Origin: a virus
DNA: 64,000 nucleotides
Strand: one strand, 5' to 3'
Virus record (IMG/VR): IMGVR_UViG_3300034954_001721
Shown here: piece by piece, positions 1 to 64,000 of the stretch
Position numbering within the stretch: the stretch's first letter is position 1
How the letters are laid out: every line of letters begins with the position of its first letter
The notes under the pieces: generated by a model
Seen by the model: the letters and a program-made list of their open reading frames with translations, nothing else
What the model was told of the DNA's origin: nothing
Database searches by the model: none
Translations under genes and position numbers: made by a program

Positions 1-10
1 CAAAGCGATT

Positions 11-439
11 ATGGAAGAGACCAAGGTTGAAAAAATGTATGGTGTTGATCCTTACATCACAGAATCTTGGGATATGCATGGATTCTTTGACATCAATGAA
101 ACTTACGGTGGATTTGATGGTCTCTATGAGGAGGTGTGTGATATGTTAAGTCCTTATGGTGACCGTGTGGAAATGGTACGTAAGAAGTCTATAGATGCAG
201 CTCCCGACTTTGAAGATGGGTGTCTTGACTTTGTATTCATTGATGCTTTCCATGATTATGAGAATTGTAACAATGATATTGCTTTCTGGCATCATCGTGT
301 TCGTGAGGGTGGATATGTAATGGGTCACGATTGGGATCACGGTTCTCACCCTGGAGTTCAACAGGCAGTTGTTGAGCACTATGGTGATAAAGTCACAGGA
401 ATTTCTAGTCCTGTTCATGTTTGGTATATTCAGGTATGA
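11..439 (+). CDS. Class I SAM-dependent methyltransferase (Methyltransf_24-like), probably 5'-truncated by the window edge
   Basis: YGVDPY, DFVFIDAFHDYE, REGGYVMGHD motifs; frame is open to the window start. Confidence 0.75.
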   Translation: MEETKVEKMYGVDPYITESWDMHGFFDINETYGGFDGLYEEVCDMLSPYGDRVEMVRKKSIDAAPDFEDGCLDFVFIDAFHDYENCNNDIAFWHHRVREGGYVMGHDWDHGSHPGVQQAVVEHYGDKVTGISSPVHVWYIQV

Positions 440-1134
440 AAATTTGCATCTTGACTATCGCCACAAACAAATATATTCAGTTTGTTGAGCGACTTCTTAA
501 TAATATTGAAGAAAACTTTTTGAACGGTCACGAGATTCAGTGCCTTCTCTTTACAGACCATGAGATTGAAGAGTCTTCTGACAATGTAAAGATTAGTCAG
601 ATTGACCATGAACCTTGGCCAATGCCTACTCTGAAAAGGTATAATTACTTTATGAAGGAGAAGGAGTTCATCTCTCAGTTTGATTACTGCTATTACTTTG
701 ATGTAGATATGGGTATTGTGGATAAGGTTGGTGATGAAGTATTGAGTGACCTGGTTGCCACGAAACATCCATATCAATCTTTCCATTCCCCTGCACAACA
801 ATCATTTTGTAGGGATGAAAGATCTCTTGCGTATGTTCCTTTTGATCAAAAAACAGTAACTTACTACGCTGGTGGATTTAATGGTGGATCTGCAGAAAAG
901 TTTCTTGAAATGTCAGAAGTTCTTGCTGATAGAGTCACCAAAGATCTTAAAAAGGGTGTCATCGCAACTTGGCATGACGAAAGTCATATGAATCGATACC
1001 TGATTGATAATCCACCTACATTAAGTTTGACACCATCCTATTGTTTTGCTGAAGAGTTTATGGGTAATCCTGACTATCCATATGAACCCAAAATCGTTGC
1101 GTTGAAAAAGAATCACGATGAACTTAGATCTTAG
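436..1134 (+). CDS. Glycosyltransferase family 6
   Basis: IATNKY, FTD, YFDVD, YYAGGFNGG, WHDESHMNRY motifs typical of GT6; ATGA overlap with the upstream stop. Confidence 0.85.
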   Translation: MKICILTIATNKYIQFVERLLNNIEENFLNGHEIQCLLFTDHEIEESSDNVKISQIDHEPWPMPTLKRYNYFMKEKEFISQFDYCYYFDVDMGIVDKVGDEVLSDLVATKHPYQSFHSPAQQSFCRDERSLAYVPFDQKTVTYYAGGFNGGSAEKFLEMSEVLADRVTKDLKKGVIATWHDESHMNRYLIDNPPTLSLTPSYCFAEEFMGNPDYPYEPKIVALKKNHDELRS

Positions 1135-1768
1135 AGAAGTACCTTTTTACTATATCAATCTAGACAGACAACCTGAAAGAAAGGAGAGGATGGAAGAACT
1201 TCTGTCCTCTCTTGACATTGAGAATTACTCAAGAATAAAAGCAACTACCCATAGTAATGGTTTTGCTGGTTGTGCTAGAACTGTTGCTGACTTTTTGAAA
1301 GAAAACAAAGGACCATTTGTTCTTTTGGAAGATGATATTGCATTGAAAAACTGGGAACCCATCATTGATATTCCTGATGATGCAGATGCTTTTTATCTTG
1401 GCATCTCTGGTTGGGGTAGAATGAACGGACACTCTGGTCCTTGCGTTCAGCATGAAGACATGGGTGACAATGTAGTAAGGATTAGAAATATGTTGAGCGG
1501 GCACGCTGTTCTATATCTGACACAAGAGTGGATTGATATGGCACAGAAAGCGTGTAGTTTTGCTGGATATGAGATTGAGAGTTACTATGATGTTCAGGTC
1601 GCTGAAGTGATGCGATTCTTTAATGTCTATGCATTTGATGACCCATACTTCTATCAGACAAGTTCTGACGGAAATCAAACTGTGACCTATAATAAGTTGT
1701 CCGAACAACAGTCTATTGAAATCTTCCAACCAATCAAGCAGTTGTTCTTACCTGAGCGTGTTAATTAA
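1118..1768 (+). CDS. GT25-like glycosyltransferase
   Basis: YYINLDRQPERKERM, GC, LLEDD motifs. Confidence 0.65.
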   Translation: MNLDLREVPFYYINLDRQPERKERMEELLSSLDIENYSRIKATTHSNGFAGCARTVADFLKENKGPFVLLEDDIALKNWEPIIDIPDDADAFYLGISGWGRMNGHSGPCVQHEDMGDNVVRIRNMLSGHAVLYLTQEWIDMAQKACSFAGYEIESYYDVQVAEVMRFFNVYAFDDPYFYQTSSDGNQTVTYNKLSEQQSIEIFQPIKQLFLPERVN

Positions 1769-2715
1769 TGATTATATCTTCCTGCCCTCTTCGTGTTTCT
1801 CTCTTTGGAGGTTCTACTGATAATCCATTCTTCGTCAAGAAATATGGATATGGTTCTGTAATTAGTTTTACATCTAATCTTAAAACCTATGTGACGATTA
1901 GTCAGGATAAGTTTGGATTTAATAAAGACCAACACAAATACATTATCAACTATTCACGTAGAGAAGAGGTGAGTAGTGTTTCTGAAATCAAGAACGATGT
2001 AGTTAGAGTTGTTCTTGAATATTTCAAGATGCCACCAGTGCAGGTAACCCTGACAAGTGATGCTTACTCGCAAGGTAGCGGGTTGGCATCTTCGTCGTCT
2101 TATATCATTAGTCTTATCAAAGCATGTTGCATCTTTAAGAAAGTAGATATGACTTCTGAGTCTATCTGTAAGTTGTCACACGAACTTGAATTGACATTCA
2201 ATCCTTACTGTGGATATCAAGATCCATATGGATGTGGTATTGGTGGTTTCAAGAGAATTGAATTCTTGGAGAATGATAGAATCAGATATGAATACTTGGA
2301 CACTGATATTTTCAATCAGTATGATGTTCATCTAGTCTTTAGTGGTGTCACTAGAAACTCAAAGAAAGTTCTGAAAAACGTAACTGATAATCTGGATAAA
2401 ATCAAACCATTACTTAATACAGTTGAGAAGGCACATCAAGAAATCTTAAACTGTGACTTTATAGAATTCTTTAAACTCTTCAAAGAAGGATGGATTCAGA
2501 AGAAGAATACTTCTACGTCTATCACAGAGAATAATCGTATTAGAGAGATTGATAACTACCTTGAAATAGACCAGTCTGTTATCGCACATAAATTATGTGG
2601 AGCAGGTAATGGGGGATTTTTCTTGACATTTTCTGAAAAGAATTCTTTGACTCTTCCATATGATTCTGTTAAAATAAACGTAGTGTCTGAGGGAGTATTG
2701 GGTGAATCCATTTAG
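1768..2715 (+). CDS. hddA: GHMP kinase, heptose-7-phosphate kinase (HddA-like)
   Basis: PLRVSLFGGSTD, GSGLASSS, GYQD, KLCGAGNGGF; adjacent to gmhA. Confidence 0.8.
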   Translation: MIISSCPLRVSLFGGSTDNPFFVKKYGYGSVISFTSNLKTYVTISQDKFGFNKDQHKYIINYSRREEVSSVSEIKNDVVRVVLEYFKMPPVQVTLTSDAYSQGSGLASSSSYIISLIKACCIFKKVDMTSESICKLSHELELTFNPYCGYQDPYGCGIGGFKRIEFLENDRIRYEYLDTDIFNQYDVHLVFSGVTRNSKKVLKNVTDNLDKIKPLLNTVEKAHQEILNCDFIEFFKLFKEGWIQKKNTSTSITENNRIREIDNYLEIDQSVIAHKLCGAGNGGFFLTFSEKNSLTLPYDSVKINVVSEGVLGESI

Positions 2716-3205
2716 TGAATACGTGGATGCTCTTAAATGCGCTCACATGGAATGTGAGTTTCAAAAATTTAAGGAAGCATTTGATAATCATAAAAGAATC
2801 ATCGTCTTGGGAAATGGTGGTAGTAACTCCGTTGCATCACACATCTCTCAGGATTATATGAAGTTTGGTAAGAAGAGGGTATCTATCTTTTCCGATCCGT
2901 CAATGCTTACGATGCTTGCTAACGACTTTGGATATGAGAACGCATATCTAAAGTTTTTGGAGTATCATGTAGAAGATGATACTCTCGTTATTCTAATGAG
3001 TTCTGGTGGTGAGTCTGAGAATATCATTAAGTGTCAGAAGTATTGTGAGGATAATAAAATTGACTATGGCGTTCTTACAGGATTCCTATCAAACAACAGA
3101 TTGAAAACTAGATCTAAGAGTGCTGTATTTAACTATCATATAGACAGTGAGTCTTATGGTGTGGTAGAATGTGTCCATCAGATTTTCCTCCATGGAGTTG
3201 TATGA
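2702..3205 (+). CDS. gmhA: SIS-domain phosphoheptose isomerase (GmhA-like)
   Basis: GNGGSNSVASH, ANDFGYE, SSGGESENI, YGVVECVH. Confidence 0.8.
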   Translation: MNPFSEYVDALKCAHMECEFQKFKEAFDNHKRIIVLGNGGSNSVASHISQDYMKFGKKRVSIFSDPSMLTMLANDFGYENAYLKFLEYHVEDDTLVILMSSGGESENIIKCQKYCEDNKIDYGVLTGFLSNNRLKTRSKSAVFNYHIDSESYGVVECVHQIFLHGVV

Positions 3206-3936
3206 GGTATTGTTTTGATATTGATGGCACTCTGTGCCATACACCAAACAAGGTAAATGGAAAACCTGATTATTATAATGCTATTCCTCTACCTTGGATG
3301 GTGAGAGCGGTTAATAATTTATATGACCAAGGTCATTATATTATTATGATGACTGCTCGTGGTAGAGGTTCTGGTATAGACCACACGGATTTGACACGTA
3401 ATCAGTTGGCAATGTGGGGATACAAGTATCACGAACTTGAGCCTATGTTTCACAAACCAAATGCTGATATCTTTATTGATGATAAAGGGGTTGAAGCAAG
3501 TAAGTGGGCAGCATCTCAACCAAAATTAAAAGGAATAGTTGCTGGGGCATTTGATATTATTCATCCTGGATATATTAGGATGTTTAAAGAAGCGAAATGG
3601 CATTGTAATCATTTAACAATTGCTCTTCATGATGATCCTTCAGAAGAAAGACCTCATAAACTTGCTCCAGTTCAAACTATAGATGAACGAAAAGAGATTC
3701 TGAAATCAATCATATATATTGATGATATCGTAGTATATCAAAAAGAAGAAACATTTCTGGAATACCTCAAGGACTATGATGTTAGGTTCTTAGGTGACGA
3801 TTACATGGATGGATCTTACTCTGGGAAAGAGATTCCCATTGACATCGTTTGGTTGAATAGAGGACATAATTATTCAACCACAAAACTAAAACAACAAATT
3901 CACGATTCTATTTTGGAGAAATCTAGTCATGACTAA
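3202..3936 (+). CDS. Fusion of HAD phosphatase and cytidylyltransferase-like nucleotidyltransferase
   Basis: N-terminal FDIDGT, TARG, KP..DIFIDDK; C-terminal GAFDIIHPGY, GDDY, YSTT. Confidence 0.8.
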   Translation: MRYCFDIDGTLCHTPNKVNGKPDYYNAIPLPWMVRAVNNLYDQGHYIIMMTARGRGSGIDHTDLTRNQLAMWGYKYHELEPMFHKPNADIFIDDKGVEASKWAASQPKLKGIVAGAFDIIHPGYIRMFKEAKWHCNHLTIALHDDPSEERPHKLAPVQTIDERKEILKSIIYIDDIVVYQKEETFLEYLKDYDVRFLGDDYMDGSYSGKEIPIDIVWLNRGHNYSTTKLKQQIHDSILEKSSHD

Positions 3937-4828
3937 AAGTCTGGTAACAGGTGGTGCTGGTTTTATTGGGTCTAATCTTGTAGACTATCTTGTTGAACTG
4001 GGGCACGAAGTTGTCGTTATTGATAATGAGAGTGCTGAGTCTAATGAACAATTTTACTGGAACGAAAAGGCACAGAAGTGTGTCTATGATATTCGTGACT
4101 ATGAGAACACCCGTCCTCTGTATGAAGGTGTGGATTATGTTTTCCACCTTGCTGCAGAGTCTAGGATTCAACCAGCAATTCAGAATCCTATCAATGCAAT
4201 TAGTCTGAACTCTGTTGGAACCTGTACAGTTCTTCAGTGTGCTCGTGAGGCAGGTGTGAAGCGTGTTATCTATTCTTCCACGTCATCTGCATATGGTATG
4301 AATGAAGCACCTAATGTTGAGACTCAACCTGATGACTGTCTGAATCCTTACTCAGTTTCTAAGTCAAATGGTGAGAAACTGTGCAAGATGTATAATGATC
4401 TGTTTGGTCTGAAGACAGTATCGTTCCGTTATTTTAATGTTTATGGTGAGCGTCAACCTATCAGAGGGCAGTATGCACCTGTTGTGGGTATCTTCTTGCG
4501 TCAACGTGCTGCAGGTGAAGCATTGACGATTGTGGGTGATGGGGAGCAGCGTAGGGACTTTACGCACGTCAGTGATGTTGTTCAGGCAAATTTTCTTGCC
4601 GCAACTACTGAAGTTGATGAAAGTGCTTTCGGACAACTTTACAACATTGGCAATGGTAAGAACTATTCGGTGAATGAACTTGCTGCAATGATTTCTGATA
4701 ACACCACTAACATTCCACCACGTATTGGTGAAGCAAGAATTTCCCTTGCAAACAATAACAAGATGAAGACCACTTTTGGTTGGAATCCACAAGTTAAACT
4801 GAGTGATTGGGTTTCTGCACAGAAATGA
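3929..4828 (+). CDS. NAD-dependent nucleotide-sugar epimerase/dehydratase
   Basis: TGGAGFIGS, YSVSK (YxxxK), RYFNVYG, RDFTHVSD. Confidence 0.9.
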   Translation: MTKSLVTGGAGFIGSNLVDYLVELGHEVVVIDNESAESNEQFYWNEKAQKCVYDIRDYENTRPLYEGVDYVFHLAAESRIQPAIQNPINAISLNSVGTCTVLQCAREAGVKRVIYSSTSSAYGMNEAPNVETQPDDCLNPYSVSKSNGEKLCKMYNDLFGLKTVSFRYFNVYGERQPIRGQYAPVVGIFLRQRAAGEALTIVGDGEQRRDFTHVSDVVQANFLAATTEVDESAFGQLYNIGNGKNYSVNELAAMISDNTTNIPPRIGEARISLANNNKMKTTFGWNPQVKLSDWVSAQK

Positions 4829-5598
4829 TTAATATTTTTACTTCCGTTGTTAATCGTCCAGAGTTTGTAGAGATTCAAAAGAAAACATTTGATAAGTTTC
4901 TGAAGGAAAAGTATCAGTTTCACGTTGTTGATGATTCTCTTGATGAATCTATCTCTGCTGAATTTAAAAAAGTTTGTGAGGAAAATGGAATCAACTACTA
5001 TAGAAAGCCTCAAGGTAATCGTAGTTTGAATGAGAGTCGTTGGAATGGTGCTCGTCATGCATGTGAGACCATTCAATGGACTTATGATACGCTAATTAAA
5101 ACAAAGTATTGTAATGACCTGGTTCTATTTCTAGACTCTGATATGTTCTTGCTAGACCATTTTAGTATGGTCGATCATATGGATGATCAAATTATGTCTG
5201 GACTCAAGCAAGTCAGAGGTAAAATTGAGTATATGTGGAATGGAATTATGTTCTTCAATATGCTTAAGATTATGGCGATTGATCCTGACCTTAATTTCTC
5301 TGATGGCGTTGTTGAAGGTGAGATGACTGATATTGGAGGACATCTCTATTACTACTTCAAGAAGAATAATATTTCTTTTAAAGATACTGGGGTAGATTAT
5401 CCAACTCATTTCAATGACTTGGACTTGCAAAAAGATACAGATGGGTTTAATATGGAACTCCATCTTGATGGTAATTTCTTACACTATCGTGCTGGCACAA
5501 ACTGGCATACTCAAAGTAGTTGGAAAGGAAACAAAGACCCTCTTGCACGTAAAGAGGAAGCATTCAATATGATTATTAAGGAAACTTTGAATGGATAA
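4825..5598 (+). CDS. Putative GT-A fold glycosyltransferase
   Basis: VVDDS and FLDSDMF (DxD), LHYRAGTNW; located in the glycan cluster. Confidence 0.55.
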   Translation: MINIFTSVVNRPEFVEIQKKTFDKFLKEKYQFHVVDDSLDESISAEFKKVCEENGINYYRKPQGNRSLNESRWNGARHACETIQWTYDTLIKTKYCNDLVLFLDSDMFLLDHFSMVDHMDDQIMSGLKQVRGKIEYMWNGIMFFNMLKIMAIDPDLNFSDGVVEGEMTDIGGHLYYYFKKNNISFKDTGVDYPTHFNDLDLQKDTDGFNMELHLDGNFLHYRAGTNWHTQSSWKGNKDPLARKEEAFNMIIKETLNG

Positions 5599-6382
5599 GA
5601 ACAAAGCAGCACACAAACTCAAAAATCTTCCACCAATCTATTGTATTAACCTTGATGATAAACCTGAAAGGTGGAAGTTTATGGAAGACCAGTTCAAGTA
5701 CTGGCAAGTAGAAAACTATACTCGTGTGTCTGCCTATGATGGTAGAGGTGATAATGACTTAGGAGAAATTCTGAAAGGGAGATATCCAGACAATATGACT
5801 TCTGGTGAGGTCGGTTGTACCACATCTCACCTCAAGGCGATTAAAATGTTTTTGGAAACAGACGCGCCCTGTGCTTTAATGATGGAGGATGATTGTGACA
5901 TATCTACCGCATTTCATTGGGGATTCACTTGGAAAGATTTTTATGCCAAGATTCCATATGATTATGATGTAATTCAATTAGCAATCATCAATCCTGCACA
6001 GATCACAGTTCAGATGCATCGTAGATTTGTCAATGACTTTTCTACTGCTTGTTATATGATTACTAGGCATCACGCAGAGAAACTTGTAAAACTTCATTGC
6101 CGTGGTGATAAGTATAAACTTGATCAGGGTGTCAAACCTCGTGCAGTTGCTGATGATCTGATTTACAACTCAGGTAATACTTTTGCTATGCCTTTGTTCC
6201 TATATCAGATTGCTTTGGGATCTGATATTCACGATATTCATATCAATGTATTCCATAAGAGTAGTTATGAGGGTCTCTGGCAGTTCTGGAGAAATCAAGC
6301 AGCAGACATTGAAAACTGGAATGAAATGTTTGATTACAACCCATATGCAGGAAGATTGCCACCTGGTTTTGAAGGCAAGTAA
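5591..6382 (+). CDS. GT25-family glycosyltransferase
   Basis: YCINLD..PERW, SAYDG, GEVGCTTSH, MEDD. Confidence 0.75.
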   Translation: MDKNKAAHKLKNLPPIYCINLDDKPERWKFMEDQFKYWQVENYTRVSAYDGRGDNDLGEILKGRYPDNMTSGEVGCTTSHLKAIKMFLETDAPCALMMEDDCDISTAFHWGFTWKDFYAKIPYDYDVIQLAIINPAQITVQMHRRFVNDFSTACYMITRHHAEKLVKLHCRGDKYKLDQGVKPRAVADDLIYNSGNTFAMPLFLYQIALGSDIHDIHINVFHKSSYEGLWQFWRNQAADIENWNEMFDYNPYAGRLPPGFEGK

Positions 6383-6398
6383 GTATAAACCACTACAC

Positions 6399-6425
6399 AG
6401 CATCTCTTGACAGGGGTGCTTTTTT
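6399..6425 (+). terminator. Intrinsic terminator of the glycan operon, overlapping the hli promoter
   Basis: AGCATCTC-ttgaca-GGGGTGCT stem followed by a T-run. Confidence 0.7.
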
Positions 6426-6435
6426 ACTATATAAT
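6407..6435 (+). promoter_or_regulatory. Sigma70-type promoter for the hli cluster
   Basis: TTGACA-17 nt-TATAAT, perfect consensus. Confidence 0.85.
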
Positions 6436-6462
6436 ATGTAAAGATTTACAACGAATTGTAAA

Positions 6463-6666
6463 ATGACTGTTACAACCAATGAGTATGGGCAACAGAATCT
6501 GTTTGCCAAAGAACCCCAAATGGTTGTTGAAAGCTACAACCGTAAGGGTCTTGAGTCTCCACAGCAGTATGCCGAGACCTATAATGGTCGCTGGGCAATG
6601 ATGGGTATCATCTCTGGATTCATCTCTTATGCTGCTACTGGCAAGTTTTTCTTCGGTATCGTTTGA
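6463..6666 (+). CDS. hli: High-light inducible protein with N-terminal extension
   Basis: AETYNGRWAMMG chlorophyll-binding helix motif; N-terminal TTNEYGQQNLFAKEP. Confidence 0.9.
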   Translation: MTVTTNEYGQQNLFAKEPQMVVESYNRKGLESPQQYAETYNGRWAMMGIISGFISYAATGKFFFGIV

Positions 6667-6752
6667 TGGCGGAGACTGTATTTACGGTTACTTCAATTGC
6701 ATTCCTAGTTTTGCTAGGATATTCTGTACAACAACTTGCTGAAACTTATTGA
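6666..6752 (+). CDS. 28-aa single-TM peptide (not in ORF track)
   Basis: MAETVFTVTSIAFLVLLGYSVQQLAETY; TGATG coupling at both ends. Confidence 0.6.
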   Translation: MAETVFTVTSIAFLVLLGYSVQQLAETY

Positions 6753-6970
6753 TGGAAAACTCCCTTCTTGAAATTCTGACTTATTATGTGATTGGTGGTG
6801 CCCTTCTGATTGGTGCTCCAGGAGTATTCTTTTTTGTTGTATTCATGTCCGCCCTTCAAAATACGAAAGGGCGTATGGTTGGATACAAAGATCACAAAAC
6901 CTATGGTGACATTTCATCTTATGAAAACTCACCTACAGATAACACAAAATTCTATCTTACACTAAAATAA
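6752..6970 (+). CDS. Small membrane protein
   Basis: One hydrophobic helix; translationally coupled to both neighbours. Confidence 0.6.
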   Translation: MENSLLEILTYYVIGGALLIGAPGVFFFVVFMSALQNTKGRMVGYKDHKTYGDISSYENSPTDNTKFYLTLK

Positions 6971-7080
6971 TGTTTAACGAAAAAGCAGAAAAACTTAATG
7001 GTCGCGCAGCAATGGTTGGTTTCGTAGCCGCCGTTGGATCCTATCTCGCCACTGGTCAAGTAATTCCAGGTTTATGGTGA
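6970..7080 (+). CDS. hli: High-light inducible protein, short 36-aa form (not in ORF track)
   Basis: MFNEKAEKLNGRAAMVGFVAAVGSYLATGQVIPGLW, AExxNGRxAM motif. Confidence 0.9.
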   Translation: MFNEKAEKLNGRAAMVGFVAAVGSYLATGQVIPGLW

Positions 7081-7214
7081 ACGAAATGTTACTCATAGCA
7101 GCTTCCATGGTAGGAGGGTTCCTCTTTGCCGCCTTATTGACTGATGGAAATGTTGATGATGACGACGATTATGGTGGAGGAATGATGATTCCTGCCTCAT
7201 CATCGAATACTTGA
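7074..7214 (+). CDS. Small TM peptide with acidic tail (not in ORF track)
   Basis: MVNEMLLIAASMVGGFLFAALLTDGNVDDDDDYGGGMMIP...; start codon uncertain. Confidence 0.55.
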   Translation: MVNEMLLIAASMVGGFLFAALLTDGNVDDDDDYGGGMMIPASSSNT

Positions 7215-7239
7215 CAAGGTATCAAATCTTCTATATAAT
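7211..7239 (+). promoter_or_regulatory. Sigma70-type promoter for petF
   Basis: TTGACA-17-TATAAT. Confidence 0.85.
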
Positions 7240-7260
7240 TCTATCTCATACACAAATTAA

Positions 7261-7551
<291 letters not shown>

Positions 7552-7584
7552 ATACATAAGTTTATATCGTAAGTATTCAATAAT

Positions 7585-7737
7585 ATGCCCAATTCAGACG
7601 CACTGTGGCAGGATATACAAAAACTCGACGATATGTACGAAGAGTTACTATGGCATCCTGATGATAAACTGGTCTTCACACATGATGGTAAGCGAATCAT
7701 CATATACAATAAAACAATAGAAGATAATCAATCTTGA
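7585..7737 (+). CDS. Small hypothetical protein, 50 aa (not in ORF track)
   Basis: MPNSDALWQDIQKLDDMYEELLWHPDDKLVFTHDG...; clean ORF filling the intergenic gap. Confidence 0.6.
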   Translation: MPNSDALWQDIQKLDDMYEELLWHPDDKLVFTHDGKRIIIYNKTIEDNQS

Positions 7738-7750
7738 TTCCCACACAAAA

Positions 7751-7778
7751 TTGACGGTTAAATACAAAAGAATATAAT
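7751..7778 (+). promoter_or_regulatory. Sigma70-type promoter for glgP
   Basis: TTGACG-16-TATAAT, followed by hairpin AAGGGCA-gcaa-TGCCCTT and a T-run. Confidence 0.6.
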
Positions 7779-7807
7779 ATAAGGGCAGCAATGCCCTTTT
7801 TTAATAG

Positions 7808-10198
7808 ATGCTTAAAACTAATATTGGTGATAGAGTAAAGGAAAGACTTCTCTACACCTTGGGCAAACGCTCAGAAAATGCCTCAGCACACGATGTGTAT
7901 ACGGCATTGTGCTATGCAGTTAGAGATAAGATGGTGGAGAACCATCTGGTTGAGAAGTCTCATAGAAAAGAGATTGCATATCTTTCAGCAGAATTTTTGA
8001 TTGGTCCACAGTTAAGCAATAATCTCCTCAACTTAGATATCCGCAAAGAAGCAGCAGAAGCAGTTGGTAAGTACGGATATACTCTGGATGAGATCTTAGA
8101 ACTGTCAGTTGAACCTGGACTTGGTAATGGTGGTCTGGGTAGACTCGCTGCTTGTTATATGGAATCTCTGGCAACTTTGAGAGTGCCAGCAACTGGATAT
8201 GGTATCAGATATAAGTATGGTATTTTCAAACAGACCATCAAGGACAATCAGCAGGTAGAGGTTACTGATAACTGGTTGCACGGAGATTGGCCCTGGGAAC
8301 TTTGTTATCCTGATGAATCAGTAGAAGTTGGATTTGGTGGTAAGGTTGAGCACTACGAACTAGAAGAGGGTGAGTATCGAGTTCGTTGGGTTCCTGCTAC
8401 TCACGTTGTTGCTGTTCCTTACGATGTCTTGCAAGCAGGATACAAGGTTGATAGTTGTGCAAAGATCAGACTCTGGAGAGCAGATGCTACAGATGTATTT
8501 GATTTCTATGCTTTCAATATTGGTGACTACCTTGGGTCAGTTGAACAGAGCGTAACTTCTGAAACTATCTCTAAGGTTTTGTATCCCAATGACGGTACAG
8601 ATCAGGGCAAGGAACTCAGACTGAAGCAGCAGTTCTTCTTTGTAAGTGCTTCACTTCAGGATATGCTTCGCAGTATGAAAGAACGTGCATTGCCTCTTGA
8701 GGACTTTCATAAGCACTTTCAAGTTCAGTTGAATGATACGCACCCATCTGTTGCTGTAGCAGAACTGATGAGGTTGCTTGTGGATGAGCACCACCTGGAC
8801 TGGGATCTGGCGTGGGACATTACAAGTAAGTCAATTGCTTACACGAATCATACATTGTTGCCAGAGGCACTAGAGAAGTGGAGTCTGAAGTTGTTTGAGA
8901 AACTTCTGCCTAGACACCTGGAAATCATTTATGAAATCAACTCTCGTTTCTTGCAGATTGTGAGAATGAGATATCCTGGTGATGATGAAACTCTGAGCAA
9001 ACTATCCATCATTGATGAAACTGGTAGTAAGTCAATTCGTATGGCAAACCTTGCTACAGTCGGTTCTCATCACGTCAATGGTGTTGCTGCACTCCACTCA
9101 GATTTGATTACTAAGAATTTGATGCCAGAGTTCTATGATCTTTGGCCACACAAATTCACCAATGTAACTAATGGTGTGACACCACGCCGTTGGTTGGCAG
9201 ATTCTAATCCAGCACTCGCAGAAGTTCTTGATGAATATGCTGGACCAGAATGGGCAACTGATATGGATATTCTCAGGAATCTAGAGAATCATATTGATGA
9301 TAATCATCTGCTTGAGAAGATTGATGCTACCAAGCTCATAGGTAAGCATAAACTGTCTCAATACATACAGAACACACTTGGCATTTCTGTTGATCCGTCA
9401 AGTATGTTTGATGTGCAGGTGAAGAGAATTCATGAGTACAAACGACAGCATCTCCTTGCTTTATGGATTGTGTCTCGGTACATGTATATCAAAAATCATA
9501 AAGACGATTACGTTGTACCTCGCACAGTAATCTTTGGTGGTAAGGCAGCACCTGGTTACTATATGGCGAAAGAGATTATTCGCTTTATCTGTAATGTTGC
9601 TGAGACGATCAACTCTGATCCTGATATGGATGGGAAGTTGCGTGTGGTCTTCTTGCCAAACTACAGTGTGAAGTTGGGGCAGAAAGTATATCCTGCTGCT
9701 GATCTTTCTGAGCAAATCTCTACTGCAGGTAAGGAGGCATCCGGTACTGGTAATATGAAGTTCCAGATGAATGGTGCTTTGACTATTGGAACACTTGATG
9801 GTGCCAACGTTGAAATCCGTGATCTGGTTGGGGAAGAGAACTTCTTTCTCTTTGGTAATACTGAAGATGAGATTGCTGCTCTATGGGCAAATGGATATGA
9901 TCCAAAAGAATATATGAGTGCTGGTCTTTTTGAAGCAATTGAACTTATCAAATCTGGTCACTTCTCAAACGGAAATAAGAACTCATTCAATAATTTGGTG
10001 AGTAATATTATGGATAGAGATCCTTTCTGTGTCTGTGCAGACTTTGCTGACTACTGTCGTGCCCAAACTGTAGTGGACACCACTTGGGGTAATAGAGAAG
10101 AGTGGAACCGTAAGTCTCTTATGAACATTGCTAGGTCTGGATTCTTCTCTTCTGATCGGTCCATTCAGGATTACTGCGATACGATTTGGAAAATTTGA
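7808..10198 (+). CDS. glgP: Glycogen/alpha-glucan phosphorylase (GT35)
   Basis: PGLGNGGLGRLAAC, QLNDTHP, YTNHT, VKRIHEYKRQ, PLP-lysine motif EASGTGNMKF, FSSDRSI; intact 796 aa. Confidence 0.97.
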   Translation: MLKTNIGDRVKERLLYTLGKRSENASAHDVYTALCYAVRDKMVENHLVEKSHRKEIAYLSAEFLIGPQLSNNLLNLDIRKEAAEAVGKYGYTLDEILELSVEPGLGNGGLGRLAACYMESLATLRVPATGYGIRYKYGIFKQTIKDNQQVEVTDNWLHGDWPWELCYPDESVEVGFGGKVEHYELEEGEYRVRWVPATHVVAVPYDVLQAGYKVDSCAKIRLWRADATDVFDFYAFNIGDYLGSVEQSVTSETISKVLYPNDGTDQGKELRLKQQFFFVSASLQDMLRSMKERALPLEDFHKHFQVQLNDTHPSVAVAELMRLLVDEHHLDWDLAWDITSKSIAYTNHTLLPEALEKWSLKLFEKLLPRHLEIIYEINSRFLQIVRMRYPGDDETLSKLSIIDETGSKSIRMANLATVGSHHVNGVAALHSDLITKNLMPEFYDLWPHKFTNVTNGVTPRRWLADSNPALAEVLDEYAGPEWATDMDILRNLENHIDDNHLLEKIDATKLIGKHKLSQYIQNTLGISVDPSSMFDVQVKRIHEYKRQHLLALWIVSRYMYIKNHKDDYVVPRTVIFGGKAAPGYYMAKEIIRFICNVAETINSDPDMDGKLRVVFLPNYSVKLGQKVYPAADLSEQISTAGKEASGTGNMKFQMNGALTIGTLDGANVEIRDLVGEENFFLFGNTEDEIAALWANGYDPKEYMSAGLFEAIELIKSGHFSNGNKNSFNNLVSNIMDRDPFCVCADFADYCRAQTVVDTTWGNREEWNRKSLMNIARSGFFSSDRSIQDYCDTIWKI

Positions 10199-10207
10199 AA
10201 AAGGGGG

Positions 10208-10236
10208 TTGACAGATACGGAGAACCGAAGTATTAT
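10208..10236 (+). promoter_or_regulatory. psbA promoter
   Basis: TTGACA-17-TATTAT. Confidence 0.8.
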
Positions 10237-10284
10237 ACATAATGTAGAACGTTACGAAACGTAACACTCAAACACCCCACAAAC

Positions 10285-10390
10285 CAAGACCTCTAGGGTG
10301 TATAAAAACGTCTTTCATATCCTCTCTAAGGGTGAGAGGAAATAGTAACTCCACCATTTCCCTGATGGTCTTACTTTTTTGTTTAAAACA
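10285..10390 (+). ncRNA. Structured psbA 5' leader, PhotoRC-II-like cis-regulatory RNA
   Basis: Stems CCTCTC/GAGAGG, ACCAT/ATGGT and GTAA/TTAC in a long leader directly upstream of phage psbA; boundaries approximate. Confidence 0.55.
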
Positions 10391-11470
10391 ATGGCTTCAA
10401 CTCTTTCAAGACAACAATCACAATCCTCGTGGGAAAATTTCTGCGAGTGGGTAACATCCACCAATAACCGTCTCTATGTCGGTTGGTTCGGCGTTCTGAT
10501 GATTCCAACTCTGTTGGCAGCAACTATCTGCTTCATCGTCGCCTTCATCGCTGCTCCCCCTGTGGACATCGATGGCATCCGTGAACCCGTCGCTGGTTCA
10601 CTCATGTATGGTAACAACATCATCTCTGGTGCGGTTGTTCCCTCTTCCAACGCAATTGGACTCCACTTCTATCCCATCTGGGAAGCCGCATCGCTCGACG
10701 AGTGGCTGTATAACGGTGGTCCTTTCCAACTCGTAGTCTTCCACTTCCTGATCGGCATCTATGCCTATATGGGTCGTGAGTGGGAACTTTCCTATCGTTT
10801 GGGTATGCGCCCCTGGATCTGCGTTGCTTACAGCGCACCTGTCGCTGCTGCTTCTGCTGTATTCCTCGTCTATCCTTTCGGTCAAGGTAGTTTCTCCGAT
10901 GCTATGCCTCTTGGTATCTCTGGTACTTTTAACTATATGCTTGTATTCCAAGCAGAACACAATATCCTTATGCATCCGTTCCACATGCTCGGTGTTGCTG
11001 GGGTATTCGGTGGATCTCTGTTCTCTGCTATGCATGGAAGTTTGGTTACTTCTTCGCTGGTTCGTGAAACCACGGAAACTGAGTCCCAGAACTATGGTTA
11101 TAAGTTCGGTCAAGAAGAAGAGACATACAACATCGTCGCCGCTCACGGTTACTTCGGTCGCCTGATCTTCCAATATGCATCCTTTAACAACTCACGCTCT
11201 TTGCACTTCTTCCTCGCTGCTTGGCCTGTTATTGGAATCTGGTTCACTGCCCTTGGTGTTTCTACCATGGCATTCAATCTCAATGGTTTCAACTTCAACC
11301 AGTCTATCCTTGATAACCAAGGACAAGTTCTGAATACTTGGGCAGATGTTCTGAACCGTGCAGGTCTGGGTATGGAAGTGATGCACGAGCGCAACGCTCA
11401 CAATTTCCCTCTCGACCTTGCTGCTGCTGAGTCAACTCCTGTTGCACTCACCGCACCTAGCATCGGTTGA
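10391..11470 (+). CDS. psbA: Photosystem II D1 protein
   Basis: Unmistakable D1 sequence ([14 protein letters not shown]...[13 protein letters not shown]); no intron. Confidence 0.99.
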
Positions 11471-11492
11471 TATTTAACTCACATACAAAAAG

Positions 11493-11519
11493 TAGGGGAC
11501 TTTGGTCCCCTATTTTTTT
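11493..11519 (+). terminator. Intrinsic terminator after psbA
   Basis: TAGGGGAC-tttg-GTCCCCTA followed by T7. Confidence 0.85.
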
Positions 11520-11537
11520 CTCCTTGTATGTTAAGAT

Positions 11538-11669
11538 ATGATAAGTTCACAAACACCTTATAAACTTGCTGAGATCATTCGTGATACTTGGCCACAACTC
11601 TATTACTTAAAAGGAGGTAAAAAAATTGGTAGCATCAACACTACAACAACCAAGGAGGGAATGGTTTGA
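11538..11669 (+). CDS. Small hypothetical peptide between psbA and psbD (not in ORF track)
   Basis: [23 protein letters not shown]...; overlaps the psbD start. Confidence 0.45.
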
Positions 11670-12681
11670 CATCCTTGATGACTGGCTTAAACGCGACCGC
11701 TTTATCTTTGTGGGCTGGTCTGGACTACTACTTTTTCCCACTGCTTATTTGGCCATTGGTGGCTGGCTTACTGGCACGACCTTTGTTACAAGCTGGTATA
11801 CCCACGGGTTGGCGTCTTCTTATCTTGAGGGTGCTAATTTCCTCACAGCGGCTGTGTCAACGCCTGCTGATGCTATGGGTCATTCTCTTCTTCTACTTTG
11901 GGGTCCTGAAGCTCAGGGCGATTTCGTCAGGTGGTGCCAACTTGGGGGACTCTGGGCTTTTGTGGCGCTCCACGGCGCTTTCGCCCTCATTGGTTTCATG
12001 CTTAGGCAATTTGAACTTGCTCGTCTAATCGGTATCCGTCCCTACAATGCTATTGCTTTCTCTGGTCCTATTGCTGTTTTTGTCAGCGTTTTTCTCATAT
12101 ATCCTCTGGGACAGTCGTCCTGGTTCTTCGCGCCATCGTTTGGGGTTGCGGCTATTTTCCGCTTCTTACTTTTCCTACAAGGTTTCCACAATTGGACGCT
12201 TAATCCGTTCCACATGATGGGAGTCGCAGGTATCCTAGGTGGAGCACTACTCAGTGCAATCCATGGTGTCACAGTGGAGAATACTTTATATCAAGATGGC
12301 GAACAAGCAAACACGTTCAAAGCGTTCGACTCGACGCAAGAAGAAGAAACATATTCCATGGTCACGGCGAATCGATTTTGGTCGCAGATATTTGGAATTG
12401 CTTTTAGCAATAAACGTTGGTTGCATTTTTTCATGTTGTTTGTACCTGTTATGGGCCTATGGACTTCTTCCATTGGGATTATTGGTCTTGCCCTCAATCT
12501 TCGTGCATACGATTTTGTATCTCAAGAGATTCGAGCAGCGGAAGACCCAGAGTTCGAGACGTTCTACACTAAGAACATTCTATTGAACGAAGGTCTTCGT
12601 GCATGGTTGGCACCAGTTGATCAACCACATGAAAACTTCGTGTTTCCTGAAGAAGTATTGCCTCGTGGTAATGCACTCTAA
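11626..12681 (+). CDS. psbD: Photosystem II D2 protein (TTG start)
   Basis: D2 sequence [14 protein letters not shown]...[10 protein letters not shown]; AGGAGG SD upstream. Confidence 0.99.
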
Positions 12682-12739
12682 AGGATGTTGTGGAGCAGGA
12701 TGTTATGACTGTCCATTCAGACCACGAACCAAACGGTGA
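12671..12739 (+). CDS. Cys-motif micropeptide (DUF5522-like)
   Basis: [22 protein letters not shown], CCGxGCxxCP motif. Confidence 0.45.
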
Positions 12740-12833
12740 AGACACCATACCTAGATGGTTATGGATAGGGGCAGCAGGTCTGCTCCTTTTCACCATTTTA
12801 TGTTTTCTAATTATGCTTGCAGGAATGCTTTGA
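12705..12833 (+). CDS. Small membrane peptide
   Basis: [42 protein letters not shown]. Confidence 0.5.
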   Translation: MTVHSDHEPNGEDTIPRWLWIGAAGLLLFTILCFLIMLAGML

Positions 12834-12879
12834 CTAAAAATTTTATGATCCAATATCAACAATTCAAAGAATAGATTAA

Positions 12880-13089
12880 ATGAATCACTATCTCCTATTC
12901 GTATATGGGGTATGTTTTGCTCTTATCGGGGGCGCAGCATTCGCCATGATGTGGGCAAACATTAATTCACTTGATATCAAACCCATATCAAAAAAACAAA
13001 GACATCCAGAGGTACCAGAACCAGGAGAAGAGGTGATGTATGTCGATCTTTCAAGAGAAAAACTAGAGAGATTATATGATGACAAATAG
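12880..13089 (+). CDS. DUF2973-like membrane protein
   Basis: TM helix followed by RHPE...GEEVMYVD. Confidence 0.6.
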   Translation: MNHYLLFVYGVCFALIGGAAFAMMWANINSLDIKPISKKQRHPEVPEPGEEVMYVDLSREKLERLYDDK

Positions 13090-13114
13090 ATGAGGCAACA
13101 CACTTTGATTTTGG

Positions 13115-13142
13115 AGAGAGGTTAAGAAACCTCTCTTTTTTT
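13115..13142 (+). terminator. Intrinsic terminator
   Basis: AGAGAGGTT-aaga-AACCTCTCT followed by a T-run. Confidence 0.8.
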
Positions 13143-13295
13143 ATACCTATGTAAAAAAGAAAAGAAAGTTTAATAATTTATGTGTAAATCGACACATTGT
13201 TCCTATATAGTGATAGAATTGGGAAGTCAATTATGAAATGAAAACCCCAAATCTTTTGTAAATTTTGGCATGATTTAAATTACGTGGAGGTAATT

Positions 13296-13493
13296 ATGCA
13301 TAATATTCTTTCGCACAATCAACTGGAAGGTTGGAAAGACGCATTCTTACGACTAAACAAAACACTGGATCGATCATTGGAGGAATCAGATGTTATCAAC
13401 GACTATTATGATTGTTTGATTGAATGCGATGATAGTCAATCAACATGTAAACGGATCTGTCGGGAGGTTCTAAGAGATCACCCCGTTGGGTGA
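13296..13493 (+). CDS. Small protein with C-terminal four-Cys motif
   Basis: GGAGG SD; YYDCLIECDDSQSTCKRIC. Confidence 0.65.
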   Translation: MHNILSHNQLEGWKDAFLRLNKTLDRSLEESDVINDYYDCLIECDDSQSTCKRICREVLRDHPVG

Positions 13494-13539
13494 AAAGAAA
13501 CGATTATGATATAATAGGAGGGTTAACACCCTCTTTTTT

Positions 13540-13716
13540 ATGTCTAGAATGCGTGACCCATTGGTGCATGGGTTTTGGTGTGTTGGTTACGTTCTCAATG
13601 GTGAGGACAAGGTAGCAACATTCTTTCAGATGGAATCAGCACAAGAAGCACTAGTAAGGATGATGAAGATGGGTGTTGAGTGTAATGGTATGTGGGAATG
13701 GAAGTTTGAAAAATAA
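13540..13716 (+). CDS. Hypothetical protein, 58 aa (not in ORF track)
   Basis: MSRMRDPLVHGFWCVGY...MWEWKFEK; preceded by TATAAT and a hairpin. Confidence 0.5.
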   Translation: MSRMRDPLVHGFWCVGYVLNGEDKVATFFQMESAQEALVRMMKMGVECNGMWEWKFEK

Positions 13717-13758
13717 ATAGTAATGTAGTCACGGGCACACAACCCAAGCAGGTTTCCC

Positions 13759-13962
13759 ATGTATCGGGAACCGCATTTACAGTGTAAGTCGGACAAATGT
13801 CGTGACCTCTGGTTGGTATGGAAAGAATTTTGGGACAGAGATAACAACAGTAAAGAAACAAAAGAAGCAAGAAAAAATTGGGGTCAATGTGTAACAGAAT
13901 TTGGTGAAATGGTTAGTGAGGAAGTCCGCACAAATCCCAGGTATCACGGTATACGGAAGTAA
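13759..13962 (+). CDS. Hypothetical protein
   Basis: ORF downstream of an AATAAATA late-promoter-like motif. Confidence 0.55.
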   Translation: MYREPHLQCKSDKCRDLWLVWKEFWDRDNNSKETKEARKNWGQCVTEFGEMVSEEVRTNPRYHGIRK

Positions 13963-13988
13963 TATATACTGAAGATGCGTAAACTTAA

Positions 13989-14312
13989 ATGAAGTTTTTC
14001 TTCGCACTTCTTGCTACACTCTTTCTTGCTACACCTGCTTGGGCTGTAGATGTTCAAATGGGATCAAATGGTAACTTGATTTTTGACCCAGCAGATGTTA
14101 CAATATCCGCAGGTGAGTCAGTTCACTTTGTGAATAATATGCTCCCTCCACATAATGTGATCGTAGAGGATCGTCCTGATCTTGCTCATGAATCACTCGC
14201 TATGCTTCCTGGTGAAGAGTTTGATATCACCTTTAATGATCCAGGTGATTACACCTATTGGTGTGCTCCTCATAAAGGCGCTGGTATGATTGGTACCGTA
14301 CACGTTGAATGA
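13989..14312 (+). CDS. petE: Plastocyanin
   Basis: Signal peptide; PHNV and YWCAPHKGAGMIG type-1 Cu ligands. Confidence 0.95.
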   Translation: MKFFFALLATLFLATPAWAVDVQMGSNGNLIFDPADVTISAGESVHFVNNMLPPHNVIVEDRPDLAHESLAMLPGEEFDITFNDPGDYTYWCAPHKGAGMIGTVHVE

Positions 14313-14332
14313 TGCAGTATACGCACAATTAC

Positions 14333-14977
14333 ATGAAAATTTTTCTGGATACAGCAGACACCGAAGTTATTAATAATGCCTATCGAAGTGGATTGGTAGA
14401 TGGTGTCACTACCAACCCCACACTCATTATGAAGAGTGGTCGCAATCCTGAAGAGGTCTATCAGGAAATCAAAGATATTGGTATCACTGATATCAGTATG
14501 GAAGTGGTTGGCGATGAGGGTGAAATGTATCGTGAAGGCAAGCGTCTTTATGAGAAGTTTGGGAATGTTTGTACCGTCAAAGTTCCTTGCACCCGTGAAG
14601 GACTTGCTGTATGTAAGTCTCTTTCTGACCAGAATATCAAGGTCAATGTAACCCTTATCTTCAGTGCTGCTCAGGCAGTGCTTGCTGCTAAGGCAGGTGC
14701 TACCTATGTTTCACCATTCGTTGGTCGTCTTGATGACCAGTCTGTTGCTGGTCTTGAGGTTGTGCGTTCTATTTCTGAACTCTATCGTATTCATGGAGTG
14801 AGGACTCAGGTTCTTGCTGCTTCTATCCGAAGTGTTCAGCGTGCTGTTCGCTCTTGGTATAATGGTGCAGAAATTTGTACTATGCCACCAAAGGTCTTTG
14901 AACAGATGTATGACCACATCCTTACGGATAAAGGTCTGGAAATCTTTGATAAAGACTGGGCAGCAGTTAAGAAATAA
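14333..14977 (+). CDS. talC: Transaldolase, TalC/FSA family (alternative start 14309)
   Basis: IFLDTAD, GVTTNPT, VKVP, NVTLIFS, YVSPFVGRLDD, LAASIR. Confidence 0.95.
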   Translation: MKIFLDTADTEVINNAYRSGLVDGVTTNPTLIMKSGRNPEEVYQEIKDIGITDISMEVVGDEGEMYREGKRLYEKFGNVCTVKVPCTREGLAVCKSLSDQNIKVNVTLIFSAAQAVLAAKAGATYVSPFVGRLDDQSVAGLEVVRSISELYRIHGVRTQVLAASIRSVQRAVRSWYNGAEICTMPPKVFEQMYDHILTDKGLEIFDKDWAAVKK

Positions 14978-14980
14978 CCC

Positions 14981-15009
14981 TTTACATACCCCCACTTTGG
15001 GGGTATAAT
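14981..15009 (+). promoter_or_regulatory. Sigma70-type promoter with a palindromic spacer
   Basis: TTTACA-17-TATAAT; ATACCCCCA/TGGGGGTAT inverted repeat. Confidence 0.7.
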
Positions 15010-15031
15010 TGTATTAAGTTGAATTAATTCG

Positions 15032-15337
15032 ATGATTGGTAAACTTGATCCTGAAGAGTATGAAGATACTCTTGTGAACCAAATAGCAAGAGCTATCAAC
15101 AAACTAGGATGGGAACCGGGAGATGAAATCGATGTAGAAATCGGTGGAACATCTGTCTCTGGTATTGATGTTGGTGAGGAATATAACAAGAAGTGGCAAT
15201 CACCTCTTGGAACCAGAAAGTATAATAAAGATGCTTTCATCGTCATCAAAAATCAATCTCGTCGCGACCTAACTAAATCACAACCTTTTCCTGAAGGTGA
15301 ATTCAAACCTGCTCACCCTTACGAGAAAAAGAAATGA
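15032..15337 (+). CDS. Hypothetical protein
   Basis: ORF after promoter; phage-like codon usage. Confidence 0.65.
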   Translation: MIGKLDPEEYEDTLVNQIARAINKLGWEPGDEIDVEIGGTSVSGIDVGEEYNKKWQSPLGTRKYNKDAFIVIKNQSRRDLTKSQPFPEGEFKPAHPYEKKK

Positions 15338-15633
15338 GAGGTTACTATTCAGTATTCAATCCTAGGGGAGAAAAAATTGCTGACTGTGGTATTGAGAGGG
15401 ATGCAGTCAATCTTATGCATACCCGAAACAAATACTGGGACGGACACTATTTCACGTTTAATCCTCTTCCAGGTGATATTGTTGATATTGGTAGTAAAGA
15501 ACTTCCTTATATTCCAGTAAAATCAATTGCTGATGACATTGTTGTCAATATGGACGGTGGAGTTGGTGGTTCTTGGAAAGTAGATTCTGTTCCTTTATTG
15601 GAAGAAAATGATGGAGAAATCTTTTCACCCTGA
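15334..15633 (+). CDS. Hypothetical protein
   Basis: ATGA-coupled ORF. Confidence 0.6.
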   Translation: MRGYYSVFNPRGEKIADCGIERDAVNLMHTRNKYWDGHYFTFNPLPGDIVDIGSKELPYIPVKSIADDIVVNMDGGVGGSWKVDSVPLLEENDGEIFSP

Positions 15634-15787
15634 TAGTTCAAACTGGAGGGAAGATTATAAACAGTTCACAAGTGACAAGAGAGATCTTGTTTTACTTGAG
15701 AATGGTCCTAAGAGTCTGGCACAGTCATGGCATATGCAAGCAATGTATAATAAGTGGAAAAAAATTAGGGGTATTGATACTAAATAA
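15608..15787 (+). CDS. Hypothetical protein, 59 aa (not in ORF track)
   Basis: ...NWREDYKQFTSDKRDLVLLENGPKSLAQSWHMQAMYNKWKKIRG. Confidence 0.55.
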   Translation: MMEKSFHPDSSNWREDYKQFTSDKRDLVLLENGPKSLAQSWHMQAMYNKWKKIRGIDTK

Positions 15788-15806
15788 TTGTAAGACGTAA
15801 TTTTTT

Positions 15807-16178
15807 ATGCCTCTCTACAATACTCCCGAAGCCTATGTCTTTAACCTCCAAACCACAAGTTCCGCCGAAGCAAAAAGGTTATGGAGGCAAAAGATAAAGG
15901 AAAGTTGGGATTATAAATGTGCCTATTGTGGGTCTGAGCACAAACTCACAATAGACCACATTCAACCACGTTCAAAGGGAGGCACGGACTTTACAAAGAA
16001 TTGTCTTTGTGCCTGTCACAAGTGTAATCAAGATAAAGGTCATACTCCTTGGGAAGATTGGTATCTTTCTCAGGAGTTTTTTAGTATCCAGCGTTATGAA
16101 AAAATCAAAGACTGGATGAAACCTGAGAAACCTGCTAATCTTTACATGTATCGTTCCAGAAGGAATAATGCGAGTTGA
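15807..16178 (+). CDS. HNH endonuclease
   Basis: CAYCG, TIDHIQPRSKGG, NCLCACHKCNQDKG. Confidence 0.9.
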   Translation: MPLYNTPEAYVFNLQTTSSAEAKRLWRQKIKESWDYKCAYCGSEHKLTIDHIQPRSKGGTDFTKNCLCACHKCNQDKGHTPWEDWYLSQEFFSIQRYEKIKDWMKPEKPANLYMYRSRRNNAS

Positions 16179-16235
16179 ATAAATAAATGATAGCAGTACA
16201 TACTGCTATTTTTGGTAAATACCGAATGCGAATAA

Positions 16236-18092
16236 ATGGCAACACCGTTCAGAATTAAACGGTCTGCTGTACCTGGAAAGGTACCTCAGGTAGCGGATCT
16301 ACAGTTAGGAGAATTAGCTCTTAACACTAATGATGCAGAACTGTATGCTCTCAGAGTGAGAGCAGGATTATCAACGGACGTTGTTCGCGTCGGTGCGGGT
16401 GCAACTGTTACAAATATTTTATATGTCACAAAAGACGGAAAAGACACAAACACAGGAAAAAAACTTGGAGACGCAAAAGCAACAATCAGAGCAGCAGTCG
16501 CAATCGCTTCAACAATCCCAGGATCAGTTGTTAAAGTTTCTTCTGGGACTTACGTAGAAAACAATCCTATCAAGGTTGGACCACAAATCAGTGTTATTGG
16601 AGATAGTCTTAGAGAAGTTACAGTCGTTCCACAAAACGCTGGTAGCGACTTATTCCATGTAGCACCAGGTAATTACTTTAGTGAGATGTCGTTCACTGGA
16701 ACGATGAATTCTGGAAAGTCGGTCTTTGCTTTTGATCCAAGTGTAATCAGATATTCTAACCAGTCACCATATATTAGAAACTGTACAAACTTCATTACTA
16801 ATAGTATTGGAATGAAGATTGATGGTAATCACGCCATCGGTCCATTCAAGAGTTTTGTTACTGATTCTTATACACAATACAATCAAAATGGTATTGGGTG
16901 TTCTATTACAAACGAAGGATATGCTCAAATCGTTTCAATGTTCACTATCAATAGTGATATTGGAGTATATGCTGGAAGTGGTGGACAGTGTGATATAACA
17001 AACTCCAACTCATCATTTGGTAACTTTGGATTAGTTGCTGATGGAGTTGGACCTAGAAAGTATACTGGAATAATAAACGCTGCTAAAGAAGAAAATTCTA
17101 GTGAATTTGAACTTAATTTAAACACTACATCTTATAATGTTTCTGGTGCTACTTACGAAAAAGAAACTGGAATAACTACAATAACAACTTCATCAAATCA
17201 TAATTTTGAAGTTGGAATGAGTGTTTCATTAGCAAATCTAGAATTTACTTGTTCATCAGAACATGCTGGTGTTACTACTACAATATTCCCTGATGGAACT
17301 AATGGATACACCTTTGAAGTTTCTTCTGTAAATTCTAGTAATGAGTTTACAGTTAATGTTGGTCCATCAACTATTGGACACACATATAGTTCTGGTGGAA
17401 CTGCTAACATCTATGCAGTAAGACCTTTTGATGGGCAAGTAGTTTATTTTGATGAACTTTATAAAAAGGTTTCTAAAATTGCAGTGACTGATGGTGGGTC
17501 TGGATACACTACTGCACCTGAAATCACTATTGATTCTCCAACAACAAGTTGGGGTATTCCTGCGACTGCAACTGCCGAAATAAAAAATGGTTCTGTTGAA
17601 TCTATCATTCTTATTTCTGAGGGTAGAGGATATGAATCTATACCATCAATTTCTGTAAGTGGGTCTGCTACTGCCTCAATTGAAATGATTGATGATTATT
17701 ATGTAATATCAAAATCAACACCAATATCTAATGGTATATCTACTATTACAGTGACATCAAATGTTCCATATGCTGTTGGAGTTGGAACTACAGTTCCTTT
17801 CTACAAGCAAAGTAGAGTTCTTGCATCTAGTCATGCGTTTGAATATGTTGGTTCTGGAACTGATCCTGTAACATCACTTCCTTCGCGTGGTGGTGTTGCT
17901 ATACAAGACAATGAAGTAGATAATCGTGCTGGTGGATTGGTTGTTTATACTTCTACTGATCAAACTGGAAATTTCAGAATTGGTGAGGGCGTACAAATTA
18001 ATCAGCAAGAGGGAACTATTTCAGGAACCTTCTATAGTAAGAGTTTGTTTTCTACAATGACACCATTTATCTTAGCATTAGGAGGAGATTAA
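16236..18092 (+). CDS. Virion structural/fibre protein
   Basis: N-terminal IKRSAVPGKVP..LQLGELALNT anchor motif; beta-helix-like region; GGSGY repeats; TAAATA upstream. Confidence 0.7.
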   Translation: MATPFRIKRSAVPGKVPQVADLQLGELALNTNDAELYALRVRAGLSTDVVRVGAGATVTNILYVTKDGKDTNTGKKLGDAKATIRAAVAIASTIPGSVVKVSSGTYVENNPIKVGPQISVIGDSLREVTVVPQNAGSDLFHVAPGNYFSEMSFTGTMNSGKSVFAFDPSVIRYSNQSPYIRNCTNFITNSIGMKIDGNHAIGPFKSFVTDSYTQYNQNGIGCSITNEGYAQIVSMFTINSDIGVYAGSGGQCDITNSNSSFGNFGLVADGVGPRKYTGIINAAKEENSSEFELNLNTTSYNVSGATYEKETGITTITTSSNHNFEVGMSVSLANLEFTCSSEHAGVTTTIFPDGTNGYTFEVSSVNSSNEFTVNVGPSTIGHTYSSGGTANIYAVRPFDGQVVYFDELYKKVSKIAVTDGGSGYTTAPEITIDSPTTSWGIPATATAEIKNGSVESIILISEGRGYESIPSISVSGSATASIEMIDDYYVISKSTPISNGISTITVTSNVPYAVGVGTTVPFYKQSRVLASSHAFEYVGSGTDPVTSLPSRGGVAIQDNEVDNRAGGLVVYTSTDQTGNFRIGEGVQINQQEGTISGTFYSKSLFSTMTPFILALGGD

Positions 18093-18095
18093 AAA

Positions 18096-18437
18096 ATGGC
18101 TTTAGCACTTAATGTATTCAAGACAGTAACAAAAGTAGTTCCTACAAATCCTGTGGGAATTTATACAGCACCAGTTGGATATACTGGAGTTGTATTGTTA
18201 GCACAATGTGCAAATGTTGGATCAACCACACAGAGAGTTTCTTTTTCCCATGAAAGAACCGTTGCTGGTGTAGCAGTAACAACAGAAATTTTAAAAGATT
18301 TTGCTATTGAATCAAGTGATACTGCAAACTTACTTGTAGGAAAGTTGGTTCTTGAGTCAAATGATGTTTTAGTGATTTCGGGAACAACTGGGACCGATAT
18401 TAAATTTTTAGGTAGTATTTTAGAAACCCTTAAATAA
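18096..18437 (+). CDS. Small virion/fibre-associated protein
   Basis: GGAGGAG SD; beta-rich 113 aa; follows a fibre gene. Confidence 0.6.
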   Translation: MALALNVFKTVTKVVPTNPVGIYTAPVGYTGVVLLAQCANVGSTTQRVSFSHERTVAGVAVTTEILKDFAIESSDTANLLVGKLVLESNDVLVISGTTGTDIKFLGSILETLK

Positions 18438-18450
18438 TTTTTAAAGAACA

Positions 18451-21400
18451 ATGGCAAAGTACGCTTCTGGCAATCAAGAAAGATTAAGAGTAGGATTTAC
18501 TAATAACAACGAAAATGATACTTCTCTTAGAGTTGTTGGTAACGTTGGTATTGGAACAACAGTTTTTGATGCCAGTAAGTCGTTAGATGTTAGGGGAAAT
18601 GTAGATGTAGATGGTGACGTTAATATAACGGGTGTAATTACTGCTACTAGAATTTATAGTACTCTTTTTGGAGAATTCACTGGGTCTTCTGTATCGGCAG
18701 ATAATCTAGTTGGAACTGCATTATCTATTTCTGGTATTTCTACATTTACTGGTGCAATTGATGCAAATGGTGATTTAGATGTTGATGGACACACTGAACT
18801 TGATAACTTAAATGTATCTGGTGTTTCTACTTTTAGTGAAGATATAATTTTCACAGGTGCAAACTCTAATGCAAGATGGGATTACTCTGCAAGTGATTTA
18901 ACTTTATTTGATAATACTAGATTAATATTTGGAAGTAATGATGATTTCCAAATATGGCATGGAGGTTCTCATACCTTCATGAAAAATAGTGGTGGTGATT
19001 TAAGAATTCGTGGTGATAAAATCCTACTTAAAAGGGAAGATGACAGTGAGAAATATCTTGAAGCCACTGTTAATAACGACGTAAAATTATTTTTTAATGA
19101 TACTGAAAAGTTTGCTACAACTACTGATGGAGTAGCAGTTTCTGGTGTTGTAACTGCAATTTCTGGTGTTGTAACTTACTTTGGTGATGGATCTCAGTTA
19201 TCTAATTTACCTAGTAGTGGTTTAAATCAAATTCAAGAGGAGGGGTCTGTTGTAGGAACTTCCATTACCTCTTTGAATTTTGTAGGTAATAATATAACTG
19301 CAACTGGAGTTGGTGCTGCTGCTACAGTAACCTTAAGTGAAACTCCAACATTTAATAGTCTCAAAGTAACAGGTTTATCAACCTTTGTTGGAGTAGCTAC
19401 ATTTACCACAAATGATGTTTATATTGCTAATCGTCTGTTTGTTGGTGGTTTAGAAGTAGAAGGTGGTGGTGGAGCAAACGTATTTTCTGGGATATCTACA
19501 TTTACTAATTTAACTGATAACGTTCTTGGTGATCCAAACACTGGTGCTGTTCAAATTAATGGTGGACTTGGAATTGATAAGAATACAACTGTTGGTTCTG
19601 GATTATCAGTTGTAGGTCATACTGCAACTGATACTCTGAATGTTTCTGGTGTTTCTACTTTCGTTGGTATTACTACCAATCAATCAACATTATTTGCAAA
19701 GCAGTTAAATGTCTCTGGTGTTTCTACATTCCATGATGATATTAACTTAAAAATTAATGAAAGTATTAATTTTGGTTCTACTGGTCGTGCTGTAAGAAGT
19801 TCTGGTGATGAATTAATTCTTAGAACTACTGGTGTTAATGACATAAAAATATCCGCCAATGATGATGGTGCAACTCATGGAAATGTTGAAATAAGAACTG
19901 GTGCAGCTGGCGGTAAAGTTTATCTTACTGGTACTGGTGGTGTAGGAATTTATCATACTGATACTGCATTAAAATTAGAAACCACTGGTATTGGTGTATC
20001 AGTTGTTAATGGAACATCAGATACTGCAACAATTGCTGGTCCCTCTAATCTTATTATTGATCCTGGAACAGTTGGTGATAACACTGGTATAGTAAGAATC
20101 AAAGGTGATTTATTTGTTGATGGTACTCAGACTCAAATTAATTCAACAACAATTGAACTTGCAGACTTTGTAGTTGGAATTGCTACAACTGCAACTAGTG
20201 ACCTACTTGCTGATGGTGCTGGTATTGAAATTGGTCCAGATAATACCTTCAAGTATCACCATAATGGTGGAACCAATCCATCACTGAAATCTAGTGAGAA
20301 CTTAAATGTTGCATCTGGAAAAGGATATCAGATTAATCAAACAGAAGTTCTTAATGCGACCACATTGGGATCGAATGTAGTTAATTCTTCATTAACTTCT
20401 GTTGGAACTCTTACCGCACTTACAGTTTCTGGTAATGTAACCGCAAATGGAAATATTGTAGGTGATAATGCGACTAATATTTCTGGTATTAATTCAGTAA
20501 CCGCTACATCATTCCACGGTAATGGTGCTGGATTAACTGATATCACTGCGTCTCAAGTAGGTGCTCTTGCTGATCTTGTAAATGATGCTACACCACAACT
20601 TGGTGGTGATTTAGATCTTAATGGTAATGATATTACTGGAACGGGTAATTTTAACGTTACCGGTGTTATTACTGCAACATCATTTGTTGGTAATGGTGTT
20701 GGATTGACTGGTATTACTGCATCTCAAGTAGGTGCTCTTGCTAATGTTGTTGAAGACACAACACCACAACTTGGTGGTGATTTGGATGGTAATGCAAAAA
20801 ATATCTATAATGTTGGAATTACATCTTCTTCTGCTTTTGCAGATTTTGATTATTTACAGGCACCATTTGGTAGCACAGTTACATTTACTGTTACTGTTGC
20901 AAGTAAGGATTCTTCTCACAGATATAATGGAACAGGTAGTGGTAGTGGATATTTGATCAATGGAGTTCAGGCACCATTCTTAACATTAACACCTGGAAGA
21001 ACTTATAGATTTACAAACGACAATACTGGAAGTCATCCCCTTAAGTTCTATCTTGAAGCAGATAAGACTACAGAATATACTTCAGGTGTAAGTTTCCAGA
21101 ATACTTATACAGAAATAACAGTAAGTGATCAAACTCCAGTGGTTCTTCATTATCAATGTACTGCTCATGGATACATGGGTAATGCTGTTCAGGTGAATTC
21201 GAACGTTGTTAATACAAATTATCCAGCAACTCTTCGTGATTCACTTACGGTTTCTGGTGATATCAATGCTAATGGAAATATTGTAGGTGACAACTCAACT
21301 AATATTTCTGGTATCAATCAAGTAACTGCTACATCATTCTCGGGTAATGGTGCTTCGCTCACTAATGTTGATGCAACCACGCTAGATGGTATTGACTCTA

Positions 21401-23805
21401 CCTCCTTCCTCCGTAGTGATGCTGCTGATGAAAAAACTTCTGGTAACTTAACATTTAATGATAGTATTGAGGCTCGGTTTGGAACTGGTGGTGATCTACA
21501 ACTCTGGCATAATGGAAGTCAATCATACATTAGCAACATTACAGGAAATTTAAATATTAGAACCACCTCATCTGCTGGTGATATCAACTTAAATTCTAAT
21601 GATAATGTTAGTATTAAAGTACAGGGAGGAAATGAAACTGCTGCGACCTTTACTCAAAATGGTTCAGTTGACCTTTATTATGATAACTCCAAGAAATTTG
21701 AAACCACTGCTTCTGGTATTGATGTAACAGGACATACTGAAACTGATACTCTTAATGTTTCTGGTGTTTCTACATTTGCTGGTAATGTTAGATTTAATAG
21801 CACAATCGCAGTTCATGATGGTACAACAGGAACAAGTGGACAATATTTAAAGTCAATCGGAACTGGAGTTACTTGGGCAACATTCCCAACACTTAGAACG
21901 ACTCAAACGAATACTGCTACTGCTGGACAGACTACATTTAATTTCTCTTATAATGTAAACTTCCTTGATGTATTTGTTAACGGTGTAAAACTTACTTCAG
22001 CAGAATATACTGCATCAAATGGAAGTCAGATTATACTGAGTACACCTGCATTTGTAGGTGAAATTGTTGAATTCCATTCTTATAATACTACCAGCACAGG
22101 TGGAGGTGGTGGTTCTTACGGAAATAATGATGTAGATGCACACCTCAATGTTAGTGGTGCTTCCTCGGGGCAAATTCTGAGTTGGAATGGTTCTGATTAT
22201 GCTTGGGTAGCAGATCAGACTGGTGGTACTGGTGTTACCACAGATGCCCAGCAAAATACTTATGCTGGTGAATTGGCTGGTGGTAGTTTCTCTGGTACTG
22301 ATGCTCAATACAATACATTATTTGGATATGATGCTGGTGGAGACATCACTACTGGAGACTATAATACTTTTGTTGGATGGACTGCTGGAGATAAAGTTAC
22401 TACAGGATATAAGAATGTTGCTGTGGGTGCAGAGGCATTAGATTTTTGTACTGAAGGATACAGTAATGTTGCTGTGGGTTGGGAAGCTGCTAGGTCAATA
22501 ACCAGTGGTTATAATAATGTCGCCATCGGTGACATGGCAGGAAGAACATTTAGTAGTACAGTTGAATGTATTGCGATTGGAGCTCATGCTGCATCTAATT
22601 TCGGTTCTGGTACAAGAGTTATTGGAATTGGTGGTGAGTCTGTTTTCTTAGGTGGAACAGATGTGATAGGGATAGGTAAATTCACAATGGCGAGAGGTGG
22701 TAGTCAGACTGGTGGTATTGGTATTGGATATTATGCTGGAAGAAATAATGCTGGTGATTATAATGTTTATATTGGTTATGAAGCTGGTCTTGGTAACGAT
22801 AGTAGTCCTTTTTCTACGGGAGAATATAATCTTTCTTTAGGATATAGATCTTTATATGTAATTGATACTGGACATGATAATATTGCTATTGGACATAGTA
22901 GTGGAAATACGATTACCACTGGATCTAACAATATAATACTTGGAAATAATGCTCAAGTTTCTTCAGCAACTGCAACTAATGAAGTAGTTATTGGTGATTC
23001 GAATATCACCAAGTTTAGTATTCCAGGTATTGGAGTTACTCTTAAAGATAATGGTGGAACCCCAACTCAAGGACATGTGCTGACTGTTGATGCTAATGGT
23101 GAAGCAAGTTTTGCTGCTGCTTCTGGTGGAGGTAGTGGAACTATAACTGGAGTTACTGCTGGAACTGGTTTATCTGGTGGTGGAACAAGTGGTACTGTAA
23201 CTGTTAATTTAGCAAATACTTCTGTAACTGCTGGTAGTTATTCTAATGCAAATATTACTGTTGATGCTCAGGGACGTATTACTGCTGCATCAGCAGGTTC
23301 TGGAGGTGGAGGATCATATGGAGATGCTGATGTAGATACTCATCTTAATAGATCTACAGCATCTTCTGGTGAACTATTAAGTTGGAATGGTTCTGATTAT
23401 GATTGGGTATCTGGTGTTACAACTTCTAGATTTGTTGCTTCTAATAATACTGGAAGTATTGGTGCTGGAACAACCACGGATATTACAATTACTGGAGCAA
23501 AAGCATACTCATTATTTAAGGTTGTGACTTCACATGCTGCTTGGGTAAGACTGTATACTGATACAACTTCTAGAACTAATGATGCCTCCAGAGCATATAC
23601 AACTGACCCAACCCCTGGTTCTGGTGTTCTTGCTGAAGTTTATAGCACCACTTCTGGTTCTAATACTTTCAAAATGACTCCAGCAGTTATGGGATGGAAT
23701 GATGATGGTACACCAAGCACAAACATCTATGCTAAAGTGACTAATAATGAATCAACATCACAAGATATTACTATATCACTCACAATCCTTCGCACGGAAG
23801 ATTAA
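18451..23805 (+). CDS. Long tail-fibre-like protein (1784 aa)
   Basis: Gly/Thr/Ser-rich; repeated NVSGVSTF, TPQLGGDLD and ATSFxGNG motifs; NxxxG repeats. Confidence 0.8.
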   Translation: MAKYASGNQERLRVGFTNNNENDTSLRVVGNVGIGTTVFDASKSLDVRGNVDVDGDVNITGVITATRIYSTLFGEFTGSSVSADNLVGTALSISGISTFTGAIDANGDLDVDGHTELDNLNVSGVSTFSEDIIFTGANSNARWDYSASDLTLFDNTRLIFGSNDDFQIWHGGSHTFMKNSGGDLRIRGDKILLKREDDSEKYLEATVNNDVKLFFNDTEKFATTTDGVAVSGVVTAISGVVTYFGDGSQLSNLPSSGLNQIQEEGSVVGTSITSLNFVGNNITATGVGAAATVTLSETPTFNSLKVTGLSTFVGVATFTTNDVYIANRLFVGGLEVEGGGGANVFSGISTFTNLTDNVLGDPNTGAVQINGGLGIDKNTTVGSGLSVVGHTATDTLNVSGVSTFVGITTNQSTLFAKQLNVSGVSTFHDDINLKINESINFGSTGRAVRSSGDELILRTTGVNDIKISANDDGATHGNVEIRTGAAGGKVYLTGTGGVGIYHTDTALKLETTGIGVSVVNGTSDTATIAGPSNLIIDPGTVGDNTGIVRIKGDLFVDGTQTQINSTTIELADFVVGIATTATSDLLADGAGIEIGPDNTFKYHHNGGTNPSLKSSENLNVASGKGYQINQTEVLNATTLGSNVVNSSLTSVGTLTALTVSGNVTANGNIVGDNATNISGINSVTATSFHGNGAGLTDITASQVGALADLVNDATPQLGGDLDLNGNDITGTGNFNVTGVITATSFVGNGVGLTGITASQVGALANVVEDTTPQLGGDLDGNAKNIYNVGITSSSAFADFDYLQAPFGSTVTFTVTVASKDSSHRYNGTGSGSGYLINGVQAPFLTLTPGRTYRFTNDNTGSHPLKFYLEADKTTEYTSGVSFQNTYTEITVSDQTPVVLHYQCTAHGYMGNAVQVNSNVVNTNYPATLRDSLTVSGDINANGNIVGDNSTNISGINQVTATSFSGNGASLTNVDATTLDGIDSTSFLRSDAADEKTSGNLTFNDSIEARFGTGGDLQLWHNGSQSYISNITGNLNIRTTSSAGDINLNSNDNVSIKVQGGNETAATFTQNGSVDLYYDNSKKFETTASGIDVTGHTETDTLNVSGVSTFAGNVRFNSTIAVHDGTTGTSGQYLKSIGTGVTWATFPTLRTTQTNTATAGQTTFNFSYNVNFLDVFVNGVKLTSAEYTASNGSQIILSTPAFVGEIVEFHSYNTTSTGGGGGSYGNNDVDAHLNVSGASSGQILSWNGSDYAWVADQTGGTGVTTDAQQNTYAGELAGGSFSGTDAQYNTLFGYDAGGDITTGDYNTFVGWTAGDKVTTGYKNVAVGAEALDFCTEGYSNVAVGWEAARSITSGYNNVAIGDMAGRTFSSTVECIAIGAHAASNFGSGTRVIGIGGESVFLGGTDVIGIGKFTMARGGSQTGGIGIGYYAGRNNAGDYNVYIGYEAGLGNDSSPFSTGEYNLSLGYRSLYVIDTGHDNIAIGHSSGNTITTGSNNIILGNNAQVSSATATNEVVIGDSNITKFSIPGIGVTLKDNGGTPTQGHVLTVDANGEASFAAASGGGSGTITGVTAGTGLSGGGTSGTVTVNLANTSVTAGSYSNANITVDAQGRITAASAGSGGGGSYGDADVDTHLNRSTASSGELLSWNGSDYDWVSGVTTSRFVASNNTGSIGAGTTTDITITGAKAYSLFKVVTSHAAWVRLYTDTTSRTNDASRAYTTDPTPGSGVLAEVYSTTSGSNTFKMTPAVMGWNDDGTPSTNIYAKVTNNESTSQDITISLTILRTED

Positions 23806-25844
23806 TGAAAGAATATATCCTAACTTGTAGATCATACGAAGACTTAGAAGATCTTTATAATGATATGGAGACTCCTGGTGGGTCTTTATATATTCCTGAT
23901 AGAGCAGTTGAGTTAGTTCATAGGAGAACCATTAGTCGTAATACACATTATATGCTAACTGAAGAGGAAGCAGTGGAGATAAGAAATGATCCTAGAGTGC
24001 TTGGATGTGAAATTACATTTAAAGATTCTGAAATAATTAAAGTAGGATATGATTGGACACAAACTGCTGATTTCAATAAAACTACTGGAACTTTTTCTGG
24101 TGATGATAAAAACTGGGGATTGTATAGAACAGTAAAAGGTGAAACATTATATGATTCTGCAGCAACATATGATATTACTGTAACAGCATCAGGATCTTCA
24201 AACTATACTTTATCTGGTAATGATAGAAATGGTAGTGTTTCTGGAAGTGATCCTACAGTCACATTTAATGTAGGTGATACGATGAAATTTGCAGTTAATG
24301 CATCTGGTCATCCATTTTATATAAGAGTAAGTAATGGTGGTTCTAATGTGAGTACTCCTGCTGCTACAGGTCAAGGGTCTACCAATGGAACTGTTACTTG
24401 GACACCTAATACTGCAGGAACATATTATTATCAATGTGGTTTTCACTCTAGTATGATTGGAACAATTACTGTTAATGAAGTTTCCAGTAGTTGGGGTAGT
24501 AATGATACTTCCGAGATAACGAATAAAAATATTGTTACTACAGCATCAGGAAAGAATGTTGATGTTGTGATTGTTGATGGACATGTCAATCCAGATCATC
24601 CAGAATTTGCTGTTAATCCTGATGGGACAGGTGGTAGTAGAGTTAATCAATTTAACTGGTTTCAATATAATTCTGTATTAGGATATGGATCTAACGGAAC
24701 TTATACTTACAGTACCTCTGGTGCTTCGCCAAACACGAATCATGGAACTCATGTTGCAGGGACAGTAGCTGGTAATACACAAGGATGGGCAAGAGATGCT
24801 AACATCTATAATATGGCTTTCAGCGATAGTTTATCCGGTGTAACCAGTTGGTCTGAAAAGTTGTGGGATTATCTTCGTCATTTTCATAAGAATAAACCAA
24901 TCAATTCTGAAACTGGTAGAAGAAATCCAACTGTAACCAATCATAGTTGGGGTGCTGCATACATTACATTATATCTCACCGATACTGGAACTCATGTTGA
25001 CTCTGTAAATTATAGAGGAACAACTACAACAATGACTGGTACCGAATCTGAAAGAAAGGCATTGTTGGAAGCAAGAGGTGTTCCTTGCCGACTAGGAAAT
25101 TTTGTTTATAAACTTCCATCTGCAAGTACAGCATTAAGTGCTGATATAGAAGATGCTATAAATGATGGTGTGATTGTAATTTCTTCGGCAGGAAACAGTG
25201 CATTTAATGCTGATATTTCTACAGGTCTGGACTATAATAACACTTTAACTTTTACACATAGTGGTTTTTCTTATACAGTATATACAAATCGTGGTGGATC
25301 ACCAGGATTTTGTCCTGGTGTAATATGTGTTGGTTCTGTAGGTTCTAAAAAAGAGGAATATAAATCTGATTTTAGTAACTGGGGTGCTAGAGTAGATATA
25401 TGGGCATCTGGTAGTGATATTATTTCTGCTGTTTATGATAGTTCTAGTGCTACTACAGAAAGCAGTGGTGGATATACTCCTATTATTGCTGACTCTAGAA
25501 ATTCTTCATATCATCTTGCTTCGATTAGTGGAACAAGTATGTCCTCTCCACAGGTCTGTGGAGTTATTGCTTGTCTTGCCGAACAAGAACAAAATATTAC
25601 TCAAGCAGAAGCACTTCAATATTTGAAAGAAACATCCACATCTAATGTAGGTGATCAAGGAGGTAATCCTCATGCTTCTCCTTATGAAGGATTTGGATCT
25701 ACAAGTAATAATAGATATCTTTTTGATAAAAAAAAGAGACCTACTAGTGGGACATTATCTCCTGCAGTCTTACATAAGAATAGAAATCCAGATTCTTCTG
25801 GAGTAAAATATCCTAGAGTGAGGAATAATAGAGTATTTAAATGA
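23805..25844 (+). CDS. Subtilisin-like S8 peptidase with cupredoxin-like insert
   Basis: Catalytic triad VDVVIVDG / NHGTHVAG / SGTSMSSP; SAGN oxyanion motif; insert GHPFY...YYYQCGFHSSMIG. Confidence 0.85.
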   Translation: MKEYILTCRSYEDLEDLYNDMETPGGSLYIPDRAVELVHRRTISRNTHYMLTEEEAVEIRNDPRVLGCEITFKDSEIIKVGYDWTQTADFNKTTGTFSGDDKNWGLYRTVKGETLYDSAATYDITVTASGSSNYTLSGNDRNGSVSGSDPTVTFNVGDTMKFAVNASGHPFYIRVSNGGSNVSTPAATGQGSTNGTVTWTPNTAGTYYYQCGFHSSMIGTITVNEVSSSWGSNDTSEITNKNIVTTASGKNVDVVIVDGHVNPDHPEFAVNPDGTGGSRVNQFNWFQYNSVLGYGSNGTYTYSTSGASPNTNHGTHVAGTVAGNTQGWARDANIYNMAFSDSLSGVTSWSEKLWDYLRHFHKNKPINSETGRRNPTVTNHSWGAAYITLYLTDTGTHVDSVNYRGTTTTMTGTESERKALLEARGVPCRLGNFVYKLPSASTALSADIEDAINDGVIVISSAGNSAFNADISTGLDYNNTLTFTHSGFSYTVYTNRGGSPGFCPGVICVGSVGSKKEEYKSDFSNWGARVDIWASGSDIISAVYDSSSATTESSGGYTPIIADSRNSSYHLASISGTSMSSPQVCGVIACLAEQEQNITQAEALQYLKETSTSNVGDQGGNPHASPYEGFGSTSNNRYLFDKKKRPTSGTLSPAVLHKNRNPDSSGVKYPRVRNNRVFK

Positions 25845-25882
25845 ATATTTAAATGATAAAGAAAGATATCTTCTATCTAAAG

Positions 25883-25890
25883 TATAAATA
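25883..25890 (+). promoter_or_regulatory. T4-type late promoter
   Basis: TATAAATA 18 nt before the ATG; related (C/A)TAAATA motifs precede 15807, 18451, 31135, 37066, 40553, 41566, 47847 and 56732. Confidence 0.75.
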
Positions 25891-25907
25891 TCTAAAAAAG
25901 ACCTAGA

Positions 25908-28900
25908 ATGGCTAATAATAGAGAGTTATCACAATTAGGTTCTATAGTTACAGTTGATGATTCTAATAGAAATCTTGGTATTGGAACCACAAATCCTAAC
26001 GCCATTGTAGGTGCTGATAACACTGCTAAGTTGAGTGTTGGAATCTTATCTGCTTATCAACTTTTTGGTGATGGAAGTAATCTAACTAATCTTCCTGCTG
26101 CTGGATTCCAACCAGATGCACAAGAGAATTTATATGCTGGAACAAGTGCTGGCGAATCTTCTGATGCTGACACTTGTTTTAATATTGGTATTGGTTATAG
26201 TGCTGGTGCATCATTAAATTCTGGTGATCAAAATATTTTCCTTGGATGTTGTGCTGGTAATTCTACTACTTCTGGTGGACATAACGTTTTCTTAGGATCA
26301 AAGGCTGGAGCTAATCATACTTCTGGATATTATAATATTGCTATTGGTAATTGTGCTAATGCTAGTGGAACAACTACAGGACAATATAATGTCTTTGTAG
26401 GTTGTAGTGCTGGTGATTGTGTAACGAGTGGATGTGATAATGTTTATCTTGGTCGTGGTGCTGGTAAATGTGTAACTACAGCAAGATGTAATATTGCTCT
26501 TGGATTCTTTGCTGGTAGTAAGAATCTGAGTGGACTTCATAATATTTTCTTTGGTAATAATGCTGGTGGAAATAGTTCATCAGGAAATAGTAATATCAAT
26601 ATTGGACAAAGAACAGGATTTTGTAATGCTGGTGGATGTTATAATAATTTCATAGGACATTATGCTGGATATTATAATACCACTGGTTGCACAAACAACT
26701 ACTTTGGTTATGCTGCAGGATACTCTAATACTACTGGATCTGCTAATAATATCTTTGGAGAAAATGCAGGATTTGATTTGGCGTCTGGTAGTAATAATGT
26801 TTTCATTGGAAATTATTCTGGAAAATCACAGACATCTGGAGATTGTAATATTGCTATTGGTCATAATGCATGTCTCCCCAATAAGACAGGAAGTTCTCAA
26901 TTAGCAATTGGTGCTGGTAGTACTAATTGGATTGCTGGTGATAGTTCCTTTAATGTAACGATTGCTGGTATTGCAACAGTCACAGCATCCACTGGTGTTG
27001 TTGAGGCAACTAAGTTTTGTGGTGATGGTTCTTGTTTAACTGGTCTTGGTGCTGCTGGATTCCAACCAGACTCACAAGAGAACTTATACGCTGGAACAAA
27101 TGCTGGAGCAGCATCAGATTCTGATACTTGTTTCAATATTGGTATTGGTTATAGTGCTGGATCTGCATTAAATTCTGGTGATAATAATATACTCTTAGGT
27201 TGTGAAGTTGGTAGATCCTTAACAAATGGATGCTATAATATCTTCCTTGGACTGGCTGCAGCAAAAAATACTACTAGTGGTACACATAACATTGTAATGG
27301 GTTATCTGGCTGGTTGTTCTACTAGTTTACTTGGTTCTGGTAATGTTATTCTGGGTAGTTCTGCTGCCAGGTCCATGACTGGTAATTGTAATATTGCTAT
27401 AGGATGTGATGCTAACTGGATAGGATGTGGTGGAGGTTGTAATATAATTCTTGGAAAAGCTGCAGGATATAAGAACTGTGGAAACTATAATGTCTTTTTA
27501 GGAAGGTATACTGGTGGTTATAACAGAACTGGTGCCTATAACGTCTTCCTCGGATGTGGGACAGGAAGTACCAATACTACTGGTGATTCTAACATTGCTA
27601 TTGGTTGTCAGGTGTCACTTCCATCTGCAACTGGTGATAAACAACTTGCAATTGGTAATGGGACAGATCGTTGGATTGCTGGTGATAATTCTTTCACTGT
27701 AACTATTGCCAATAAATTACTTGTTTATACTTCGGGTATTGTTACTGCATCTTCTGGTATTGTTACTTATTATGGTGATGGAAGTAATTTAACTGGTATT
27801 ACTGCAGATCAAGTAGGGGCTATTGGAAGTATAGTTAGTGATACAACACCACAACTTGGTGGAGACTTAGATGTAAATGGTAATGATATTTTTGGTACTG
27901 GTAATGTTAATCTTAGTGGTATTGTTACCGCAACTGCATTCCATACAGGTGCTGAAGGATCTGCAATTAGAGTTACATCAAACACAATCTCAGGTCCCGC
28001 AACTTTAACCATTGACCCTGCTGCTGTAGGTGATAATACAGGTAAGGTGGTAATTGCTGGTGATCTCCAAATTGATGGAACGACCACAACTGTGAATTCA
28101 ACCACGATGACAGTGGATGATAAAAACCTTGAGTTGGGCACAGGTGCTGCTAATGATGCTGCCGCAAACGGTGGTGGTATCACAATCGTATCTGGTGAAG
28201 GAAACAAGACATTCCAGTTTGAGGCAACGGGCGACAACTTAGGATCCTCTGAGAACCTAAACATTGCATCTGGTAAGGACTATAAGGTAAACAATGTATC
28301 AGTTCTTAATGCAACAACATTAGGATCCAGTGTAGTTAATTCTTCACTGACAAGTGTGGGAACACTTGGATCACTAAGAGTTTCTGGTGAGGCTGAGTTT
28401 GAGGATGATCTAAGAATATACAATGGCGAAGATATATTTTTCTATACTGGTACTGGAGGATCAGCAACTGCAGATATATTTGCTCACAGCGGTGGATTAA
28501 ACATAAATCAATTATCTGGAGACTTTAAGGTTGCGGTCACTGGCGGTAACAGCGATGGAGACTGTATTATGCAGCTTCCTACTGCCGGTAATTTTGTCGT
28601 CACAAACAATAATGTTGAAAAGTTAAATGTTAACAGTTCTGGTATTAATGTAACTGGTGTTGCTACATTTTCTGGTGATATAACTGCAAACGGAAATATT
28701 GTAGGTGATAACTCTACAAATATAACTGGTATTAATCAAGTAACTGCTACCACATTCTCTGGTGCTTTGAGTGGTAATGCAACGTCTGCAACCACTGCAA
28801 CTAATGTAACTGTAACGGCAAATAATGGTACTAATGAAACCGTATATCCAGTATTCGTTGATGGAGCTACTGGATCACAGGGTGCCGAAACTGATACTGC

Positions 28901-31085
28901 ATTAAGTTATAATCCATCAACGGATACTCTTACTGCTGGTACTTTTAGTGGTGCTTTGAGCGGTAATGGAGCAGCAATAACTGCTTTAAACGCAAGTGAA
29001 CTCTCTTCGGGTGTTGTGCCAGCAGCAAGAATGTCTGGATTATATAATATAGAGTCTGCTACCTTTACAGTAACTGCTAATAACTCTACAAATGAAACTG
29101 TATATCCAGTATTTGTAGACGGTGCTACCGGTTCTCAAGGTGCTGAAACTGATACTGGACTAAGTTATAATCCAAGTTCGGGTACATTATCTGCCACCAC
29201 ATACTTTGGTGATGGTTCAAATCTAACTGGTATTACTGCATCGGGAACTGGTGCTATTGGTGGTCTTACCGTAAAGGATGAGGGGTCTGTAGTTGGAACT
29301 GCTGGTAGTGTTAGCACCTTTGATTTTGTTGGTAGTTCCGTTGTTGTTGCTGCAACAAGTGGTGCTTCGGGTATTGCTACAGTTACTATTAGTAGTGAAT
29401 TTAATGCTGATGCTGACTTAAACTTATTTGCTTCTAATACTTGCTCCGGATGTAACCTTGACGGAACTAATGGTTGTTTTAATGTTTTCTTAGGTTGGTA
29501 TGCAGGAAAATCAGTTACAAGTGGTGATAATAATGTTTTCTTAGGAAAATGTGCCGGTAATTCTAATAATACTGGGGAATACAATTTATTCTTTGGTAAA
29601 TATGCAGGTAAAGAATTTACTGGTAATAGTTATGGCAATATTGCGATTGGATGTAAAGCAGCAAGTGAAGCAACGGGAGGTAATAATAATATATTCCTTG
29701 GTGGATATAATGTAAGGAATTTATCTGCCGGTGAAGATAACATAGTTATGGGCACTAGTGCCGGAGATTCTCTTACCACCGCATGTAGAAATATTTTTAT
29801 TGGATGTAAGGCAGGGCAAGACGCAACGACAGCAAAACATAATGTTTATGTCGGTACATACGCAGGAAAAGCTAGTGCAACAACATGCTATAATTCTTTC
29901 TTTGGTGGATTTGCTGGAGGTGAACATAGTGATGGAAATTATAATTTCTATGGTGGATATGCTGCTGGAGGATTAAAAGGAGCTTATAATGTTGCTTTTG
30001 GAAAATATGCAAGAAGAGAAAAATGTGGTGACCATAACATTGCCATGGGACAATGTGCCGCAGGTAAATGCACCGCATGTAATACTCATAATATTACTAT
30101 GGGTTATTTTTCAGCAGCATGTATTACCACCGGTAGTAATAATATTTTCTTAGGACAATGTACTGCTGCTACTGGAACAGTAACTGGTAATTGTAATGTT
30201 GTTATTGGTACGAATGCTGGTCTTGCATTAGCACAAGGGTCTTTCAACGTTGCTATTGGTCAGCAAGCACTTAAATGTAATATTAGTCAAAATTCAATTG
30301 TTGCTATAGGAAATGCGGCAGGATTGAACGCTACCAATGCTCAAACTTCAATTTTTATAGGAAATAAAGCAGGAACATGTCAAGGTAATGGAGTTAAAAA
30401 TTTATTCCTAGGATCCTATGCTGGTACAGGTAGTGGCACAGTTTCCCATAATGACGGGGATTGTAATACCTTCATAGGACACTATGCTGGAAATGCAACG
30501 TGTAGTGGTAGTAAAAATACTTTCCTTGGATACTCTGCTGGATGTAGTAATACTCAAGGTTGTTGCAATATTTTCATAGGACAACAAGCAGGAAATACAA
30601 ATACTACTGGAAATAAAAATATTGCTATTGGATGGGATGTAGAACTTCCAAGTGCCACAGGAGATAAGCAATTTGCAATAGGACATGAACAGGGTCGTTG
30701 GATTACTGGTGATAGTTCCTTTAACGTAACAGTATCGACCGCATCAACATTCTCAAGCAGTGGTATTAACGTTGTTGGTGTTGTAACTGCAACAGATTTC
30801 AACGCTACATCAGATGCAAGACTGAAGACTAATGTTCAGGTAATTTCAGATCCATTAGATAAAATTGTTAGAATTGATGGTGTATCTTTCGATTGGATTG
30901 AAAATAATAAACCATCGATGGGTGTTATTGCCGACAACATTGAAGAAGTTGTACCAGAACTGGTCAGCGATACCGATCCTAAGACGGTTAACTACAATGG
31001 TCTTATCGGTCTCCTGATTGAGGTTGTTAAGGAGCAGCAGACGCAGATTGATTCTCTCAACGAAAGATTATCTAGACTGGAATAA
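25908..31085 (+). CDS. Giant Cys-rich repeat tail fibre with C-terminal S74 intramolecular chaperone
   Basis: Three NxFxGxxAG repeat cassettes; C-terminal TSDARLKTN...GVSFDW...GVIA...VNYNGLIGLLIEVVKE plus coiled coil. Confidence 0.85.
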   Translation: MANNRELSQLGSIVTVDDSNRNLGIGTTNPNAIVGADNTAKLSVGILSAYQLFGDGSNLTNLPAAGFQPDAQENLYAGTSAGESSDADTCFNIGIGYSAGASLNSGDQNIFLGCCAGNSTTSGGHNVFLGSKAGANHTSGYYNIAIGNCANASGTTTGQYNVFVGCSAGDCVTSGCDNVYLGRGAGKCVTTARCNIALGFFAGSKNLSGLHNIFFGNNAGGNSSSGNSNINIGQRTGFCNAGGCYNNFIGHYAGYYNTTGCTNNYFGYAAGYSNTTGSANNIFGENAGFDLASGSNNVFIGNYSGKSQTSGDCNIAIGHNACLPNKTGSSQLAIGAGSTNWIAGDSSFNVTIAGIATVTASTGVVEATKFCGDGSCLTGLGAAGFQPDSQENLYAGTNAGAASDSDTCFNIGIGYSAGSALNSGDNNILLGCEVGRSLTNGCYNIFLGLAAAKNTTSGTHNIVMGYLAGCSTSLLGSGNVILGSSAARSMTGNCNIAIGCDANWIGCGGGCNIILGKAAGYKNCGNYNVFLGRYTGGYNRTGAYNVFLGCGTGSTNTTGDSNIAIGCQVSLPSATGDKQLAIGNGTDRWIAGDNSFTVTIANKLLVYTSGIVTASSGIVTYYGDGSNLTGITADQVGAIGSIVSDTTPQLGGDLDVNGNDIFGTGNVNLSGIVTATAFHTGAEGSAIRVTSNTISGPATLTIDPAAVGDNTGKVVIAGDLQIDGTTTTVNSTTMTVDDKNLELGTGAANDAAANGGGITIVSGEGNKTFQFEATGDNLGSSENLNIASGKDYKVNNVSVLNATTLGSSVVNSSLTSVGTLGSLRVSGEAEFEDDLRIYNGEDIFFYTGTGGSATADIFAHSGGLNINQLSGDFKVAVTGGNSDGDCIMQLPTAGNFVVTNNNVEKLNVNSSGINVTGVATFSGDITANGNIVGDNSTNITGINQVTATTFSGALSGNATSATTATNVTVTANNGTNETVYPVFVDGATGSQGAETDTALSYNPSTDTLTAGTFSGALSGNGAAITALNASELSSGVVPAARMSGLYNIESATFTVTANNSTNETVYPVFVDGATGSQGAETDTGLSYNPSSGTLSATTYFGDGSNLTGITASGTGAIGGLTVKDEGSVVGTAGSVSTFDFVGSSVVVAATSGASGIATVTISSEFNADADLNLFASNTCSGCNLDGTNGCFNVFLGWYAGKSVTSGDNNVFLGKCAGNSNNTGEYNLFFGKYAGKEFTGNSYGNIAIGCKAASEATGGNNNIFLGGYNVRNLSAGEDNIVMGTSAGDSLTTACRNIFIGCKAGQDATTAKHNVYVGTYAGKASATTCYNSFFGGFAGGEHSDGNYNFYGGYAAGGLKGAYNVAFGKYARREKCGDHNIAMGQCAAGKCTACNTHNITMGYFSAACITTGSNNIFLGQCTAATGTVTGNCNVVIGTNAGLALAQGSFNVAIGQQALKCNISQNSIVAIGNAAGLNATNAQTSIFIGNKAGTCQGNGVKNLFLGSYAGTGSGTVSHNDGDCNTFIGHYAGNATCSGSKNTFLGYSAGCSNTQGCCNIFIGQQAGNTNTTGNKNIAIGWDVELPSATGDKQFAIGHEQGRWITGDSSFNVTVSTASTFSSSGINVVGVVTATDFNATSDARLKTNVQVISDPLDKIVRIDGVSFDWIENNKPSMGVIADNIEEVVPELVSDTDPKTVNYNGLIGLLIEVVKEQQTQIDSLNERLSRLE
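27065..27130 (+). repeat. 66-nt exact repeat, copy 1 (cassette head)
   Basis: Identical to 31665-31730. Confidence 0.9.
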
Positions 31086-31134
31086 TTCCTAAATACTTGT
31101 ACTATTAACTACCCAGTGTATACGAGGACGGTAG

Positions 31135-34100
31135 ATGGCAATTAAGATATCGGGTTCTACTATAATTGATGATAGTAGAAATATTGTTAATGCAGGAGTG
31201 GTAACTGCTACATCATTTTCTGGTTCTGGTGCTTCACTGACTGCTGTTGATGCTGCCACTTTGGATGGTGTTGATTCTACTTCCTTCCTCCGCAGTGATG
31301 CTGCTGATTCCAAGAGTTCTGGTGATTTAACCTTCAACGACAATATTAAGGCTAGTTTTGGTACTGATGGTGACTTAAAGCTTTACAGTAATAATGTTCA
31401 TTCATATATTTCAAATTATTCTGGTCAATTGTTTATTGACCAGGAAGTTGGCGATGGATATATTAACATAAGAAACGATAATGGTAGTGGTTCACCGACA
31501 GATTATATTGTCGCTCATGGTGGTAGTGGTGAGGTTAGACTTTATCATTATGGTACTCAGAAACTTGCCACTAAGTCCACTGGTGTGACTGTTAGTGGTA
31601 GCTTGTGTGCTACTACGCTTTATGGTGATGGAAGTAATATAACTAATATTGCTGCTGGATTCTCACCAGACTCACAAGAGAACTTATACGCTGGAACAAA
31701 TGCTGGAGCAGCATCAGATTCTGATACTTGCTACAATATAGCACTTGGTTGTAGTGCTGGTAATGCATTAAATTCTGGTGATTATAATGTATTCTTGGGT
31801 AATGCAGCAGGTCAAGCAGTCACCAGTGGTACTGCTAATATCTTCCTTGGACGTGATGCAGGATACTGTACTACCGATGGGGGATGTGTTTTTGCTGCAG
31901 GTTTTTATGCTGCAAAGTGTCGTAATAGTAACAATGATATCTTTATTGGTACTTATGCCGGTATGGGTTGCAACGGAGCAACTGGTGGATGTAACATTGC
32001 CCTTGGTTATCACGCAGGAAATTGTGGAACTACTGGTTCTAATAGTATTTTCTTAGGAAGATATGCTGGTAAAAATACCACTACTGGAAATTATAATATC
32101 TTCTTTGGAGGTATGGCAGGACAATGCAACACCACTGGAACTTGTAATGTTGCTGCAGGTGTTTTTGCTGCAAAGTGCCGTAATAGCTCTAATGGTGTCT
32201 TTATTGGTCGGTATGCTGGTATGGGTTGCAACGGAGCAACTGGTGCCGAGAACATTATGCTTGGCAATGAAGCAGGAAAATGTAGCACAACTGGTGCTAA
32301 TAATGTTTTTCTTGGAAGTGAGGTAGGTAAATGTGTCACTACTGGTGGATATAACGTTATATTTGGTAATAGGGCAGCAAAATGTCTAACCACTGGTGCT
32401 AATAATGTTTTCTTAGGAAAATATGTTGCTTATGGTGCAAATGTAACTGGAGATGATAATATTTCTCTTGGTAGATGTTCAGGACTTTGTTTAACTAGTG
32501 GTGGATACAACATCTTCTTTGGTTGTAGTGCAGGAAGATGCATGGCCGATGGAGAGTATAATGTTTTTATTGGTAAAAATGCTGGTTGTACTAATACCAC
32601 TGGTAGTTATAACATTGCTATTGGAGATGCAGTAACACTTCCATCTGCAACGGGCAGTGGTCAGTTAGAAATTGGTTATTCAGCTGGCCGTTGGATTAGT
32701 GGTAATAGTTCTTATACTGTATGTTTGGCTAACAGCAGTAACATTAAGGCATTTGAAAATGGCACAATGTGTGCTACTTGTTTCGTTGGATGTGGTGCTG
32801 GTTTAACTGGAATTGATGCTGGATTTGATCCAGACGCAGATGAGAACTTAGTAGCGGGTACTAATGCTGGTGCTTCTCTTGATGGTTCGAGTGGTTGTTA
32901 TAATGTTTTCTTAGGATTAAAGGCTGGTAATTCTGCTACTAGTGGTGCTGGAAATGTTTATATTGGTTGTTGTGCTGGAGAGTCAGACGCTACTGGAATT
33001 CGTAATGTTGCAATTGGTCAAGGTGCTGCTTGTGACTTTACTGCTGGCAATCAAAACGTCTTCTTGGGATATGGTGTAGCTAATGGAAACACTGGTACTA
33101 TAGGATGTAATGTAATTATTGGAGACACTGCTGGTTGTAATCAAAAGCAGTACAGCACAATTATTGGAGCAAAAGCTGGTGGTGAAAACACTGGTACTAA
33201 TTGTGGCAGTACTTTCATAGGACATCGGGCAGGATATTATAATAGTGCTGATTGTAATATTGCAATTGGTGTAGATGCAGGAAGAAGAACTACTGGAGAT
33301 TATTCAATTGCTATTGGATATTATGCTGGAGAATGTGTAAAAGGTGCTTACAATATTTCTATGGGATATTGTGCCCTGAAGGGTGGTACTGGAGGAGCTA
33401 CTAGTACTAATAATATTGCTATCGGTTGTGAAGCTGGTAAGGGTACAACTTCTGGTAATAATAATATTGCTATTGGAGCACAGTCATTATCCTCAAATAC
33501 GACTAGTAGTTGTAGTGTTGCCATAGGTTTTATGGCTGGAAAAAATGCTACTGGTGCCGATAACACTTTCATTGGTCGATATGCGGGAGCGGGTTGTAGT
33601 GGATCAAGTGGTGCATATAATATTGCAATTGGTAATCAGGCATTAAGCTGTGTAGGATCAACTAGCAGCAGTATTGCGCTAGGAACTAATGCTGGTAAAT
33701 GTAATATTGGATCATATAATATTTTATTTGGTGGTTATGCTGGTAGAGGAAGTTCTACAGTTACTGACAATACTGGTGGTGGTAATATCTTTGTTGGAAG
33801 ATATTCTGGATCATCAATTACTAGTGGTGTTTGTAATATTGCTATTGGATGCAAAGCTCTGTCCACAAACGCTGAAGGAACTCATAATATTGCAATTGGT
33901 AATGGGGCAGGTGAGAATTCTATGCCAGATGCCACTTGTACTGGTCACTGTAATATATTCATTGGTAGGAATGCAGGTTATAATGCAAATAAGACCCAAT
34001 ATTCTTGTTCCAATATTGCGATAGGTGCTAATGCGGGATATAAAGCTGCATATAATTGCAATGTCTTTATCGGAAATAATGCTGGTAAATGCAATGCTAA

Positions 34101-37032
34101 TTATAGCAATCTCTTCATAGGACAAGATGCTGGTTGTTCAATGACTGGAACTTACAATATAATGTTTGGTAGATCTGCAGGAAAAACTGGTGGTAGTGGT
34201 AATTGTAATATTGGTATTGGTTTCTGTGCTTTAATGTCTGTAAATGGCGGTGGTCAAAACGTTGCTATTGGAGGATGTAAGACAGCGTTCTCAATTACTA
34301 GTGGAAATGCTAATATCGCACTTGGTGAAGAAGCACTCTGTCAAGCAACAACAGGAGATCACAATATCGCAATCGGATTTGAGGCAGGATGTGATTTAAC
34401 AACAGGGTCATGTAACATCATCATTGGTGAGAATAGTCAAGTGGCCTCTGCAACTGGTAGTAATCAGTTTATCATCGGTATGGGTGGTAATAAGTGGATC
34501 TGTGGTGACAGTTCCTATAACATCTATGATAAGGACGGTAACCAACTGAATGGTGCTGGTGGTGGAGGATCATTCTCACCAGACGCAGATGAAAACTTAA
34601 TTGCAGGTACTGCTGCTGGTGCTTCTGTTGATGGTACTAATGCATGTCATAACTTATTCTTTGGAACTTGTGCTGGTAATGCAAACGTTGCTGGTGCTAA
34701 TAGTATTTTCCTTGGTTATCAAGCTGGTCGATATACTTTAAACTCCAGTAGTTTCGCTGGTAATATTATTATCGGTGATCGTGCAGGGCAAAAATTCGGA
34801 TGTGATTCTGGTGATGATCCATACAATAACGTAATTATTGGAACTTATGCTGGAAGATGTACCGATATGAATAGTTCGGTCCTTATTGGAAATAAGGCTG
34901 GTTGTTGTGCTGGTTCTAATGGCGATCAATTCAATACTTTTGTAGGAGCATATTCGGGAGTAAAAGCAAAAGGTTCTTATAATTCTTACTTTGGATTTTC
35001 TGCTGGTCGTTGTAATAATGGTGGTAGTAGTAATGTTATGATAGGAGCCTGCGCTGGTCAAAATATGACTGGTGGTGGTGGCAATGCTTTTGTTGGTAAG
35101 TATTCGGGTCGTCAAAATACTGGTGATTATAATACTGCTTTTGGACTTAATGCACTTCAATGTAAAACTGCTGGAGATTGTAATATTGCACTGGGATATA
35201 ATGCATTTAAAGGTAGTGCTTCTTTAGGTCATAGTAATGTTGCACTTGGAGCATGTGCAGGATTCTATCAAGAAGGAGATTGTAATGTTATTATTGGTGC
35301 TGGTGTTACTAGTGCTAATAGTGTCACTGGTAGCACTCAATTAGCAATTGGTATTGGTAATACTGTATGGTTGAGAGGTGATAGTTCCTATAACATCTAC
35401 GATAAGGATGGTAACCAACTCAATGGTGGTGGAGGATCATCATTCTCACCAGATGCACAAGGAAACTTATATGCTGGTACTTGTGCTGGTGCAGCATCTG
35501 ATAATGATACTAGTTTTAATGTTGCTATTGGAGAATGTGCTGGATGTAAAAATTGTTCTGGTGATCACAATGTATTCTTAGGAACTAATGCTGGAAGATG
35601 TACTCTTGCCGCTGATAATAATGTTATTATAGGAAAATCTACAGGATGTGCGCTTACAAATGGTGATTGTAATGTTTTCCTTGGTGTATATGCAGGTAGA
35701 AATTCAACCACTGGATGTCAAAATATCTTCCTTGGTAAGTATGCTTCTGGATATGCTGATGTAACTGGTAATGATAATGTTTCTATTGGATGTTTATCTG
35801 GAGGTAATCTAACTTCCGGTAATAATAACGTATTCTTAGGAAGATATGCTGCTGGTAGTGGAACAGTAACTGGTAATCATAATATTGCAATTGGTTGTGC
35901 ATCTGGTAGATTATTAACTTCAGGAACAAGTAATGTTATTATTGGTGAAACAGCGGGATGTAGTGTGACCCAAGGTGGTTGCAACATCCTCCTTGGTTTT
36001 GCTACCGGTAGAAAAATCACAACGAGTGGTGATAATATTATGATGGGAAGAGCAGTTGCTGCTGCTTCCCAAGCAACTCCATGTGCAAATGTTGTTATGG
36101 GTCTGGAAGCTGGTTATAACATGGGCAGCGCCTGTAAAAATGTTATGATTGGACATCAAGCAGGATGTGATGTAACAGGTCATTGTAATGTTTTCTTAGG
36201 ATATGAATCTGGAGCAAATGTAACTTCTGGAGGTGACAATGTATTCTTAGGAACTAATGCTGGTAAGGGTGATAGCAGTGGTTTTACTGGAAATCATAAT
36301 GTCTTATTGGGTAAAAATACTGGTGTGTGCGCTACTTCTGCATCGTACAATATTTTCCTAGGCACTCATTCTGGTAAATGTACAACCACTGGTAGTAGTA
36401 ATGTCTTCATGGGATATTATGCAGGTACCTGCACAACATCTTCAAATGCTATTGCTATAGGTCAAGAAGCTGGTAAAGGATGTGCTGGTTCCAGTGGTGC
36501 TAGTAATATAAGTCTTGGAACTTCTGCAGGATTTGGATTATCAACTGGTGGATGTAACATTTTGATGGGTTCTTGTGCAGGTAAAACTGTTACTTCATCA
36601 TGTTATAACGTTTTTATTGGACATGAGGCTGGAAAAAGTGCTGGTGGTAATGTTACTGGTAATAAAAATGTTTCTCTTGGTTATGCAGCATCATGTAATA
36701 TTACAAGTGGAACCGAAAATGTATCTGTCGGACAAAATGCTGGAAGAGATATTTCTTCTGGATCTTATAATGTTTACCTAGGAAGTTGTGCTGGTAACAA
36801 TATTAATAGTGGTTCTCATAATGTTATGATTGGGTGTAACGTTGAAGGTGCGTCAGCAACTGGTAGTTGTCAATTTAAAATTGGTGTTGGATCTAATCAT
36901 TGGATTTGTGGTGATAGTTCCTTTAACATCTACGATAAGGATGGTAACCAAATCACTGGAGGTGGTGGCGGAGGTGCAGGATCAGGAGTATCCCAAGCAA
37001 AAGCAACAGCAATTGCAATGATATTTGGATAA
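31135..37032 (+). CDS. Giant Cys-rich repeat fibre protein (1965 aa)
   Basis: N-terminal MAIKISGSTIIDDSRN; four repeat cassettes; C-terminal AKATAIAMIFG. Confidence 0.8.
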   Translation: MAIKISGSTIIDDSRNIVNAGVVTATSFSGSGASLTAVDAATLDGVDSTSFLRSDAADSKSSGDLTFNDNIKASFGTDGDLKLYSNNVHSYISNYSGQLFIDQEVGDGYINIRNDNGSGSPTDYIVAHGGSGEVRLYHYGTQKLATKSTGVTVSGSLCATTLYGDGSNITNIAAGFSPDSQENLYAGTNAGAASDSDTCYNIALGCSAGNALNSGDYNVFLGNAAGQAVTSGTANIFLGRDAGYCTTDGGCVFAAGFYAAKCRNSNNDIFIGTYAGMGCNGATGGCNIALGYHAGNCGTTGSNSIFLGRYAGKNTTTGNYNIFFGGMAGQCNTTGTCNVAAGVFAAKCRNSSNGVFIGRYAGMGCNGATGAENIMLGNEAGKCSTTGANNVFLGSEVGKCVTTGGYNVIFGNRAAKCLTTGANNVFLGKYVAYGANVTGDDNISLGRCSGLCLTSGGYNIFFGCSAGRCMADGEYNVFIGKNAGCTNTTGSYNIAIGDAVTLPSATGSGQLEIGYSAGRWISGNSSYTVCLANSSNIKAFENGTMCATCFVGCGAGLTGIDAGFDPDADENLVAGTNAGASLDGSSGCYNVFLGLKAGNSATSGAGNVYIGCCAGESDATGIRNVAIGQGAACDFTAGNQNVFLGYGVANGNTGTIGCNVIIGDTAGCNQKQYSTIIGAKAGGENTGTNCGSTFIGHRAGYYNSADCNIAIGVDAGRRTTGDYSIAIGYYAGECVKGAYNISMGYCALKGGTGGATSTNNIAIGCEAGKGTTSGNNNIAIGAQSLSSNTTSSCSVAIGFMAGKNATGADNTFIGRYAGAGCSGSSGAYNIAIGNQALSCVGSTSSSIALGTNAGKCNIGSYNILFGGYAGRGSSTVTDNTGGGNIFVGRYSGSSITSGVCNIAIGCKALSTNAEGTHNIAIGNGAGENSMPDATCTGHCNIFIGRNAGYNANKTQYSCSNIAIGANAGYKAAYNCNVFIGNNAGKCNANYSNLFIGQDAGCSMTGTYNIMFGRSAGKTGGSGNCNIGIGFCALMSVNGGGQNVAIGGCKTAFSITSGNANIALGEEALCQATTGDHNIAIGFEAGCDLTTGSCNIIIGENSQVASATGSNQFIIGMGGNKWICGDSSYNIYDKDGNQLNGAGGGGSFSPDADENLIAGTAAGASVDGTNACHNLFFGTCAGNANVAGANSIFLGYQAGRYTLNSSSFAGNIIIGDRAGQKFGCDSGDDPYNNVIIGTYAGRCTDMNSSVLIGNKAGCCAGSNGDQFNTFVGAYSGVKAKGSYNSYFGFSAGRCNNGGSSNVMIGACAGQNMTGGGGNAFVGKYSGRQNTGDYNTAFGLNALQCKTAGDCNIALGYNAFKGSASLGHSNVALGACAGFYQEGDCNVIIGAGVTSANSVTGSTQLAIGIGNTVWLRGDSSYNIYDKDGNQLNGGGGSSFSPDAQGNLYAGTCAGAASDNDTSFNVAIGECAGCKNCSGDHNVFLGTNAGRCTLAADNNVIIGKSTGCALTNGDCNVFLGVYAGRNSTTGCQNIFLGKYASGYADVTGNDNVSIGCLSGGNLTSGNNNVFLGRYAAGSGTVTGNHNIAIGCASGRLLTSGTSNVIIGETAGCSVTQGGCNILLGFATGRKITTSGDNIMMGRAVAAASQATPCANVVMGLEAGYNMGSACKNVMIGHQAGCDVTGHCNVFLGYESGANVTSGGDNVFLGTNAGKGDSSGFTGNHNVLLGKNTGVCATSASYNIFLGTHSGKCTTTGSSNVFMGYYAGTCTTSSNAIAIGQEAGKGCAGSSGASNISLGTSAGFGLSTGGCNILMGSCAGKTVTSSCYNVFIGHEAGKSAGGNVTGNKNVSLGYAASCNITSGTENVSVGQNAGRDISSGSYNVYLGSCAGNNINSGSHNVMIGCNVEGASATGSCQFKIGVGSNHWICGDSSFNIYDKDGNQITGGGGGGAGSGVSQAKATAIAMIFG
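31665..31730 (+). repeat. 66-nt exact repeat, copy 2 (cassette head)
   Basis: Identical to 27065-27130. Confidence 0.9.
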
Positions 37033-37065
37033 TAAATAACTAAACAAATAAGAGCAAAATAAATT

Positions 37066-37428
37066 ATGGCGAATCCTAATATTGCAGGGTTATCTAACAT
37101 ATATGGAAAGGTTGCTGGGCAAGCAATAGGGACAAGTGCCGCTGCAATTGTAACTAACTCTAATTCAAGTGGAAAGATTTATAAAATAAATTCGCTGATT
37201 ATTTCAAATGTTGATGGGTCAAATTCTGCTGATGTAACTGCAACTGTATATAAAAATCAATCAACAGAATACCATTTAGTTAAAACGGTTGCAGTTCCTG
37301 CTGATGCAACTTTGGTTGTTATCTCCAAAGATACAACAATTTACTTAGAAGAAAATGATAGTATAAGACTAACTGCTAGTGCTGCTTCTGATTTGGAAGC
37401 AGTATGTTCCTGGGACGAAATTAGTTAA
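37066..37428 (+). CDS. Small virion/fibre-associated protein
   Basis: Late-promoter motif upstream; resembles 18096-18437 in size and pattern (IYLEENDSIR vs LVLESNDVLV). Confidence 0.65.
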   Translation: MANPNIAGLSNIYGKVAGQAIGTSAAAIVTNSNSSGKIYKINSLIISNVDGSNSADVTATVYKNQSTEYHLVKTVAVPADATLVVISKDTTIYLEENDSIRLTASAASDLEAVCSWDEIS

Positions 37429-37429
37429 A

Positions 37430-38299
37430 ATGGGATATTATACTTATAATTGTGGACTGATAGGCACGGGACGAAAACAAGGTGAAGGTGTTCATAACAC
37501 CGAAACTGCTTTTCATGCTGCTAGTGCTCTAGAAGATTTAAGAACCGAACTATCGAAGGTTGGCACCGCAATTCAGGGGGGAAGAACAGGATATAAACTT
37601 ACAACTAATCGTCATAATATTCAATATAATGGCGATGAAAAATATATAAGTGATGGTGGTGGGGACATGTATGATAGTGGTAATTACACTATTTGTATGA
37701 ATGAGTCTAATCCTTCATTTAGTAACTTTGGTAGTAGTGGACGTAGTAATAGTGAAGCAATAAGTTATGATGATACTTCTGTTACTACACCTAATGGTTC
37801 TGGTGTTGGTGAATATCGATATATAGCAGGGGGATGGTCTGGATCTTATCTTGATACTGAGGGTGCATTAATTGTTGCTGCTACTACAGGTAATAGTGGA
37901 CATACTTATTGTGGGTTTGCGAAAGGTGGAAACTCTGGTGCTGATGGTAGTGGTAATAAAATTCAAGTAGATCTATATAATGGAAGTGTAATATCTGGTT
38001 TTACTGTTTATGCATCATATATGGCAACAGTCAATGCTAATGATCCAAGTGTGTGTGATTTGTATATATTACTGGGACACGCTAACTGGGGAACAACATT
38101 TGGAACAATTAATAAGTATAATTATACCAACACTGGATACAATACTTCTGCTATGTGGAGTGAAAGTTCTAGTCAAAACAATGTTTTAGCAATCGCAACA
38201 TTAGCTGCAAGAACTTCTGGAAATACACCTGTGCAAAGTGAAATGGAAGGAATTGTATCTGATATTGTTGGTGATATACAATCTGAATTCTCGTACTAA
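37430..38299 (+). CDS. Virion-associated hypothetical protein
   Basis: N-terminal NCGLIG motif; ISDGGGDMYDSGN. Confidence 0.6.
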   Translation: MGYYTYNCGLIGTGRKQGEGVHNTETAFHAASALEDLRTELSKVGTAIQGGRTGYKLTTNRHNIQYNGDEKYISDGGGDMYDSGNYTICMNESNPSFSNFGSSGRSNSEAISYDDTSVTTPNGSGVGEYRYIAGGWSGSYLDTEGALIVAATTGNSGHTYCGFAKGGNSGADGSGNKIQVDLYNGSVISGFTVYASYMATVNANDPSVCDLYILLGHANWGTTFGTINKYNYTNTGYNTSAMWSESSSQNNVLAIATLAARTSGNTPVQSEMEGIVSDIVGDIQSEFSY

Positions 38300-38301
38300 A
38301 A

Positions 38302-40533
38302 ATGAAAAGAAATAGTGGAATTATAGGTGGCACAAAAGCAACTAATAGACTACAAACTTCTGGTGTTTATGAACTCTACGATTGTTATAACAGTCGTGTT
38401 GATAATTCATGGCCACGAACTAAGTATCTTTTAAGTATTAGTCCTAATGTTGCAAATCATTATGAGGGAGAAACTAAAACTTACACAATTTCTTTAGATG
38501 GATATGATTCGGGAGATAGTATCTATTATACGTATCAAAGTACGGGAGGAACTGTAAACTCTACCGATTTTGTTTCAGATTTTTCGGGATCTCTTTTAGT
38601 TGATTCTAACGGAAATGCTTCATTGCAACCACAACTTGCTAGGGATGCTGACTCTGAAGGATCAGATACGTTTAAAATTCAAATTAGAGATGGAAGCACA
38701 AGTGGAACAGTTTTGGGTGAAAGTGGAACCATCACAATACCAAATGCAACATATACACTAACTCCAAGCACTTCAACGCCAAACGAAGGTACAGCAGTTA
38801 CCATGACTCTGGCAGGAACTAATACTTATACTGGTACACATTACTACTCATTAGAAGGCACGGCTGCTAATACAACTGATATTGTTAGCAATTTAACAGG
38901 TAGTTTTTCTTTTAATGGATCATCAGGAACTTTCACTCTTTCTATAAGAGATGATTTTACTACAGAAGGTTCTGAGACTCTTACTGTAAGAGCAAGAGTT
39001 AATAGCACAACTGGACCTATTGTTGCTTCTAGTACACTTACAATACAAGATAGTTCTATTACACCAACTGCAACTATTACTCCAAGTACCACAAGTTTGA
39101 ATGAAGGATCTAGTGTTACATTTACTGTAAACACTACAAATATGACTTCTGGTACTTTAACTTATCGAGTAAGTTTGGGTGCTGATACAGAAGCATCTGA
39201 TTTAGCGTCAACATATGGAACTGTTAGTATTTCTAGTTCGACAGGTTCATTCTCAATCACTGCAACCTCTGATAGTATTACAGACTCAGGAACTGAGACT
39301 TTTACTGTTAAAATTTATAATGAACCAGACGGAAATGGTGCATTACTAGCAACCAGTTCTGCAATTACAATTAATGATACATCAACTGGTACTACAGAAC
39401 CTACGGTAGAAATATATGAAAAAACATATATTGCTCTCTGTGGATATACAAAAGAGGCAAGTACTTATAAAACAACGTATATGGTAACAAATAATGAGTT
39501 TGTGGATGTAACAGTTTATGATGACCAAACATGGACAAATGGAAGTGGAACAACAGCTCCTTTTATTGCTAAAGATTACATTTATCACAGAGGATATTCT
39601 GGACCTGGACACAGATTCAAAATTAGTGACTTAAGTCATCAAACATTTACTTCTGGAAACTATGCTTACTCGGTAAAAAGTATGGCTGGTATAAGCTCAA
39701 CTGCTTATGCGTCATATATTGCAGCACAGAACTGGTCTGGTGGTCTATACTATAATGCCTCTGCTAATACAACCAATCTTAATAATACTTTTGCAATGAC
39801 TAATTCAACACTTGTAAATGGTGTTCCAGGTACTAACAACGTTGGAATTTCTACTAATGGAAGTGGATATATGCATGGTACGGTTGGTTTAGGATCAGCA
39901 ATATATCTTGCAAAAGGATATAGTGGTAGTGGTATTTCAGCATCAAGAATGTTTAAGAGCACTGATGGTGGTGTAAATTTTACAGAAACTGCTCAACTTA
40001 CTTATTCATTTGGTGGATGTTTGGGTTCATATCCAGATTATGACGGAGGTAAGTTGTTATGGTGGTTTGGTAATAAATTAAGAACCTCATCAGATGGAAT
40101 AACTTGGTCAACAGAGGTTTCAGAAAGTGGTAATGGTATTGGTTCTCCCAGCTATAGAGATATTAGAACCCCAGTTTATAATAAGGATACCCAGAAGTTT
40201 TATCACACTAATAACAGTGTGTATAGTAGTGGTTCTAGTACTGTATATGAATCAACAAATGGTTACACTTGGACAAGTTCAGGAACTGCACAATATAGTG
40301 GAACAACTAAATCATTATTTAATGTAGTTGTTATGCCAAATGGAGATATGGTAGGAATGCATAATAATGGTAGATTCATGGAATTTTATAGATTTCCTAG
40401 AAACGGAACATCTATCACATGGAATACTACAAATCTAGTAAACAAAGTTCCGATTGCTGGAATAGGTTCTTTTATTACACGTTACTATACTAATGGAGTA
40501 TTCGGTCCTTTTGGTGCTTTTAATGGTGGATAA
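38302..40533 (+). CDS. Virion protein with three Ig/Calx-beta-like repeats and a propeller-like C-terminus
   Basis: Repeated xEG...T...D...D..TEGxETF units; STDGG and SSDGITW BNR-like motifs. Confidence 0.65.
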   Translation: MKRNSGIIGGTKATNRLQTSGVYELYDCYNSRVDNSWPRTKYLLSISPNVANHYEGETKTYTISLDGYDSGDSIYYTYQSTGGTVNSTDFVSDFSGSLLVDSNGNASLQPQLARDADSEGSDTFKIQIRDGSTSGTVLGESGTITIPNATYTLTPSTSTPNEGTAVTMTLAGTNTYTGTHYYSLEGTAANTTDIVSNLTGSFSFNGSSGTFTLSIRDDFTTEGSETLTVRARVNSTTGPIVASSTLTIQDSSITPTATITPSTTSLNEGSSVTFTVNTTNMTSGTLTYRVSLGADTEASDLASTYGTVSISSSTGSFSITATSDSITDSGTETFTVKIYNEPDGNGALLATSSAITINDTSTGTTEPTVEIYEKTYIALCGYTKEASTYKTTYMVTNNEFVDVTVYDDQTWTNGSGTTAPFIAKDYIYHRGYSGPGHRFKISDLSHQTFTSGNYAYSVKSMAGISSTAYASYIAAQNWSGGLYYNASANTTNLNNTFAMTNSTLVNGVPGTNNVGISTNGSGYMHGTVGLGSAIYLAKGYSGSGISASRMFKSTDGGVNFTETAQLTYSFGGCLGSYPDYDGGKLLWWFGNKLRTSSDGITWSTEVSESGNGIGSPSYRDIRTPVYNKDTQKFYHTNNSVYSSGSSTVYESTNGYTWTSSGTAQYSGTTKSLFNVVVMPNGDMVGMHNNGRFMEFYRFPRNGTSITWNTTNLVNKVPIAGIGSFITRYYTNGVFGPFGAFNGG

Positions 40534-40552
40534 ATAGTAAAAAAATTTAATT

Positions 40553-40696
40553 ATGGAAAAAAACGTAGAAATTTTTGTAGAAGGTAACTGGGTGACACTC
40601 AGTAAAGAAGTAACAGAACCAGAAGCTCACATCCTTTTACATACAATTGATCTTGAGTCTATTAATGCGACTGATATCAGAGCAGTTGATTGTTGA
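40553..40696 (+). CDS. Small hypothetical protein, 47 aa (not in ORF track)
   Basis: MEKNVEIFVEGNWVTLSKE...; ATAAATA upstream. Confidence 0.55.
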   Translation: MEKNVEIFVEGNWVTLSKEVTEPEAHILLHTIDLESINATDIRAVDC

Positions 40697-40709
40697 TTTA
40701 CAAATTTAA

Positions 40710-41540
40710 ATGAAGACATTTTATTTCATGGCTGGACTACCCAGATCGGGTAGTACCTTGCTTTCGTCTATCCTAAATCAAAATCCAAGATTTTATTCTG
40801 GTCCATCAAGTCCTGTGCTTGGTGCAATGTATGCACTGGAAGAGAATTTTACTTCTAATGAACTTTATACTGGATATCCAAAACCAGACCAAGTGATAGA
40901 ACTTATTGGTAGTGTCCCTCACCATTTCTACAGTGATGTAGAAAAACCTATTGTCTTTGATAAGAATCGTGCATGGACTGCAAGAGTCCCATATATTGAA
41001 CAATACATTAAACAGCAGGCAAAGATTCTTGTTCCCGTTCGTCGAGTAGATGAGATTCTCACGTCCATTCTTTCAATGATTCATCGTAATCCTTTTCAAG
41101 AAGGACAGGATAGAATTAATTTTGTTGATGAGTATTTGGTGAAAACAAATCAACCAATTAATGATTATAATCGATGTATGCATCTGTTAAATCCTGATGG
41201 TATAGTGTATGAGTCACTGAATGCAGTCAAGTTAGGACTTGAACAGAACATGCGTGACAAAATGCATTTTATAGACTATAATGATATGGTGAGTAATCCC
41301 GAGCAAGTTATGGAGGATATCTATGACTTCTTAGGAGAAGAACATTATGAGCATACATTTGATGGTCTCTCTAATACTCATAGAGAGAATGACCTTAACA
41401 CATATGGATTAGGTGATATGCATGAAGTTCGTTCTAAATTAGAAAAAACTTCTACATCGCCAGAGTCTGCACTCCCTAAAGAAATTATTGCTCTTTATGA
41501 GGAGAATAAAAAACAGATGGAGTTTTGGTTATCTAAATAG
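40710..41540 (+). CDS. Sulfotransferase family protein
   Basis: PAPS-binding loop GLPRSGSTLLSSILNQNP; DKNRAW; IYDFLGE. Confidence 0.85.
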   Translation: MKTFYFMAGLPRSGSTLLSSILNQNPRFYSGPSSPVLGAMYALEENFTSNELYTGYPKPDQVIELIGSVPHHFYSDVEKPIVFDKNRAWTARVPYIEQYIKQQAKILVPVRRVDEILTSILSMIHRNPFQEGQDRINFVDEYLVKTNQPINDYNRCMHLLNPDGIVYESLNAVKLGLEQNMRDKMHFIDYNDMVSNPEQVMEDIYDFLGEEHYEHTFDGLSNTHRENDLNTYGLGDMHEVRSKLEKTSTSPESALPKEIIALYEENKKQMEFWLSK

Positions 41541-41565
41541 AAAAGTTACGACAACACTAATAAAA

Positions 41566-41910
41566 ATGGCGATTCAACATTCAAGATCCATTGTAAATCT
41601 TGAGGTATTAAATTCTGGTGGCACCGATATTGTTTCTAGAGTAGAAGTACAATTTTCCTCTTATGATGATTCTAACCAAGAAGAGACATCTATCGAGTCT
41701 AATGAGAACTTTGAGTTGAATACTGATGGAGTTTCTAATACTGATGAAGGATTCGTTGCCTTTGCAGATTTAACAGAAGCTACAGTATTGGGTTGGCTTT
41801 CAACTTTATCTGATGTAGAAACTAGATGTCAGACAGGACATTCTGCATGGATCAATTCTGTTCTTAATCCTCCTGCTCCACCTACGGTAAGTAAAGCAAA
41901 TCCTTGGTAA
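41566..41910 (+). CDS. Small fibre-associated hypothetical protein
   Basis: FVAFADLTEATVLGW...PW; CTAAATA upstream. Confidence 0.55.
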   Translation: MAIQHSRSIVNLEVLNSGGTDIVSRVEVQFSSYDDSNQEETSIESNENFELNTDGVSNTDEGFVAFADLTEATVLGWLSTLSDVETRCQTGHSAWINSVLNPPAPPTVSKANPW

Positions 41911-41913
41911 TTT

Positions 41914-42810
41914 ATGGCAAAAACTAGTTATTCTATATTTCATGTTCAAGGTGGGTTTGGAAAACACATTGCCGCAACAGCAGTAGCCAAGTGCATCAAG
42001 AATAATCATCCAGGCAGGCAGCTTGTAGTTGTTTGTGCTTGGCCAGAAATATTTCAAAATCTCCCGTTTGTTGATAGAGTGTATCAAATTGGTAATACCA
42101 GTTACTTCTATCAAACTTATGTGGAGAATCAGGACTCTCTGATTTTTCATAATGAACCATACTATACTACAGATCATATTCATAAGAAACTACCTCTTGT
42201 GAAGTCTTGGACTAAGATGTATGATCTGAAATATCGTGGAGAAATGCCTGATATTAAGTTCAATCCTTTGCAAAGAAAATTAGCAAAAGAATTTTGGACT
42301 GGTCGTGCTAACGGTAAACCCATCATGGTTATTCAGACTAATGGTGGAATGTACAATGAACAGAGACCATATTTGTGGGCTCGTGATATGCCTGTTGTAT
42401 TAGCACAAAAGATTGTCGATCATTATGCTGATGATTATCATATCTTTCAGGTAAAGAAAGCATCTAGTGAAGCATTAGATGGAGTAGAAGTTATTCAAGA
42501 TCCCATGTCTAACATGGAACTTGTTAGTACTCTTCTTCATAGCGATAAGAGAATTCTTATTGATAGTTGCTTACAACACGCAGCAGCAGCACTCAAACTT
42601 CCTTCAGTTGTTCTGTGGAACGGAACAAGTCCAAAGGTATTTGGGTGGGATATGCACACGAATATCCAGGCAGAAAAACCTGCTAATTTTAAACTTCCAA
42701 ATAGTTATTTGTTTGACTTTGATTTCATGGGAGTGGAAGCAGAGTATCCTTATGTAGATGAGGATGAAGAAATCTTTGATTTTGATAAAATTATAGAAGC
42801 AGTTGGCTAA
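41914..42810 (+). CDS. GT9/heptosyltransferase-like glycosyltransferase (GT-B)
   Basis: QGGFGKHIAAT; LPFVDRV; IDSCLQHAAAALKLPSVVLWNGTSP matches the GT9 DSGxxHxAAA motif. Confidence 0.7.
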   Translation: MAKTSYSIFHVQGGFGKHIAATAVAKCIKNNHPGRQLVVVCAWPEIFQNLPFVDRVYQIGNTSYFYQTYVENQDSLIFHNEPYYTTDHIHKKLPLVKSWTKMYDLKYRGEMPDIKFNPLQRKLAKEFWTGRANGKPIMVIQTNGGMYNEQRPYLWARDMPVVLAQKIVDHYADDYHIFQVKKASSEALDGVEVIQDPMSNMELVSTLLHSDKRILIDSCLQHAAAALKLPSVVLWNGTSPKVFGWDMHTNIQAEKPANFKLPNSYLFDFDFMGVEAEYPYVDEDEEIFDFDKIIEAVG

Positions 42811-44492
42811 TGAATGTTATTGGACTTTATGGTGCGATTGGTTGGAATGTTCTAATTTCAGACAATCCAAAACTTCGTGAGCAGATGAATGATAGTTGGA
42901 CGCATGGTGCTAGTGTGTCCCTATTTTCTGATGGAAATCATGTTGTTAGTATTAGTGAAGAACGACTCAGTGGTATTAAATATGATGGAAATTTTCCGCG
43001 TAAGTCAGTAGAATATTGTCTATCTACAGGCAATCTTTCTAAAGAAGATATTGATGTAGTCATTGTTCCATCGATGGCTAATCAAAATTTCTATAAGAAT
43101 TACATCAATAAAACTATTGAAAAGAAAGTTAAAAGATATTTTCCAAAAGCAAAGGTAGAGATTGTATCGCACCATATGTGCCATGCATATTCTTCCGTAT
43201 TTTCATGTGATCATAACGAAGGATCTTTCATTACATTAGATAATGCTGGTTCTGTCCTGTTTGATACCACAGGAAATGTCTTTGCTTGTGAGAATCATTC
43301 ATTTGGATACTTCAATAAAGAGAAAGGTGTCTTCAAGTATTATCCTGGTATTCCAATGACTAATAATTTTGGAAATTACTATTGGATGTGGGCGTATAAT
43401 ATCTACACCCAGATGGTACAAAAACCAATTGAACTTACTGATCCAAAGTATCGTGAAACATTCTGTGGTAAGGTGATGGGTCTTTCTGCTTATGGAAATA
43501 TAAAAGAACCCAAGAAAGATTGGAGACTTCACTTTGAGGGAATTCCACAAGTAGCACTGGAGTCTTTACCTGGTCGTGATTTTAATTATGGTAATCTTTC
43601 TGCCGAAAATAAAGCAAAGCAACTTCAATATAACTTTGAAAATGCAATGCTTGAATGGATGAAGCAACTCAAAGAACAAGGGTATATTGAGGATAATCTT
43701 TGCCTTGCCGGTGGAGTATTCCTTAACATCCTTGCAAACTCTGTTCTTCGTAAGAATGATATTGCAAAGAACATGCACATTCCACCATTCCCTGATGATA
43801 CAGGACTTTCATTCGGTGCAGCTTGTTATGGTGCATTCAAGGCAAAAGAAAAGGTAACTCTTCCACATAACATTTCACTTCTCGGACGCACTTATAGTGA
43901 TGAAGAGATTGAGGAAGCACTTGAGGGCATTGAGTATAAGAAGTTTGATACCTTTGAGGAATTGTGTGATAAGACTGTAAATGTTCTTGCCGAGAATAAG
44001 ATTGTTGGTTGGTTCCAGAACCGTTCAGAGTTTGGTCCAAGAGCACTTGGTTCTAGGTCTATCCTTATGAATCCCACACCAAAGAAGAATAAGGAGACAA
44101 TAAATACTCGCATCAAACACAGAGAGGAATGGCGTCCGTTCGCAGGTATTATGCTTGAGGAATATCAAGATGAATACTTCATGGATACATATCCGAATGA
44201 ATATATGCTATACTCTTTAGTTGTAAAACCACATCAAAGAAAGAAACTCGGTGCAATTACACACAAGGATTTCTCTTGTAGAATTCAGACTGTGAATAAG
44301 AAGTTGCATCCAGAAGTTACCACACTCCTACAAAAATATAATGAGAAGACTGAATGCCCAGTTCTCCTCAATACATCTTTCAATGATAATGGTCAACCAA
44401 TCGTAGAAACTCCAAAGGATGCGGTTAAAACCTTTAAAAACATCGATTTGGATTATCTTGTGATTGGTAACTATCTTGTAGTAAAACAGTAA
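42810..44492 (+). CDS. O-carbamoyltransferase (NodU/CmcH family)
   Basis: EERLSGIKYD, HHMCHAYS, GKVMGLSAYG, AGGVFLN, EFGPRALGSRS, KHREEWRPFA, LLNTSFN. Confidence 0.92.
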   Translation: MNVIGLYGAIGWNVLISDNPKLREQMNDSWTHGASVSLFSDGNHVVSISEERLSGIKYDGNFPRKSVEYCLSTGNLSKEDIDVVIVPSMANQNFYKNYINKTIEKKVKRYFPKAKVEIVSHHMCHAYSSVFSCDHNEGSFITLDNAGSVLFDTTGNVFACENHSFGYFNKEKGVFKYYPGIPMTNNFGNYYWMWAYNIYTQMVQKPIELTDPKYRETFCGKVMGLSAYGNIKEPKKDWRLHFEGIPQVALESLPGRDFNYGNLSAENKAKQLQYNFENAMLEWMKQLKEQGYIEDNLCLAGGVFLNILANSVLRKNDIAKNMHIPPFPDDTGLSFGAACYGAFKAKEKVTLPHNISLLGRTYSDEEIEEALEGIEYKKFDTFEELCDKTVNVLAENKIVGWFQNRSEFGPRALGSRSILMNPTPKKNKETINTRIKHREEWRPFAGIMLEEYQDEYFMDTYPNEYMLYSLVVKPHQRKKLGAITHKDFSCRIQTVNKKLHPEVTTLLQKYNEKTECPVLLNTSFNDNGQPIVETPKDAVKTFKNIDLDYLVIGNYLVVKQ

Positions 44493-44496
44493 TCTT

Positions 44497-44733
44497 ATGA
44501 AATTTTTAGTATATTCCAAAAATGGATGTCCATATTGCTATAAAGTAATGTCGGTGTTAGAGATGACTGGTAATCAGTTTGTTGAGTATAAACTTGGCAG
44601 AGATTTTACAGGTCAAGAATTCTATGATAAATTTGGAAAAGGTTCTACTTTTCCACAAGTTCTTTGTGATGATAAAAAACTAGGAGGATGTGTTGACACC
44701 ATTCAGTTTCTCAGAGAAGAAAAAGTTATCTAA
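44497..44733 (+). CDS. nrdC: Glutaredoxin
   Basis: CPYC, TFPQV, LGG. Confidence 0.9.
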   Translation: MKFLVYSKNGCPYCYKVMSVLEMTGNQFVEYKLGRDFTGQEFYDKFGKGSTFPQVLCDDKKLGGCVDTIQFLREEKVI

Positions 44734-44911
44734 TCAAGACATAAATAAAACTACCACCCGTGAAGTCAATCGTGGGGTTGAACTTATTCTTAATGGAGGG
44801 AAGAGGCAATCTAAACCATTTCATATAATTTTTGAAAAGATGGTTTGCTTCTTCAAACGGGAAGTAACTATCTACTTCGAATTTTCCTTTCAATTGAGGA
44901 AAAAAAGTTAG
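44690..44911 (+). CDS. Hypothetical protein (start uncertain)
   Basis: ORF filling the gap between glutaredoxin and 44930. Confidence 0.4.
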   Translation: MLTPFSFSEKKKLSNQDINKTTTREVNRGVELILNGGKRQSKPFHIIFEKMVCFFKREVTIYFEFSFQLRKKS

Positions 44912-44929
44912 TTCCCAGAGGTAAGAGCA

Positions 44930-45157
44930 ATGTTAGCAGTAAGTTTAGTCTTTGGTTCATTTTTGACCATCCTGTTTCTTGTAGTGGGACTAATTGGAGG
45001 TTGGACTGCTAGAGAATATATGATGAATTATCGGGAAGTACCAAGACCTCACCCCGAAATGTTTGATAATCAGGGCAACCTGATTCCAGATGAGGTTATT
45101 GCATTTAATTTTGAAAACTATTATGACGACAGCGAAGAAGACGACATCAACGAATAG
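44930..45157 (+). CDS. Small membrane protein
   Basis: TM helix followed by HPEMFDNQGN; GAGG SD. Confidence 0.65.
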   Translation: MLAVSLVFGSFLTILFLVVGLIGGWTAREYMMNYREVPRPHPEMFDNQGNLIPDEVIAFNFENYYDDSEEDDINE

Positions 45158-45743
45158 AAAAAAGACAACTACTTCAAAACCAAAAACAATTGCAAGAAAG
45201 AGTCAATCTATTCCCGACCTCCCTGCAAATCCTTTTATCTTTGAGATTTTTGATTTGTGTGGGAAGCAGCGTAGTTCTGCTAAAAAAGTAGAAGTACTTC
45301 AAAAGTACTCCCATCCTTGTTTGAAAACTATCTTCATCTGGAACTATGATGAAAGTGTAGTTTCTATTCTTCCTGCAGGAGATGTTCCATATGCTGCTGT
45401 AGATGAGATGGATTCTTTCAAGGGCACTCTTTCTGAAAAGATTGCAGATGCTGTAGAAAAAATGGGTGAAATGGGAAGTCGTTCACTTGGTTCTCAAGAT
45501 CAAGGTCAGACATCTCTTCGTAAAGAGTATACAAAGTTTTATAATTTTGTAAAAGGTGGTAATGATGCACTGAGTTCTCTTCGTAAAGAGACTATGTTTA
45601 TCAACCTTCTTCAAGGTCTTCATCCACTTGAAGCTGAGATTGTATGCTTGATTAAAGATAAAAAACTTGAAACAAAGTATAAGATTACTAAAGATGTAGT
45701 CTCTAAAGCATACCCTGATATTCAATGGGGTAATCGTTCTTGA
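45123..45743 (+). CDS. Conserved T4-like hypothetical protein
   Basis: LPAGDVPY...RKETMFINLLQGLHPLEAE. Confidence 0.7.
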   Translation: MTTAKKTTSTNRKKTTTSKPKTIARKSQSIPDLPANPFIFEIFDLCGKQRSSAKKVEVLQKYSHPCLKTIFIWNYDESVVSILPAGDVPYAAVDEMDSFKGTLSEKIADAVEKMGEMGSRSLGSQDQGQTSLRKEYTKFYNFVKGGNDALSSLRKETMFINLLQGLHPLEAEIVCLIKDKKLETKYKITKDVVSKAYPDIQWGNRS

Positions 45744-45756
45744 TCGGAGTTTTATT

Positions 45757-46116
45757 ATGAATAAAGAAGTTACAGAGGTGTCCACAGAGACATCTGTGGA
45801 GAAGAAACCTATGTATTCTTGGACACAATCAGAAAAAGATAACTCCAAAAAACTTTATGGAGTTGAAATTATGATTGAGAATGGCACACTGGAGCAAGTC
45901 AAGACAAAAGACTGTCCTAATGATGCCAGGATTGTTACTTATGAGGTTGATGGTGAAATCAGATATGATTTGACTCGTAGTCAAAAAGCAGTCAATATTT
46001 TTGATATGTACTATGATAAATTTGGTAAGAGTTTAAAAGATATTCAGTTTGGTGAAGGGAGACACAATCCTAAACTCTGGGGGATTCAAGCACCCAAAAC
46101 CAAAAAGAAGAAGTGA
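45757..46116 (+). CDS. Hypothetical protein
   Basis: GGAG SD; clean ORF. Confidence 0.65.
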   Translation: MNKEVTEVSTETSVEKKPMYSWTQSEKDNSKKLYGVEIMIENGTLEQVKTKDCPNDARIVTYEVDGEIRYDLTRSQKAVNIFDMYYDKFGKSLKDIQFGEGRHNPKLWGIQAPKTKKKK

Positions 46117-46176
46117 TTTCCCAGATCGGGGGAAAAAATTCCGGCAAAAATTTTGCTTCTTAAAGTTTTTTAAAAA

Positions 46177-46192
46177 TGTATCATAAGTTACA
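46177..46192. promoter_or_regulatory. NtcA-box-like palindrome
   Basis: TGTA-TCATAAGT-TACA equals GTA-N8-TAC, ending 8 nt upstream of the -35. Confidence 0.6.
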
Positions 46193-46199
46193 TAATTAC

Positions 46200-46228
46200 T
46201 TGACTACATAGTGTATAGGAGTTATAAT
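46200..46228 (+). promoter_or_regulatory. Sigma70-type promoter
   Basis: TTGACT-17-TATAAT. Confidence 0.8.
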
Positions 46229-46237
46229 ACTCTAGTA

Positions 46238-46469
46238 CGTTCATCCCACTCTTGGGTGGGACGCAAGTAAGTCGCGGAACGGAGCGTTCATCCCATGTTA
46301 ATAGAATCACTTCTATACGCAACACTCAATTGTCAAGATTCTGATGCGATTATGCTCAGGATCGCTAGACATGAATCTTTACCACCTAAGGTAAAGATTG
46401 AGTTGGTTGAGACCGTAAGGGAAGCAACCGAACCTGAGTGTTACTGGGACGCAAACGACTGAAGGAACG
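46238..46469 (+). ncRNA. Tandem glutamine-riboswitch-like aptamers (glnA/Downstream-peptide class)
   Basis: Unit 1 46238-46281: CGTTC-a-TCCCAC/GTGGGA-cgcaagtaagtcgcg-GAACG. Unit 2 46285-46469: CGTTC-a-TCCCA...TGGGA-cgcaaacgactgaag-GAACG. Confidence 0.6.
46295..46462 (+). CDS. 55-aa ORF nested in the aptamer-2 loop (not in ORF track)
   Basis: GGAG SD at 46281; MLIESLLYATLNCQDSDAIMLRIARHESLPPKVKIELVETVREATEPECYWDAND. Confidence 0.6.
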   Translation: MLIESLLYATLNCQDSDAIMLRIARHESLPPKVKIELVETVREATEPECYWDAND

Positions 46470-46504
46470 GGGCTAAAAATCCCTAGTATTTCAGGTAACG
46501 ACAA

Positions 46505-46672
46505 ATGAACACACTAACTCTCATCAAGAAGCAAATCGAGAAGGCAGCAGCACTGCATGACGCTCAGATCACTCACACATCATATCGTGGTGTTGAGTAT
46601 GATACTCGTTGTGTAGAAAGCAAAGAGTCACACGGCACTTTCTGCTATCGTGGTCACACTTATAACAAGTGA
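46505..46672 (+). CDS. DUF4278-like small protein (not in ORF track)
   Basis: Two YRG motifs: TSYRGVEY and FCYRGHTY; downstream of the riboswitch-like element. Confidence 0.7.
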   Translation: MNTLTLIKKQIEKAAALHDAQITHTSYRGVEYDTRCVESKESHGTFCYRGHTYNK

Positions 46673-46679
46673 GGCAATT

Positions 46680-46775
46680 ATGCAAGCAATTCAAGTAGCA
46701 TCATTAGGTTCTATTTTTATCATTGCATTTCTTGGTTTACTTTACGGAGAACTCACACTTTTGCATAAGAGGTGA
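46680..46775 (+). CDS. 31-aa TM peptide (not in ORF track)
   Basis: GAGG SD; MQAIQVASLGSIFIIAFLGLLYGELTLLHKR. Confidence 0.55.
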   Translation: MQAIQVASLGSIFIIAFLGLLYGELTLLHKR

Positions 46776-46789
46776 GAAAATTAATAATC

Positions 46790-46817
46790 AAAGAGGGGTT
46801 TCGACCCCTCTTTTTTT
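46790..46817 (+). terminator. Intrinsic terminator
   Basis: AAAGAGGGGT-ttcg-ACCCCTCTTT followed by a T-run. Confidence 0.9.
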
Positions 46818-46848
46818 ATGCTATAATAAGTGCAGTGTATACACTATT

Positions 46849-47034
46849 ATGGACAAGGAACGACTAAAACTTATCGTTCGTAATCTTGAACTATTAGTTG
46901 ATGGATTGAAAGCAGAAGTTTACTCTGATCCAAGTGCTTACATGGATAAAAGAGAAAACTTTGATGATCCAGCACATTATTACAAAGCAGACTACGACGA
47001 GGTATTCAACGATGACGACGGGTATCCCGACTGA
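46849..47034 (+). CDS. Hypothetical protein
   Basis: MDKERLKLIVRNLELLV...; acidic tail. Confidence 0.65.
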   Translation: MDKERLKLIVRNLELLVDGLKAEVYSDPSAYMDKRENFDDPAHYYKADYDEVFNDDDGYPD

Positions 47035-47191
47035 ACGGGCAAGAAAGTATATGAAATTGCTTCGCAGATTGGTGAAGCAAGAACATCTTTATACAGAAGA
47101 AAAACTGATTGAGATGAAGAAACAATTGCGGGTTTTAGAAGAAGAGCTTGCTGTGCTAGAATCAAAAGTGTCAAAAGGATTTGGTAAATGA
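47012..47191 (+). CDS. Hypothetical coiled-coil protein (start uncertain)
   Basis: KLLRRLVKQEHLY...SKGFGK. Confidence 0.55.
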   Translation: MTTGIPTERARKYMKLLRRLVKQEHLYTEEKLIEMKKQLRVLEEELAVLESKVSKGFGK

Positions 47192-47823
47192 GTGTAAAAC
47201 TGATCAGTGTAACTCCCGATGCGGAGAAGATGATGGCATACGTTGCTCGTGTGTCAAACCCCAATAACCAGGAAAACCCTAACTACGCAAAATTATTGGG
47301 TTACTGCATTAAGCACAACCACTGGTCTGTGTTTGAGCAGGCATTTATGACTCTGGAACTTCAAACTACCAGAGGGGTGGCGGCTCAAGTGCTCCGGCAC
47401 CGTTCGTTCACATATCAAGAATTTTCGCAACGCTATGCTGACAGTTCTATGTTGGCAGAACGTATTCCCCTTCCAGAACTTCGCAGGCAGGACACTAAAA
47501 ATCGCCAGAATTCTATTGATGATATTGATCCCTTTGTGAATCAAGAGTTTCAAATCAAAATGGAAAATCATTTCCAAGAAGGTATGAAACTCTATCAAGA
47601 GATGCTTAAATATGGCATCGCAAAGGAGTGTGCTCGTTTTGTGCTTCCTCTTGCCACACCCACCAGAATTTACATGTCTGGTTCATGTCGCTCATGGATT
47701 CATTATATCAATCTCCGTACTGCTAACGGCACTCAGAAAGAGCACATGGACCTTGCAGAAGGTTGTAAGAAAGTGTTTATTGAGCAGTTTCCAACTTGTG
47801 CAGAAGCCCTTGAGTGGGTCTAA
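47188..47823 (+). CDS. thyX: Flavin-dependent thymidylate synthase
   Basis: HWSVFE, RHRSFTYQEFSQRY, ECARFVLP. Confidence 0.95.
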   Translation: MSVKLISVTPDAEKMMAYVARVSNPNNQENPNYAKLLGYCIKHNHWSVFEQAFMTLELQTTRGVAAQVLRHRSFTYQEFSQRYADSSMLAERIPLPELRRQDTKNRQNSIDDIDPFVNQEFQIKMENHFQEGMKLYQEMLKYGIAKECARFVLPLATPTRIYMSGSCRSWIHYINLRTANGTQKEHMDLAEGCKKVFIEQFPTCAEALEWV

Positions 47824-47846
47824 ATAAAATACATTGAAATTTGATT

Positions 47847-48095
47847 ATGGCAACGTATCCTGTTATTCATAAGGAAACTGGAGAGCAAAAACAAGTTAGT
47901 ATGAGTGTTCACGATTGGACACAATGGTGTGAAGACAATCCCGAATGGCAACGAGATTGGTCAGATCCATCTACCTGTCCTGCTTCAGCTGAAGTTGGGG
48001 AATGGAAGGATAAACTTCGTAAGTCTTATCCAGGGTGGAATGATGTTCTTGGAAAAGCATCTAAAGCACCTGGTTCAACTGTAAAGAAAATTTAA
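47847..48095 (+). CDS. Conserved hypothetical protein
   Basis: MATYPVIHKETGE...GWNDVL. Confidence 0.65.
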   Translation: MATYPVIHKETGEQKQVSMSVHDWTQWCEDNPEWQRDWSDPSTCPASAEVGEWKDKLRKSYPGWNDVLGKASKAPGSTVKKI

Positions 48096-48097
48096 AT

Positions 48098-48862
48098 ATG
48101 GCAAGAAGGAAAAGAGCATCTGCAAAAGATGAACAACCAATTGGAGTTGGTCTTACTGCAAAGCAGATGAAGAGAAAAAAACCACTAAGTCAAGAGTATT
48201 TGGTTGATATTGATCCATTATCTGATAATCAAAAACAACTCTTTGATTCATATAATGAAGGAAAGCATATTGTTGCATATGGTTGTGCAGGCACCGGTAA
48301 AACCTTTATTACCCTCTACAATGCTCTTCGTGATGTTCTGAGTGAAAATACTCCATATGAGCGCATTTACCTTGTACGCTCTCTTGTAGCAACTAGAGAG
48401 ATTGGTTTTCTTCCAGGTTCACATGAAGACAAGGCAGACATTTACCAAATTCCTTATAAGAATATGGTGAAATATATGTTCCAGATGCCTAGTGATGCAG
48501 ACTTTGAAATGCTGTATGGAAACTTAAAATCTCAGGAATCTATCAAGTTCTGGTCTACTTCATTTTTGCGTGGAACAACTCTTGATAATGCGATTGTTAT
48601 TGTGGACGAGTTCCAGAATCTAAACTTTCATGAACTTGATAGTATTATTACCCGTGTTGGTGAGAATACTAAGATCTGTTTCTGTGGAGATGCACGTCAA
48701 TCTGATTTGCAGAAAGATAAGGAAAAGAATGGTATTGTTGATTTTCTCAACATCTTGCGTAAAATGGAATCATTTGATATAATTGAGTTTGATGTTGACG
48801 ATATTGTTCGTTCTGGACTCGTCAAAGAATATATTATTGCAAAAATGGAATCTGGTTTTTGA
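48098..48862 (+). CDS. phoH: PhoH-family ATPase
   Basis: GCAGTGKT, IGFLPG, RGTTLD, VDEFQN, GDARQSD, IVRSG. Confidence 0.95.
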   Translation: MARRKRASAKDEQPIGVGLTAKQMKRKKPLSQEYLVDIDPLSDNQKQLFDSYNEGKHIVAYGCAGTGKTFITLYNALRDVLSENTPYERIYLVRSLVATREIGFLPGSHEDKADIYQIPYKNMVKYMFQMPSDADFEMLYGNLKSQESIKFWSTSFLRGTTLDNAIVIVDEFQNLNFHELDSIITRVGENTKICFCGDARQSDLQKDKEKNGIVDFLNILRKMESFDIIEFDVDDIVRSGLVKEYIIAKMESGF

Positions 48863-49542
48863 TGTTTAATTATGTTGATGTAAGTCTCCCTCAACTTGAG
48901 AGGGAGACAATTGATGGGGTGAGATACTACTCTGTTCCCGATGAAGAAGAACTCCTCCGACTGGTCTCCATTACTTCGGTGACCAGTCATTTTAATAAGG
49001 AGATTTTTATTAAATGGAGGAAAAGAGTTGGTAATGAAGAAGCAGATCGTATCACGAAAAAAGCAACTAGTCGCGGTACGGATATGCACACTCTTACCGA
49101 ACATTATCTCAAGAATGAGAATCTTCCAAAGGTTCAACCTATCTCTGATTTTCTGTTCAAGATTTCTAAAGAGAACCTAAATCGTATAAATAACATACAC
49201 GCCCTTGAGGGTTCGCTATATAGTAAGCAATTAGGAATTGCTGGAACAGTAGATTGTATCGCTGAATATGACGGCGAGTTAGCAATAATCGACTTCAAGA
49301 CTTCAAAAAAACCAAAACCCCGAGAGTGGATTGACCACTACTTTGTACAGTGCATGGCATATGGTTGTATGCTGTATGAATTGACTGGTATTTCAGTCAA
49401 AAAACTTGTAATTATCATGGCATGTGAAAATGGAGAATGCGTCGTCTATGAAGAGCGAGACAAATCAAAGTACATCAAACTTCTCACAGAATACATTGGA
49501 AAGTTTGTTAGAGATAAACTGGAACTCTATGGAACCAAATAA
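48862..49542 (+). CDS. PD-(D/E)XK exonuclease
   Basis: SITSV, RGTDMH, AGTVDC, IIDFKTS, QCMAY. Confidence 0.85.
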   Translation: MFNYVDVSLPQLERETIDGVRYYSVPDEEELLRLVSITSVTSHFNKEIFIKWRKRVGNEEADRITKKATSRGTDMHTLTEHYLKNENLPKVQPISDFLFKISKENLNRINNIHALEGSLYSKQLGIAGTVDCIAEYDGELAIIDFKTSKKPKPREWIDHYFVQCMAYGCMLYELTGISVKKLVIIMACENGECVVYEERDKSKYIKLLTEYIGKFVRDKLELYGTK

Positions 49543-49789
49543 AGAACTAGAAAAAGCAATCGAGAGTAAATTTTTGACCCCCTCAAAATTTGCCTTAGAA
49601 ATTGAAAAAATTGTTGCTGAAGAAAAATTTAACTATATTGATGCTATTTGTCATTATTGTGAAATCAATGAACTTGAGGTAGACTCTATATCTAAGTTAG
49701 TATCTAAACCACTAAAAGAAAAACTGAAGTGGGATGCTACGAGACTTAATTTTATGAAACGAACTTCGAGAGCAAAATTGCCTTTATGA
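49529..49789 (+). CDS. gp33: Late transcription coactivator gp33
   Basis: FALEIEKIV, NYIDAI, LKEKL...LNF; position before gp59. Confidence 0.8.
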   Translation: MEPNKELEKAIESKFLTPSKFALEIEKIVAEEKFNYIDAICHYCEINELEVDSISKLVSKPLKEKLKWDATRLNFMKRTSRAKLPL

Positions 49790-50388
49790 AAGTGACTCCA
49801 TTTGATACCTACCAACATTATTTGTCACTCAAAAATCATTTTACAAATCCAAAATACGACTTCTTCAAGTATGGTGCGAAGACCCGTGCTAGTGTGACCT
49901 CTTTTAACAAGAGGAAAGACAAGTATTGGTTTGAGAAAACCTCTCGCAAATACTCTGATGAAGAGGTTGTTGATTTTTTGGTGTCAAATTTTTCTTCCGC
50001 CGATAACCCACAAAATCTATGGATTGGAGAAATTATCAATTCTGGCGAAAGGACTTACGCCGAATGGAAAAAACGGAGACAGAGTTCGACTTACTTGTTC
50101 AAAGAACAAAGCAACGGGTTGTTCTTGGAGAACGAATTCTCGAAACTGTTCGATTGTTCCAAAGGTCATCCTATCCTTCTGAAGGAGTATCTAAGCGGGA
50201 GATTATCTCTAGAAAACTTCGTCATCTACGACAAAATTTTCCATTTTTCTAAAAACTTTGATAAAAAACTGCTGGATCCTGTGTGGGAAACCGTAAGTTT
50301 GAAAATAAAGAAATATGAACCCTTCATAAATATTGACGTATTCAACTACAAAAGAATTCTAAAGGAGATTATTAGTAATGGCTCTTGA
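49786..50388 (+). CDS. gp59: Helicase loader gp59
   Basis: YLSLKNHF..KYDFFKY, FNKRKDKYWFEK. Confidence 0.85.
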   Translation: MKVTPFDTYQHYLSLKNHFTNPKYDFFKYGAKTRASVTSFNKRKDKYWFEKTSRKYSDEEVVDFLVSNFSSADNPQNLWIGEIINSGERTYAEWKKRRQSSTYLFKEQSNGLFLENEFSKLFDCSKGHPILLKEYLSGRLSLENFVIYDKIFHFSKNFDKKLLDPVWETVSLKIKKYEPFINIDVFNYKRILKEIISNGS

Positions 50389-50578
50389 CAATAAAACTGT
50401 TCTTGAAAATCTTATTAATCAGCGAACAGAACTTATCACACAGATTGAAACGTCCCGTGCAACTGTATTGAGGCTTGACGGTGCTATTGACGTGCTTCAG
50501 CAACTTATTGAATCTGCTGAAAAGACTGAAGAGACTGAAGAAGTCGCAGAAACTGAAGTAGTAGCAGAGAATGAGTGA
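50378..50578 (+). CDS. Hypothetical coiled-coil protein
   Basis: AAGGAG SD; RLDGAIDVL. Confidence 0.6.
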   Translation: MALDNKTVLENLINQRTELITQIETSRATVLRLDGAIDVLQQLIESAEKTEETEEVAETEVVAENE

Positions 50579-50903
50579 TTTTTTTGATTCTGAAATTATT
50601 CAAGATGAATTAAAAGAAATCAATGAGTTGCAAGAGAGAATCTATGGTTCTCTCTTTAATTTTAATTCTATGTCCAACGAAGACAGATTAAAACATGTTG
50701 AAATACTGTCAAACTTGCTAGAAAAGCAAAAAGTGATGTATACTAGGTTATCTCTTTCGGAAGATCCTAAAGCGGTTGAAATGAAAGAGAACCTTCGCAA
50801 GTCAGTCGTAATGATGGGTTTTCCACCTGAGACCGACATGAGTATGCTATTCAATAGTATGAGTGCGACCATCGAGGCATTGAAAAATTACATTGACTCT
50901 TGA
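50571..50903 (+). CDS. DUF1825-like protein
   Basis: FFDSEIIQDE...RLSLSEDP.A. Confidence 0.65.
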   Translation: MSDFFDSEIIQDELKEINELQERIYGSLFNFNSMSNEDRLKHVEILSNLLEKQKVMYTRLSLSEDPKAVEMKENLRKSVVMMGFPPETDMSMLFNSMSATIEALKNYIDS

Positions 50904-50921
50904 TGGTTTCTTTGTTATAAT
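50893..50921 (+). promoter_or_regulatory. Sigma70-type promoter for gp32
   Basis: TTGACT-17-TATAAT. Confidence 0.75.
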
Positions 50922-50966
50922 ATCCAAGCAAATCCAACAAATCCAAACTAATCCGAGGTAATCTAA

Positions 50967-51902
50967 ATGTCTTTCGCAGACCTTAAAAAGCAATCCAAAC
51001 TGGGCTCCCTGACTCAAAAACTGGTCAAGGAAGTTGAAAAGATGAACAACAACGGTGGCGGTTCCGCCGATGACCGTTTCTGGAAACTGGAGTGTGATAA
51101 GAGCGGCAATGGTTATGCCGTCATCCGTTTCCTTCCTGCTCCTAACGGAGAAGATCTTCCCTTCGTCAAACTGTACTCTCATGCCTTCCAAGGTCCTGGC
51201 GGTTGGTACATTGAAAACTCTCTGACCACTCTGGGTCAGAAAGATCCTGTGTCTGAGTACAACTCTATGCTGTGGAACAACGGCACTGATGCAGGCAAAG
51301 ATGCTGCTCGTAAGCAGAAGCGTAAACTGACTTACATCAGCAACATCTATGTTGTGAAGGATCCTGCTAACCCTCAAAATGAAGGTCGTGTGATGCTGTA
51401 CAAGTACGGTAAGAAAATCTTTGACAAGATCACTGCCGCAATGCAACCCGAGTTCGAGGACGAGGAAGCAATCGATCCGTTTGACTTCTGGCAGGGTGCC
51501 AACTTCAAACTGAAGGCAAAGAACGTTGCTGGTTACCGTAACTATGACTCTTCTGAGTTTGCACGTCAAGATGCACTTCTAGAAGATGATGACGCTATGG
51601 AAGCAATCTGGAAGAAGCAGTCTTCTCTGTCTGAGTTCACTGCTGCTGACCAGTTCAAGGACTACGACGCACTGAAAAAGCGTCTGGACTATGTGCTGGG
51701 TAACAAAGGCACTCCTCGCTTCCACGACGAAGAGACTGTTATGGAAGAAGAACAGTTCCGTCGTGAGAACCGTGGTGCTACTCCTGCAGTGACTTCTACC
51801 CCTGGTGACTTTAATGCAGAAGACATCATTGCTCCTAGTTCCGCTTCAACCGTTGAAGAGGATGACACTCTGGCATACTTTGCTCGTCTTGCCGAAGAGT
51901 GA
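50967..51902 (+). CDS. gp32: Single-stranded DNA-binding protein gp32
   Basis: DDRFWKL..DKSGNGYAVIRFLPA, WYIENS, NYDSSEF; acidic tail. Confidence 0.95.
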   Translation: MSFADLKKQSKLGSLTQKLVKEVEKMNNNGGGSADDRFWKLECDKSGNGYAVIRFLPAPNGEDLPFVKLYSHAFQGPGGWYIENSLTTLGQKDPVSEYNSMLWNNGTDAGKDAARKQKRKLTYISNIYVVKDPANPQNEGRVMLYKYGKKIFDKITAAMQPEFEDEEAIDPFDFWQGANFKLKAKNVAGYRNYDSSEFARQDALLEDDDAMEAIWKKQSSLSEFTAADQFKDYDALKKRLDYVLGNKGTPRFHDEETVMEEEQFRRENRGATPAVTSTPGDFNAEDIIAPSSASTVEEDDTLAYFARLAEE

Positions 51903-51970
51903 AGTCTGATTACACAACATACCGTGTAACTAAATCCGATGCCGCAGATTTACTTCTGCGGTTTCATTAT
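51899..51970 (+). pseudogene. Orphaned 5' fragment of the Mom-like gene
   Basis: VKSDYTTYRVTKSDAADLLLRFHY aligns with MKLDFYIDRVTKSQSAELLLKYHY at 52376. Confidence 0.7.
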
Positions 51971-51980
51971 TTTTTTTATT

Positions 51981-52379
51981 ATGAAAAATCCTTGGAAAGC
52001 ACTTGTTCAAAAAGCAAAAACTGCTGCCCGTCCTGGACAAGAAAAGAAAAATGGAATTAAAAGAACAGAACCATTAGATGTTACTATTGATGAACAGTAT
52101 CTTATTCATCAATTTACTAGACAAAAAGGCATGTGTTACTGGACGGATTTTCCTATTGACCCACAGGGTATTTTTATAAGTCCCAATCCTCTTGCTCCCA
52201 GTTTAGAGAGATTAGATGAATCCCTTGGATATGTTCCAGGGAATGTTGTTATTGCTTTAAGACTTTTTAATCTTGGTAGACAGCGTTGTCCAGAGTCTAT
52301 GTTCAAAGAACAAGTACAATTGTTAAAAAATCATTTTTCTGGTGTTGATACTAGAAATGCGTTAGAAAAAATGTTATGA
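51981..52379 (+). CDS. Putative HNH-like (homing) endonuclease
   Basis: QKGMCYWT...PSLERLDESLGYVPGNVV...FN, ββα-Me-like pattern. Confidence 0.6.
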   Translation: MKNPWKALVQKAKTAARPGQEKKNGIKRTEPLDVTIDEQYLIHQFTRQKGMCYWTDFPIDPQGIFISPNPLAPSLERLDESLGYVPGNVVIALRLFNLGRQRCPESMFKEQVQLLKNHFSGVDTRNALEKML

Positions 52380-52993
52380 AATTAGATTTTTATATAGACC
52401 GTGTAACCAAATCACAATCAGCAGAACTACTTTTAAAATATCACTATCTAAAGGATATTTCTAAAGATTTCAAATCTGGATACAATTATGGTCTTTATGA
52501 AAATAATGATTTTAGTCCACTCAATATCGGTGGCATCAAGGGAGTCTGTATCTTTACGGGTCTCCCCGTTCCAGAAATAGCACAAGGAGCATTCGGTCTA
52601 GACCGAAATGAACAAGAAGGTCTCTTTGAACTTTCACGACTTTGTATTCACCCTGACACACAACAAACAGAATATAATATTACTTCCTGGTTCGTATCCA
52701 GATGTATCAAACAGTTACGCAGAGAGACTAAAGTTAGGGCAATCATTTCTTACGCTGATAGCGACTTTCATGGTGGTACAATCTATCGAGCTTGTAACTT
52801 TAAATATTGTGGGCTTACAGATGCTAAAAAAGACTTCTATTATGCAGACGGTACCAAGCACTCACGCGGCAAAATGAAAGGTGTTGAGGGAGAATGGAAA
52901 TATCGATCCCGTAAACACCGATATGTAATGGTATTTGATAAAAAATTAGATCTCTTATGGACCGATGAGTCTAGTGTTGTCAGTCTTAATTAA
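52376..52993 (+). CDS. Mom-like GNAT-fold DNA modification protein
   Basis: HYL, ELSRLCI, IISYADS..HGGTIYRACNFKYCG, KHRY. Confidence 0.7.
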   Translation: MKLDFYIDRVTKSQSAELLLKYHYLKDISKDFKSGYNYGLYENNDFSPLNIGGIKGVCIFTGLPVPEIAQGAFGLDRNEQEGLFELSRLCIHPDTQQTEYNITSWFVSRCIKQLRRETKVRAIISYADSDFHGGTIYRACNFKYCGLTDAKKDFYYADGTKHSRGKMKGVEGEWKYRSRKHRYVMVFDKKLDLLWTDESSVVSLN

Positions 52994-53662
52994 TCTTTCA
53001 TTGATAAACTGAGAACTTTCACTATAGTTCATAATAGTTCTTATTTCACTCAAATATTGTCCCAAGTATTTTGATTTTAATAAGAATATCTTTCTCTTCT
53101 TTTCATTTTGAATTGTTTCATAAACAAAGTTTGAAATACCAATTACTGGATTGATGTCACCTGTTCCTGTGTACTTAGTATTTTCATATGCACCTGTTGC
53201 AACATAACTATTACCTGTGATAGTAGCATCATAGGGTGCAGGAATAGAAAAATCTTGGTCAACTCTCTGACCAGGAGGAAGAATTAACCGACCCTTGGAG
53301 TCTTTTACTTCGAGGGTTTCATAATGATGAATATCATTTAATTTTGTACCATATTTGTTTTCTGCATAAACGTAGAGATCTTTATTGGAGAGTGGCCATT
53401 GGTCTCTAATGTTTGTTATACCTGCAGTTAATACAACAACCCAGTCCAATTCAGAGGAACCATAAAATGTTTCTGCAATCGTGTCTGGTCGTTGACCTTG
53501 AAGAATAGTATACTTAGAATATAAAGTTGTTTTATCTTGAATAGAATCTCTAACCTTTACTCTACGGAAAAGATTTTTGATAGCAACATATTCTTTTGAA
53601 GAAATTTTATGTTGAAGATTTGACTGATATGCAATATCAGGTAGTTCTCTAAAATAAGACAT
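52955..53662 (-). CDS. gp53: Baseplate wedge protein gp53
   Basis: YFRELP, KNLFRR, RPDTIA..FYG..LDWVV, WPL, HHYET. Confidence 0.85.
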   Translation of the reverse strand: MSYFRELPDIAYQSNLQHKISSKEYVAIKNLFRRVKVRDSIQDKTTLYSKYTILQGQRPDTIAETFYGSSELDWVVVLTAGITNIRDQWPLSNKDLYVYAENKYGTKLNDIHHYETLEVKDSKGRLILPPGQRVDQDFSIPAPYDATITGNSYVATGAYENTKYTGTGDINPVIGISNFVYETIQNEKKRKIFLLKSKYLGQYLSEIRTIMNYSESSQFINERLIKTDNTRLIGP

Positions 53663-54774
53663 CAGTAACCTACTCCTGTACCAGCTGCGAGTGCTGTATC
53701 ACCTTCTACTTCATAATCATCAGCATAAATTGGATTGATTTCTTTAAATGTAAATTGCATGGTCATATGAACTGGTGTTCCATCATCATATGTTGCATAA
53801 GTATTTGACCCAGTATAATTAACTGACATATCTGTTACTACGCCAGTTTTCATTTTGTTCAAGAATGGATGTGGATCTGTACCAGACATATATCTCAATT
53901 TAAATAGTTTGGGAGATTTAATAAAGATCGCAGGATTCTCTCCTTTTCTTGGCATCATTCCTCGTTTAATTGTTCGTATTATTAGTGCAACTTCATTTGC
54001 TTCATCAGGATTTCTAGGTGCAAAATCAAAGGCAAATGGGAAAGACCTTAGAGTGACATTATTGAAGAGTAACTCTAAATTTGATTGTAGAATTTGACCA
54101 CTTGCTCTGGTGATAATTGATTGTGGATTTACATTAGCACCTAATTGATTGATTGCTACTGACGATAATCCATCTTTTAATGCCCTTATTTCATTAGGAC
54201 CAACTCCCAGTCCTTTTAAATCTTTAAATACTTCAGTTACATCTTCAGTACCAAAGGGTCTTATCTGACCAGTCTTAGCGTCGGGTACAATAGCACCTGC
54301 AGCCTTAAGACCAGCGACTTGTAAAGGATTTAAAGAATCTTCAGCATATCCAACAGACATAGCGTCAGAGATACTTTGTGGCATCGGCAGATATATCTGC
54401 TGAAGATTGGTCATCAATTTTTTCTCTTCTTCAGTACCTTCTAGAATCTTTTCTATTTTATCCGCTTTGTTTCCTAGTCCAGAAAGCAAATCTGTTAACT
54501 TTTGACCCTTAGTATCTTTATCAGTCAGTCCATAAATGTCTTGATTACTTTCATAATCAAATATTGACATTGACAAATAATCTGCAGTTGCGTCAAGTCT
54601 TTGCTTTGGATATCTCAACACTAAAGGGTCATTATTCGTACCCTGAGTACCAGCATCTGGAGTAGTTGCAGTTTGATTTGATTGTCCGGCAAGAATTTCG
54701 GCAGCACTGAATCCATTAAATGAAAGTGGATTTGTAAATGAATCTGCTATTAATGCACTATAGTCGTCTTCCAT
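53662..54774 (-). CDS. gp48: Baseplate tail-tube cap gp48
   Basis: LRYP, IYLPMP, ELLFNNVTLRSF.F.F.P, FKE; synteny. Confidence 0.75.
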   Translation of the reverse strand: MEDDYSALIADSFTNPLSFNGFSAAEILAGQSNQTATTPDAGTQGTNNDPLVLRYPKQRLDATADYLSMSIFDYESNQDIYGLTDKDTKGQKLTDLLSGLGNKADKIEKILEGTEEEKKLMTNLQQIYLPMPQSISDAMSVGYAEDSLNPLQVAGLKAAGAIVPDAKTGQIRPFGTEDVTEVFKDLKGLGVGPNEIRALKDGLSSVAINQLGANVNPQSIITRASGQILQSNLELLFNNVTLRSFPFAFDFAPRNPDEANEVALIIRTIKRGMMPRKGENPAIFIKSPKLFKLRYMSGTDPHPFLNKMKTGVVTDMSVNYTGSNTYATYDDGTPVHMTMQFTFKEINPIYADDYEVEGDTALAAGTGVGY

Positions 54775-54797
54775 TATGGACGGTACTTTTTAAGTAT

Positions 54798-55337
54798 TTA
54801 GCTACTCATTGCAAAATCTGCTAAAGGAAGCATAAGAACATCCCTTAACTCAGATGGGTAGATTTCATAAATGCCATCAGTCACTACTTCATTAGCAAGA
54901 TATCGTCTTACTGACTGACCTTTACCTAACCAATGATAATTTTCTGCAATCCAACCATCTTCTAGTGGTGTACGCATCTGAACTACAGGATTTTTATCAT
55001 ATCTTATACCAGGTGTGATTGCACGATAGCGATAAACATATAACTTACCAGGTATTGGTGCATCTGCTTTATCCAATACTTTTATCAGTTCGTTGATTAC
55101 AATATCTGGGTCTCTGACACCCGTCACATTGTTTGTTACTACACGAATTCTATTTCTGTTCGTGTCAGTATCAGTTGGTCTATTTTTAGCAGGTCTTGGG
55201 TCTCTACGTATCCCATCATCATATACATTAGAACCAACTTCAATATTAAGATCGCTACTAGAAGTTACCTCACCAGTTTCGTAAATATAAAAATATTTGC
55301 TTCCAATTTTACCACCAGACTTAATGGTTCGTGCCAT
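54798..55337 (-). CDS. gp2-like (DNA end protector-like) protein
   Basis: PGKLYVYRY...YDKNP...NYHWL; sits between gp4 and gp48. Confidence 0.45.
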   Translation of the reverse strand: MARTIKSGGKIGSKYFYIYETGEVTSSSDLNIEVGSNVYDDGIRRDPRPAKNRPTDTDTNRNRIRVVTNNVTGVRDPDIVINELIKVLDKADAPIPGKLYVYRYRAITPGIRYDKNPVVQMRTPLEDGWIAENYHWLGKGQSVRRYLANEVVTDGIYEIYPSELRDVLMLPLADFAMSS

Positions 55338-55774
55338 TACTTGATACCTAATTCTTTTTCAGTTAATACTTTGAACTCCCACATTCTATCTTCACAAAAT
55401 TCTCTCGCTGCTTTCCACTTCGCTTGATTCTTAGCGTATTCGTATGCCTCGTTAAGATACTTCTTTGTTTGTCTTTTTGGTTTTGATGGAGGAGAACATT
55501 GTTTTAGTGGTTTAATTTCAATCAGTGATCGTTTGATTCTACCACCAACGTCTTTATACTTAATGTAGAAGTCTGGGAAGTATCTATGAATTCTATTATC
55601 AACAGGTGAACGATATGGGAGAACAATCTCTTCACTACCCCACTCTAATATATTTTCGTTATTATCACAGTAAACCATGAACTTTCGTTCCCATAAGGAA
55701 CGATAAACAATATTGGTTGGGTCACCCTTATATTTCTTGGGATGTGATGGTGAATATTTTCCCTTGTATGACAT
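55337..55774 (-). CDS. gp4: Head completion nuclease gp4
   Basis: KYKGDP..IVYRSLWE, HRYFPDF, IEIKP, NQAKW.AA. Confidence 0.9.
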   Translation of the reverse strand: MSYKGKYSPSHPKKYKGDPTNIVYRSLWERKFMVYCDNNENILEWGSEEIVLPYRSPVDNRIHRYFPDFYIKYKDVGGRIKRSLIEIKPLKQCSPPSKPKRQTKKYLNEAYEYAKNQAKWKAAREFCEDRMWEFKVLTEKELGIK

Positions 55775-55809
55775 CTAAATAACTAATAATCTCATATAAG
55801 ATATTTAGA

Positions 55810-56682
55810 GTGCCTAGACCGTTTCCCAAAAAGATATCGCAGATAAAACCTCTTATATCAAACGTAGCACTTACATCAAACTATTTGGTACAGTTTGGTG
55901 GATTTACTCCAAAGTTAATGACATATCTCAAACAAAGAGGTATGGATAGTAGATTTCTTGGAGAAGAAATTGGTCTTCTTTGTTCTAGAGGATCTTTACC
56001 TGGAAGTAGTTTTGCTACAGCAGATATTATAGGAAATTTTCAAGGTGTCACCGAGAGGATGATACACACAAGACAATTTGTCCAGATGGATTTGGACTTT
56101 TATGTTGATAATGAGTATCGTGCATTAAAGTTTCTTGAACATTGGATGGAATTTGCTTCTAGTGGTTCCACTACTGGTCTTGATGCTCAAGATCCAGTAA
56201 AGAGAGGTTATTATTTTAGAATGAGATATCCTGATGAATATAAATGTGATTATACTAAAATTGTAAAATTTGAAAAGGATTACAAGAGATATATTGAGTA
56301 TAGATTTATTGGATTGTTCCCAATATCATTGAATGCCACTACAGTTTCATATGAAGGATCGCAGATACTAAAAGCAACTGCATCATTTAACTATGAACGT
56401 TATATTGCAGGACAATCATATTCTATCAATTACGCTACTGGGACAGATAATAATAAAGAAGGAGCGACTACTGGAAATCCAGGTAATGCTGGAGATTATG
56501 CTTCCACAGTTTTAGATACTGGAATCACATTACCTGCTGACGGAAGTTTTAATAATCTTGCAGGTCTTTTCAATAATAGTTCTAGTGCTAGTGCATTTAA
56601 TATATCTAATAGTTCGATATTGAACAGTCAATTTGATAGTAGTCCCAGTGTGTATGATTCAACATTTGAAATCAACATTTGA
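55810..56682 (+). CDS. Tail-tube-like baseplate protein (gp54/gp19-like)
   Basis: SLPG, FYVD, LEHW, LFP, F.Y pattern of the tube fold; GTG start. Confidence 0.6.
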   Translation: MPRPFPKKISQIKPLISNVALTSNYLVQFGGFTPKLMTYLKQRGMDSRFLGEEIGLLCSRGSLPGSSFATADIIGNFQGVTERMIHTRQFVQMDLDFYVDNEYRALKFLEHWMEFASSGSTTGLDAQDPVKRGYYFRMRYPDEYKCDYTKIVKFEKDYKRYIEYRFIGLFPISLNATTVSYEGSQILKATASFNYERYIAGQSYSINYATGTDNNKEGATTGNPGNAGDYASTVLDTGITLPADGSFNNLAGLFNNSSSASAFNISNSSILNSQFDSSPSVYDSTFEINI

Positions 56683-56731
56683 ATTCTTCTGATTCCCATC
56701 TAAATAATTTCACTGATGTGCAAGGATTGTA

Positions 56732-57448
56732 ATGCCTTTACCAAAAATTAATACACCAACTTATGAGTTGGTGATTCCTTCAACTGGAAAAAAAGTTAAG
56801 TATAGACCTTTTCTAGTCAAGGAAGAAAAGATTCTTATTATGGCAATGGAAAGTGAAGATACTGTACAAATAACTAATGCCGTTAAAGATGTAATTAAAA
56901 GTTGCATTAGCACCCGTGGTGTTAAAGTTGAAGAACTTGCAACATTTGATATTGAATATTTGTTCCTCAATATTCGTGGTAAATCTGTAGGTGAAGAGGT
57001 TGAAGTTCTTGTAACTTGTCCTGATGATGGTGTAACAAAAGTTCCAACAACGATTGCACTTGATGATATTATGATTCAAGTTGATGAAAATCATTCTCGT
57101 GATATTAGATTAGATGAGAATCTAACTTTGAGAATGAAGTATCCATCAATGGATCAGTTTGTGAAAACTAACTTTGCAATGTCCGATATTAATGTAGATG
57201 ATACCTTTGAAATTATTGGTTCATGTATTGAACAAATTTATAATGAAGAGGAATCTTGGTCTGCAAAAGACTGTACCAAGAAAGAGATTCGTGACTTTCT
57301 TGAGCAACTTAGTTCTAAGCAATTCAAAGAAGTTGAAGATTTCTTTGTAACCATGCCAAAGTTGTCTCATACTATTAAGGTAAAAAATCCTAACACTGAA
57401 GTTGAAAATGATATCTTATTGGAAGGGTTAGCATCTTTTTTCGCATAA
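56732..57448 (+). CDS. gp26: Baseplate hub assembly protein, gp26-like
   Basis: MPLPK..PTYEL, YRPFLVKEEK, RGKSVGE, GLASFF. Confidence 0.85.
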   Translation: MPLPKINTPTYELVIPSTGKKVKYRPFLVKEEKILIMAMESEDTVQITNAVKDVIKSCISTRGVKVEELATFDIEYLFLNIRGKSVGEEVEVLVTCPDDGVTKVPTTIALDDIMIQVDENHSRDIRLDENLTLRMKYPSMDQFVKTNFAMSDINVDDTFEIIGSCIEQIYNEEESWSAKDCTKKEIRDFLEQLSSKQFKEVEDFFVTMPKLSHTIKVKNPNTEVENDILLEGLASFFA

Positions 57449-57450
57449 GT

Positions 57451-57630
57451 ATGGCTCATACTGACCTTGAGTCATACTTCCGAATTAATTTTGCCTTGAT
57501 GCATCATCATAAATACTCTTTGACAGAGTTAGAAAATATGATACCTTGGGAGAAAGAAATTTATCTTACTTTCCTCCAACAGTATATTGAAGAAGAAAAC
57601 CTGAAGGCACAACAACAGCAGAATGGTTAA
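57451..57630 (+). CDS. gp51: Baseplate hub assembly catalyst, gp51-like (not in ORF track)
   Basis: YFRINFALMHHHKYSLTELENMIPWEKEIY. Confidence 0.8.
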   Translation: MAHTDLESYFRINFALMHHHKYSLTELENMIPWEKEIYLTFLQQYIEEENLKAQQQQNG

Positions 57631-59071
57631 TTCAGCACTAATAGGAAGAAGAACAACAATATCTGCTGCTGCATTTACTGGTAGGGCAGTTGCTCCTGGT
57701 GCTGTTGCACAACCAGATCCTACTACAACTGCATTAATTAATAAGAATTCATTACAGTTAGGTGTTGTATCCAATCAAATACAAAATTTGACTGCCCAAG
57801 TGAATTCTTTGTCGGGTTCTATGACTGTGATTGCTAATAGTTTAGCAACATCTCAAGCATTAGAAAGAAGAAAGGAACAGCAAGAATTATTACTTGAGAG
57901 AAGATTAGCAGAACAACAACTGAGAGAAGGTAAAGAGTCTGCAATTGAGAAAAAAATACAAACAAAAACAATTGCACCTGCAGAGAGATTATCAGGCAGA
58001 GCACAAATTACTTTAGGAAGACTTGGTAACTTCTTCTTTACATTATTAGGTGGATGGTTAGCAATAAATGCAATAAAAGTATTAAATGCTCTCAGTGATG
58101 GAAACGAAAAAGAATTAAGAAGATTACAAGATAGTATTGTATCCAATCTAGTTAAGATTGGATCTGTAATGCTAGCAGGTAAAGCAGCATTAGCATTACT
58201 CACTTTAAGATTTAAAGCTTTTGCTCTTCTTGCTGGTGGTGCTGCTATAGCAAATTATTTCTCAGATCCAATTGCACAGTTTATCAATACAGTAATTGAA
58301 GCTGCAAAGCAGGGTCTTCCAGGATTATTCAATTTATTTAAGGGAGCTCCTATAGATGATCCAACAACACCCCCTTCTAAATTAAATTTACCAGATACTC
58401 CAAATGGCAATGAAAATAATGGTAATAATCAGCAAGAACCACCTGATGAAGGACCTCCACCAATAGAAGGTCTTGATCCAACGACGCCACCAGATAATCT
58501 AAATGGAACTGGTGGTCCATCTTTAGATCCAAATATACAACCAATTACTCCTGTAATGGGTAGACAACCCATGTCAGCAGGTCAACTGGCAGGCAATGAG
58601 GAAGGAGCACCAATAGATCCAGATGTACCAGCGGAGTATGGTGAAACTGAGATGAATGTTAATGTAGAACCAGCAAATGTTCCTATTGAAGGTGACCCCT
58701 CTGCCGGATTAGAACCTGGTCAGATTACACAAGGTGACACTACATTATCGGATATGGGATATAGTGTCGGTGAGATACAAAGATTTGTAGACCAGGAGAA
58801 ATATATTGGTAGAACAGGACAACTTCCTGCAAATATGTTTACTCCTATAAGTAGAGATGATTCTGTTGCAAGAACTATAGCACAATCAACTGAACCAGGT
58901 GTAACGGTTGTCCCCATACCTATAGAACAGGCGCAAGCACAAGAAACACAACCAATTGAGACTCCTGCTGCTCAGGGTGCCATTTCTGGTGTTCCAAATA
59001 TACCAACTGCAAATAAAGATAACATTTATCTGCTTGGTGCATATTCTAACTTTAACGTGGTACCTAGCTAA
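57623..59071 (+). CDS. Tail/baseplate protein, tape-measure-like
   Basis: Coiled coil, hydrophobic helices, Pro-rich disordered C-terminal half. Confidence 0.5.
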   Translation: MVNSALIGRRTTISAAAFTGRAVAPGAVAQPDPTTTALINKNSLQLGVVSNQIQNLTAQVNSLSGSMTVIANSLATSQALERRKEQQELLLERRLAEQQLREGKESAIEKKIQTKTIAPAERLSGRAQITLGRLGNFFFTLLGGWLAINAIKVLNALSDGNEKELRRLQDSIVSNLVKIGSVMLAGKAALALLTLRFKAFALLAGGAAIANYFSDPIAQFINTVIEAAKQGLPGLFNLFKGAPIDDPTTPPSKLNLPDTPNGNENNGNNQQEPPDEGPPPIEGLDPTTPPDNLNGTGGPSLDPNIQPITPVMGRQPMSAGQLAGNEEGAPIDPDVPAEYGETEMNVNVEPANVPIEGDPSAGLEPGQITQGDTTLSDMGYSVGEIQRFVDQEKYIGRTGQLPANMFTPISRDDSVARTIAQSTEPGVTVVPIPIEQAQAQETQPIETPAAQGAISGVPNIPTANKDNIYLLGAYSNFNVVPS

Positions 59072-60999
59072 TGTTAGCACAACAATCACTATTTAAAAGC
59101 GGCACTAGTATTACCAACATTCAGAAGTCTTTGAACAGTTTTGGTGTTGGACTCAGAAAAGCTAATAATACATCTTCAGTAATCATACGTGGACTTGTAG
59201 AAGGAAATAGGGAAAAAGAAAAAGCAATTAGATCAAGACTAGGTGTATTTGAAAAGAGAAGAGAAGCAGTAAGAAGAAGAGAAAGGGAAGATATAATTGA
59301 AGCAGGAAAAGTTCAGTCATTAGGAATAGGTTCTGCAACACAAAAAGCTGTTACATCAAGCACTCAAGGATTCTTAGGAAGAGTCATGAAGTTTGTTGGA
59401 ACTATTTTTGTTGGATGGTTACTTACAAATCTTCCGAAAATTATTAAAGGTGCGGAAGAACTAATCACTAAGATGACAGTTGTTTATAATACTCTTCGTG
59501 GTTGGGTTGATAACACGACAAATTTCTTTAAAAACTTTAATCTTTCACTTGATGGTCTTTATGGGCGCATTTTTAACCCACGAGAGGATGATGTTAGACA
59601 ACAAGAAAATCAATTTAACTCTGCCAATTCTGATGTTGAAAATGCAGTCAATAGTATGTTTTTGGATTTGCAGAAGGGAATAACAAACTTGAGAGATTTT
59701 GATTTACTTGCTATTATGAGAAGCATGTTTGTTTCTAATAATAACAATAACAATAATAATCGTAGTACTTCTGGTGATGCTGCTACGGCAGGAAAATATG
59801 GACCAATCTTAAATTTAATTGGAAGTGCTGAGGGTGGATATACTTCTATTGCACCAAACGATAAGAATGATAATCTAACAAATATGACGATTGCTGAAGC
59901 AGCAAATGCAAAGGGTGAAAATGGTGGCACTGGTGCAATTGGCAAATATCAATTAACAAATCCCATTCAGCAAGCAGTTAATGCTGGATTGGATCCAGAA
60001 AAAGATTTATTTAATGAAGAGAATCAAGATTTAATTGCAATATCTTTGATTAAGGGTAGAGGAATAACTGCCGATATGATTATAAATGATCCTATTAGGG
60101 CAGCAAGTCTTCTTGCAATGGAATTTGCTGGTATTCCAGTATTAGCAGATCAACAAGGATACGTGCAGTCTGTTCAGAGGGGTCAAAGTTATTATAGAGG
60201 ATTCAATGGCAATAAAGCTACTATTGCACCAGAAGACGTTGAAGCAGCATTCAAACAGTTTGGGCAAACAGGAAAACTAGATTTAAGTAAAAGATTTACT
60301 AAAGGAGAAGATGTAAGTGCATTAGGTGCTCCAGCAACAATCACATCAATTAAAGGTGCTTTTGAAAACTTTAGAACAAAACCTCATGGTGGTCTTGATA
60401 TTGGATGTGCTGCTGGTCTTTATATTGCATTAAGAGCTGATTGTGAAGTTGTTGGGACAAAGGATGATCCTGGATATGGTCTTGTTATTGACGTATGGGT
60501 GCCTTCGGTTGGTGTTCAACTTAGATTTGCACATAATAGTTCAATCATTATCAAGTCTGGTGCTATTCCAGCAGGAACTTCTTTTGCTGTTACTGGTAGC
60601 ACTGGCAAGTCTACAGGACCACATATTCACTTGGAGGCATCAACAGAAAAAGGTTCTACAAACTACGGTGGCAATACATCACCAGATCCATACGTTGGAT
60701 TAATTATGCTTTCTGCTGCTCAAATTGATAGAAAACCAGGACAAATACCAGATCTTAGTGGTCGCGGTGGTCCTTCTTTAGAGGGAATAGGTATGAATGA
60801 TATTGGTAGTACGGTTGCAACTTCCAGAAATAAAGGTTCTGTCATCCCTGTACCAATTCCTGTGGGAGGACAGCAATCTCAATCGCCTGCAGTAGTAATG
60901 TCTGGTGGTGGAGGTAATGGTGGAACAAAAACTGTTGTCGTAAATGAGTTAAATAGTTTCATCACAAATAATCTTCTTAGAGAGTTAGAATATACATAA
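59071..60999 (+). CDS. Tail-associated protein with lysozyme-like and M23 peptidase domains
   Basis: IGSAEGGY...GAIGKYQ...NQD; HGGLD, FAH, GSTGKSTGPHIHLE. Confidence 0.75.
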   Translation: MLAQQSLFKSGTSITNIQKSLNSFGVGLRKANNTSSVIIRGLVEGNREKEKAIRSRLGVFEKRREAVRRREREDIIEAGKVQSLGIGSATQKAVTSSTQGFLGRVMKFVGTIFVGWLLTNLPKIIKGAEELITKMTVVYNTLRGWVDNTTNFFKNFNLSLDGLYGRIFNPREDDVRQQENQFNSANSDVENAVNSMFLDLQKGITNLRDFDLLAIMRSMFVSNNNNNNNNRSTSGDAATAGKYGPILNLIGSAEGGYTSIAPNDKNDNLTNMTIAEAANAKGENGGTGAIGKYQLTNPIQQAVNAGLDPEKDLFNEENQDLIAISLIKGRGITADMIINDPIRAASLLAMEFAGIPVLADQQGYVQSVQRGQSYYRGFNGNKATIAPEDVEAAFKQFGQTGKLDLSKRFTKGEDVSALGAPATITSIKGAFENFRTKPHGGLDIGCAAGLYIALRADCEVVGTKDDPGYGLVIDVWVPSVGVQLRFAHNSSIIIKSGAIPAGTSFAVTGSTGKSTGPHIHLEASTEKGSTNYGGNTSPDPYVGLIMLSAAQIDRKPGQIPDLSGRGGPSLEGIGMNDIGSTVATSRNKGSVIPVPIPVGGQQSQSPAVVMSGGGGNGGTKTVVVNELNSFITNNLLRELEYT

Positions 61000-62318
61000 T
61001 GCCAAGTAAAAAAGCGTCAGATCCATCAGAATACATAGAAGTACTCATTGAATCTAACGATAAATCCCAGAGTGCTGATTTAAGACTTGGTGTCCAGTCT
61101 ATAAATTATTATGAAGACATTTTTTCACCAACGATTACAGCAAAGATTATTGTTACCACTACTGGTAATGCCTTTGATGGTAAAGGAATTTATCAAGGAC
61201 TTCCATTAAGAGGTGGAGAAAGAGTATCTCTCAATATTAAAGGTAATGCAGAAAGTCCTGGATTAAACTTTTCAAAAAATACTGATGATTATTTGTATGT
61301 CTCAAGTATAACAAATATTATCAGTGAACCTCAAGTTGAGACATTTGTTCTTAATCTTTGTTCTAGAGAAGCGATTACAAATGAAACGACAAGAGTAGTA
61401 AAGAAATATCCATCTTCTTCACCAATATCTGGTTCTGTAGAATCAATTTTGACGGAACTTATTCAAACAAGAAAACCAATTGATTCTGACCAGACTTCTA
61501 ATAAGTATGGTTTCATTGGAAATATGAGAAAACCTTTCACCGTACTTACTTGGTTAGCATCCAAGGCAGCACCAGAATCTGGTATTGCTGGTTATGTGTT
61601 CTATCAAACTCAAGACGGATACAAATTTAAATCTCTTGATAAATTAATTACTCAGGAACCAAAAGATAGATTCTATTATACAACAGTTACCGATGGTAAT
61701 GCACACGTTGGGTCTGTATTTGGTGAAGATAAAATTATAATGGCATATGTTACTAATAGAAATCAAAATATGCTTGAAAAATTAAGACTGGGTTCTTATT
61801 GTTCTCATCGTGCATATTTTGATCCACTTACATTTAGAGTAACTCCACCAGAGAAAAGAAGATTTACTATTGACGATTATGGTAAAGTAAAAAATCTGGG
61901 CAAAAAATTGAAATTGCCAAAGATTAGTGAGACCTCTGATAAGACTTTAGGAGAAATTCCAACAAGGATGATTACTGGTATTTTAGATAGAGGAACTATT
62001 GAAAAAGATGTGAAAAAAGATTTGAATGCAGACCCACTTGAAAATCAATCACAATCATTACTTAGATATAATAGTCTATTCACACAGACCTTAACAATTA
62101 CTATTCCTTCAAATACTAATTTGAGGGCAGGTGATATTATTGAATGTTCTTTTCCAGTTACTTCAACAAAAAAAGAAAAAGAATTTGACCAGGAGCAAAG
62201 TGGTCTATATATGATTAAAGAGTTATGCCATCAATTCAATGCAGAGGGGTCATATACCTCTGCAAAGTTGATTAGAGATACATTTGGTCAATACGGAACA
62301 AATAACAAAGAGAACTGA
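60999..62318 (+). CDS. Baseplate hub protein (gp27-like)
   Basis: YYEDIFSP, LPLRGGE, FYQTQDGYKFKS, SGLYMIKELCH; directly before gp5. Confidence 0.6.
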   Translation: MPSKKASDPSEYIEVLIESNDKSQSADLRLGVQSINYYEDIFSPTITAKIIVTTTGNAFDGKGIYQGLPLRGGERVSLNIKGNAESPGLNFSKNTDDYLYVSSITNIISEPQVETFVLNLCSREAITNETTRVVKKYPSSSPISGSVESILTELIQTRKPIDSDQTSNKYGFIGNMRKPFTVLTWLASKAAPESGIAGYVFYQTQDGYKFKSLDKLITQEPKDRFYYTTVTDGNAHVGSVFGEDKIIMAYVTNRNQNMLEKLRLGSYCSHRAYFDPLTFRVTPPEKRRFTIDDYGKVKNLGKKLKLPKISETSDKTLGEIPTRMITGILDRGTIEKDVKKDLNADPLENQSQSLLRYNSLFTQTLTITIPSNTNLRAGDIIECSFPVTSTKKEKEFDQEQSGLYMIKELCHQFNAEGSYTSAKLIRDTFGQYGTNNKEN

Positions 62319-64000
62319 TGTTAGAGGAGTCATTACTAAAAACTAATTTTATTGGTAGAGACGGATTCCGATGGTGGATTGGACAGACTGCTCCTGCTTC
62401 TGCACAAGGTAATCAAGCAAATGGTGGCGGATGGGGAAATCGTTTCAAAGTTCGTATTTTTGGTTATCATCCATATACTACTGTTGAACTTCCTGATGAA
62501 GATTTGCCTTGGGCGATTGCAATTCTTGGTTGTACTGATGGTTCTGGTGCTTCAAATAGAGCTACGTCTGTAAAGATTGCACCTGGTGATACTGTATTTG
62601 GTTTCTTCCTTGATGGTGATGATGCACAGCAACCTGCAATTCTTGGTGTTTTTGGTAGAACAGACCAGGTTCCATCATCAACGTACAAGAATCCATTTGA
62701 ACCGTTCACTGGATTTACAGGCAGAATCAAACCTGCAGCTGGTGGAGTTATTGTACCAAATCAAGCAAACGAACAGACCACAACAGCACAAAAAGCACCA
62801 CGTTCAGTTGATAAACAAACTGCCGATAAACTGAATAAACAGGCAGAAAGTTCTACTCAAACTGATGAAGTTCTTGCGGCAGAAGACGCCGCTTTAGCAG
62901 AAGCACAAGCAAAAGAAAAGGCAGCAACTACAAAAGAAGTTTCTTCAAGTCGTGCTATTGGTAAAAAAGTTACTGCTGCAAATGCTAATGAAGATAGTGC
63001 TGTTGCAAGAATAAAGAATGATGTTGATAATTTTACTAAGAGTGTAGCAGAAATTACAGGAAGCATTCAAGGTGCTGTTAATGGTGCAAATGAATTTGTA
63101 GGAAAAAAGAAGCAACAATTATTTGAATTAATTGATACTCAAACTGCCAATATTCAGAAGGGCAGTGCTCGTATGATTCAAGATATAACTACAAATTTAT
63201 CGAATGTTCTTGTACCAACTCTAAATTTTGGTCTTCAAGCATTATATGATTCTGTATATGCAGTAGTTTTTGCTGCAACAGGAAGCGATCCAGCGGCAGA
63301 TACTGCAGGAATAATTGCACAAGCAACACTCATTGGTCCAGTAAAGGAAATTTCGGATGCAATACCTTGTATTGCTAATAAAGTTATAGCAGGTATTGGA
63401 GATGTAATTAAAGGAGTTCTTCAGAGTGTTGCTGATAATGTTACAAATTTTGTTTCATGTATTGGAGACCAGGTTGTTGGTGCTTTAATGAATCACATTA
63501 TCGGTGGTGTGACAAGTTTCCTTGGACCTTTGATGGCAGGTGTCGATAAAATTCTAATGGGATTTGACATCGGTACTTGGTTAGGTGGAACGGGTAGTGC
63601 AATCTTAGGTATTGCACAAGAACTTGGATGTAATCAGATTGCACCAGAATTTGACCTTGCATCAGATGAGTGGGTAATTGGAAAAGGATTTAGTGATGAG
63701 GATGGTGTTCCTGTAGATGAAATTTTAAATACTGCAAATGAAGCGTTAGCGGTTGCTCAGGATTTATCTGCGCTGCCAATTGATTTGGTTCAAGATATTG
63801 CTTCCATCACTGGATCATTAGGATATTTTGATTTTATGAATCCAAGTGTATCAACACCAGGATTTGAAAGTCCTCTGAGTAAGTGTTACGCAGGACCACC
63901 AGAACTTGGTGGATGTGGTGGCACAAAAGTTAAAATTTTTGGTGGTGGAATCAAAGGTGTTGGTGGCATTGCAAATGCAATTGTTCAGGTTGCTCAAGGT
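62318..64000 (+). CDS. gp5: Baseplate hub/spike protein gp5, partial (runs off the window; not in ORF track)
   Basis: MLEESLLKTNFIGRDGFRWWIGQ...RFKVRIFGYHP...DEDLPWA...VFGFFLDGDDAQQP, gp5 OB domain. Confidence 0.85.
   Translation, partial: MLEESLLKTNFIGRDGFRWWIGQTAPASAQGNQANGGGWGNRFKVRIFGYHPYTTVELPDEDLPWAIAILGCTDGSGASNRATSVKIAPGDTVFGFFLDGDDAQQPAILGVFGRTDQVPSSTYKNPFEPFTGFTGRIKPAAGGVIVPNQANEQTTTAQKAPRSVDKQTADKLNKQAESSTQTDEVLAAEDAALAEAQAKEKAATTKEVSSSRAIGKKVTAANANEDSAVARIKNDVDNFTKSVAEITGSIQGAVNGANEFVGKKKQQLFELIDTQTANIQKGSARMIQDITTNLSNVLVPTLNFGLQALYDSVYAVVFAATGSDPAADTAGIIAQATLIGPVKEISDAIPCIANKVIAGIGDVIKGVLQSVADNVTNFVSCIGDQVVGALMNHIIGGVTSFLGPLMAGVDKILMGFDIGTWLGGTGSAILGIAQELGCNQIAPEFDLASDEWVIGKGFSDEDGVPVDEILNTANEALAVAQDLSALPIDLVQDIASITGSLGYFDFMNPSVSTPGFESPLSKCYAGPPELGGCGGTKVKIFGGGIKGVGGIANAIVQVAQG

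Follow-up and report, generated by a model that had tools for sequence, protein, structure and literature searches.

The question raised by this locus is whether a short transcription unit in a marine T4-like cyanomyophage begins with a glutamine-sensing leader and, if so, how that leader is folded. A reading made from the sequence alone, within a window of 64,000 nucleotides (the whole stretch of DNA that was analyzed), had described a self-contained unit with a TTGACT-17-TATAAT promoter behind a TGTA-N8-TACA box, three small ORFs and a strong terminator, and had interpreted the leader as two tandem riboswitch-like units. Promoter, box, all three ORFs and terminator are present as described, so that the unit is delimited at both ends. 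Taking the evidence together, we consider it probable that this is an early-type transcription unit whose 5′ leader is a glutamine riboswitch composed of two interlocked aptamer-like three-way junctions. The parts of the unit, in their order along the DNA, are the following.

46177-46192, plus strand: NtcA-type box TGTA-N8-TACA, with the core GTA-N8-TAC at 46178-46191, 8 nt 5′ of the -35
46200-46228, plus strand: sigma-70-type promoter TTGACT-17-TATAAT, 11/12 consensus matches
46238-46242, plus strand: A1, CGUUC, 5′ strand of the outer P1, pairs and covaries with B2
46244-46261, plus strand: hairpin 1 of the outer junction, UCCCAC/GUGGGA, with compensatory changes
46262-46269, plus strand: outer joining strand CGC-AAGUA, ligand-site triplet plus type-1 consensus E-loop strand
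46270-46274, plus strand: H5, AGUCG, 5′ strand of the long-range helix common to both junctions, pairs and covaries with H3
46277-46289, plus strand: inner hairpin with B1 GAACG (46277-81), loop GAG (46282-84) and A2 CGUUC (46285-89), covarying
46291-46295, plus strand: 5′ strand of P1(2), UCCCA, its last base being the A of the ORF1 AUG
46295-46462, plus strand: ORF1, 55 aa, in the loop of P1(2); phrog_504, E 4e-24
46445-46455, plus strand: 3′ strand of P1(2), UGGGA, and inner joining strand CGC-AAA, kept also without ORF1
46456-46460, plus strand: H3, CGACU, 3′ strand of the long-range helix, covaries with H5
46459-46494, plus strand: sequestor hairpin CUGAAG (46459-64) with UUUCAG (46489-94), covarying
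46461-46470, plus strand: E-loop strand GAAG, B2 GAACG (46465-69), which closes the outer P1 with A1, and G46470
46505-46672, plus strand: ORF2, 55 aa, double-YRG DUF4278 (IF17-like) peptide; phrog_545, E 3e-36
46680-46775, plus strand: ORF3, 31-aa hydrophobic single-helix peptide, accessory gene with similar peptides in relatives
46790-46820, plus strand: intrinsic terminator, 10-bp stem (46790-46813) with five G-C pairs and a 4-nt loop, followed by a T-run

The segment 46236-46672 is kept across 422 cyanomyophage records, and BLAST homology to distant relatives starts at 46236. Among cultured phages, S-CAM4, S-RIM2, S-SM1 and Syn19 are carriers. Covariation was analyzed in about 300 related cyanomyophage contigs. 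Because much of the core sequence was fixed in the patterns used for the variant scans, conservation figures from these scans are conditional on the patterns. When loci were picked solely via similarity of the ORF2 protein (n = 65 unique), the 3′ core was present in 65/65 and the full junction in 63/65. A scan of genomic contigs returned mainly chance matches in Streptomyces; the full element occurred in six records only, all of which resemble phage DNA within MAGs or assemblies.

The promoter is the top promoter-like site in the scanned region 45900-47200, and its -35 and -10 are both kept in relatives. Two further features of it are conserved: a palindrome spans the -10, and the spacer resembles CTAAATA. 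With transcription predicted to start at about 46235-46237, the aptamer would lie at the extreme 5′ end of the RNA, and the GTA-N8-TAC box would be centered at approx. -50.5/-51.5. By itself the motif is common in the window (26 sites observed, 14.4 expected); its significance derives from its conserved position in relatives. In 200 related promoter parses the exact motif stands at the same 8-nt offset from the -35 in 88 cases, and in 106 if up to one mismatch is allowed, with GTA and TAC preserved and the N8 interior variable. Conservation of the box in related phages, which had been proposed as a check, is seen in about half of the related promoters, and the offset of exactly 8 nt in 88/200 parses argues for a real element. 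GTA-N8-TAC is the signature of host NtcA and has served before to predict cyanomyophage sites (PMC3037559), and host gifB-type genes are likewise under NtcA control (PMC6212724). The box may add a transcriptional input, most plausibly host NtcA with 2-oxoglutarate, and the proposed combination of box and riboswitch would parallel the dual control of host gifB.

The earlier assignment of the box to NtcA stands with respect to its positionally conserved motif but not with respect to canonical activator geometry. In class II NtcA promoters the box lies near -41.5 and replaces the -35 (PMC6212724). Here its center is at approx. -51, consensus -35 (TTGACT) and -10 elements are present, and no convincing -10-like hexamer was found in the sequence about 22 nt 3′ of the box, where the class II layout would place it. 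The box might instead bind another factor, form part of a mobile promoter cassette, or bind NtcA without regulatory effect. Besides the unusual geometry, the frequency of the motif in the window, the lack of a box in about half of the related promoters and the additional conserved promoter features would agree with such an explanation. The fixed offset around a variable interior, the match to the host signature and the known NtcA control of host gifB-type genes speak against it. We regard it as a serious competitor whose chances fall somewhat short of even.

The leader holds two CGTTCATCCC...GGGACGCA...GGAACGG units with 5′ halves at 46238 and 46285 and 3′ halves at 46258-46282 and 46446-46470. 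Both units of the sequence-only reading are thus present, but their tandem pairing is mismatched in natural variants and covariation favors a nested fold. In this fold, the outer junction would adopt the layout of a type-1 (glnA) aptamer, with A1:B2 as P1, followed by hairpin 1, the joining strand CGC-AAGUA, H5:H3 as the third helix and GAAG. The "loop" of H5:H3 would be a second junction consisting of the inner hairpin B1:A2, the hairpin P1(2) and the joining strand CGC-AAA.

Each of these helices can be followed through natural variants. Full-length contigs with AAACG as B2 have CGUUU as A1 in 11/11 cases, and in locus L280 this change of A1 and B2 (CGUUU/AAACG) occurs alongside wild-type B1 and A2. 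In an alignment of 98 leaders (A3), the A1:B2 column 5:317 is CG in 89, UA in 9 and unpaired in none. CAACG as B1 occurs only together with CGUUG as A2, never singly, and does so in several unit-1 backgrounds; the corresponding column 64:77 of the 98 leaders is GC in 85 and CG in 13. B1 and A2, which are only 3-4 nt apart, may have spread together by recombination. The nested-specific helices each rest on few independent events, and those in A1:B2 come from one lineage. H5/H3 is AGUCG/CGACU in 157 sequences and AGUCA/UGACU in 49, with one A-C exception and otherwise G-U variants only. This covariation is seen in compact forms as well as across ORF1 (column 61:308 in the 98 leaders: GC 87, AU 11), and no variant was returned by a scan directed at H5 position 4. 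P1(2), whose strands span about 150 nt, is UCCC/GGGA in 129 sequences and CCCC/GGGG in 6 without mixing, and as helix 4 it is 100% paired in the 98 leaders. Hairpin 1 shows compensatory changes at three of its four closing pairs in 31 compact relatives.

Across the 98 leaders, pairing in the nested structure is complete (100%), and every helix carries compensatory changes. The tandem structure, evaluated on the same columns, leaves 13 and 14 cells unpaired and shows zero compensation. Judged from these comparisons, the data support a strand-swapped nested fold rather than a simple tandem of two self-contained aptamers.

An ordinary tandem would consist of self-contained aptamers A1:B1 and A2:B2 in series, acting pseudo-cooperatively, with ORF1 tolerated in a variable loop and the nested helices representing the ligand-free structure. 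Each unit indeed has a complete aptamer sequence, the 2010 glnA alignment of Weinberg contains a GOS member of the same architecture aligned as a compact unit-1 aptamer (PMC2864571), and Sherlock 2022 catalogues 157 glutamine doublets as pseudo-cooperative tandems (PMC9481103). L040 and loci of the L281 type hold unit 2 only, so that A2:B2 is their sole pairing option, and in L202 and L111 single units score above the RF01704 threshold. In the unconstrained minimum-energy fold, the partner of A1 is B1; nearest-neighbor energies are −81.1 kcal/mol for the nested, −78.6 kcal/mol for the tandem and −86.7 kcal/mol for the unconstrained fold with sequestor. A tandem state with one mismatch could be functional, the variable pair C5:G36 being the farthest from the ligand. 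However, the variants that mismatch both tandem helices pair perfectly in the nested ones, H5:H3 covaries between the units, and the complete type-1 E-loop (AAGUA plus GAAG) exists solely across them. Moreover, independent tandem aptamers would each have their own P1 and their own expression platform, and the only platform seen here is one sequestor/Shine-Dalgarno. We therefore rate an ordinary tandem as unlikely.

In the nested fold, the loop of P1(2) accommodates ORF1, which is a real coding gene. Its start and stop are preserved in 163/166 unique leaders, all indels are in frame, differences at the three codon positions amount to 0.44/0.25/0.54, and pN/pS is 0.53. An AlphaFold2 model (pLDDT 84.6) folds into a hairpin of two helices, and the residues C13 and C49 are invariant. 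Searches for a function gave no match in Pfam, only unnamed viral clusters in the ESM Atlas and nothing below E = 1 with Foldseek against the PDB. The 3′ core of the aptamer supplies the last five codons (W-D-A-N-D) together with the UGA stop, and the P1(2) stem covers the entire AUG in 47/174 relatives. As the P1(2) 3′ strand and CGC-AAA are also kept in compact relatives without ORF1, their conservation acts at the RNA level. In about a quarter of the relatives, the loop of hairpin 1 houses ORF0.

On its 5′ side, the sequestor hairpin shares bases with H3 and the E-loop strand, and on its 3′ side with the AGG Shine-Dalgarno of ORF2 (46493-95). It is present in the unconstrained minimum-energy fold, and its variable pair is A-U in 33, G-C in 28, G-U in 26 and A-C in no sequences. 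The variable base is also the second letter of the ORF1 stop codon, which reads UGA or UAA. Conceivably, the riboswitch mainly controls ORF1, and ribosomes stopping at its end open the sequestor, so that ORF2 follows by translational coupling and tracks ORF1 translation, not glutamine directly. Such coupling would be in keeping with a stop at the same spot within CGAC-UGA-AGG in 163/166 leaders, with a covarying sequestor base both states of which still yield stop codons, and with an ORF1 start adjoining P1(2) and A2. Yet the same sequestor stands ahead of ORF2 in compact relatives that lack ORF1, indicating that ORF2 can be controlled without it. In addition, the inner loop varies (GAG, GAU, GUUC and others), and ORF1 thus has no conserved Shine-Dalgarno on its 5′ side. 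Both points make coupling through ORF1 improbable.

Whether the leader belongs to a known riboswitch family was addressed with Rfam. At gathering thresholds the whole window yields PhotoRC-II only and no glutamine-riboswitch match. In E-value mode, unit 1 reaches 28.4 bits with RF01704 (threshold 33) and 26 bits with RF01739 (threshold 35). That the window escapes detection is due to ORF1, which occupies the loop of the inner hairpin: a spanning fold is not scorable across the 181-nt insert (46275-46455) between the strands of H5 and H3. Compact relatives give single spanning RF01739 matches of 45 (L061), 43.6 (L089), 41.6 (L077), 40.3 (L118), 40.2 (L202), 39.6 (L106) and 38.4 bits (L111), and RF01704 exceeds 33 bits in L202 (35.7) and L111 (34.0). 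In the spanning matches, CGC-AAGUA aligns with ACGGAAGUA and the GAAG-B2 region with GAAGGAACG of RF01739. Thus, the proposed Rfam scan comes out negative for the window and positive for its compact relatives, which back the membership of the leader in the glutamine-riboswitch family. The window itself has the RF01739 layout, with a CGUUC/GAACG P1 (46238-42 and 46465-69) closing a three-way junction and H5:H3 as the third helix between AAGUA (46265-69) and GAAG (46461-64).

The ligand site of RF01704 comprises C1-C5, A6, C17-G18-C19 and G35-G41, and its contacts in the solved type-2 structure are C1:G40, G2:C39 with G18, C19:G41 and G35 (PMC6698751). By sequence, all of these positions and contacts have counterparts in both junctions of the phage leader, CGC corresponding to the triplet C17-G18-C19 (PMC6698751). 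Nucleotides known from solved glutamine riboswitches to build the ligand site are retained in the inner junction, too. The free ligand-site positions are invariant in 170 sequences. One of them is the first base of the inner hairpin loop, the equivalent of G41, which is G in 170/170 sequences although the pattern left it free. The leader is predicted to bind glutamine. That it is a structured RNA no longer sensing glutamine, acting in stability or processing or kept only for the ORF1 C-terminus, would fit the sub-threshold Rfam scores in the window and the outer CGC in place of the type-1 CGG, but is highly improbable as compact relatives that lack ORF1 and pass the Rfam thresholds show the same conservation of the core, and as every ligand-site position is preserved.

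For a glutamine-binding nested leader, competition between the nested fold and the covarying hairpin that contains the ORF2 Shine-Dalgarno points to an ON switch. Both host types of glutamine riboswitches are ON switches ahead of DUF4278 genes (PMC6212724, PMC6698751). When glutamine is low, the sequestor hairpin would form, and its CUGAAG strand would tie up the Shine-Dalgarno region of ORF2 by pairing. High glutamine would stabilize the nested fold, CU being taken into H5:H3 and GAAG into the E-loop, and the Shine-Dalgarno would be freed for translation of the IF17-like DUF4278 peptide ORF2 together with ORF3. The glutamine-stabilized fold would also bury the start region of ORF1. Masking of the ORF2 start (AUGAAC) by GUUCAU of A1, seen in one fold, was dropped, as MAQV and MAKV orthologues lack the complement. 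A more speculative extension is that one fold gates two phage gene sets oppositely: with strand-swapped aptamers sharing a helix and Cys-clamped ORF1/ORF0 paralogues in hairpin loops, glutamine might bury the starts of the loop genes and release the IF17-like Shine-Dalgarno. We put this forward tentatively, as a possibility with the odds against it.

The presumed effector of the ON switch, ORF2, was correctly recognized as a DUF4278-like peptide. It has a 22-aa N-terminal extension, and exactly two YRG are found in 130/130 unique orthologues. A short peptide with repeated YRG, the motif pointed out by Weinberg 2010 (PMC2864571), located 3′ of a glutamine aptamer is what characterizes this group. 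In the proposed comparison with Pfam DUF4278 (PF14105), ORF2 of the window stays at 24.4 bits (E 3.8e-5) under the cutoff of 25.3, whereas 6/9 positional orthologues pass it with 26.0-30.4 bits. Short marine IF17-like proteins are without the C-terminal part that Synechocystis IF17 needs (Klahn 2018, PMC6212724). Family resemblance to inhibitors with which hosts restrain glutamine synthetase suggests that ORF2 may act on this host enzyme. ORF3-like peptides are located 3′ of ORF2 in about a quarter of the relatives, and Pfam and phrog searches returned no family match for ORF3.

Glutamine riboswitches, NtcA boxes and their DUF4278 links are already known; what appears to be undescribed is the interlocking of the fold and the encoding of genes in its loops. 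Tandem glycine riboswitches consist of two homologous aptamers with inter-aptamer contacts and one expression platform, and each aptamer closes its own P1. The phage leader resembles them in its paired homologous aptamers in contact and its single expression platform, but its P1 strands would be exchanged and one aptamer nested in a helix of the other. Conserved functional RNA folds that house ORFs in peripheral loops are known from group I and group II introns. The phage protein gene also sits in the loop of a conserved RNA; in contrast to introns, this RNA is predicted to sense a metabolite, and the ORF, which encodes no mobility enzyme, overlaps the functional core with its start, last codons and stop.

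The type-1 glutamine riboswitch (glnA RNA, RF01739) precedes gifB/IF17 in Synechocystis (Klahn et al. 2018, PMC6212724). It has in common with the phage element the three-way junction, the CGUUC/GAACG P1, the hairpin, the AAGUA/GAAG E-loop and the third helix. The Synechocystis element is a translational ON switch ahead of a DUF4278 gene that is also NtcA-controlled, and the phage unit would be similar in its ON direction and NtcA input. In the phage, however, the strands of the third helix are 186 nt apart, their loop contains a second aptamer-like junction with a protein gene, the outer joining strand has CGC for CGG, and the element is located in a phage at the extreme 5′ end of the RNA. 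The type-2 riboswitch (Downstream-peptide, RF01704; Yfr6 of Prochlorococcus MED4; structure 6QN3, PMC6698751) occurs in hosts of these phages. It shares the CGC linker with a C19:G41-type partner G, a 3′ hairpin enclosing GGAACGG and short downstream YRG peptides, but the phage hairpin around GGAACGG is a competing sequestor rather than a stable P2, and its score is 28.4 bits versus 33. The catalogued glutamine tandems (Sherlock et al. 2022, PMC9481103; Weinberg et al. 2010, PMC2864571) likewise have two adjacent aptamer-like units. These are described as independent and in series, whereas the phage strands appear swapped, with one shared helix and one expression platform. Rfam glnA matches in cyanophage genomes have been reported, e.g. 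in S-CREM1 (99 nt, 44 bits; PMC9964418). This match is probably a compact form of the phage element with one spanning type-1 match as in L061 (88 nt, 45 bits); that paper makes no mention of an inner junction, a strand swap or the majority form with its ORF.

Few metabolite sensors are as small as glutamine riboswitches, whose tandem forms have so far been read as independent. If the fold proposed here is correct, a strand-swapped double aptamer with a shared helix changes the dose-response modelling of glutamine doublets and represents a riboswitch architecture without described counterpart, the ligand-binding core of which doubles as protein code. Loop-housed genes whose start, C-terminus and stop are overprinted on the sensor amount to tight RNA/protein layering in phage genomes. 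As protein genes are fitted into aptamer loops, standard covariance-model scans miss the majority form. Reciprocal gating, if true, would allow the phage to toggle two small-protein programmes by host nitrogen status. With its occurrence in 422 cyanomyophage records, the unit provides a handle on how abundant ocean viruses read the nitrogen status of their hosts, and a possible interference of these viruses with glutamine synthetase control may be approachable through it.

The elements that the sequence-only reading had proposed for this operon were all recovered in the window. The two aptamer-like units consist of CGTTCATCCC 5′ halves at 46238 and 46285 and two GGGACGCA...GGAACGG 3′ halves.

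Features of the operon and strands considered for pairing (window coordinates, strand as given, 5′ to 3′)
46177-46192, TGTA-N8-TACA box
46200-46228, promoter TTGACT-17-TATAAT, 11/12 consensus matches
46238-42, strand A1, CGUUC
46270-74, strand H5, AGUCG
46277-81, strand B1, GAACG
46285-89, strand A2, CGUUC
46295-46462, ORF1
46456-60, strand H3, CGACU
46465-69, strand B2, GAACG
46505-46672, ORF2
46680-46775, ORF3
46790-46813, terminator with a 10-bp stem

At Rfam's own thresholds no glutamine riboswitch was detected in the window, but unit 1 appeared below threshold in E-value mode, scoring 28.4 bits against RF01704 (Glutamine-II, threshold 33) and 26 bits against RF01739 (Glutamine, threshold 35). 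Unit 2 had no Rfam match in the window even in this mode; its halves are separated by ORF1. Relatives for comparison comprised 80 IMG/VR loci picked on ORF2 protein similarity, 120 IMG/VR loci retrieved via the junction pattern with pairing positions unconstrained, and the yield of three targeted variant scans of IMG/VR contigs. Among unique loci picked solely on ORF2 similarity, the 3′ core was kept in 65/65 and the full junction in 63/65.

Two aptamers in tandem, as had been claimed, would pair A1 with B1 and A2 with B2. A nested fold (A1:B2, H5:H3 and B1:A2) was first suspected because the Rfam type-1 model, applied to compact relatives without ORF1, spans both units as a single aptamer that combines the 5′ part of unit 1 with the 3′ part of unit 2. 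Such spanning matches reached 45 bits in contig L061 and 41.6 bits in L077 and were obtained in five more compact relatives; in these matches the AAGUA and GAAG strands of the E-loop flank a helix AGU...ACU. Covariation favours the nested pairs and leaves the tandem pairs mismatched. Wherever B1 reads CAACG, A2 reads CGUUG, and the change never occurs singly; the pair is found with several hairpin-1 sequences and loop variants. Similarly, A1 reads CGUUU in 11/11 full-length contigs having AAACG at B2, one of which (L280) retains wild-type B1 and A2. Among the H5/H3 combinations, AGUCG/CGACU accounts for 157 sequences and AGUCA/UGACU for 49, with one A-C exception and G-U pairs in the few others; this covariation is kept with the strands 18-24 nt apart as well as with ORF1 in between, and the AGUCA/UGACU pair also occurs in a GOS sequence of the Weinberg 2010 alignment.

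Both structures were compared on 98 distinct ORF1-bearing leaders, namely all variants found plus 70 random leaders of the common type, so that variants are over-represented. In this set, the nested structure had 100% of 1862 cells paired and a compensatory pair in every helix, whereas the tandem structure left 13 and 14 cells unpaired in the same columns and its two specific helices lacked compensation. On a tree from ORF1 and ORF2 sequences, no fewer than 11 changes were needed for the CAACG/CGUUG state and 7 for the H5/H3 states. These high counts more likely reflect recombination than so many independent events. Each nested helix is therefore credited with a minimum of one compensatory event, and the tandem helices with none. 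Nearest-neighbour energies were −81.1 kcal/mol for the nested and −78.6 kcal/mol for the tandem fold; the unconstrained fold (−86.7 kcal/mol) includes A1:B1 and a sequestor hairpin.

In this hairpin, CUGAAG (46459-64) pairs with UUUCAG (46489-94), the 3′ end of which overlaps the AGG/AGGAG Shine-Dalgarno region of ORF2. Its variable pair is A-U in 33, G-C in 28, G-U in 26 and A-C in 0 sequences. As the 5′ strand shares CU with H3 and also contains the E-loop GAAG, sequestor hairpin and nested fold are mutually exclusive. That both covary is the pattern expected of a switch. Host glutamine riboswitches of type 1 (PMC6212724) and type 2 (PMC6698751) precede DUF4278 genes and act as ON switches. 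Because this holds for both types, we infer the same direction here, i.e. glutamine would favour the nested fold and release ORF2 translation.

The inner junction is formed by hairpin B1:A2, P1(2) (the hairpin whose loop houses ORF1), the strand CGC-AAA and the shared helix. Sequence comparison with the solved glutamine-II ligand site, consisting of the C1:G40 plane, the G18 triple on G2:C39, the C19:G41 pair and G35 (PMC6698751), revealed that every ligand-site nucleotide is retained. The inner loop opens with the G41 equivalent, a G in 170/170 sequences although free in the search pattern, and the remaining loop is variable. The third helix of either junction thus has the other junction as its 'loop'.

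ORF1 is a protein-coding gene, with a match to phrog_504 (E 4e-24). In 163/166 unique leaders its ATG adjoins the P1(2) stem and its stop codon is found at a constant site; its length varies from 48 to 66 aa with all indels in frame. Differences at the three codon positions are 0.44, 0.25 and 0.54, and pN/pS is 0.53. AlphaFold2, run with 42 sequences, modelled ORF1 as a hairpin of two helices (pLDDT 84.6), with the invariant C13 and C49 on either side. Gene and RNA are closely fitted. P1(2) pairs across ORF1 as UCCC/GGGA in 129 and CCCC/GGGG in 6 sequences with no mixed combination, its stem extends over the entire AUG in 47/174 leaders, and the middle base of the UGA or UAA stop is the covarying sequestor base. 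The aptamer core GAC GCA AAC GAC UGA encodes the invariant C-terminus D-A-N/H-D plus stop; since this core is equally kept in compact relatives without ORF1, the RNA dictates this part of the protein. A further gene in other phages, ORF0 (65-69 aa, with a conserved Cys pair spaced by about 38 residues), has its start and stop codons in the hairpin-1 stem, the same fitting as in ORF1, of which it is a paralogue (hhalign probability 93%, E 3e-7).

ORF2 matches phrog_545 (E 3e-36). The proposed likeness to DUF4278 held for shorter orthologues, which exceed the Pfam cutoff with 26-30 bits, but the window protein itself scored 24.4 bits, slightly below the cutoff of 25.3. Exactly two YRG motifs occur in 130/130 unique proteins at this position. 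Together with the scores of the shorter forms, this identifies ORF2 as a divergent, N-terminally extended member of the DUF4278 (IF17-like) peptides; for such short forms, action on glutamine synthetase is no more than a possibility, in the hosts as well. ORF3, a hydrophobic 31-aa peptide, follows ORF2 in about a quarter of relatives.

Elements of the NtcA type have been predicted earlier in cyanomyophages (PMC3037559). GTA-N8-TAC occurs 26 times in the window versus 14.4 expected. Among 200 related promoter parses, the box lies exactly 8 nt upstream of the −35 hexamer in 88, or 106 if one mismatch is allowed; its interior is variable and other offsets are rare. The box is thus a genuine element that carries the NtcA signature of the hosts. 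A centre near −51 next to consensus −35 and −10 hexamers departs from the geometry of activation, and repression or modulation of the kind seen at host gifB would be as likely as activation. The sole other promoter-like site near such a motif in the window combines a box at 6383-6396 with TTGACA-17-TATAAT after 10 nt (6383-6435). Just upstream of the operon's box lies an A/T-rich motif that is conserved, being TTCCGGCAAAAATTTTGC in the window (46120-46176) and similar to CCGGCAAWTTTTTGGTCTGTAGGG in relatives (L141, L157, L172). Immediately 3′ of TTGAC, the spacer shows the conserved pattern T-A-W-A-T-A, with CTAAATA in 41% of relatives and CTACATA at 46204-46210 in the window. It resembles the T4-type late-promoter motif of cyanomyophages, which suggests dual early and late promoters. 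Such an arrangement is reminiscent of the PeSL cassettes of T4-type phages. A palindrome over the −10 hexamer (window 46218-46233, L061 about 1360-1378) ends 0-4 nt before A1. Its stems measure 6-8 bp in 114/168 relatives versus 3-4 bp in shuffles, and its arms are lineage-specific yet complementary (AGGTCTAT/ATAGACCT, TATGGTA/TACCATA, TGTCATG/CATGACA), suggesting a hairpin in RNA started upstream or in DNA. The window version, GGAGT/ACTCT, is weaker.

As judged from these loci, the riboswitch-ORF family is modular. The window-like arrangement is the majority form, and compact forms include L061 and 30 others. ORF0 resides within hairpin 1 in 42/135 parsed loci, about a quarter (e.g. L001, L003, L085, L093, L143), and is lacking in the window; hairpin 1 of L054 and L074 carries a non-coding insert. 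Natural deletion derivatives were also seen: L040 retains unit 2 and ORF1 only, L077 is a fusion between B1 and mid-ORF1, and in loci of the L281 type (L281, L283, L288, L289, L291) promoter and unit 1 are gone. The aptamer halves form direct repeats that seem prone to recombination. In L096, a terminator-like hairpin after the ORF1 unit is followed by a further ACGTTCATCCC 5′ half and a different gene replacing ORF2; halves of the aptamer may serve again as borders between modules.

The window derives from a T4-like cyanomyophage, and 46236-46672 is similar to 422 cyanomyophage records (identity 66-80%). Two further features describe the setting.
47188-47823, thyX-like ORF, downstream of the riboswitch-ORF unit
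10262-10353, PhotoRC-II RNA (Rfam, 75.5 bits), the only Rfam match at gathering threshold within the window
RefSeq S-CAM4 has thyX downstream in the same order, labels both ORFs hypothetical proteins and annotates no RNA feature at the locus. A pattern scan of one genome per prokaryotic species found the full element in only six records, which are contigs of 188-194 kb or small contigs within unrelated MAGs and look like phage DNA; this pattern retrieved the nested form from no cyanobacterial chromosome. Genome contigs L309, L317, L324, L329, L331 and L340, which carry the phage element, are filed under Synechococcus, Verrucomicrobiales, Euryarchaeota and uncultured-bacterium MAGs, plus a 188-kb contig in a Nonlabens xiamenensis isolate assembly, and probably represent phage DNA that ended up in cellular genome records through binning or co-assembly.

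A 2022 survey of tandem riboswitches (Sherlock, PMC9481103) treats glutamine doublets as independent pseudo-cooperative systems, and the words nested and interleaved are absent from it; here, in contrast, the junctions are interlocked. Mutually nested junctions were not described in the literature searched, which left aside the two primary aptamer papers. In summary, the parts are of known kinds, and we could not find a description of an interlocked double aptamer with housed genes. Covariation and conserved sequence argue that this RNA is such an interlocked double aptamer housing protein genes, and a nitrogen-sensing reading of the operon is reasonable.

Follow-up and report, generated by a model that had tools for sequence, protein, structure and literature searches.

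Riboswitch aptamers are usually viewed as compact non-coding modules upstream of the genes that they control. The leader at 46238-46470 of the window (the whole 64,000-nt stretch of viral DNA analysed here, IMG/VR record IMGVR_UViG_3300034954_001721) raises the question of whether a metabolite sensor can instead be built around a translated gene, and of how its two repeated units are folded. Comparison with related phage leaders suggests that this segment is probably a double glutamine riboswitch with interlocked cores, located where the RNA of a small early operon begins, and we infer that glutamine controls this operon. The operon would carry, in this order, the nested gene (ORF2), a gene for an IF17-like DUF4278 peptide (ORF3), and one for a small membrane peptide. 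The features of the locus are as follows.

46200-46228, + strand: sigma-70-type promoter, TTGACT-17-TATAAT, 11 of 12 consensus positions matched
46238-46242, + strand: outer P1, 5' strand, CGUUC; partner 46465-46469; invariant in the 98-leader alignment (A5)
46244-46261, + strand: P2 hairpin of the outer core, compact in the window; covariation CG/UA/AU/GC
46262-46269, + strand: J2/3 of the outer core, CGCAAGUA, following A46261 (46261-69 reads ACGCAAGUA); fits the Rfam Gln-I consensus
46270-46274, + strand: P3, 5' strand, AGUCG; partner 46456-46460
46276-46289, + strand: inner helix, GGAACG at 46276-81 (46277-81 paired) with CGUUC at 46285-89; GAG loop
46291-46295, + strand: inner P2, 5' strand, UCCCA; 46295, its final base, is also the A of the ORF2 AUG
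46295-46462, + strand: ORF2, 55 aa, phrog_504; start ATG at 46295, ends W-D-A-N-D-stop
46445-46455, + strand: inner P2, 3' strand, UGGGA (46445-49), and inner J2/3, CGCAAA (46450-55); codons W-D-A-N
46456-46460, + strand: P3, 3' strand, CGACU; shared with the Asp codon and with base 1 of the stop codon
46459-46494, + strand: alternative (anti-Shine-Dalgarno) helix, 46459-64 with 46489-94
46461-46470, + strand: E-loop segment GAAG (46461-64), outer P1 3' strand GAACG (46465-69), linchpin G46470
46505-46672, + strand: ORF3, DUF4278 / IF17-like peptide, 55 codons, two YRG motifs; dN/dS 0.18
46680-46775, + strand: fourth small ORF, after ORF3, 31 aa, hydrophobic (small membrane peptide)
46790-46813, + strand: intrinsic terminator, 10-bp stem and then a T run; closes the operon

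The promoter position puts the RNA 5' end at about 46235-46237, directly at the riboswitch, and a TTGACT/TATAAT-like element is similarly placed upstream of the first CGTTCA in relatives. From the RNA start, the order is CGUUCA (46238), a short hairpin (46244-61), ACGCAAGUA, AGUCG, C, GGAACG (46276-81), GAG, a second CGUUCA (46285), and UCCC-AUG. In the window sequence, CGTTCATCCCA occurs twice (46238-46248 and 46285-46295), TGGGACGCAA lies at 46445-46454, GAAGGAACG at 46461-46469, AGTCG at 46270-46274, and CGACT at 46456-46460; each motif of the original prediction was found where it had been placed.

Glutamine-I riboswitches (glnA RNA motif, RF01739), such as the leader of Synechocystis gifB (IF17), have a core that consists of CGUUCA, P2, ACG-N-AAGUA, P3, and GAAGGAACG (PMC6212724). 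The locus has the same core, with the same three-way junction and long-range closing pair. The Gln-I hallmark J2/3 ACG(G/C)AAGUA and GAAG are present by sequence at 46261-69 and 46461-64. Both the outer J2/3 and the segment 46461-46470, which carries the Rfam consensus GAAGGAACG, are invariant in alignments A3 and A5. The glutamine-I structure was described by Ren et al. (2015), as summarised in PMC6698751. The nucleotides given as ligand contacts in PMC6698751 (C1:G59, G2:C58, and the J2/3 G) are present by sequence in both cores of the window. A long-range linchpin pair joins the fourth base of J2/3 to the base that follows P1, and for the outer core this pair is predicted to be C46264:G46470. 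For the inner core the predicted linchpin is C46452:G46282, and G46281 is predicted to belong to a pair that contacts the ligand.

Rfam reported no riboswitch at the locus at gathering thresholds. With relaxed thresholds only unit 1 was matched, by Gln-II at 28.4 bits (cut-off 33) and by Gln-I at 26 bits (cut-off 35). Membership in Glutamine-II (RF01704) was not supported, as the score is under 33 bits and the 3' hairpin is poorly matched. The sole Rfam family in the window at its gathering threshold is a PhotoRC-II RNA (10262-10353, + strand, 75.5 bits), which is typical of photosynthesis-gene regions in cyanomyophages.

Pairing of the two cores

The original prediction held that AGTCG of unit 1 and CGACT of unit 2 form a long-range helix. 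Both pentamers are near-invariant in the window's family and therefore carry little information on their own. L081, a compact relative without a nested ORF, scores 45 bits with Rfam Gln-I (threshold 35), and it reaches this score only if the whole tandem is read as one nested aptamer. In that alignment AGU...ACU is P3, and unit 2 is an insertion within P3. Paralogous phage leaders, retrieved with a pattern barring A at the first position, have about ten other P3 sequences, all complementary and in the same register. These include GGUCG/CGACU, GAUCG/CGAUU (L256), GAGCAUA/UAUGCUC, GAGAUAUG/CAUAUCUU, GCCAACG/CGUUGAC, GGAAGG/CCUUCC, GGACGACG/CGCCGCCC, and GGACGACU/AGCCGCCC, and in locus L207 both strands carry a coordinated insertion of 3 nt. 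The L081 alignment and the complementary changes in paralogs support the proposed pairing, and they indicate that AGUCG/CGACU is a true long-range helix, equivalent to the canonical glutamine-I P3. A minor feature of some paralogs (e.g., L198, L223, L191) is that P3 of the types GGACGACG/CGCCGCCC and GGACGG/CCGCCC has one or two A-C oppositions. These stand at fixed positions in dozens of sequences, which may point to a tertiary contact or some non-Watson-Crick feature.

The two P1 stems can be drawn in two ways. All four P1 strands of the window equal the consensus, so the window sequence alone fits nested and serial pairing alike. In relatives, the unit 1 3' strand covaries with the unit 2 5' strand, and the unit 1 5' strand with the unit 2 3' strand. 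A total of 310 distinct full leaders (224 with a nested ORF and 86 without) was collected from IMG/VR via three proteins and two DNA patterns. Below, they are sorted by the junction-proximal base of each P1 strand, in the order 5'A, 3'A, 5'B, 3'B.

C, G, C, G: 220 leaders; nested fits, serial fits (uninformative)
C, C, G, G: 63 leaders; nested fits, serial fails
U, C, G, A: 6 leaders; nested fits, serial fails
C, A, U, G: 5 leaders; nested fits, serial fails
U, G, C, G: 5 leaders; nested fits, serial fits (wobble)
A or G at 5'A: 11 leaders; nested fails, serial fails

At least some of the 11 misfit leaders, for example L322, are false upstream matches of the regular expression. Nested pairing alone fits 74 of the 310 leaders and serial pairing alone fits none, counted as sequences rather than independent events, in alignments that were partly gathered by motif and come from related phages. 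The predicted linchpin pairs C46264:G46470 and C46452:G46282 behave in the same way; six relatives have switched to G:C, in the nested combination only (nested 6, serial 0). Also, the junction-proximal pair of outer P1 changes from C-G to U-A in six relatives, which is compensatory for the long-range pairing only. Alignment A5 comprises 98 window-type leaders with the window as its first row. Its nested structure is 99.6% paired, with an inner junction pair (GC in 54, CG in 41, AU in 3) that is intact in every leader; at the corresponding P1 pairs of the serial structure, 44 and 41 of the 98 leaders are unpaired. Because the search pattern enriched the sample for variants and the phages are relatives of one another, these counts give direction and not frequency.

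The P1 and linchpin comparisons (74 against 0 and 6 against 0) indicate that the P1 strands are swapped and the cores nested. Covariation thus upheld the P2 stems and the AGTCG/CGACT helix of the original prediction and went against its serial P1 stems, the strands of which are exchanged. On this comparative evidence, the RNA is one complete outer glutamine-I core whose P3 arm accommodates an inner core that is circularly permuted. The predicted shape is a dumbbell, with a canonical three-way junction at one end, a 5-bp P3 bridge, and a second junction at the opposite end.

A gene within the inner core

ORF2 was compared across 138 distinct sequences. Its interior shows pS 0.68, pN 0.31, and dN/dS 0.225. 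The product ranges from 52 to 56 aa, which means that indels occur in threes. The frame proposed to lie in the loop of unit 2 is therefore both conserved and coding. Two Cys residues and the hydrophobic pattern are invariant, and the sequence matches phrog_504 (E 4e-24). A profile search returned 1105 clusters, every one of them unnamed, and for the product no Pfam family, no fold match at E < 0.001, and no named Atlas cluster was found. A confident AlphaFold2 model is three-helical (pLDDT 85), and the product is predicted to be a small three-helix protein. Taken together, these sequence comparisons indicate that ORF2 is a genuine gene inside a riboswitch stem-loop.

The end of ORF2 evolves differently. 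Its final codons are UGG GAC GCA AAC GAC UGA, followed by AGGAACGG. In the last five codons pS is 0.022, about 30 times below the interior, and these bases are also kept in relatives that have no gene there. The codons are synonymously frozen because the same bases form the riboswitch core. Low pS and retention in gene-less relatives both argue that this 3' stretch is constrained as RNA, so that five codons of a protein would be dictated by a binding-site sequence.

The inner P2 consists of 5 bp closing a 149-nt loop, and it is followed by a J2/3 shortened to ACGCAAA. Its positions are paired in 100, 100, 100, 99, and 94% of the 224 gene-bearing leaders, and the changes seen are UA/CG, CG/UA, CG/UG, and also CG to AU. 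Position 1 is U-A in 210 leaders and C-G in 14. The C-G variant turns an Asp codon into Gly (WDAND to WGAND), a cost which suggests that the pairing is maintained at the protein's expense. In relatives L081, L130, and L125, unit 2 is a plain hairpin with a UUCG-type tetraloop, and the distant halves in the window are thus the two sides of one stem. With this and the covariation across the ORF, the proposal that the separated halves of unit 2 pair with each other was confirmed. RNAalifold on 190 units recovered the stem that closes around ORF2 and, in addition, a single 3-bp contact of invariant core bases, which is regarded as spurious. Conserved structure inside ORF2, including an 8-bp extension in the minimum free energy (MFE) fold of the window, was absent from this output and was rejected.

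Translation of ORF2 has its own candidate ribosome-binding site. The Shine-Dalgarno sequence GGAG (46281-46284) lies 10 nt upstream of the ATG and is supplied by the GAG loop of the inner helix. It was found in 167 of the 224 ORF-bearing leaders (absent from the other 57) but in only 1 of 86 ORF-less leaders, and this tie to gene presence fits a ribosome-binding role. The positions agree with what had been proposed, with the ATG in the 5' strand of P2, the GGAG linker as Shine-Dalgarno sequence, and W-D-A-N-D-stop in the 3' strand of the aptamer.

Expression platform and proposed switching

Masking of a ribosome-binding site by an alternative helix is part of the glutamine-I leaders compared here, and the window has such a helix (46459-64 with 46489-94), which implies an ON switch. 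Its first hexamer consists of the last two P3 bases and GAAG. It flanks GGAACG yet competes with P3, is incompatible with P3, the E-loop, and the end of P1, and masks the start of the downstream ribosome-binding site. The helix is 98.6% paired in the 98 leaders; its middle pair (AU in 45, GC in 33, GU in 17) uses the second base of the ORF2 stop codon. Of 245 leaders, 243 form five or more of its six pairs, and paralogs with CCGAAG/CUUUGG are among them. Besides this helix, the RNAfold MFE structure (-87.5 kcal/mol) includes the first hairpin, the inner helix, and the stem that encloses ORF2. The forced nested aptamer lies about 6 kcal/mol higher, with ligand and tertiary energy excluded, and in these models the pattern is the one expected of an ON switch for ORF3. 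The ligand-free MFE structure also pairs GUUCAU (46239-46244) with the perfectly complementary AUGAAC at the start of ORF3 (46505-46510), a pairing that could be a second lock on this start codon.

DUF4278 is the domain of the glutamine-synthetase inactivating factor IF17, and DUF4278 genes are under glutamine riboswitches in cyanobacteria; both this association and the ON-switch logic have been published (PMC6212724). ORF3 is of the same kind. It scores 24.4 bits with PF14105 (cut-off 25.3, E 3.8e-05) and matches phrog_545 at E 3e-36. By way of this IF17-like factor, the locus may connect direct sensing of glutamine with the control that the phage exerts on nitrogen metabolism of its host. 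The 31-aa ORF is probably the fourth small gene of the operon, and similar hydrophobic peptides are found downstream of the same gene in L130 and L125.

Glutamine would stabilise both cores. With glutamine bound, the inner core would bury GGAG and the AUG, repressing the nested gene, and the outer core would take 46456-69 away from 46489-94, activating the IF17-like gene as in the cyanobacterial gifB leader. A ribosome on the nested gene would unwind inner P2, inner J2/3, and P3 and stop on the anti-Shine-Dalgarno strand, and termination at UGA (46460-62) would open the anti-Shine-Dalgarno helix. The ribosome must unwind strands of the sensor, so from the geometry translation and sensing are expected to be mutually exclusive. 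We tentatively propose a reciprocal switch, in which glutamine silences the nested gene or genes and switches on the IF17-like gene, the ribosome resets both sensors, and the cores serve as recombination anchors for swapping P2-loop cassettes. This full scheme is possible rather than probable. The arrangement would provide a natural system for competition between ribosomes and ligand-dependent RNA folding.

The main alternative to the reciprocal switch is that the riboswitch serves the IF17-like gene and the 55-codon gene merely rides in a permissive loop behind a strong early promoter, with no selected coupling. P2 loops are free to vary in length and sequence, several different genes are found in the same loops, and the invariant core sequences could act as homology arms for cassette exchange. 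Presence of the nested genes is polymorphic among close relatives (ORF1, a gene in the other P2 loop; ORF2 is missing from L130 and L081), and such gain and loss keep this explanation plausible, if somewhat unlikely. Against it, the leaders examined have the AUG within or beside the stem's 5' strand and their stop codon in or just after the core, and the inner-loop GGAG is almost exclusive to gene-bearing leaders. With these placements, occlusion of the start by the folded core would be physically unavoidable, whatever the reason for the insertion.

Two further explanations concern the RNA itself rather than its coupling to ORF2. Unit 1 may close locally and unit 2 across the ORF, as two aptamers in series each with its own P1, and AGUCG/CGACU would then be a kissing contact. 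This was the arrangement of the original prediction; the window sequence permits it equally, the sub-threshold Rfam matches come from unit 1 alone, local pairing is available first during transcription so that a serial fold could form first, and in one review tandem glutamine riboswitches are listed as independent units (PMC9481103). It is contradicted by the 74 leaders in which serial P1 is mismatched while the swapped pairs stay Watson-Crick (the reverse occurs in none) and by the linchpin covariation, and only the swapped reading gives a full J2/3 and GAAG in one core and reaches the Rfam threshold. We thus consider serial aptamers very unlikely. Least probable of all is a relic, in which insertion of the gene destroyed the riboswitch and its halves persist for coding or other reasons without glutamine sensing. 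The empty Rfam gathering search and the location of the 3' half within a coding region would agree with decay. However, the non-coding 5' half is equally conserved, synonymous sites of the 3' half are some 30-fold more constrained than the rest of the gene, the same bases are retained where the gene is absent, and the stems are maintained by compensatory changes.

Known systems, distribution and variant leaders

Glutamine riboswitches, their tandem occurrence, their association with DUF4278, and their presence in T4-like cyanophages are already known. The window departs from canonical glutamine-I in several respects. In place of a P3 hairpin it has a 5-bp helix that leads on into a second core, circularly permuted; its P1 spans about 230 nt; a translated gene lies within one of its stems; and the score is below the Rfam threshold. 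Tandem riboswitches for glycine and glutamine likewise have two cores of the same class in one leader. Tandem glutamine riboswitches are described as pseudo-cooperative doublets, and 157 glutamine doublets were counted in a review (PMC9481103). In the window, by contrast, the cores do not stand side by side with their own P1 stems; they exchange P1 strands and share P3, so that neither would fold independently. Interlocked cores of this kind differ from the side-by-side tandems described so far and predict obligatory coupling of both binding sites.

Glutamine-II (Downstream-peptide motif, RF01704) has the same binding-site sequence and likewise forms its P1 equivalent from non-neighbouring strands (PMC6698751). 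It crystallised as a domain-swapped dimer, and glutamine binding is retained when the RNA is supplied in two pieces (PMC6698751). The pocket can thus assemble from separate strands, which by analogy makes a swapped assembly plausible in the window. Two differences are that the window has no H-type pseudoknot hairpin around GGAACGG, and that its swap is intramolecular and evolutionarily conserved, whereas that in the glutamine-II crystal is a crystallisation artefact.

Functional RNA folds that close around a complete gene have a counterpart in phage biology. Group I introns of phage T4 carry homing-endonuclease genes in peripheral loops, and the RNA fold can limit access to the ribosome-binding site. 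The host RNA in the window differs in being a putative metabolite sensor rather than a ribozyme, the nested genes are not endonucleases, and start and stop codons are inside the sensor's own helices and core.

In the searchable literature, outside the scope of which Ames and Breaker (2011) falls, no description of genes in aptamer stems or of the exchanged-strand topology was found. A survey that relied on standard Rfam-type searches counted only two glutamine aptamers in phages (PMC5473149). The element is common in ocean cyanomyophages yet missed by standard Rfam scans; block 46236-46672 was matched by blastn in 423 phage records, nearly all of them Synechococcus or Prochlorococcus myoviruses. 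S-SM2, S-H38, ACG-2014j, and the distant S-SKS1 have the same anatomy, and the annotation of two of these isolates already includes the nested frame, as a hypothetical protein. A loose pattern search of cellular genome contigs gave no riboswitch among the 120 matches listed, all of which were chance matches. An apparent host copy of ORF2 on a 556-kb ENA contig (L427) was rejected, as its neighbours are the cyanomyophage genes for transaldolase, glutaredoxin, ThyX, and PhoH; a concatemeric or chimeric long-read assembly is more likely than a host copy.

Nested genes also occur in the P2 loop of unit 1. About half of the closest relatives have there a 66-aa gene, ORF1 (dN/dS 0.12), and the P2 stem of the outer core is kept in these versions. 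Which stop codon ORF1 has (UGA, UAG, or UAA) covaries with the base triplet directly before the AUG, 200 nt upstream. The promoter puts the RNA 5' end about 10 nt upstream of the ORF1 AUG, which would make ORF1 nearly leaderless. Leaders that are 88% identical differ by the presence of ORF1, and L130 and L081 are without ORF2; as such ORF-less relatives show, the gene is dispensable for the riboswitch. ORF1 was seen at L005:455-690 and about 130 other loci, and in the window this loop is compact (46250-55). The ORF1 protein has a hydrophobic N-terminus, a PYGWHMSCERF motif, and two Cys. In HHalign the Cys-to-Cys cores of ORF1 and ORF2 align with E 0.0057 at a probability of only 6.5%, too low to establish paralogy of the two gene families.

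Other leaders differ further in unit 2. L277, L312, L322, L204, and L254 have other longer or unrelated-looking small genes in its loop, and several such genes end in D-A-N, as their frames run across the same bases of the core. L254 and L263 have an ORF1-like protein placed in unit 2. At L093:711-870, a deletion has fused the end of unit 1 to the middle of ORF2, with loss of the second CGUUCA and the start codon; this resembles a naturally occurring knockout of the inner core, with the outer 3' half retained.

Some leaders have additional elements. Many relatives, among them L002:886-940, L016, L028, and L041, have an extra module between GGAACGG and the anti-Shine-Dalgarno strand that is absent in the window. 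It consists of ACGGAUCC, a 4-bp stem with a GAAA-type loop, and AGAAGGUU, and its stem covaries (CUGC/GCAG, CAUC/GAUG, CAGC/GCUG, CACC/GGUG). At L017:860-1100, L193, L261, L307, and L227, the promoter precedes a solitary ORF2-bearing unit. Downstream lie, in this order, two direct repeats of a terminator-like hairpin and a second glutamine riboswitch, in which a P3 of the type GAGCAUA/UAUGCUC encloses a non-canonical insert.
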